DNA of 48,767 bases from Chlamydiia bacterium (lineage in GTDB: Bacteria; Chlamydiota; Chlamydiia; Chlamydiales; SM23-39). The notes beneath the pieces are model-generated. The model had not been told where the DNA came from. It saw nothing but the letters and a program-made list of their open reading frames with translations, and did not search any database. Of this stretch, positions 1 to 48,767 are shown one piece after another (position 1 is the first letter of the stretch; each line of letters opens with the position of its first letter). Where the stretch lies: contig JACRBF010000016.1 in the NCBI GenBank assembly GCA_016213175.1, forward strand, positions 1-48,767, given 5' to 3'. Made by a program: the position numbers and the translations under genes.

Positions 1-94
1 ACACAACGGATCAACGACAACTTTCAAATTATTCAGTTGAATCCAATCCAATTAGGTTGAATGAATTTTGGGTGCACCTCAAGTGGAAGCACTA

Positions 95-262
95 TATACC
101 CGTTCCACCTCAAAAGCGCCCAAAGCAAATCGATTCAAATCTTCTCAAATCGAATAAAACAGCGCGGTTAATATTAAGTCAATATTGACCGCGCTTTTTT
201 ATTCGATTTTAGAGAGATTTCAATGCGATTTTCTCGGGTGCCTTTGAGGTGGAACGGGTATA
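95..262. mobile_element. Family A palindromic MITE-like element, full copy A1 (168 bp)
   Basis: Termini TATACCCGTTCCACCTCAAA...TTTGAGGTGGAACGGGTATA are inverted repeats and the arms pair over about 80 nt. The centre AATAAAACAGCGCGGT-N19-ACCGCGCTTTTTTATT is a GC stem with an A-run before and a T-run after. Near-identical copies at 1000-1146, 2854-3021 and 20042-20160. Confidence 0.9.
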
Positions 263-993
263 GAAGACTGATTCAACCGAAATGTTTTCGGCGTCATAGG
301 GAAAGGCTTGGTCTTGTGGCCCCAGTAACTTTTATCCTCTCCCTCATAGCAGACTAGAAGCTGTTCTCCTGGGTGAATCGTTTTTTTAGCCACATAGATG
401 AGCTCAAAGGGAGCCGGTTCGAGTCCTGATAAGTTGGCGGGAATATGGATGAAGCAGGCTTCAATATTGGGTGTTTCCGAATGGTTAATAAAGCGGGTGA
501 AATTTCCCCTTTTAAGAGCGTCTAGGTCGAGTGCGTAGAGACGGCGCGGGTGATAACGACGGGTGGAATCCCACTTGCTCTGTTCTTCTTTTGTCAGGCG
601 CAGGTCTGAAATAAGGGCAAAAGTGTAATCAGAATCGTTCTCCATATTCTGGGGGCATAAAAGCACTTTTCCCGAGTAGGGGGCAATCGGCGTTCCCTTT
701 AGGATAGGTTTAGCTTCGGGGTGGAGGAAAATCCCGTATCCGAGCTTGCCTTTGAGTTTTTTCATCAGCAGGTAGTTTGGTAGGCCTTTTTCTTGGATTT
801 CCTTGAGAATAGAGGGCAACCCCGTCACAATTTTTTTGCTTGCCCGCGGGATATGAATCTTGTTCTTCTTAATCTGTTCCAAACAAAAAATAAACAAATC
901 TTTGCTAATTTCCTGTCTTTGTAATCTGAATTTCATAATTAAATTATAAGATAGGCGCATAGTGGTCCATTGTTTTTTTTGCATGCAATGCAC
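220..993 (-). CDS. SET-domain protein (putative lysine methyltransferase, chlamydial NUE/cpnSET-like)
   Basis: Translation contains RGNFTRFINHSETPNIEA and QLLVCYEGEDKSYW, the NHS-x-x-PN and post-SET-like signatures of SET domains. The last 13 codons (IPVPPQRHPRKSH) and the TGA stop lie inside repeat A1. The start is uncertain (ATG at 993 or an internal Met). Confidence 0.8.
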   Translation of the reverse strand: MHCMQKKQWTTMRLSYNLIMKFRLQRQEISKDLFIFCLEQIKKNKIHIPRASKKIVTGLPSILKEIQEKGLPNYLLMKKLKGKLGYGIFLHPEAKPILKGTPIAPYSGKVLLCPQNMENDSDYTFALISDLRLTKEEQSKWDSTRRYHPRRLYALDLDALKRGNFTRFINHSETPNIEACFIHIPANLSGLEPAPFELIYVAKKTIHPGEQLLVCYEGEDKSYWGHKTKPFPMTPKTFRLNQSSIPVPPQRHPRKSH

Positions 994-999
994 ATCGTA

Positions 1000-1146
1000 T
1001 ATACCCGTTCCATCTCAAAAGTGCCCAAAGCAAATCGATTCAAATCCTCTCAAATCGAATAAAGCAGCGAGGTTAATATTAAGTCAATATTGACCTCGAC
1101 TTTTTTATTCGATTTTCTTGGGTGCCTTTGAGGTGGAACGGGTATA
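1000..1146. mobile_element. Family A element, copy A2 (147 bp, internal deletion in one arm)
   Basis: Same termini as A1. It lacks about 21 bp between two TCGATTTT direct repeats in the right arm. The core stem is CGAGGT/ACCTCG instead of CGCGGT/ACCGCG, a double compensatory change. Confidence 0.9.
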
Positions 1147-1217
1147 GAGAGCATCCTCTTTTCCCAAGAAAAAATTTCTTGCTCTTCCTCTTCTTGCTCA
1201 GCGATACTGCAAATCCT

Positions 1218-1634
1218 ATGCATGAAGATATTCGTTGGCATCAGCGATTTGACAACTTCGTAAAAGCGTTTCAGCGATTGCATGAAGCGCTGCGCGGTAC
1301 TGCGCAAGAGCCTCATAATCATCTATATCAAATCGCATTAATTGGCGCGTTTCAGTTTACTTTTGAGCTTTCTTGGAAAACGATGAAAGATTATTTGGTC
1401 TATAATGGCGTCGATGTCAGCTTGCCGCGCGATGTCATCAAGCAGGCATTTCATCATCAGTTAATCCAAGACGGCCAGGCTTGGATCGAGATGTTAGAAG
1501 ATCGTAATTTGATGGCGCATGTGTACCAAGAACAGGCGGCGCTTGCTGCTGGGAAGAGCATTCGCGAGCGTTATGCCCCTGCAATTGAGCAATTGCACAA
1601 TGACTTACTCAGAAGACGTAGACGTAAAAAATAA
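1218..1634 (+). CDS. HEPN-domain protein, HI0074-type nucleotidyltransferase substrate-binding family (putative toxin)
   Basis: DIRWHQRFDNFVKAF..FTFELSWKTMKDYL..EDRNLMAHVY carries an R-x4-H HEPN motif (RNLMAH). ATG 1218 was chosen because the 32 upstream codons of the tracked ORF (1122-) are read through repeat A2. The TAA stop overlaps the ATG of the next gene by 1 nt. Confidence 0.8.
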   Translation: MHEDIRWHQRFDNFVKAFQRLHEALRGTAQEPHNHLYQIALIGAFQFTFELSWKTMKDYLVYNGVDVSLPRDVIKQAFHHQLIQDGQAWIEMLEDRNLMAHVYQEQAALAAGKSIRERYAPAIEQLHNDLLRRRRRKK

Positions 1635-1951
1635 TGTTTGGCTTGCCTGAACAGGTCCTAAAATTGCTTCAACGCTACTTTGCGGCCCATCCTCAAATTG
1701 TTAAGGTTGTGGTTTACGGTTCGCGGGCTATGGGACGAGAAACTGCAGGTTCAGATGTAGATTTAGCCATTATTACGAAGGGCGATCGTGATATCTCAGG
1801 GCGCATACAGGCAGATTTGGAAGAATTACCGACTCCCTACCTCTTTGATGTTATTGACTATGAACGGGTCGTCAATCCGTCATTACGCGAACATATCGAT
1901 CGAGTGGGAATAGTGCTGTACTGTATATCCGTTCCACCTCAAAGCCCTTGA
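1634..1951 (+). CDS. Minimal nucleotidyltransferase (MNT, HI0073-like; putative antitoxin)
   Basis: VVVYGSRAMGRETAGSDVDLAI matches the G-S-x(n)-D-x-D polymerase-beta-fold nucleotidyltransferase motif. It is small (105 aa) and translationally coupled to the HEPN gene. The C-terminal ISVPPQSP and the stop are encoded by a family A fragment. Confidence 0.8.
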   Translation: MFGLPEQVLKLLQRYFAAHPQIVKVVVYGSRAMGRETAGSDVDLAIITKGDRDISGRIQADLEELPTPYLFDVIDYERVVNPSLREHIDRVGIVLYCISVPPQSP

Positions 1952-1962
1952 AATTTCAATCT
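1924..1962. repeat. Family A fragment A3 (one terminus, degenerate)
   Basis: TATATCCGTTCCACCTCAAAGCCCTTGAAATTTCAATC aligns to the A terminus plus the ATTGAAATC segment. It supplies the MNT stop codon at the same element position as the SET stop. Confidence 0.7.
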
Positions 1963-2050
1963 TGGCGCCCAAAATTTGAACCAGCAAAGCGGCGCCGAAG
2001 CAGCCCAACTTGCACAAATTGGGTGATGCAGGCAGGTTCATAGTCTGGGA

Positions 2051-2650
2051 TCAGCTGCCGATAATCGCTGTACGAGCTTTCTCTAACGCTTTATAAGCCT
2101 TCTCAGAGACTGGAGATCCCTCATTTTTGTCTGGGTGCATTTTAAGTGCAGTCTTCCGATATGCCCTCCCTACCTCGTCTTTTGAGGCTCCCTTCTCCAA
2201 TCCAAAAAACGAGTAAGGATCTCCATTTTTTGCTTGAGGATGGGTTTTTCTGATGAAGGCAAGAGTTTCGTGATCGACCTCGTGTAAGGAGGATGTAAGA
2301 GCGTTGTTGGCTTCCTGAGGCATTTCGGTTTTTTGTCTTCTGTTTTTAGACTTAGCTTTTTCTGAGGCCGGAACTTTTTCCCGTTTTTTAGAGCCTGGGA
2401 TTTGGGAATATTGGGCTTGAAAAAAACGATTGAGGAGGATGGCGACTCGCTCATGAGCGTCGTGGTTAGATGCTTTGAATTTAATATATTGATTATCAGT
2501 AGAGTAAGTTCTTTTTCTTGTAAACGCATCTGAACGATTAGCAAGTCCTTGGACTAGACGAGCCAGGCATTGTAAATCTGTATGATTTGAGCCGACCATC
2601 TGTAATGGGATGGTTCCAATGTGATGACTTATGATATAAAACGGGATCAT
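2051..2650 (-). CDS. J-domain (DnaJ-like) protein with C-terminal J domain
   Basis: The C-terminus DPYSFFGLEKGASKDEVGRAYRKTALKMHPDKN carries the HPD motif. The N-terminal two thirds are basic and of low complexity, with no recognisable domain. ATG 2650 was chosen because a near-consensus promoter lies inside the longer tracked ORF. Confidence 0.7.
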   Translation of the reverse strand: MIPFYIISHHIGTIPLQMVGSNHTDLQCLARLVQGLANRSDAFTRKRTYSTDNQYIKFKASNHDAHERVAILLNRFFQAQYSQIPGSKKREKVPASEKAKSKNRRQKTEMPQEANNALTSSLHEVDHETLAFIRKTHPQAKNGDPYSFFGLEKGASKDEVGRAYRKTALKMHPDKNEGSPVSEKAYKALEKARTAIIGS

Positions 2651-2684
2651 TGAGCACCTAATTAGTGTTTTTGTATTAATTAAT

Positions 2685-2713
2685 ATTATATAAAAAAACA
2701 TATTATTTGACAA
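2685..2713 (-). promoter_or_regulatory. Putative sigma70-type promoter of the J-domain gene
   Basis: On the minus strand: TTGTCA (2713-2708), a 17-nt spacer, then TATAAT (2690-2685), in an AT-rich tract about 35 nt upstream of ATG 2650. Confidence 0.5.
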
Positions 2714-2746
2714 TATGTTTGTAATTTGTATTTTATCCCAATATTA

Positions 2747-3071
2747 GAGACTGTTAACGGATTTGGTTTCTGTCGATTTTCGGGACCTTTTGAGCCGATT
2801 TTCGATTCAAAATTGGGGGGCAATATCCACATCCTAAAGTGGTCCCTTTTGTCTATACCCGTTCCACCTCAAAGGCACCCAAAGCAAATCGATTCAAATC
2901 CTCTCAAATCGAATAAAAAATCGAGGTTAATATTAAGTCAATATTGACCGCGCTTTTTTACTCGATTTGAGAGAGATTTCAATTCGATTTTCTTGGGTGC
3001 CTTTGAGATGGAACGGGTATAGACCAAAAATCCTCCGAAAAGCGACGAAATCCATATCCGTTAACAATCTC
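2747..3071. mobile_element. Family B-like element (copy B4) disrupted by nested family A copy
   Basis: Outer inverted repeats are GAGACTGTTAACGGATTTGGTTTCTGTCGATTTTCGGGA (left) and TCCGAAAAGCGACGAAATCCATATCCGTTAACAATCTC (right). The left arm continues as the B-family arm TTTTGAGCCGATTTTCGATTCAAAATTGGGGGGCAATAT. Element A4 occupies the centre. Confidence 0.75.
2854..3021. mobile_element. Family A element, full copy A4 (168 bp), nested in B4
   Basis: TATACCCGTTCCACCTCAAAGGCACCCAAAGC...GGGTGCCTTTGAGATGGAACGGGTATA. The core stem CGAGGT/ACCGCG has one mismatch and is intermediate between A1 and A2. Confidence 0.9.
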
Positions 3072-3091
3072 TTAGGAACTTAGACATCCTC

Positions 3092-3604
3092 TTATTGGGG
3101 AGGCGGGACGTCAAAGGAGGTGATGATTCCTGCAATCATTCGATAAAAGCCTGCGAGGGTGACAAGTTCGAGCAGGCCTTTAATGGAGATGTGTTTGATT
3201 AATTGGTCTTGCAAGGTGGGGGCGATATTTTTGAGTTTCAAGGCGTAATCTACTCCGAGAGCGAGAGTGTGATAGGGTTCTGGAAGAGGAGCATTGGATT
3301 GGATCTTGGTTATGATCTCTTGCTTGAGCTGTGCTTTGCAAGCAGGTTGTAGGTGGCTTATCCATTCATAACGCACATTAAGCCTGTGAGCGGAAAAGAG
3401 GATGATAAACTCTCGTAGAGGAGCTTCTAGAGTAGATTCGAAGCGCAGATAGGTACCTAAGTCGGAGATGTGCTTTGTCAATTGAGGGTGATTAAGGAGC
3501 GTTCGGTACATCCCGTTGATAGCGCCTCTCTGTCGACAGAGTTTCTCATAGAGGGCTAAGTCATCTCCTTGGAGCGAGGAAGTGGGATCAGGTAATCTGC
3601 TCAT
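3092..3604 (-). CDS. Carboxymuconolactone decarboxylase (AhpD-like) family protein
   Basis: 170 aa. The pattern LYEKL..RGAINGMYRTLLNHPQL...REFIILFSAHRLNVRYEW is typical of the CMD/AhpD-like fold family. Confidence 0.65.
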   Translation of the reverse strand: MSRLPDPTSSLQGDDLALYEKLCRQRGAINGMYRTLLNHPQLTKHISDLGTYLRFESTLEAPLREFIILFSAHRLNVRYEWISHLQPACKAQLKQEIITKIQSNAPLPEPYHTLALGVDYALKLKNIAPTLQDQLIKHISIKGLLELVTLAGFYRMIAGIITSFDVPPPQ

Positions 3605-3625
3605 GAGACCTCTGGTATTAAGGAA

Positions 3626-5314
3626 CTAATCGTGGTAGTTCCCTGTTTTTTGCGCGTCGCTAAAAGGCTCTATCGGGGTGGAAAAATCTTTTCCGCACTG
3701 CACATCCACAAGATAGGTCGTGTTGGAGGCAAACGCTCTTGTAAATGCTTCTCCTAACATAGAGGGATCTTTGACGCGTTCTCCTTGGGCTCCCAGGGCT
3801 CTGGCAAGGGCTGCCCAATCGTGATTAGGAATTTCTGTTAATTGCATGGCAGCGATACTCTCTTTTTTCGCGCGCAAATAGACATTGCCGAGTGCTTGAT
3901 TATTGATCACAACGTAGACGATCGGGATCTTGTATTTAGCGGCGGTTTGGATCTCCATCCCTTGCATGAGCATGCATCCATCGCCAGTGACTACGCAGCA
4001 GGGCTTTGTCGGCTGGGCTAATTTGGCGCCGATTCCTGCGGCAATGGCCCATCCCATGGGTCCTAGGTTCGTAGCCGATAGGTACTCTCCAGGGTGATAG
4101 GCTGCCCAATAGTGGCCGCAAAAGGCTCTGTGGGCGCCGCTGTCAACGACAAGCACGGTATCCCGGGGGGCTATTTTCCTTAGATCATGAACTACGCGCG
4201 CGGGGTGGATAGGTGCTTTGTTGGAGGTTTGGTTCAGCGCGTCGTAGAAGCGGGGTTTTTGTTTAATTTGTTGTAGCCAGGCGCGCCTTGCGGGGTTTGG
4301 CTGGATCTTTTTTGTGGCGATATAGTTGATAAATGTTGCGCAATCTCCTTGTACGAGGTGGGTACGTGGATGGGATGGATTACAAGCGTCCAGGTCGATA
4401 TCAACTTGGATAAATCGTTTTGAAGGGGAGAGTTTGCGTGTCCAATCCATGGAATCTCGTTGGTTGAGACTAGAGCCTAGGACAATCAACACATCAAGAT
4501 GTTCGTGAAGGAGCGCCTGTGTTGCATGGGCCGTGCCGGCATAGCCGAAAACGCCGAGGGAAAGGGGGTGGTCTTCTGGAAAAACGCCTTTTGTACGCAG
4601 GGTGGTTGCAACAGGAATGTCGAGTGTCTGGCTTAAGTGGAGGAGCGCTTGGGCTCCTTGAGGCGTATTGATCCCGTCGCCTGCCAAAATGACGAGCTGG
4701 GTCTCTCGAAAATCTTCAATACAGAGGTCGGCGGAATTTGCGTCTAAGGCCGTGCTTTCATAGTAGGCTTTATCCAAGGGGCTTAGAGAGATCTCTGCAA
4801 GATCTGTTTCTTGGATATCTTGGGGAAGGCAAATATGCACGGGGGATTTTGGGGGAGTCAGCATTGTCCGCAATGCCTTCTGAAAGTGGTGGTGAAAGAG
4901 GAGCGGATTTTCGATGATGGCAGAAAATTTCGTGGCAGGTTTTAGGAGGTCGAAATCATCCAGGCTGATGAGACTTGCATCTTGAAACATGCCGAGTCCT
5001 TCCATGGCCGTGGACACTTCGCCGGTGAGCAGGAGTAGGGGAGATAGATCGCTTTTAGCGGCTAAGAGGGCGGTTGCTGTATTCGTAGCGCCCGGTCCTC
5101 CGATACACAGGCAAACGCCAAATTTACGGCTCGCCCGCGCATACCCATCTGCCATGTAAGCGGCGCCGCCCTCTTGGGCTGCAACGATGGGGCGTACTCC
5201 TGTGAGAGGGTCAAATACTGTTAAGAAGGGATCGATCAGGCCGCCTGGAATGAGGAAGATATGATCAATGGATTCTTGCTTGAGGATTTCACGGATGATT
5301 TCTTTGATCTTCAT
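3626..5314 (-). CDS. Thiamine-diphosphate-dependent enzyme, acetolactate synthase-like
   Basis: AAQEGGAAYMADGYARAS, GGPGATN and GDGCMLMQGMEIQTAAKY (ThDP-binding GDG-x24-NN type motif ending VVINNQ). The MKIKEII start at 5314 overlaps the upstream gene's TGA by 1 nt. Confidence 0.85.
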   Translation of the reverse strand: MKIKEIIREILKQESIDHIFLIPGGLIDPFLTVFDPLTGVRPIVAAQEGGAAYMADGYARASRKFGVCLCIGGPGATNTATALLAAKSDLSPLLLLTGEVSTAMEGLGMFQDASLISLDDFDLLKPATKFSAIIENPLLFHHHFQKALRTMLTPPKSPVHICLPQDIQETDLAEISLSPLDKAYYESTALDANSADLCIEDFRETQLVILAGDGINTPQGAQALLHLSQTLDIPVATTLRTKGVFPEDHPLSLGVFGYAGTAHATQALLHEHLDVLIVLGSSLNQRDSMDWTRKLSPSKRFIQVDIDLDACNPSHPRTHLVQGDCATFINYIATKKIQPNPARRAWLQQIKQKPRFYDALNQTSNKAPIHPARVVHDLRKIAPRDTVLVVDSGAHRAFCGHYWAAYHPGEYLSATNLGPMGWAIAAGIGAKLAQPTKPCCVVTGDGCMLMQGMEIQTAAKYKIPIVYVVINNQALGNVYLRAKKESIAAMQLTEIPNHDWAALARALGAQGERVKDPSMLGEAFTRAFASNTTYLVDVQCGKDFSTPIEPFSDAQKTGNYHD

Positions 5315-7113
5315 CACTTGTGTATACCGAACGTGGTGCAATAATCGGATTTGGTCTGGTGTGAAAGTGCTCTAGGTTCAACGACCGTAAGTTGCCCAAT
5401 ATTAGAAATATGGGGGCAACTTACGGTCGTTGAACCTAGAGGCTTTGACACAGCCGAAATCCCAATTCTTGAACCACGTTCGGTATATATTCGTTTTCCG
5501 TTGAGCCAGGTTTCGAGAACGCGGATTGCGTGAATAAGGTGGGGTTTTGTGGTTTTGGGATTGTGATCGAGGATCACGAAATCGGCATATTTTCCCACTT
5601 CGATGCTGCCTAACTCTTTTTCGCGAAATGATTGCCAGGCCGGATAGATTGTAAAAGCTTTGATGGCGTCATCGATGGTGATGGTTTCTTCTCCATTGAG
5701 AGTTCCCCCTCCTTCCATCTCCCTAGTAACGGCAATTTCCATGAGGAGGAGGGGATTCGGCGGGGAAAGGGGGGCGTCGTCATTGAAGCTAAATTTCATC
5801 CCAAGTGATTTGGCCGTTCTGGCGGAATCGATCGAATTGGCCCGCTTGTTCCCAAGAATTTGATCTCTCATGACCTGCCCATAGTAATAAACATGGGGAT
5901 TGGTGAAGGAGGGAGTGGCGGACACTAGAGCCATTTTTTGCAACAGCGCATGGTCGGCAATAGTGGCGTGTTCAACACGAAAACGGGGATCTTTAGCAGG
6001 TTTTTTATCGAGCGCTGTTTCATAGGCAGTCAGCGCATAGGCAATAGCCTGATCGCCATTGGCATGAATGGCTATTTGGAGGTTTTTGCGATGTGCTTGG
6101 AGTACGAGAGCATTGAGGGCGTCTTGGGTATAATTGAGTGTTCCACAGGTATTTTTTCCCCTGTATCTTTTTTTCAAAGCAGCGGTGTACCCCTGCAGAG
6201 ATCCGTCTGCCCAAATTTTTATGCCGAGAATGACAAAGTTGGGGGTGTTCTTGCGTTTCAGTTTCCCGATTCTTTCGAGAAGAGGAGAGATAACGTAGCC
6301 TTGAAGACGGATGGGCGCGTCTGGGCTCATGGCGAGCGCTTGTAGCGTCTGAATGTGTTCTACGGGGGTTGGGAAGGGGAGCCCCAACGCAAGATCAGTG
6401 ACAGTCGTAAAGCCCTTTTCTGCATAGTGAAAAGCGCTTGTTTTCGCTATTTGCGCGTAATCAAAGGCGAGGGTTTTAAAAGCTGCCATCAAAGCTGCAA
6501 TTGCGGGAAGTTCATAGGCTTTGCCGTTGAGCAGTCCCTGTTGCGTCCGGCCGAAGGATCCCCCCTGCAAGGGGCCGATTTTGTCCGTGATTCCGGCGAG
6601 ATCGAAGGCTTTGCGGTTTCCATAGGCGATATGTCCTGACTGGCTAATGACGAGAATCGGAACGGTGTCAGAAACAGCGTTTAGTTGCGTAAATCCGAGA
6701 TCCCCAGGTTCTGTCATCAAAGAGGGGTCGTAGCCGAAGGCGATGACAGGCCCCTTCTGGGCTGCTTCTTGAAGCGCCTCAAGAATAGAATCGATTGTTT
6801 TGTATTGCAAAGCGCTGACGTTCGTAAGCTTTTCCACAAGTCCCTGGAAAAGAAGGTGTGTGTGGGGTTCGATGAATCCGGGAAGAAGGGTGTTCCCTTG
6901 GAGATTGATGAGTTTTGTTGTAGTCTCTTGAAACTCCTGCGCCTCGCTGAAAGGGCCCACGAAGACGATTTTTCCTTGGTATACGGCTACCGCCTCTGCA
7001 GTAGGCTGCTCGTCATTGACAGTGAGAATAGGGCCGCCGAAAAAGATCTGGTCTGCCTGTTTTTCTGCAGCAAAGCAAGAGAGCGCGCAGAGCAGTGTAC
7101 ATAGCGTCTTCAT
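5314..7113 (-). CDS. Amidohydrolase-3 family metal-dependent hydrolase (YtcJ-like), secreted
   Basis: N-terminal signal peptide MKTLCTLLCALSCFAAEK. Metal ligand motifs EPHTHL, IHANGDQAI, RVEHATI and FNDDAPLSP are present. The last ~55 codons (from [11 protein letters not shown]...) run through repeat C1. Confidence 0.85.
   Translation of the reverse strand: MKTLCTLLCALSCFAAEKQADQIFFGGPILTVNDEQPTAEAVAVYQGKIVFVGPFSEAQEFQETTTKLINLQGNTLLPGFIEPHTHLLFQGLVEKLTNVSALQYKTIDSILEALQEAAQKGPVIAFGYDPSLMTEPGDLGFTQLNAVSDTVPILVISQSGHIAYGNRKAFDLAGITDKIGPLQGGSFGRTQQGLLNGKAYELPAIAALMAAFKTLAFDYAQIAKTSAFHYAEKGFTTVTDLALGLPFPTPVEHIQTLQALAMSPDAPIRLQGYVISPLLERIGKLKRKNTPNFVILGIKIWADGSLQGYTAALKKRYRGKNTCGTLNYTQDALNALVLQAHRKNLQIAIHANGDQAIAYALTAYETALDKKPAKDPRFRVEHATIADHALLQKMALVSATPSFTNPHVYYYGQVMRDQILGNKRANSIDSARTAKSLGMKFSFNDDAPLSPPNPLLLMEIAVTREMEGGGTLNGEETITIDDAIKAFTIYPAWQSFREKELGSIEVGKYADFVILDHNPKTTKPHLIHAIRVLETWLNGKRIYTERGSRIGISAVSKPLGSTTVSCPHISNIGQLTVVEPRALSHQTKSDYCTTFGIHK
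5323..5487. mobile_element. Family C palindromic element, long form C1 (165 bp)
   Basis: Termini are TATACCGAACGTGG...CCACGTTCGGTATA. The outer arms match C2 at 12157-12235. The inner perfect palindrome is CTCTAGGTTCAACGACCGTAAGTTGCCC...GGCAACTTACGGTCGTTGAACCTAGAG. Confidence 0.9.
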
Positions 7114-7166
7114 AATTCACGTATAGACAGGAAAGCTTTTTTTTGTGTAAAAAAAATTGGGTGTCT

Positions 7167-7376
7167 GTGCAAAAGCTGAGAATCTTATTTCAAAATAATA
7201 GAGAGTGGGTCGCTAATAAAACCGAAAAGGACACTAGATATTTTCGGAAGATGGCTGAGGCGCAAGATCCTCTGTATCTGTGGATTGGATGCTCTGATAG
7301 CAGGGTGCCGGCGAATGAGATCGTAGGTCTTGAACCGGGCGAGCTATTTGTTCATAGAAATGTGGCTAATTTCATC
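7167..7376 (+). pseudogene. Beta-carbonic anhydrase, N-terminal fragment only
   Basis: [38 protein letters not shown] closely resembles the E. coli Can/CynT N-terminus (as recalled). Similarity stops after about 70 codons where a hairpin cluster begins, and about two thirds of the gene is missing. Confidence 0.75.
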
Positions 7377-7388
7377 CCGAGGCGGGAA

Positions 7389-7480
7389 ACCCAGCCCTCA
7401 AGGGCTGGGTATTTTCAAAACAATGTTAGGCCGAGTCGAAGCTCGGCCTAACTTACAATCCCAGGCATTAATGCCTGGGT
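7389..7480. repeat. Cluster of three GC-rich hairpins (REP/BIME-like)
   Basis: ACCCAGCCC-TCAA-GGGCTGGGT (7389-7410), TTAGGCCGAG-N6-CTCGGCCTAA (7426-7451), and the perfect palindrome CCCAGGCATTAATGCCTGGG (7460-7479). Confidence 0.8.
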
Positions 7481-7637
7481 GTTCACCGCGCAATTCTTGA
7501 ACAGTTGCTTTAAGTTGCGCTATCTGCTCGGCTTGTTCCTGAATCAAACCAACCAAGGACTTCACCCATGGCACGGTTTGCTGCTTTTCTGGGATCTCTA
7601 TCGAATTCATGCCAAGGCAGTTTAAAGAAAATCTCAA
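7398..7637 (-). pseudogene. Possible transposase N-terminal remnant (leucine-zipper-like stub)
   Basis: MNSIEIPEKQQTVPWVKSLVGLIQEQAEQIAQLKATVQELRGE resembles the coiled-coil N-termini of several IS transposase families. The frame then runs into the hairpin cluster. The family cannot be assigned by eye. Confidence 0.3.
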
Positions 7638-8028
7638 TCATTTGCAAAAAAGTTTTACGGAAAGGGGGGCAGATTCTGTGGATCTTGATGTGCACCTGTA
7701 TCGCGCAGGGGCTGTGAAATTCGACGTGGGCGCCGAGTTTGCGTTGTATAGAGAAATAGGAACGGGAGACTTGGAGCCTCATGTACAGATGAGTTGGACG
7801 CACGAGACCAGGTTTTTAGGAAAAACGGTGTCTGCAAACCTGACTGGCCAGAACTGTACGTTTAGCGTTGAAGGCATGAGCCCTGATCGTTCCTATTTTT
7901 CCCTCATTGTCGGAACTAGAGCGGTGTTTTTGGCAGAGTCTTTGTTCCTATCGCTAGATTATGAAGGGGCTTATGGGCATGGGTATCGTAGCAATCAGGG
8001 GAGTTTTCAAGTGCAGATGAATTGGTAA
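7609..8028 (+). pseudogene. Autotransporter / Pmp-like beta-barrel, C-terminal fragment
   Basis: An alternating hydrophobic beta-strand pattern ends in ...YRSNQGSFQVQMNW with a terminal aromatic residue, as in autotransporter barrels. Only about 120 residues are present, with no passenger domain or signal peptide upstream. Confidence 0.45.
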
Positions 8029-8118
8029 TCAGTGACGCAGAGACACATAACGCACTAATCATTATAGATTTGAGTTTGTGTAGAACGAAAAAAGAGGGGG
8101 ATTGTATACTCGTCTCTT

Positions 8119-11100
8119 ATGTTTCATTCCGACAAAGGCGAATCATTTCCAGGCAGAGAAGAGAGGATTCTTCGGTTTTGGAAGGAGGCGCTTATTTTCG
8201 AAGGATCTGTGGAGAAAAGACGGGGCAGTCCTCTGTTCTCCTTCTATGACGGGCCCCCTTTTGCGACGGGACTCCCTCACTATGGGCATATTTTAGCGGG
8301 AACGATTAAGGATGTGGTGCCCCGCTATAAGACTATGAAGGGGTTTTGCGTACCGCGCAGGTTTGGGTGGGATTGCCATGGACTGCCTGTCGAAAATGAG
8401 ATCGAGAAGGCGCAGGAATTATCGGGAGCCAATGCGATTGAGGCATTTGGGATTGCCCGTTTCAATGAAGAGTGCCGCAGTATTGTTCTGCGTTACACAG
8501 AGGAGTGGCGCAAAACGGTGGACCGGATGGGGCGCTGGGTTGATTTTGACCATGCCTACCGGACGATGGATCTGCCCTTCATGGAAAGCGTCTGGTGGGT
8601 TTTCAAGCAGCTCTATGATAGGGGGCTTGTGTATGAAGGCTTCAAGGTCATGCCATTTTCGATGAAGTTAGGCACGCCGCTTTCTAATTTTGAAGCCAAT
8701 CTCAATTACAAAGAGATCGATGATCCTTCTCTCACCATTGCCTTTGAGTTGGTAGATGAGCCGGGCACGTTTGTTTTAGCGTGGACGACGACGCCCTGGA
8801 CCCTCCCCTCCAATTTAGCGCTCATGGTGGGACCGGATCACGATTATGTGAAAGTGCGCGATCCCAAAACAGGAAAGCACTATATCCTAGCCTCCGCACG
8901 TCTTGGCGTCAATTTTAAGGAACCTGTAGAGCAGATAGCCCTGTTTAAAGGAACAGCGCTCGCAGGGAAGCGGTATAAGCCTTTATTTCCTTTTTTCAAA
9001 GAGAGACAAGAGGCCTTTCGGGTTATTGTCGAAGAAGCGGTCTCTCTTGAAGAGGGCACGGGAGTGGTTCATGCTGCGCCTGCTTTCGGCGAAATCGACT
9101 TTTTTGCCTGCAAGAGAGAGGGGATCGAACTGGTATGCCCTGTTGATAGCAATGGCCATTTTACGAAAGAGGCGCCTCCCTATGAAGGATTCCTCGTGAA
9201 GGATATAGAGAAAGAGATTATCCGTGACTTGAAACAGCAGGGGCATGTTTTTTATCACGGGACGATTCACCACCGTTACCCCTTCTGTTGGCGCTCTGAC
9301 ACGCCTTTGATTTACAAGGCGGTTCGTACGTGGTTTGTGGCTGTGGAAAAGATCAAAAACGATCTTCTTGCAGCCAATGAAGAGATTACTTGGGTTCCTG
9401 AGTTCATCAAAGAGGGGCGTTTTGGCAAATGGCTCGAAAATGCGCGCGATTGGGCGATCAGCCGTAATCGGTATTGGGGTACGCCGATTCCCCTTTGGAG
9501 AAATGAAAAAGGAGATGTGGTTGCCATTGGCAGCGTCTCCGAATTGGAAAAGCGAATAGGAGGGAAAATCACCGATCTGCACCGGCACTTCATTGATCCA
9601 TTGACATTTGAACAAGACGGGCATGTCTATCGGCGCATACCCGAAGTGTTCGATTGTTGGTTTGAATCAGGTTCGATGCCCTACGCGCAGCACCATTTTC
9701 CTTTTGCACACGAGGAGGCATTTGAACAGAGCTTTCCCGCCGATTTCATTGCAGAGGGGCTTGACCAGACGCGAGGGTGGTTCTATACGCTGACCGTCCT
9801 TTCTGCAGCTCTATACAAAAAACCCAGCTTTACCCATGCAATCGTGAATGGGATCATCTTGGCGGAAGATGGCAACAAGATGTCCAAACGGTTAAAGAAT
9901 TACCCCGATCCTGAGGCTGTCATTCAGAGGTTTGGCGCAGACGCCATTCGATTGTATATGCTTGGCAGCCCAGCTGTGAGAGCGGAAGACATGCGTTTTT
10001 CAGAACGGGGTGTCGAGCAGGTACTGAGGCAGGCTCTCATCCCCTTTTGGAACTCTTTTGTATTTCTTTCGACTTACGCTAAGATCTACCATTGGCATCC
10101 GGAAAAAGGGGGCCAAAAAAGCGATTCCCTGATCGACCGATGGCTTTGTTCTCTCGCGGAGAAGTTGATCCACGACGTAGAAACCGGAATGGAAGGCTAT
10201 GAGCTTGACAAAGCGGTCATGCCGCTGGTGGGGTTTATCGATCAGTTGACCAATTGGTATATCCGTAGATGTAGAGGGAGGTTCTGGGCAGATGAGGATA
10301 CGCAGGATCGGCGCGATGCTTTCTACACGCTTTACACTGTGCTGCTCCAATTGGTGAAGATTGCTGCTCCCATCATCCCTTTTTTGAGCGAGGCGATTTA
10401 TCTTGAACTGCGCACCTCTTCAATGCCAGAATCGGTTCATTTGTGCGACTTTCCCGTCTATGACGCCTCCGTGAGAGACATCTCTTTAGAACAAGAGGTG
10501 GCATCTGCCCAATCTGCGGTAAGCCTTGGTCATAGCATTCGCAAGGAATATAAGCTCAAAGTGAGGCAGCCTTTGCCTGCCGCGCATGTCATCACCTCCA
10601 ATGAGGCGTTGTTGCGGTCTCTACGCAGCCAGTCCTCAATCATCGCTGACGAACTCAATGTGAAGCATGTGGAGTTTCATTCGGACGAGGCGCAATTTGT
10701 GCGGTGGATAGCCAAGCCGAACTTTCCCGTGCTCGGTAAAAAAGTGGGCAAGCTGATGCCACAAGTGCAGAAAATCGTGCAAGAGTTCGATCGTCAACAG
10801 ATTCAATCCCTCAAGAATGGACATCGCGTGCAGATCGTCGTAGGTACAGAGACGATCGAATTGGAGGCGGAAGATGTCCAAATCGAGCGGAAGGTCAAAG
10901 AGGGCCTTGCTGCGGGCAATGCAGGGGAGTTGACTGTGGCTTTAGATACCACGCTTGATGACGCTCTGCTTATCGAAGGGATTGCTAGGGAGCTTGTCAA
11001 TAAAATCAATACGACACGTAGAGAGATGGATTTAGAAGTGACCGATCGGATTGAGATCCGTCTTCAGACAACGTCTCGCGTACAAGAAGCATTCAAGCGC

Positions 11101-11229
11101 CATAAAGACTATGTGATGCACGAGGTACTGGCGACCGATGTGCAGTTTGTTCCCTGTGAGGGGAGTCTTTGGGACATCAATGGCGAAGAGGCTATTGCTG
11201 TGATCTCCAGCGGGAATGGCTTTTTCTAA
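8119..11229 (+). CDS. ileS: Isoleucine--tRNA ligase, type 2 (eukaryote-like)
   Basis: 1036 aa. HIGH-type motif PHYGHILAG, KMSKR, and class Ia editing (CP1) region. The length and C-terminal architecture fit type-2 IleRS as found in Chlamydiae. Confidence 0.95.
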   Translation: MFHSDKGESFPGREERILRFWKEALIFEGSVEKRRGSPLFSFYDGPPFATGLPHYGHILAGTIKDVVPRYKTMKGFCVPRRFGWDCHGLPVENEIEKAQELSGANAIEAFGIARFNEECRSIVLRYTEEWRKTVDRMGRWVDFDHAYRTMDLPFMESVWWVFKQLYDRGLVYEGFKVMPFSMKLGTPLSNFEANLNYKEIDDPSLTIAFELVDEPGTFVLAWTTTPWTLPSNLALMVGPDHDYVKVRDPKTGKHYILASARLGVNFKEPVEQIALFKGTALAGKRYKPLFPFFKERQEAFRVIVEEAVSLEEGTGVVHAAPAFGEIDFFACKREGIELVCPVDSNGHFTKEAPPYEGFLVKDIEKEIIRDLKQQGHVFYHGTIHHRYPFCWRSDTPLIYKAVRTWFVAVEKIKNDLLAANEEITWVPEFIKEGRFGKWLENARDWAISRNRYWGTPIPLWRNEKGDVVAIGSVSELEKRIGGKITDLHRHFIDPLTFEQDGHVYRRIPEVFDCWFESGSMPYAQHHFPFAHEEAFEQSFPADFIAEGLDQTRGWFYTLTVLSAALYKKPSFTHAIVNGIILAEDGNKMSKRLKNYPDPEAVIQRFGADAIRLYMLGSPAVRAEDMRFSERGVEQVLRQALIPFWNSFVFLSTYAKIYHWHPEKGGQKSDSLIDRWLCSLAEKLIHDVETGMEGYELDKAVMPLVGFIDQLTNWYIRRCRGRFWADEDTQDRRDAFYTLYTVLLQLVKIAAPIIPFLSEAIYLELRTSSMPESVHLCDFPVYDASVRDISLEQEVASAQSAVSLGHSIRKEYKLKVRQPLPAAHVITSNEALLRSLRSQSSIIADELNVKHVEFHSDEAQFVRWIAKPNFPVLGKKVGKLMPQVQKIVQEFDRQQIQSLKNGHRVQIVVGTETIELEAEDVQIERKVKEGLAAGNAGELTVALDTTLDDALLIEGIARELVNKINTTRREMDLEVTDRIEIRLQTTSRVQEAFKRHKDYVMHEVLATDVQFVPCEGSLWDINGEEAIAVISSGNGFF

Positions 11230-11262
11230 AAAATCCTTGACTTTAGCGAAATACAAATTATC

Positions 11263-12300
11263 TTGGAGACAGTCACAGAACTCCGGGAGAATTTGCGTAT
11301 GATGCAAAAGCCTGTCCTTTTCATGCTCCTCTTTGCGGGTTTTGTCCTCCTTCTCTTTTTGATCATGCAGCCCTTCGAGGTGTTTCAATTCCGCTCCCAG
11401 ATCGCGATGCTATTTCCTAAGGGAGCTATTGCCATCAAAGAGCGCAACCTCTTGTTTATCGTTCAAGGCATTATGCTGCTCGTCATTATCCCCGTGTATA
11501 TCCTTACGTTTATCTTTTCCTGGAAATACAGAGCTCATAATGCGAAGGCAAAATATGATCCCGATTTGGTCGATAACCGCATTGCGGAATACATCTGGTG
11601 GGGCGTCCCTCTTGTTTTCACGATCATTATCTGCGTCTTGGCAGGAGTGAAAACCTATGAGTTAGATCCCTTTAAACCCCTTGTATCTGACAAAAAACCC
11701 ATGAAGATCCAGGTGGTAGCTCTTCAATGGAAATGGCTTTTTATCTATCCGGAGGAAAAAATTGCGACGGTCAATTTTGTGCAGTTTCCGGAACAAACCC
11801 CCATTGATTTTGAAATTACAGCTGACGCTCCCATGAACTCCTTTTGGATTCCCGATTTAGGCGGACAAATTTATGCCATGCCTAAAATGAAGACGAAATT
11901 GCATTTGATTGCCGATAAAACAGGAGAGTTTAGAGGCGCGTCGGCGAATTTAAGCGGCGAGGGCTTCGCTGGAATGCATTTTATTGCGAAAGCCTCCTCG
12001 GATGAGGAGTATCAACAATGGCTGCAATCAGCACGAGGAGCTGCAAAAACTCTACATTTATCTGAGTATGAGACATTGGCTCTTCCGAGTAAAAATAATG
12101 CTCCGGAAGTGTATCAATTGCAAGAAGAACGTCTTTTCGATCAGATCATGGATCGCTATACCAAACGTGATTCAAGAATTGGGATTTCGGCGTTGACACA
12201 GCCGAAATCCCAATTCTTGAATCACGTTTGGTATATATGTATCCACAACCACAAGGATGAGTATGTTCGGCAAACTGACTCTGAATGCTTTTATCCATGA
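11263..12300 (+). CDS. cyoA: Cytochrome bo3-type ubiquinol oxidase subunit II
   Basis: [48 protein letters not shown] parallels E. coli CyoA and lacks the CuA Cys ligands. The start may be ATG 11299. The last ~45 codons run through repeat C2 and overlap cyoB. Confidence 0.9.
12157..12235. mobile_element. Family C palindromic element, short form C2 (79 bp)
   Basis: TATACCAAACGTGATTCAAGAATTGGGATTTCGGC-GTTGACACA-GCCGAAATCCCAATTCTTGAATCACGTTTGGTATA, perfect 35-bp arms. It lies inside the 3' end of the cyoA ORF, 21 nt upstream of the cyoB ATG. Confidence 0.9.
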
Positions 12301-14227
12301 AGCTAGTCAGAATATAGCGGTTGTCATGATGATCCTGGGCGGCATTGCCCTGGTAGCTCTTCTTTTCTATCTAAAGCGTTGGAAATGGTTGTGGAACGAA
12401 TGGCTCACCTCTGTTGATCCGAAGAGGATCGGGATCATGTACATCATCATGGTGCACATCATGTTTCTTAAAGGATTTGCAGACGCTCTCATGATGCGGG
12501 CTCAGCAGGCATTGTCTGTGGGCGATGCGCATGGGTTTATCTCCGCCGATCATTTCCAAGAGCTTTTTTCCGCGCACGGCACTACGATGATTTTCTTCGT
12601 TGGCATGGGGGTTGTTTTTGGATTGATGAATCTTGTTGTCCCCTTACAAATTGGAGCAAGGGATGTTGCCTATCCGTTTTTAAATGCCCTTGGATTTTGG
12701 CTATTTGCCTCTGCCTGCATATTATCTTTGATTTCCCTTGCTGTCGGCAAGTTCTCAGCGACAGGCTGGCTTGCTTATCCTCCTCTTTCAGGCATAGAGT
12801 ATAGTCCAGGCGAAGGAGTAGATTATTGGATCTGGATGCTTCAAATTGCAGGGGTCGGCAGCACCATCTCGGGTATCAATTTCTTAGCGACGATTTTAAA
12901 AATGCGCTGCCCTGGCATGACACTGATGAAAATGCCGATCTTTGTCTGGAGTGCTTTGTGTTCGATGGTGCTGATTATTTTTGCGTTTCCGATTTTGACA
13001 GGGACGCTTTTTATGCTCACTTTGGATCGTTACTTGGGGATGCACTTTTTTACGGCGGGCGCTGGCGGCAATCCTATGATGTACATCAACCTCATCTGGG
13101 CTTGGGGTCATCCGGAGGTGTATATTTTAATTCTTCCCGCTTTTGGCACGTTTTCTGAAGTAGTGGCCACCTTCTCGGAAAAGAGACTCTTCGGTTACGT
13201 GTCCATGGTGTGGGCGCTCATTATCATCACCTTTCTTTCTTTCATCGTCTGGCTCCACCATTTCTTCACCATGGGAGCGAGCGCTAGTGTCAACGCTTTT
13301 TTTGGAATCATGACGATGTTGATTGCGATCCCTACAGGGGTCAAAATATTTAACTGGCTGTTTACAAAATTTCGAGGGCGCGTCCATTTCGATACGCCCA
13401 TGCTATGGTTCTTTGCCTTTGTGCTCAATTTTAGTGTGGGAGGGATGACAGGAGTTCTCCTCTCGGTGCCGCCTATCGATTATCAGGTACACAATAGCCT
13501 TTTCCTGATTGCCCACTTTCATGGTGTGATCATTGGCGGAGTGCTTTTTGGCTTTTTTTCTGCATTCACTTACTGGTTTCCCAAGTGTACCGGATTTCTC
13601 CTGAATGAACGATTAAACCGCTATGCATTTTGGTTTTGGTTTACTGGATTCTTGCTCGCTTTCATGCCCCTTTACATGCTCGGCTTTATGGGAGCTACAA
13701 GACGGCTCGATCACTATGAGGCAGCTACAGGCTGGAATCCCTTATTCAAATTAGTGGGAATAGGGGCTCTGCTTATTTTATGCGGTATAAGCATCCAGCT
13801 TTACGATCTGTATGTGAGCATTAAAAACAGGAAAAAACACTTAGATAAAACAGGAGATCCATGGAATGGCAGAACGCTGGAGTGGTCTGTTTCCTCTCCT
13901 CCTCCCATCTACAATTTTGCCATCTTGCCTACAGTTGATCAGCGCGATCCTTTCTGGGCCATGAAGCATGGTGCGGCGCCGCGGCAACGAGGGTATGAAG
14001 ATATTCACTTACCCAAGAACACCCCTGTCAGCATGTATCTAGGACTGTCAACCCTAGTCTTCGGCTTTGCCATGACCTGGCATATCACCTGGCTTTCTCT
14101 TTTCAGTTTTGCAGCTACGGTGGCATTACTTATTTTTCGCCTTTCAGGCCCAGATGAGTATGAGCTTATCACAGCTGCGCAAGTGAAAAAAATGGATGCC
14201 GCGCATTCAGGGCTTTATAAAGGATAA
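12257..14227 (+). CDS. cyoB: Cytochrome bo3-type ubiquinol oxidase subunit I (heme-copper oxidase)
   Basis: 656 aa and polytopic. [26 protein letters not shown] and [13 protein letters not shown] are the heme/CuB histidine motifs. Confidence 0.95.
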
Positions 14228-14228
14228 T

Positions 14229-14858
14229 ATGGACCATTCTTTGACGATCCACCATACCCGCGACCCCCATGCAGATACCCGCACGCCAGATCCGCACCAG
14301 GATACGTTTTCCAAGACCATTTTAGGTTTTTGGATGTATCTCATGACCGACTGCCTGTTATTTACGAGTCTCTTCGCTACGTATGCCGTACTGCACAATA
14401 GCACCTTTGGCGGTCCCTCATCGAGGCAGCTTTTTAGCCTTCCCTCCACGATTGTCGAAACAATGGCCTTATTGATGAGCAGTGTGACGTGCGGTTTTGC
14501 CATGCTAGCCGCTTTGCACAACAAGAAAAAGAAAATCATCGTGTGGCTGGCTGCTTCCTTCTTATTGGGCGCCTGTTTTGTGGCGATCGAATTATCAGAG
14601 TTTTCCCATTTAGTCCATGAAGGGAATAGCTGGCAAAGATCTGCCTTTCTCTCCTCCTTTTTCGCCCTTGTAGGGACACACGGATTTCACGTATCTGTTG
14701 GCTTACTGTGGATGGCTGTGATGATGGGGCAAGTGGCTTTTTACGGAGTGACTGTCCATACCTTTCGAAGGCTCGCTGTATTCAGTATGTTTTGGCATTT
14801 CTTGGACTTGGTATGGATTTTTATATTTACCTTCGTTTACCTGATGGGAGTGATTTGA
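14229..14858 (+). CDS. cyoC: Cytochrome bo3-type ubiquinol oxidase subunit III
   Basis: Five-TM pattern, GTHGFHVSVG and FWHFLDLVWIFIFTFVYL. ATG 14229 follows the cyoB stop (14227). Confidence 0.9.
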   Translation: MDHSLTIHHTRDPHADTRTPDPHQDTFSKTILGFWMYLMTDCLLFTSLFATYAVLHNSTFGGPSSRQLFSLPSTIVETMALLMSSVTCGFAMLAALHNKKKKIIVWLAASFLLGACFVAIELSEFSHLVHEGNSWQRSAFLSSFFALVGTHGFHVSVGLLWMAVMMGQVAFYGVTVHTFRRLAVFSMFWHFLDLVWIFIFTFVYLMGVI

Positions 14859-15233
14859 ATGGATTCTGAACTCAGTTTGAAACAGATCCAAAAAGAGTGG
14901 CATGGATCGCCTAAATCCTATGTCATTGGATTTACCGCTTCCATCCTTTTGACGGCAGCCTCGTTTTCGTGTGTTATGATAGGTGTGCTATCGGGCAAAG
15001 CCCTAGTTTATACGCTTGTTGGGTTTGCGCTTGTGCAGGCCATCTTTCAGCTCCTCTATTTCCTGCACTTAGGGAAGGAAGAATCTCCTCGCTGGGAGAC
15101 GCTGATCTTTGGCTTTATGGTGATGGTGTTGCTTATCGTAGCTATCGGTTCCCTTTGGATTATGTCTGATTTGAACGATCGGGTGATGTCCGATATGAAT
15201 CAGGAAGAGATGCCTATGGAGCATTCTCACTAG
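14859..15233 (+). CDS. cyoD: Cytochrome bo3-type ubiquinol oxidase subunit IV
   Basis: 124 aa with three predicted TM helices. It starts immediately after cyoC in the canonical operon position. Confidence 0.8.
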   Translation: MDSELSLKQIQKEWHGSPKSYVIGFTASILLTAASFSCVMIGVLSGKALVYTLVGFALVQAIFQLLYFLHLGKEESPRWETLIFGFMVMVLLIVAIGSLWIMSDLNDRVMSDMNQEEMPMEHSH

Positions 15234-15292
15234 CCCGCATTTCTCACACAGATCGTTCAGATTTTCCCGGAATATGTGAGAAATGCGGGCTA
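15231..15292. terminator. Long hairpin between convergent cyoD and small Cys-rich ORF
   Basis: TAGCCCGCATTTCTCACA-N26-TGTGAGAAATGCGGGCTA, a perfect 18-bp stem starting at the cyoD stop codon. There is no clear U-tract. Confidence 0.45.
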
Positions 15293-15304
15293 GATCTTCA
15301 GATT

Positions 15305-15466
15305 CTAACGGCGTGTGGCATTATGTTCAGAGCAGCAAGTAGCCCCGCATTCACAACCCGAGGCGCAGCCACAGCCGCAGGAGGCGTGAGTCTGAGGAGC
15401 AGGAGAGCGGGCACACGATGCGAGCGTAAGACAACTGGTTAAAGCGAAAAAAATAAACGTTTTCAT
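15305..15466 (-). CDS. Unannotated 53-aa Cys-rich putative lipoprotein
   Basis: Hand translation gives MKTFIFFALTSCLTLASCARSPAPQTHASCGCGCASGCECGATCCSEHNATRR*. It has a signal peptide with lipobox L-A-S-C, then 8 Cys in 18 residues. It is too short for the ORF track and has no obvious Shine-Dalgarno sequence. Confidence 0.4.
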   Translation of the reverse strand: MKTFIFFALTSCLTLASCARSPAPQTHASCGCGCASGCECGATCCSEHNATRR

Positions 15467-15478
15467 ACTTGAATAAGA

Positions 15479-16366
15479 GTGTACATGGAAAGAGTCGTTA
15501 GATCAAATAGTTTGTTCATTCTCAAAACGTATATAGGGCTCACCAAGCCCGGGATTGTCATGGGGAACGCGATGACCTGCGCGGGCGGCTTTGCCTTTGC
15601 TGCGCAAGGGCAATTTGATAGTCCTCTTTTTGCAGCGTCTCTCATGGGACTATCCCTCATTGTTGCAACGGGGTGTGTAGCCAATAATTGCATTGATAGG
15701 GCGCGCGATGCGCAGATGGAGAGAACCAAGCAAAGGGCGCTTGTGAGAGGAGAGATTGCCTTGCCGGAAGCTAAGAGATTTGCGCTGATTCTCGGCGTGC
15801 TAGGAACCGTAAGCCTTGCCTTGTTTGCGAACGTGCTGTCCGCAATCCTTGCGCTCGTTGGATTGTTTGTCTATCTTGTTTTGTACACCATTTCGAAATA
15901 TCGCTCTGAATATGGAACGCTCATCGGCGCTATTGCAGGCGCTATCCCGCCTGTTGTTGGATACTGCACTGTTACAGGCGTTTTGGATGGGGGAGCTTTA
16001 ATGCTCTTTGCGATCTTGATGCTCTGGCAGATGCCCCATTTCTACGCGATCGCTATTTACCGTCTCAAAGAATACGAAGCGGCAGCCATTCCTGTATTGC
16101 CAATACAAAGGGGCATGCGTGTTACGAAAATACACATGCTCCTCTATATCGTGGCTTTTCTGGCGGTCTCGCTAATGCCTACTTTTTTCGGTTATACAGG
16201 AAGACTCTACGGCTTGGTCACAGCCCTTTTAGGAGGTGTGTGGCTTTGGTGTTGTGTACAGGGCTTTTGGTGCAAAAGCAATCCCGTTTGGGCAAGGAAG
16301 ATGTTCGTCATGTCGCTTGCTGTCATCACAGGATTATGTTTGACAATTCCCCTTAGAGTGATATAA
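15479..16366 (+). CDS. cyoE: Protoheme IX farnesyltransferase (heme O synthase)
   Basis: UbiA-family polytopic protein. LTKPGIVMGN and NNCIDRARDAQMERTKQR match the N-x3-D-x3-D-x2-M-x-RT motif. The start is GTG 15479 or ATG 15485. Confidence 0.9.
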   Translation: MYMERVVRSNSLFILKTYIGLTKPGIVMGNAMTCAGGFAFAAQGQFDSPLFAASLMGLSLIVATGCVANNCIDRARDAQMERTKQRALVRGEIALPEAKRFALILGVLGTVSLALFANVLSAILALVGLFVYLVLYTISKYRSEYGTLIGAIAGAIPPVVGYCTVTGVLDGGALMLFAILMLWQMPHFYAIAIYRLKEYEAAAIPVLPIQRGMRVTKIHMLLYIVAFLAVSLMPTFFGYTGRLYGLVTALLGGVWLWCCVQGFWCKSNPVWARKMFVMSLAVITGLCLTIPLRVI

Positions 16367-35244: not shown

Positions 35245-35362
35245 ACCTCTTGCGTAACTAAGGGTTCGTTGATTTTCTTGGGTGCCTTTGAGGTGGAACG
35301 GGTATATAACCGCGATATTGCCCCCCAATTTTTGCATCGAAAATCGGCTCAAAAGAGGTCTA
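35242..35362. mobile_element. Family B element, copy B3, internally deleted and chimeric with a family A terminus
   Basis: TAGACCTCTTGCGTAACTAAGGGTTCGTTGATTTTC + TTGGGTGCCTTTGAGGTGGAACGGGTATA (family A end, 35271-35306) + ATATTGCCCCCCAATTTTTGCATCGAAAATCGGCTCAAAAGAGGTCTA. Confidence 0.85.
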
Positions 35363-35412
35363 ATTTTTTATGAGCCTGCTCCCTCAAATTCAACTGATGT
35401 GAGCCAACTGCC

Positions 35413-37032
35413 TCATGTGAGAATGTCCACAAACTGGTGATGGGGATTTTGCTTGATGCAGTATTGCTTTTCCCATTGATTGGTAAAGAGCATGATGGGG
35501 CGCTCTTTTCTATCTTGCGCTAGGAGGCATGAAGAGGTTTTGGAGAGGGTGTTCATATCTCCAAGCACCCAAGCACTGCACTGATAAGGGAGAGGTGTAA
35601 GGGTGGTTTCTGCGCCATATTCGTCTTTCAATCGATACTGCATGACTTCGAATTGGAGCTTGCCTACGGCTGCGAAAACGAGATCGCCTTCCTGTCCGTA
35701 GGTGTGGAGTAGTTGAATCGCTCCCTCGTTGGTCAGTTGCAAAACGCCCTTATCGAACGATTTTCTCTTCCCCACATCTTTAGGATAGAGCTTGGCAAAA
35801 ATCTCCGGTTGGAATTGGGGCAGGGGTTTGAATTGGAAGCCTCCCGTGATAGAAAGGGTATCGCCGATCGCAAAAAAGCCTGAATTGATGACGCCGATGA
35901 CGTCGCCTGGATAAGCATAGTCGAGGGTGGTTCTGCCTCCTGCCATCATACCGTGAGGACGGGAGAGGCGAGTCTCCTTACCAAGGCGTTGATTTTTGAC
36001 GATGAGATCCCTCTCAAAGCGACCAGAACAAATGCGGATAAAGGCCATGTTGTCCCTGTGGCGCCTATCCATGTTCGCCTGAAGTTTGAAGATATAGCCG
36101 CTAAAAGGCGTTTTAATCGGGTCGATCTCGATCTCAGTGCCGTCGAGACGGTTTGCAAGGCGTGCATGGGGAGCGGGAGCGAGGTGGATGAAGGCGTCAA
36201 AAAACGGTTCCACGCCAAAGTTAGTAAATGCGGAGGCGAAAAAAACGGGAGTCACATTTCCCTGTAAAAATTGATCTCGGTCGAATGCGTTGCCTGCTGA
36301 ATCCAGGAGTTCTAGTTCTTGTAATAGGGCCTCATACCCTTGCCCGATCCGTTCTCTGGACAGCGCGCTATTCAAAGGGGCGCGGGTCGTCTCGGCCATA
36401 CGCGCTCCTCCGATAGAGGTCTTTGTAAAAAAAATACATTCACCCGTTTGTCGGTCCATGACCCCTTGGAATTCTTTACCCATTCCGATCGGCCAATTCA
36501 AGGCGCATGATTGGATTTGTAAGACGTTTTCGACCTCATTCATTAATTCGAGAGGCTCTCTGCCGGGCAGATCCATTTTATTGATGAAAGTAAGAACGGG
36601 AATTTTTCGCAACCTGCATACCTCAAAGAGTTTGCGAGTCTGTTTTTCCACTCCCTTCGAAGCGTCGATGACCATGATGGCACAATCGGCTGCAGTGAGC
36701 GTACGGTAAGTGTCTTCAGAAAAGTCTTCGTGGCCTGGTGTATCGAGAACGTTGATGACAATCCCTTTATAGGAAAATTGCATGGCAGAGGAGGTGATTG
36801 AAATACCCCGTTCTTGCTCCATGGCCATCCAATCAGAGGCCGCAGCCTTGCGGTCTTTGCGCCCTTTGACCATGCCTGCTGTTTGGATCGCTCCGGAATA
36901 AAGGAGCAGCTTTTCGGTTAAAGTCGTTTTTCCAGCGTCGGGATGGCTAATGATAGCGAACGTTCGTCGTTTGGCAACAGCCTCTTCAAGGCTTTCTTCC
37001 ACTTGCATGGGGGCAGTATAGGAGATTGTCAA
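35413..37032 (-). CDS. prfC: Peptide chain release factor 3
   Basis: RRTFAIISHPDAGKTTLTEKLL, DTPGHEDF and FINKMD GTPase motifs. 539 aa. Confidence 0.95.
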   Translation of the reverse strand: MTISYTAPMQVEESLEEAVAKRRTFAIISHPDAGKTTLTEKLLLYSGAIQTAGMVKGRKDRKAAASDWMAMEQERGISITSSAMQFSYKGIVINVLDTPGHEDFSEDTYRTLTAADCAIMVIDASKGVEKQTRKLFEVCRLRKIPVLTFINKMDLPGREPLELMNEVENVLQIQSCALNWPIGMGKEFQGVMDRQTGECIFFTKTSIGGARMAETTRAPLNSALSRERIGQGYEALLQELELLDSAGNAFDRDQFLQGNVTPVFFASAFTNFGVEPFFDAFIHLAPAPHARLANRLDGTEIEIDPIKTPFSGYIFKLQANMDRRHRDNMAFIRICSGRFERDLIVKNQRLGKETRLSRPHGMMAGGRTTLDYAYPGDVIGVINSGFFAIGDTLSITGGFQFKPLPQFQPEIFAKLYPKDVGKRKSFDKGVLQLTNEGAIQLLHTYGQEGDLVFAAVGKLQFEVMQYRLKDEYGAETTLTPLPYQCSAWVLGDMNTLSKTSSCLLAQDRKERPIMLFTNQWEKQYCIKQNPHHQFVDILT

Positions 37033-37086
37033 TGCAAATTCAATAGTTTGCCAAAATAATGGGAAGCGATTATTAGGGGAAGTTCA

Positions 37087-37968
37087 GTGAGGTTCAGCAT
37101 GAGAGGGTGTCTGCAAAATAAGAGTGCGTCGATTTTCGATGCTGTGACGCGCTTCAATGTGAAGTTATTTATTGTGTTTGGTATAATACAGCCTGCCCAA
37201 GCGGATCTGGCCACTGCTAGACCTGCAGAGCAGATTCAGGTGCTGCCTGTTGCAAGAACCCCTGAATCAGACTCGGTTCTTTTAACCATTGCTGTTCCAA
37301 AAGCTGGCGATCAAATCGCTGCAAACCCAATGTGGGTGCAATTTAGAATCGATGGCTTTGCCCTTGGCGCTGGCTCGTCGCAGTTTGATCGGTCTAAGGA
37401 ACTGCCTGTCTCTGATATGGGGCAGACGGTGCATGTGGTCATTGATAATGAACCCTATTTTGCCATCAATGAACCGGCGATTAGCCCATTTAATGAGGAA
37501 GGGTATTTTTACAATACAAGTTACAAATTTGAACTGCCTGTAGAACTCAAAGAAGGAGTTCATACAATTCGGATGTTTCCCGCTAGATCCTATGGAGAGA
37601 GCTTGAAGGGCGAAAATACTCTCCACGCCATCCATTTTTCTCTCGGTTCTGCGGGATCAATGAAGCCTGTTGATTTGTCCAAACCTTATTTGACGTACAA
37701 TGAACCGAGCGAAACGACGCCGCTTCGATTGGGGCAGCCCATCCTCCTCGATTTTCTGGTGACCAATTGCGAACTGACCTCGGATGGCTACAAGGTGAGA
37801 CTGACCATCGATGGGAAGATAAATCGGATGCTCACAACCTGGCAACCCTATTATCTGTATGGCCTTTCCCGAGGCAAGCACAGTATCCGCATCGAACTCC
37901 TCAATCCGCAGGGTAATGTGGTAGGGGGCCCTTTCAATGATGTAGAAAGAACCATCATGGTTCGTTAA
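37087..37968 (+). CDS. Hypothetical secreted protein with two similar beta-rich modules
   Basis: N-terminal hydrophobic leader ending QPAQA. Two segments share the pattern ..IDG....H.IR.. (FRIDGFALG...GVHTIRMF and LTIDGKINR...GKHSIRIEL). No known family recognised. Confidence 0.55.
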   Translation: MRFSMRGCLQNKSASIFDAVTRFNVKLFIVFGIIQPAQADLATARPAEQIQVLPVARTPESDSVLLTIAVPKAGDQIAANPMWVQFRIDGFALGAGSSQFDRSKELPVSDMGQTVHVVIDNEPYFAINEPAISPFNEEGYFYNTSYKFELPVELKEGVHTIRMFPARSYGESLKGENTLHAIHFSLGSAGSMKPVDLSKPYLTYNEPSETTPLRLGQPILLDFLVTNCELTSDGYKVRLTIDGKINRMLTTWQPYYLYGLSRGKHSIRIELLNPQGNVVGGPFNDVERTIMVR

Positions 37969-40021
37969 AAAATTGCTTGAGTAGCTTTTCAAAACGCTCC
38001 ACAATTTCAGGGGTATCAGTTCTCAAAATACATCCCAGCGCAAAAAATTGAGGGGTTTGCAAAAAACACCGCGTCAAGTCGTAAGAATCAATTTCTAGCG
38101 CGCTGATTGCGTTTAATAGCGCTTCTTTATCTAGGTGGAGCGTGGACAGGACAAAATAGAGATTGAATGTCCCGGTCGTCTCGTAAAAAAAACGATAGGG
38201 AGCGATGGCGAGAGATTCAGCGTCCTGATTTTGCAGCAACATCATAAAGTGGGTTTTCAAGATTGCCGGATCGTGAATTGTCTGCATCGTTGCAGGACGA
38301 AGAGAATAGAAGTAATTTTCTAGAAGAAAGGCATCTGAATTCGATAGGGGGGAGAGCAGCTCGGCCAATTCTTCAAGAACCTCTTCTTGTTTGAGGATCA
38401 TGCCACCATTGAAGTCCCTAAATTCTCCCAGCATGAGGGAGAGCTCCGTCGCGATTTTTTGTCTTGCACGCAAGAGATCTACAGAGGAATCGGGTCTAAA
38501 AAAGGTGTTTTTCTCGATAGAGACATGGAGGACGGCCGATTCTTTGGCATACCTGCGCTTGAGTTGCCCGAGGATGCGAATATCATCGATTTTGATTTTC
38601 AAAGAGCCATTTTTGACGATTTGGTGAAGAGAAGGGGTTTCGGTGATTTTTGGGCGTACTATGAGCACTGTAAAGATGAGATCCGTCTCTGTTTGCCTTT
38701 CGTAATGGATGCTGACCTGGGTGAGATCGCGTATATGTTTAATCTCTTTGCTGAGGAGAATGAGCGTACGCAGCAGCTCCTCTTCATTGCGCGGCATGAA
38801 AGTAGGATGGATCGCGCTCTCGACCTGTCTGAGTAACTCCGCGGGAAGATTTTTTTTTAACTGTTTGAGCTCTTCGATCGAGCAACTCTCTCCGTCGGAT
38901 CTGGCTACTTCCACATACATAAAGAGAATATTGCCATGACGTAAATCGGATAAAAAGGAATCTTTCACAATGCGAACGGAGGAGAGACAGCTGTGTACTG
39001 CTGCGCTTAAATGTCTGAGTTCAAGACGTTCACTTTGCGACAGAAAATTCAAAACGACGAGGATCGATGCAGCCCGCATGTGTGTCTTTGTTCTCACAGG
39101 GCTGATTTTAAGGCTCAAATGCCGCTTTTGAGGCGCTGCTTTGATCCGTGCTTCAATGACCTTTTTAAATAGATAGTGGTAGGCAATGAGTCTGCTCAGG
39201 TTTTTTGAGGCTCTATTTGCGGCGAATTGATCGCTGATCAGGGTGGTAAATTGGGTCATTTCATAAAACACATCGCGATCGAACGTTTTGGGGCGCGTTT
39301 GCAGAAGGTGGGAGAGATTTTTCTTTACCTCATCGATTTTCTCTTCCGAAGAAGAGGCTGATAAGAGGGCGTGTGCTTGATCGTAGAGATTTTTATCTGT
39401 CTGATTGAATAGAGCTTCGAAATTTTCTTGGATCAGCAAGGTTTTATGGTTGCGTTGGTGGCTTCTCAGTGAGGTTACATAGCGTGCTTGGTAGACTGCC
39501 ATGATATTCATCCTCATTTGCCGAATCAGGGGAGGAAGATTTTTTCGGATCTCTTGCCTCTCCTCGTCACTCGTGATGCCAATAAATTGTTGATAGAGAA
39601 AAAATTTGATATTTGGTGCTGGAGAGAAGTAGCAATTCAGTCCGATTTCAGCCACAACAGAGATCTGTTTGCCGGGGATCAGCCATCTACTGAAAGTATC
39701 TTTGATGTACCTGCCAACTCCGTGTGTAAATTCTGCGGGGCAAAGGAGTGTGACTGGGATCGATCCCGCCGTCGGATCTATAGAAGCCGCCTCAATGATC
39801 GGCAGTTGTCTGAACAGGCGGTGCAATGTGGAGAGAATCTGTTCTGGAAACTGCGCTGCCTCTAACTCAGAGAGGATCGATTCTGGGAGCATTCCATCCA
39901 TAATATACTGTACCGTATCGAGAAAAGAGGGGGGATAGTCCCTAGGCAAACGATAGGTAGGTTGCACCTTGATTGAAAGGGGCAAGGCGACGTGAGAGAT
40001 GCAATCAGTTTGAAGTGTCAT
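37955..40021 (-). CDS. Hypothetical protein (688 aa)
   Basis: A long uninterrupted ORF co-directional with the two oppA genes and overlapping the upstream one by 17 nt. No motif recognised by eye. Confidence 0.6.
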   Translation of the reverse strand: MTLQTDCISHVALPLSIKVQPTYRLPRDYPPSFLDTVQYIMDGMLPESILSELEAAQFPEQILSTLHRLFRQLPIIEAASIDPTAGSIPVTLLCPAEFTHGVGRYIKDTFSRWLIPGKQISVVAEIGLNCYFSPAPNIKFFLYQQFIGITSDEERQEIRKNLPPLIRQMRMNIMAVYQARYVTSLRSHQRNHKTLLIQENFEALFNQTDKNLYDQAHALLSASSSEEKIDEVKKNLSHLLQTRPKTFDRDVFYEMTQFTTLISDQFAANRASKNLSRLIAYHYLFKKVIEARIKAAPQKRHLSLKISPVRTKTHMRAASILVVLNFLSQSERLELRHLSAAVHSCLSSVRIVKDSFLSDLRHGNILFMYVEVARSDGESCSIEELKQLKKNLPAELLRQVESAIHPTFMPRNEEELLRTLILLSKEIKHIRDLTQVSIHYERQTETDLIFTVLIVRPKITETPSLHQIVKNGSLKIKIDDIRILGQLKRRYAKESAVLHVSIEKNTFFRPDSSVDLLRARQKIATELSLMLGEFRDFNGGMILKQEEVLEELAELLSPLSNSDAFLLENYFYSLRPATMQTIHDPAILKTHFMMLLQNQDAESLAIAPYRFFYETTGTFNLYFVLSTLHLDKEALLNAISALEIDSYDLTRCFLQTPQFFALGCILRTDTPEIVERFEKLLKQFFNEP

Positions 40022-41636
40022 GGAGGGTATCTATGGGTATAAGTTTAGTGAATAGAAGATTGAATAAAGGAGAAAACTGTACGTTCGCAAAGGCAGGACT
40101 CATGAGAACGCCTTGCTGGAAATGGTAAATGGGCGTAAGCGGCATGTCGGCTGCCAGCAGCGCTTCAGCCTCTTCCAGCACCTTCAGCCGTAGCTCTGGG
40201 TCTGTTGTCATATCAGCCTTATTCAATAAGGCGATAAACTCAGGGTTTTCATAGCCCGGATAGTTTTTTTTGTTCTCTTTGTATTTAAACCGCTCGAGGA
40301 TGTTGTTCGGATCAGCGTATTGAGCTACTGCATTTTCAAGGCCGATGGAAAATTTTCTATTCATCAAGTTTTGCATGAACGATTTAAATTCCAACTCTTC
40401 GAGAGCAACCTCGATCCCAAGCACCTTTTTCCAATCGTGCTGGATTGCCTGGGCAATGCGGCGATAAAGATCTGAGCTTCTGTAGCTAAGGATTAAAGCC
40501 TGTGAGCAGGCAGAGAACTCCTCCAGAGAAATACCCAATTCTTCGAGCCCTTTGTTTAAATGGATTTGCGCTGCATGCGGATCATATTCAGGGATCAGTT
40601 TCCGATCTTTATTTCCCATGAGGACAGGGGGGATGATACGGGTTGCTGCAGGCTCCGAGAGCTGCGTAATGTTATGCGCAATTTGGGCCCGGTCGATTGC
40701 ATAGGCAAGAGCTGTGCGGATGTGGGCATTGTGAAAGGGATAGCAATCCACATTGAAAGAGCAGAAAAAAAGTCCCCCCACAGGAGTGAGGATGAGCTGG
40801 TTCGTTTTCTTCAAATGGGCCAAATCATCTAAAGAGAGGGGCATGATGATGGTCGAGATGTAATCCACTTCGTGATTTTCAAATAAGCGGAGCGCTGTTC
40901 TCTCATCTGGTGTGACGTTGATCCGGATGCCGTTGAGTTGAATCTCCTTTGCATTCCAATGGGAGGGATTTTTTTCTAAAATGAGCTCCTTGTTGCGAAC
41001 CCATCTTTTGATTTTGTAAGGGCCGCTAAATATGAGCTCCTGCGCCTCTGTTGATTCCCAATTAGGATTCTTGATGGCGATGTGTTTAGGGATAGGAAAA
41101 AAATTACAGAAAGTGACGAGAGAGAGGAAATAAGGAGTGGGATTTTGCAGCTCCACTTTTAGGGTGAGGTCATCCAGCGCCCAAATTCCCACATCGTTGG
41201 CAGAGACCTCTTTTTTTATGGCCCGTTCTGCGTTTTTGATCGGATAGAAGAGATAGGGGCAGGCAGCGCCGAACTTAGGATCTAAAGTGGTTTTCCAAGA
41301 ATACTCAAAATCGTGTGCAGTCAACGGGGCGCCATCGCTCCAGTAAGTTTTCTTAAGATGAAATAAGTAGGTGCGCCCATCGTCCGAGATTTCAATCGAT
41401 TGGGCAAGAGAGGGCTCCGCTTCTCCATTCGGGAGGATGCGTGTCAGCCCCTCATAGAGGAGAAAATTGAGGGTCGAAGACCAAGGATCTGCATTCCTGC
41501 GGGGATCGAGGGTCGCTGGATCGGTATTCATGCACATCCGCAGAGTTGTCTTGGGATTGTTGTGTGGGGAAGGGAGCTGTTTTTGGCAGGCTGACACTAC
41601 AAAGATCCATGCAAAGGCAAGCAATATATTCTTCAT
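40005..41636 (-). CDS. oppA: Oligopeptide/dipeptide ABC transporter substrate-binding lipoprotein (family 5)
   Basis: MKNILLAFAWIFVVSAC lipobox. TLRMCMNTDPATLDPRRNAD..STLNFLLYEGL and YWSDGAPLTAHDFEYSW are typical of SBP family 5. ATG 41636 was chosen over the tracked 41693. Confidence 0.85.
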   Translation of the reverse strand: MKNILLAFAWIFVVSACQKQLPSPHNNPKTTLRMCMNTDPATLDPRRNADPWSSTLNFLLYEGLTRILPNGEAEPSLAQSIEISDDGRTYLFHLKKTYWSDGAPLTAHDFEYSWKTTLDPKFGAACPYLFYPIKNAERAIKKEVSANDVGIWALDDLTLKVELQNPTPYFLSLVTFCNFFPIPKHIAIKNPNWESTEAQELIFSGPYKIKRWVRNKELILEKNPSHWNAKEIQLNGIRINVTPDERTALRLFENHEVDYISTIIMPLSLDDLAHLKKTNQLILTPVGGLFFCSFNVDCYPFHNAHIRTALAYAIDRAQIAHNITQLSEPAATRIIPPVLMGNKDRKLIPEYDPHAAQIHLNKGLEELGISLEEFSACSQALILSYRSSDLYRRIAQAIQHDWKKVLGIEVALEELEFKSFMQNLMNRKFSIGLENAVAQYADPNNILERFKYKENKKNYPGYENPEFIALLNKADMTTDPELRLKVLEEAEALLAADMPLTPIYHFQQGVLMSPAFANVQFSPLFNLLFTKLIPIDTLHDTSN

Positions 41637-41705
41637 AAAATTTTTCGTACAGGTTTTGGAGAAGCTTATCATACTATTAAGAATTCTTTGCAAGATTTTA
41701 ACGTG

Positions 41706-43265
41706 TCAACGACAGTCTCTTAGAGTGAAGCGCTCGAAGAGAACCCCGCCGCATGGGGTGGTTACGATCTGATCAATACGGGGATTAGAAAGGCTGGGAC
41801 TTGTCCAATGGTAAAGAGGTAAAATAGGGCATTCCGCAGCGAGAATCTCTTCAGCGCTTTCTAGAAGACTCATCCTATGAGTGGGGTCTTGGGTTTGAGA
41901 AGCTTTTTCTAAGAGGGTTGCATAAATTTCATTATGCCAGCCTGCGAAATTTTTCTGATTCGATGGGAGGCGGTAACGCTCTAAGATATTGATGGCATCA
42001 TGGAATTGGGCGATCCAAGAGGCAAGGGCGATGTGGTAATCCTTACGATGCAATTTATCCATGTGATTTTTCAGATCAAGCTGCTCGAGTTTTAAGGAGA
42101 TGCCGAGAGTCTCTTGCCATTGTCTTTGCAGCGCCTGCGCTAGAATCTTATCGACCTGATTGGATTTGTGGTAGAAAGTCAGCGTGGATAGTTCAGACAG
42201 GGGAATTTGAAGTTCTAGGAGCGCTTGCTGCAAAGAGGCCTTGGCCTCTTGGAGATTCGACTCTGGAAGAAGGGGAACGGATGTCTGCAAGAGCGCAGGG
42301 GGAAGGCACCGCTTGGCAGGGATTTGCCCGACGAGCGCCATTTCGGAAATCAGCTTGTTTTGGTCAATGGCAAGCGCAAAAGCTTTCCGTAGGTGAAAAT
42401 TATAAAAGGGAAATATTTGCGTATTGAAGGTGCAGAACGTAGAGGCTGCCATTGGAATGAAGCGGACGGCAAATCCATCCTGCAGGGAAGAGAGAGCGTC
42501 AAGAGGCAAGGGGCAAAGCGGAGCTCCCATCCAATCGATCTCCCCTTGTTCAAACATCTGTAAGGCCGTTGTCTCATTGGGGATGATGCTGATGTGGATG
42601 GCGTCCAAATGGTTCTCTTTCCGATTCCAAAATAGGCTATTTTTGACAAGTTGGATCTCCTGGTTAGGAACCAAACTACTGACTTGGAAGGGGCCATTGC
42701 AAATGGGCTTCAGGCTCGTCTCTTGCTCAAGATGGGCCGGGGCGGGAAGGTAAAGAGGGAATGCGGTCAAGGATAAAAAATAGGGTGTGGGGCGCTCCAG
42801 CTCGACGAGAAGGGCGCGTTCGTTCAGAGCCTGAATCTTGACCTCTTCAGGGGAAATTTCTCCCTTTGCGCATTGTTCCCCATGTTTAATCGGAAACAAG
42901 AGATAGGCGCAGGGGCATGAAAACGCTGGGTCGAGGATTTTTTTCCAAGAGTATTCAAAGTCATATGCCGTGACCGGTCGCCCGTCGCTCCAATAGGCCT
43001 CCCTTAGATAAAAAGTATAGAGTAGTCCATCCGCAGAGATTTCAACTCTTTCGGCGATCGCAGGTTCCACAGAGCCCCCAGGGGCGCAGCGCATCAGGCC
43101 ATCATAGAGCAGGCAGACGAGGGTAGAGGAGATAAAATCGCTCGTTTTACGAGGATCTAGGGTTGTAGGCGATGCGTTAAAGGCCAGGCGCAAGACCGCT
43201 TGCTTGGGTATAGGGGCATGGCACGCTGAAAGGAGAAATAGGAAGAGAAAAAAAAATCGGTGCAT
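41706..43265 (-). CDS. oppA: Oligopeptide/dipeptide ABC transporter substrate-binding lipoprotein, tandem paralog
   Basis: MHRFFFLFLFLLSAC lipobox. LRLAFNASPTTLDPRKTSD and YWSDGRPVTAYDFEYSWKKILDP. Collinear similarity to the downstream gene. Confidence 0.85.
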   Translation of the reverse strand: MHRFFFLFLFLLSACHAPIPKQAVLRLAFNASPTTLDPRKTSDFISSTLVCLLYDGLMRCAPGGSVEPAIAERVEISADGLLYTFYLREAYWSDGRPVTAYDFEYSWKKILDPAFSCPCAYLLFPIKHGEQCAKGEISPEEVKIQALNERALLVELERPTPYFLSLTAFPLYLPAPAHLEQETSLKPICNGPFQVSSLVPNQEIQLVKNSLFWNRKENHLDAIHISIIPNETTALQMFEQGEIDWMGAPLCPLPLDALSSLQDGFAVRFIPMAASTFCTFNTQIFPFYNFHLRKAFALAIDQNKLISEMALVGQIPAKRCLPPALLQTSVPLLPESNLQEAKASLQQALLELQIPLSELSTLTFYHKSNQVDKILAQALQRQWQETLGISLKLEQLDLKNHMDKLHRKDYHIALASWIAQFHDAINILERYRLPSNQKNFAGWHNEIYATLLEKASQTQDPTHRMSLLESAEEILAAECPILPLYHWTSPSLSNPRIDQIVTTPCGGVLFERFTLRDCR

Positions 43266-43392
43266 GGAGAGCCCTCCTCAAAGGAGCCTACAACTTTACC
43301 AATCCTTTATTTTTTTGTGCATTCGAGACTGATATCGGAAAAAGTTTGAGTATAAATCACTTGTCGTGGTAGAGTCGTCTTTTCTTAAATAC

Positions 43393-43465
43393 CGCGGGGT
43401 GGAGCAGTGGTTAGCTCGTTGGGCTCATAACCCAAAGGCCGTAGGTTCGAGTCCTACCCCCGCTA
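43393..43465 (+). tRNA. tRNA-fMet (initiator, anticodon CAT)
   Basis: Hand-folded cloverleaf: acceptor CGCGGGG/CCCCGCT with a 1:72 mismatch, D stem GAGC/GCTC, anticodon stem TTGGG/CCCAA with three G:C pairs next to loop CTCATAA, and T arm GTAGG-TTCGAGT-CCTAC. No encoded CCA. Confidence 0.85.
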
Positions 43466-43480
43466 ATTTCCCCTTTTTCT

Positions 43481-43554
43481 GGCGGTATAGCTCAGCTGGT
43501 TAGAGCAGCGGAATCATAATCCGCGTGTCCCTGGTTCAAATCCGGGTACCGTCA
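43481..43554 (+). tRNA. tRNA with anticodon CAT (elongator Met or lysidine-modified Ile2)
   Basis: Acceptor GGCGGTA/TACCGTC (one G-U), D stem GCTC/GAGC, anticodon arm GCGGA-ATCATAA-TCCGC, and T arm CCTGG-TTCAAAT-CCGGG. Met versus Ile2 cannot be decided by eye. Confidence 0.8.
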
Positions 43555-43869
43555 TCTTAGGAAGCTGTGTAATAGGGATGTGCACTCAATAAAAGAATTG
43601 AGTTATGCGAGACCAATCCTCAGCAGGCCCTCCCTTTTCAGATTTCTGTCCCTACTACAGCCCTCTTGCTTTACTGAAACGTTGTCTGCATAAAATTTTT
43701 GCCAGAGTCGAGGGATGTCTTGAGGGTTCGTGTTATAATTCTTTGAACAAATCGGTATAAAAACTGTAATGCATTGATTATAAGTGTATTTGGCTGCTTT
43801 TGTTAAACAAAACGATTTAATTTAAATAAATTGTTTGATAACATAAGTAAAAGAATAACTGGGCTGTTT

Positions 43870-44268
43870 ATGGTTTCTGATATTAATTCTTTGTCCGCAT
43901 CGTCTTCTGCTATTGCAGCACAAATCAGTGCCGAAGTGCAAGAAATTGATGAGTTGATCGATGCCTTGAAAAAAGGTGACGCGAATACGACGACGAAAAA
44001 ATTATCTGATCTGTTAATCGAGTATATTTTAGCCAAGATGTCTGGAAATTTAAAAGAAGCTCAAGATATTCAGAGTCAAATCTCTAGCTTGATTACAACC
44101 TATGGCAACGACATCAAGAATGCCGATGCGCTGGAAGCCAAGTTACAATCGATAGAAAATACGCCGAGCGATCAGACGGCAAGCGAACTGGAATATCTAC
44201 AAAATCTGGCAGCTACTTTAAAAGAAGACGTGGCTACAGGGAATATGAGTCATTTGTATACCGAATAG
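43870..44268 (+). CDS. Small acidic helical hypothetical protein (132 aa)
   Basis: MVSDINSLSASSSAIAAQIS... has a Ser-rich N-terminus, and the rest is E/D/K/L/I-rich. An AT-rich ~300-bp region lies upstream. The 3' end overlaps the waaA 3' end by 51 nt. Confidence 0.5.
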   Translation: MVSDINSLSASSSAIAAQISAEVQEIDELIDALKKGDANTTTKKLSDLLIEYILAKMSGNLKEAQDIQSQISSLITTYGNDIKNADALEAKLQSIENTPSDQTASELEYLQNLAATLKEDVATGNMSHLYTE

Positions 44269-45459
44269 CAGAGCGAGCGTTTTTTCTGTAGATCCTTGCC
44301 CTGGCTCGGTGAGTGCGTAAGCGCCTTTTTTCATCGCTTCTTCTTCCAACGGCGTGTTTAAAAAGCGCTCTATATCACTTTTCACGGATGCATAGCTCGT
44401 TTCTCTGCCAGAGTTGGTTTCTAGAATACGGGAGACGATCTCCCGCTGTCCGAATGTGTGGGGACCAAATAGGACGGGTATTCCATAGAGGCATGGCTCT
44501 AGACAATTGTGCCCTCCCACAGTATGCGTAAAACTACCTGCAACAATAGCGAGACGCGATAAAGAGTAGCAAATGGGGAGTTTTCCCATCGCATCGATGA
44601 GGAGGACCTGTTTTTCTTGGCTAAAGTCTTGCAATCTACTCCAGCGGAAGAAGGGGATTTGTTTTTTTTTCAGGATGCTTGCGACTTCTTCAAATCGCTG
44701 AGGATGGCGAGGAGCTAAGATGAGAAAGATGGTGCTGAGAGGGAGAAGTTCAAGAAGTCTCTCTTCCTCTGGAGCGTGAGTGCAAGAGAGGGTAATAATA
44801 GGATTTGCGGGGCAAAGGATGTTCTGCCAATAGGCTCTGTCAACAGGTTCAGGACGTAAATCAAGTTTTAAATTACCGCCTATGTGCAGACGTGAGGGTG
44901 TGCAAAGAGGGAGAAAGCGCTTCTGATGTTCTTCATTTTGTACGATGAGAAGATCGAGGGAGTCAAAAAGGAGCTTGGCTGTGGGACGTATCCAGGAAAA
45001 CCGCTTTGCAGAGCGCTCGGAGATTTTTCCGCTGACGAGGGCTGTACGCCCTCCTTGTTTTTTGATAGAGCTGAGCAGATTGGGCCAAAAATCGCTCTCG
45101 ATGAGGATAAAAAGGCTGGGACGGAGCCTGTTGACCCATCGATGGATATTCCAGCTTATATCGAAAGGAAGGTGTCGGTAGGCGTGAGCGCCTGGAAGAG
45201 ATCTTCGTGCCTCCGCTTGCCCTGTTGCTGTGGTTGTTGTGATGAGGAAGAAGGCGGCTTGTTTTTGATAGCGGAGCGTAGCAAAGAGATTCTTAGCCGA
45301 CTTGATCTCTCCTACAGAGACCGCGTGGATCCAGATCACCTCTTTGCCTTGCGGATCTGGGATTGAAGGAAAAAATCGATCGCGTACGCTTTTTTTGATC
45401 AAACGAGGCAAAGAGAAAATGAGATAAAGGAGGAGGGCTACATTATAGAGAAGCCTCAC
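44218..45459 (-). CDS. waaA: 3-deoxy-D-manno-octulosonic acid (Kdo) transferase
   Basis: VIWIHAVSVGE near the N-terminus and a GT-B C-terminal half (GGSF..GGHN..EP). 413 aa. Adjacent to leuS as in Chlamydia (gseA-leuS). Confidence 0.85.
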   Translation of the reverse strand: MRLLYNVALLLYLIFSLPRLIKKSVRDRFFPSIPDPQGKEVIWIHAVSVGEIKSAKNLFATLRYQKQAAFFLITTTTATGQAEARRSLPGAHAYRHLPFDISWNIHRWVNRLRPSLFILIESDFWPNLLSSIKKQGGRTALVSGKISERSAKRFSWIRPTAKLLFDSLDLLIVQNEEHQKRFLPLCTPSRLHIGGNLKLDLRPEPVDRAYWQNILCPANPIITLSCTHAPEEERLLELLPLSTIFLILAPRHPQRFEEVASILKKKQIPFFRWSRLQDFSQEKQVLLIDAMGKLPICYSLSRLAIVAGSFTHTVGGHNCLEPCLYGIPVLFGPHTFGQREIVSRILETNSGRETSYASVKSDIERFLNTPLEEEAMKKGAYALTEPGQGSTEKTLALLFGIQMTHIPCSHVFF

Positions 45460-48014
45460 GATTTCGTGACGATGTTGAGGAGTTTATTGGGCACGAAAAT
45501 GGTTTTAACGATCTCGCCGGAGATATGCTTTTCCACGTCTGGTTCCTTGCGTACAAGAGCCATCAACTCTTCTTCCGTCCGGTTGATTGGCAAATCAAAA
45601 CGGCCTCTCAATTTGCCGTTAATCTGGATAATATAGGTAGCGCTCTCGTCGATCAGGTATTTTGGATTGACTGAAGGGATGGGGGCGTAAGAGAGGGGGA
45701 GCGGATCTTTGAGATGCTCCCATAACTCCTCAGCAATATGAGGGGCAAAGGGATAGAGCATCTGGATGGCCCTTTTGAGGCAGCTGATTGGGTAAGCAGG
45801 GAGTGGAATGAACGCATTCAGGAACTCCATCATGCGGGCAATAGCCGTATTGAATTGGAGCTCTTCAATATCGCGCGTCACAAAATAGACCAGTTTGTGG
45901 GAGAGCTTCAAAGCCTCGAGACTCTCTTCGTGGATCACCTTTTCGGAGAGGATCATATCGTAGAAGCGATTCAAGAATCTTTTGCAGCCGCTGACTGCGT
46001 CGGTATTCCACACCTTTTCTCGATCGAACGGACCCATGAACATCTCATAAAGTCTCAATGAATCTGCGCCGAAGTCCTCAATGATCTCATCCGGGGAGAC
46101 CCCGTTGAGTTTCGATTTGGACATTTTTTCCGACTGGACAATCAATTCATCTCCCGTTGTTTTCGCAAAAAAAAGTCCCTCTTTTTCGATGACTTCATCA
46201 GGAGCAATATACCCCCCTTGATGCATCTTATAGGATCTGGCGGTGACAAGACCCTGGTTGCGCAGCGTTCGGAACGGTTCTGGCGTAGAGACAAGGTTCA
46301 AGTCATAGAGAACTTTATGCCAAAATCTAGCGTAGAGCAGATGTAGCACAGCGTGTTCGACGCCGCCCACATACAGGTCGACCGGCAACCAGTATTTTTC
46401 TGCCTCATGGCTCCACGCTTGTTTCGTATTTTCTGGATCGCAGAACCGTAAATAATACCAGCAAGAACCTGCCCATTGGGGCATCGTATTCGTCTCTCTC
46501 AGCGCTTTGCGTCCCGTTTTAGGATCGACGATCTCCGCCCAGCTGGGGATTTTGGCAAGAGGGCTTTGTCCCGAGGCTGCGGGTTTAAAGTCGTCCAGAT
46601 GAGGGGGCACAAGAGGCAATTCATCGAGAGCAAGAGGGCGCATTGAGCCATCTGCAAAATGGAGAATAGGGATTGGCTCTCCCCAGTAACGTTGCCTAGA
46701 AAAAAGCCAGTCTCTCAACTTATATTGAACGGTTCTGCTCCCCTTCTTCTTCCTCTCTAGCCAATCGAGGACAGCTTCCTTGGCCTCATTCCGCGTTAGA
46801 CCGTTGATAGAGAGATCTGCATGGGCGCTATGAATGAGCTTCCCATCCTGTTCCCAGCAGGCAGCTCCTTGCAAAATTGCATGCCGCAGCGCTTCCGCCT
46901 CAGTGCCTTTTCCCAAAAGCGCGGAATCGGGATCGATGACAGGGACGATATGCAGTTGATAGCGCCCAGCAAAGGCAAAATCACGCGCATCATGCGCTGG
47001 CACTCCCATGACAGCGCCCGTCCCATATCCCATTAAAACATAATCTGCCACCCAGACAGGAATTTGAGCCCTTGTGATGGGATGCATTGCATAGGCGCCT
47101 GTCCACACGCCTGTTTGTTCTTTGGCCAAATCGGTGCGCTCTAGATCGCTTTTGGAAGCGGTGGCTTCGCGGTATGCCTCAATCTGAGCTCTCTGCCCTA
47201 TCGTAGTGAGCCGTTCTACGAGAGGATGTTCTGGAGACAGGACGAGAAAGGTCGCGCCAAAAAGAGTGTGAATAGCAGTTGTGAATACGACAATGGATTC
47301 TCCCTGTGCTTCAAAGGTAACGTTAGCCCCCTCACTGCGTCCAATCCAGTTTGACTGCAGCTTCTTCAGATGATCCGGCCAATCGAGTAAATCGAGGTCA
47401 TTGAGCAGGCGATCGGCATAAGCGGTAATTTTGAGAACCCACTGCTTTAAAGGGCGCCTCTCTACCGGATAGCCCCCCTCTTTCGATTTCCCGTTGTCTA
47501 CCTCCTCATTGGCAAGAACCGTTCCCAGCGCAGGGCAGAAGTTGACATTGATCTCTGCCTCATAGGCGAGTCCTTTTTCAAAGAGTTTGGTAAAGATCCA
47601 CTGTGTCCATTTGTAATAAGAAGGGTCGCTTGTCGCAATTTCTCGATCCCAATCGTAGCTAAAACCGAGCGATTCCAATTGGCGTCGGTAGGTGGCGATA
47701 TTGGTCTTTGTGGTCACGGCCGGATGCGTTCCTGTCCGGATTGCAAATTGTTCTGCAGGCAAACCAAAACTATCCCATCCCATGGGATGCAAGACGTTGA
47801 AGCCTTTCTGCCTTTTATACCTGGCAATAATGTCGGTGCCCGTATAGCCCGTGACATGCCCCACATGGAGGCCGGCTCCTGAAGGGTAAGGGAACATATC
47901 GAGAACATAGTACTTTGGCTTGGACGGGTCCACCCACGCTTTGAACGTTTTTTGCTGCTTCCAAATGTGCTGCCACTTCTTTTCGATGTATCGTGGATCG
48001 TACTTTGACTTCAT
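45456..48014 (-). CDS. leuS: Leucine--tRNA ligase
   Basis: PYPSGAGLHVGHVTGY (HIGH) and KMSKSKLNG (KMSKS). 852 aa, bacterial type. Confidence 0.95.
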   Translation of the reverse strand: MKSKYDPRYIEKKWQHIWKQQKTFKAWVDPSKPKYYVLDMFPYPSGAGLHVGHVTGYTGTDIIARYKRQKGFNVLHPMGWDSFGLPAEQFAIRTGTHPAVTTKTNIATYRRQLESLGFSYDWDREIATSDPSYYKWTQWIFTKLFEKGLAYEAEINVNFCPALGTVLANEEVDNGKSKEGGYPVERRPLKQWVLKITAYADRLLNDLDLLDWPDHLKKLQSNWIGRSEGANVTFEAQGESIVVFTTAIHTLFGATFLVLSPEHPLVERLTTIGQRAQIEAYREATASKSDLERTDLAKEQTGVWTGAYAMHPITRAQIPVWVADYVLMGYGTGAVMGVPAHDARDFAFAGRYQLHIVPVIDPDSALLGKGTEAEALRHAILQGAACWEQDGKLIHSAHADLSINGLTRNEAKEAVLDWLERKKKGSRTVQYKLRDWLFSRQRYWGEPIPILHFADGSMRPLALDELPLVPPHLDDFKPAASGQSPLAKIPSWAEIVDPKTGRKALRETNTMPQWAGSCWYYLRFCDPENTKQAWSHEAEKYWLPVDLYVGGVEHAVLHLLYARFWHKVLYDLNLVSTPEPFRTLRNQGLVTARSYKMHQGGYIAPDEVIEKEGLFFAKTTGDELIVQSEKMSKSKLNGVSPDEIIEDFGADSLRLYEMFMGPFDREKVWNTDAVSGCKRFLNRFYDMILSEKVIHEESLEALKLSHKLVYFVTRDIEELQFNTAIARMMEFLNAFIPLPAYPISCLKRAIQMLYPFAPHIAEELWEHLKDPLPLSYAPIPSVNPKYLIDESATYIIQINGKLRGRFDLPINRTEEELMALVRKEPDVEKHISGEIVKTIFVPNKLLNIVTKS

Positions 48015-48310
48015 GCCTTATCCCGTTCTAGACAAAAGAATGCATGCAGCATACCGCAAATCGCAGGCAGGTTCAAGCAGACAAAAAAAATATCGCGCAA
48101 GAGGTCTACTGTGGAGGCATGGCGCGGTATGTGTAGAAAATACTCGGATTGTTAAGGGTACTAACCCGCTACGCAAAACGCATTGGAAAAGTTGAAGGCG
48201 AGTATAAAGAGGAGCTACCAGACTCTTCTGACCTGGAATTTTCAAACCCTGGCAAAGCCAGAAAGGTCGGTCGCATGAGAAAAATGCGCAAAACCTAACA
48301 GCGCACGGTA

Positions 48311-48347
48311 TAACACCTTAAGCGAGTACGTCTCGCTTAAGGTGTTA
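48311..48347. terminator. Perfect 16-bp hairpin downstream of the right-edge gene
   Basis: TAACACCTTAAGCGAG-TACGT-CTCGCTTAAGGTGTTA, about 40 nt after the stop of the minus-strand ORF ending at 48387. No clear U-tract on that strand. Confidence 0.35.
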
Positions 48348-48386
48348 AGAGGCTTATTTTGAGGGCCTAGGTTTTTCTTTAGAAAC

Positions 48387-48767
48387 TCAGGCGTCTTTGG
48401 GGGGGGTGCGGAGCAGTTGCGATACACGCTGTGCTGCGGACGAGTTCTCAGTTGCGGTGATCCCCATATCAGACCACTGCTGGGTAGTTTCGTCATATAC
48501 CGCATAGCAATTATTGCTGTCTACTGAATATATTTTGTCGTTCAGCTGTACCCAGAGGTAATGTATACCATTATCACGGTTGTCCACAAATAAGTTCCAT
48601 TGCTGGACTTGATCAAGCGTGTTTTTGAGAATAGTCATTGCTGCTTGTTCTTGTGCTGGTGCTGCTTGTTCTACCTGTGGTTGTGCTGCTTGTTCTACCT
48701 GTGGTTGTGCTGCTTGTTCTACCTGTGGTTGTGCTGCTTGTTCTACCTGTGGTTGTGCTGCTTGTTC
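48387..48767 (-). CDS. Partial CDS (5' end beyond window): octapeptide-repeat protein with globular C-terminal domain
   Basis: The frame stays open upstream of the tracked ATG (48638) to the window edge and translates as (EQAAQPQV)n-EQAAPAQEQAA-MTILKNTLDQVQQWNLFVDNRDNGIHYLWVQL.... Confidence 0.6.
   Translation of the reverse strand, partial: EQAAQPQVEQAAQPQVEQAAQPQVEQAAQPQVEQAAPAQEQAAMTILKNTLDQVQQWNLFVDNRDNGIHYLWVQLNDKIYSVDSNNCYAVYDETTQQWSDMGITATENSSAAQRVSQLLRTPPKDA
48639..48767. repeat. 24-bp perfect tandem repeat (at least 4.5 copies, truncated by window edge)
   Basis: The unit TGCTGCTTGTTCTACCTGTGGTTG occurs at 48660, 48684, 48708 and 48732, with a partial unit at 48756, preceded by a degenerate 21-nt unit. 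The period is a multiple of 3 and lies within an open frame. Confidence 0.9.

Follow-up and report, generated by a model that had tools for sequence, protein, structure and literature searches.

A repeated terminator-like hairpin in an uncultured groundwater chlamydia is the tip of a 168-nt palindromic element, probably a foldback MITE

The stretch of DNA analysed here (the window, 48.8 kb of a chlamydial contig) carries at several sites the same kind of GC-rich hairpin, with a run of A upstream and a run of T downstream. The question raised by this locus is whether this core is a portable, bidirectional intrinsic terminator, whose stem has been kept paired by compensatory substitutions under selection, as the original prediction had it, or whether it forms part of something else. 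The window contains genes for a CT021-family protein and a SET-domain protein, together with housekeeping genes typical of Chlamydiota, and the closest AspRS among 5.8 billion proteins, from chlamydial metagenome-assembled genomes, is 79% identical to that of the window. One groundwater-metagenome run holding 99% of the window's words was taken as the source run, and copy numbers were obtained from its contig depths.

In the copy called A1, the centre is exactly as it had been described, with a 5' arm AGCGCGG at 161-167 and a 3' arm CCGCGCT at 189-195, preceded by an A-run at 153-159 and followed by a T-run at 195-200. The stem variants ascribed to each copy were confirmed (CGCGGT/ACCGCG in A1 and A5, CGAGGT/ACCGCG in A4, CGAGGT/ACCTCG in A2), as were the gene contexts, with A1 at a gene end, A5 between convergent genes and A2 between divergent starts. 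Two details have to be amended. The GC stem of A4, said to have one mismatch, contains two (A.G and T.C), and the 19 nt presented as a loop pair with themselves in the form GGUUAAUAUU-AAGUC-AAUAUUGACC, through ten pairs including one U.G, which becomes a C.A mismatch on the opposite strand, so that the true loop is of 5 nt and the true hairpin of 15-18 bp. The central hairpin of A1 (161..195, plus strand) has 15 pairs around this loop, and the terminator scans gave 15-20 pairs in A1, A2 and A5.

The folding energies calculated for this hairpin vary with the strand and with the copy. On the strand with the G.U pair and on that with the C.A mismatch, respectively, they amount to -21.5 and -18.3 kcal/mol in A1, to -25.2 and -21.5 kcal/mol in A5, whose 25-bp stem is perfect, and to a weak -10.7 and -7.7 kcal/mol in A4, and A2 reaches -16.4 kcal/mol on its G.U strand; the C.A strand is about 3-4 kcal/mol the weaker of the two. 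Directly 3' of the stem there is a U6 tract on the G.U strand of A1, A2 and L019 (a locus of a related chlamydia, described below) and GU4AUU in A5, and the U-tracts of A5 and of most opposite strands are interrupted by G or C (GUUUUAUU, CUGCUUUAUU). A terminator scan flagged a single strand per copy, the plus strand of A1 and A2 and the minus strand of A5 (20149-20103), in each case the one where the internal mismatch is G.U and not C.A, and left A4 unflagged. These three hairpins are among the highest by stem length in the scans, the total counts of which were not above those of shuffled sequences. As regards the proposed bidirectional terminator, folding and scanning bear out good terminator anatomy on one strand of A1, A2 and A5, the other strand being weaker; in these models two-way termination appears physically plausible for intact copies, and unequal between strands.

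This hairpin makes up no more than the tip of an imperfect palindrome of 168 nt, hereafter family A. A1 (95..262, plus strand) is a complete foldback element with TATACCC...GGGTATA as its boundaries, a TA at either end, a left terminal inverted repeat (TIR), TATACCCGTTCCACCTCAAAAGCGCCC, at 95..121 (plus) and a right one at 236..262 (minus). The 27-nt TIR, TATACCCGTTCCACCTCAAAGGCACCC, is found at the ends of each complete copy and has nine matches in the window, where 0.1 would be expected. A2 (1000..1146, plus; centre at 1066-1100) was counted as complete in spite of a 21-nt deletion in its right arm, A4 (2854..3021, plus) is complete, and A5 (20041..20162, minus) is truncated, with one outer arm and its TIR missing and a perfect stem around the tip. 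There are three remnants as well: A3 (1924..1950, plus), a terminal repeat fused to the 3' end of an MNT nucleotidyltransferase ORF, a short TIR-like sequence beginning TCCATCTCAAAGGCACCC (18505..18536, plus), and a solo arm with its TIR (35271..35306, minus) joined to an element of another family in a chimeric repeat. The window thus holds four core-bearing copies, three complete and one truncated, plus three remnants. A 37-mer core, expected zero times by chance, also occurs at 2918-2954 (plus) and 20109-20145 (minus). The original prediction had called the core portable, which fits its place in a multi-copy repeat.

The arms of family A are complementary along their full length, terminal repeats included, and in every complete copy the pairing extends at least 24 nt past the tip. 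The RNA of A1 folds as a single long hairpin of -99.0 kcal/mol on the plus strand and -101.1 kcal/mol on the minus strand, and A1, A2, A4 and L019 give long hairpins of -73 to -106 kcal/mol on either strand, the range for the three complete window copies being -73 to -105 kcal/mol. Copies are 147-168 nt long and have stops in all six frames, and hence no coding capacity. A1, A2, A4 and L019 each have a TA at either end, and removal of the element together with one TA leaves CTAG as the pre-insertion site of A1 and A4 and GTAG as that of A2. No empty insertion site was recovered, the nearest relatives (those with 79% AspRS identity) being without family A, and a TA duplication is in this situation indistinguishable from a repeat that ends in TATA. 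The window and the fetched loci contain neither a transposase with matching ends, which would denote a cognate autonomous element, nor a Y1 gene. In Rfam 15 no match to family A reached the gathering score, two tRNAs being all that passed in the window, and the similarities of the element were to generic miRNA-precursor (long-hairpin) families only, far below thresholds. It has also been observed that the outward-facing TIR end (236-262 and its equivalents) contains a -35-box-like TTGAGG and a Shine-Dalgarno-like GAGGTGGA; at L019 (4755-4785) the ATG of the downstream gene directly follows the last base of the element, and its ribosome-binding site must therefore lie inside the repeat.

In the source run, unique flanking sequence has a depth of 18.4x, the core of about 1600-2400 and the arms of about 5000, from which roughly 90-130 family A copies per genome can be estimated. 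A search of sequencing runs retrieved none of RNA for this genome and, for the organism of L019, DNA runs alone. Copies readable from end to end are the four core-bearing ones in the window and three external ones, and the sub-family counts given below rest on the depths of k-mer contigs. Logan contigs (source run, L031) break inside family A, and the one with AspRS stops 44 nt past the stop codon, in the middle of the tip; this repeat load will fragment any short-read metagenome-assembled genome of the lineage. In one source-run contig, of single-copy depth (21), a family A copy has lost 48 nt, which correspond to 150-197 of the window and include the tip hairpin and both the A-run and the T-run; such a loss of the centre is typical of palindrome instability. 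Of the features by which MITEs are recognised, family A shows four, namely TIRs within 15-30 bp, a size within 70-300 bp, no coding capacity and many dispersed copies in one genome.

Other repeats share the window. Family B is a second palindromic repeat of about 180 nt, with a centre GGGGAGCAATAT-loop-ATATTGCTCCCC, present at 25295-25473, 30023-30202, 2744-2831 and 35239-35356, and also in a relative with 79% AspRS identity (L032, 7499-7607). The copy at 35239-35356 is the chimera with the solo family A arm, and its junction falls at a common GATTTTCTTGG motif. Family C, the third palindromic family, is of 79 nt (12157-12235, with a half copy at 5441-5490); its 35-nt arms are 100% complementary, it starts with TATACC as family A does, and it has a GTTGACACA loop and no T-run. 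Finally, a 24-nt tandem repeat made up of TGCTTGTTCTACCTGTGGTTGTGC-like units runs off the contig end (48639-48767) and probably codes for an 8-residue peptide repeat.

The location of family A in relation to genes is best followed from their 3' ends. A1 overlaps the end of the SET-domain gene (ORF 993->220, minus strand), whose last 13 codons and stop are read from the right arm. A5, between a 156-aa ORF on the plus strand (19625-20095) and AspRS on the minus strand, starts at the exact stop-codon position of the orthologue of the former, which ends ...LLQSG* in L032 and continues in the window as ...LLQRG plus 17 aa, the element-derived extension of 17 codons occupying 20041..20095 (plus). 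A3 provides the MNT nucleotidyltransferase ORF with its last 8 codons and stop, and the homologue in L034 (4000-4302) continues for a single residue past the position at which the window protein passes into the repeat. When element-derived tail peptides were searched in protein databases, only two proteins were retrieved: P0001, an ordinary 143-aa IS200-type TnpA whose homologues end in ...NFKISEY* just where the element tail begins, and P0002, an LplA from a Chlamydiia metagenome-assembled genome. Five different genes, those of A5, A3 and A1, the P0001 tnpA and the P0002 LplA gene, have thus received an insertion in their last codons or stop, and in A5, A3 and P0001 the element starts at the stop-codon position. 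A1, A3, A5, L019 and L028 (another external locus, see below) are found at gene 3' ends, A2 between divergent starts, and A4 and L019 between same-direction genes, each preceding a gene on the same strand. Taking into account that TA targets inside or adjoining stop codons, together with tolerance of insertions there, are enough to place the element at gene ends, a termination benefit is not needed to account for that position.

The gene pair flanked by A2 and A3 (1122-1951) encodes a HEPN protein (NTase_sub_bind) and an MNT protein (Pol-beta nucleotidyltransferase) and forms a toxin-antitoxin-type cassette; a homologous pair exists in L034 (3587-4302) in a different context. The GTG at 1122 lies inside the repeat, and the HEPN gene probably has its true start close to 1215 instead.

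A point made in favour of a selected terminator was the series of stem variants, in which A4 would be the intermediate and A2 the compensated form. Pairs were counted on an alignment of six copies with the fold of A1 as the structure (74 pairs). Across it, 93% of the cells are paired, and 12 of the 74 pairs have changed on both sides; these are spread over terminal repeats, arms and stem, only 2 of the 12 falling in the GC stem, so that this covariation check revealed no concentration there. Outside the invariant U.G, mismatches of the G.U type (8) and the A.C type (7) are balanced, and consequently there is no signal of strand-specific RNA selection. Compared with A1, the left arm of A4 bears three clustered changes, all of which match the L019-type arm (its stem arm being ATCGAGG), and its right arm (CCGCGCT) is of the A1 type; from these letters, A4 has the look of a mosaic and not of an intermediate one step away. 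A2 has an extra mismatch or bulge right after its six paired bases. In A5, the first unpaired T of the T-run has changed to G with respect to A1, which completes a C-G pair and breaks the U-tract.

The frequency of each arm combination was approximated in the source run from the depths of short k-mer contigs (31-46 nt) spanning the tip. The paired type of A1 and A5, AGCGCGG...CCGCGCT, has a depth of 154 (about 8 copies) and that of A2, AGCGAGG...CCTCGAC, a depth of 228 (about 12 copies). Mispaired combinations reach 148 for AGCGCGG with a non-G partner (about 8 copies) and 90 for CCTCGAC with a non-A partner (about 5), and since these could be the same copies seen from either arm, the mispaired class would comprise about 5-8 copies. 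These depths argue that mispaired arm versions are not rare. The claim that the substitution series reveals selection on a terminator hairpin is not supported: the changes are palindrome-wide, mispaired types are multi-copy, A5 has an interrupted U-tract and A4 resembles a mosaic. Arm covariation is a property of the whole palindrome and does not point to terminator-specific selection. Quasi-palindromes tend to mutate toward perfect pairing via template switching.

The part of the element that does not vary is the tip. The 25-mer GGTTAATATTAAGTCAATATTGACC (166..190 in A1, plus strand), a 10-bp helix with one T.G and an AAGTC loop, is identical in the four core-bearing copies of the window and in L019, L026 and L028. 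L019 and L026 represent a rhizosphere chlamydia with a diverged family A, present in about 4-5 copies in its genome, whose stem is ATCGAGG/CCTCGAT and whose arms share 58-70% identity with the window copies; L028 is a different palindromic element, with arms and ends unrelated to family A and no T-run after the stem. At 67% arm identity, that to L019, the probability of 25 identical positions out of 25 is about 5e-5, and it lies between about 1e-6 and 1e-4 over the range of 58-70%. Judging from the copies compared, the tip is the most constrained part of the element. A 19-mer from it gave only single chance matches in AT-rich genomes among 185,579 species genomes, with none in chlamydiae, there was no match to the tip in viral, plasmid and phage collections, and an exact metagenome scan retrieved three true relatives (L019, L026 and L028), one gut species and one chance match.

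In that human-gut bacterium (L020, L021, L023, L024, L025 5180-5250, L027, L029, L030), the 21-mer TTAATATTAAGTCAATATTGA closely follows the stop codon of a VanW-like gene, and nine bases past it there is an ordinary terminator, AACAGCGCGGTT-TGTT-CCGCGCTGTTTTT, whose stem is letter for letter that flanking the 21-mer in A5. The same three blocks are present in a different order, with rough post-hoc odds of coincidence of 1e-4 to 1e-2. The stem AACAGCGCGG/CCGCGCTGTT was discarded as a specific signal, given that it is a commonplace hairpin stem found in about 12 independent phage contexts.

Taken as a whole, family A is best explained as a non-autonomous foldback MITE of an uncultured groundwater chlamydia, the terminator effect being a by-product or at most co-opted, a reading to which we give a probability of roughly 60%. 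Correia and RUP elements are thought to be moved by a DDE transposase of the IS630/Tc1 type, and an enzyme of this class, duplicating TA, would have moved family A. The element would survive mainly in or beside stop codons, where TAA and TAG offer a TA target and where the final codons would give way to element sequence that brings its own stop. Once transcribed, the tip hairpin and its U-tract would probably cause some Rho-independent termination, or act as a stabilising 3' hairpin, an effect predicted to favour the G.U strand over the C.A strand. The variants regarded as compensatory may have arisen through sub-family descent, arm exchange and the drive of quasi-palindromes to perfect pairing. 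Two observations speak against a mere by-product: the perfect conservation of the 25-nt tip in diverged and even unrelated elements, which this reading leaves unexplained and which points to a sequence-specific role, and the fact that truncated A5 has kept exactly the hairpin, between convergent genes, as would befit a useful terminator.

It has been considered, in line with the original prediction, that the tip core is itself a selected, portable two-way intrinsic terminator, spread by the MITE and retained by the host at gene ends against read-through, with a stem that compensates its changes. This seems doubtful. The strong anatomy of A1, A2, A5 and L019, the symmetry that the A-run and T-run give to the core, the retention in A5 of the hairpin part alone between convergent genes and the multi-copy state of both paired stem types (about 8 and 12) all suit it, and the window has no excess of other terminator-like sites over shuffles, a need that the elements could fill. 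However, both-sided changes are not concentrated in the stem, mispaired combinations are likewise multi-copy, and the T->G change of A5 favours pairing over the U-tract. An intrinsic terminator needs no conserved tip sequence, and the invariant tip is found without a U-tract in L028. Moreover, A2 has divergent starts on its two sides, A4 and L019 are placed between same-direction genes, for which strong termination would be harmful, the elements face incoming genes in either orientation about equally (4 vs 4 in our own tally), and stop-codon TA targets explain the gene-end location. The constancy of the tip has led to a further, tentative proposal that we regard as rather improbable, namely that it is a sequence-specific site on a hairpin or cruciform tip for a host or element-encoded protein or for a nucleic acid, captured as a portable module by unrelated palindromic elements, with the GC stem and the A/T runs as its local frame. 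Besides the identity of the tip in diverged copies and in L028, this would be consistent with an asymmetry (T.G on one strand opposed to C.A on the complementary one, AAGTC loop) never 'corrected' to a perfect palindrome and with two AATATT half-palindromes located 11 nt apart. Against it, none of the chlamydial species representative genomes scanned contains the 19-mer, which is carried only by three related metagenome contigs, so that the tip is not a general chlamydial signal; the copy from which the tip has been deleted persists, and an AT-rich tip could simply ease hairpin extrusion.

Transcription offers another possible role, in which the element would act as a structured RNA, either an RNase III substrate or a small-RNA precursor, setting the stability of neighbouring mRNAs. 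Correia and ERIC elements have been shown to do so for the mRNAs next to them, and by analogy the strong hairpins that family A forms on both strands, the copies in 3' ends of coding regions, which are certainly transcribed, and Rfam similarities confined to sub-threshold long-hairpin precursors would agree with this role; the lack of strand bias between G.U and A.C mismatches, and of any Rfam family, makes it unlikely. The possibility that family A is a REPIN- or IS200/IS605-type element, moved as ssDNA by a Y1 (HUH) transposase through recognition of the imperfect tip hairpin, appears very improbable. Y1 enzymes bind short imperfect hairpins, as in IS608 and REP, and the tip hairpin with its one mismatch resembles these; P0001, one of the only two tail-bearing database proteins, is a Y1 transposase fragment, and REPINs are likewise long hairpins with structure-preserving variation (PMC3337134). 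Nevertheless, P0001 represents one more stop-codon insertion, fused at the last codon or codons, no Y1 gene accompanies the copies of the window or loci, the GTAG/CGTC tag is lacking, and Y1 elements are without the long TIRs and TA ends that family A has. The P0001 lead was accordingly abandoned as a coincidental stop-codon insertion into a standard IS200-type TnpA. A REPIN identity was ruled out, there being no tag, no RAYT and no Y1 gene other than the coincidental P0001, and so was that of an IS200/IS605-derived palindrome-associated element, for which no TIRs, no duplication and sub-terminal hairpins are characteristic, where family A has TIRs, TA ends and a single central hairpin.

If family A is a MITE, its interest lies in the genome that hosts it. 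As far as our searches went, no MITE families have been described in environmental chlamydiae, and here a genome has no fewer than three palindromic families, among them one of about 100 copies. Family A copies rewrite C-termini and stop codons and put strong hairpins between genes, which shows how uncultured, probably host-associated chlamydial genomes stay plastic, and they have an impact on annotation, with ORFs extended into repeats and assemblies that break at them. The invariant tip common to unrelated elements is the one feature worth specialist attention; if it were a specific site, both the protein or RNA that partners it and the part it plays, in element propagation or in host control of transcript ends, would be new.

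Among known systems, the closest are the Correia (NEMIS) elements of Neisseria and the RUP elements of Streptococcus pneumoniae, which are 100-170 bp long, with TIRs of about 26 nt that start with TATA, TA at both ends and hundreds of copies. MITEs of this type are non-coding, often located at gene ends and co-transcribed, and their long hairpins affect termination or mRNA processing. Family A resembles them in size, TATA-starting TIRs, TA ends, many copies, absence of coding capacity, gene-end insertion and long hairpins. It differs in having no sequence similarity to them and a host of the phylum Chlamydiota, in arms that are complementary over their full length and not at the ends only, and in a centre that, in place of an IHF site, consists of a 25-nt near-palindrome, invariant and flanked by runs of A and of T. 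As an idea, the mobile terminator has precedents in REPINs and Correia elements. Bacterial MITE families have been listed, and REP units defined by a conserved GTAG or CGTC tag (PMC3733652); Bertels and Rainey interpreted one class of REPINs, flanked by conserved runs of A and of T, as co-opted terminators (PMC3337134). Family A shares with REPINs (about 90-170 nt) a whole-length hairpin that is kept while the sequence varies, flanking A/T runs with the look of a two-way terminator and symmetric centre deletions, but it has no GTAG/CGTC tag at its tip hairpin or ends and no RAYT, and it possesses long TIRs and TA ends.

With canonical bidirectional Rho-independent terminators, the tip has in common a GC stem base, a 5-nt loop, a 3' U-tract and a complementary 5' A-tract; it departs from them in its long stem (15-25 bp) with an AU-rich upper half, its position inside a 168-nt palindrome, its invariant sequence, and one strand with a C.A mismatch and an interrupted U-tract. 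The palindromic elements of Rickettsia (RPE), which PMC3733652 mentions, are similar to family A as palindromic repeats tolerated inside coding regions, in their case of an obligate intracellular bacterium. RPE, however, lie in frame within genes and are translated through, whereas family A, with its stops in six frames, replaces C-terminal codons only.
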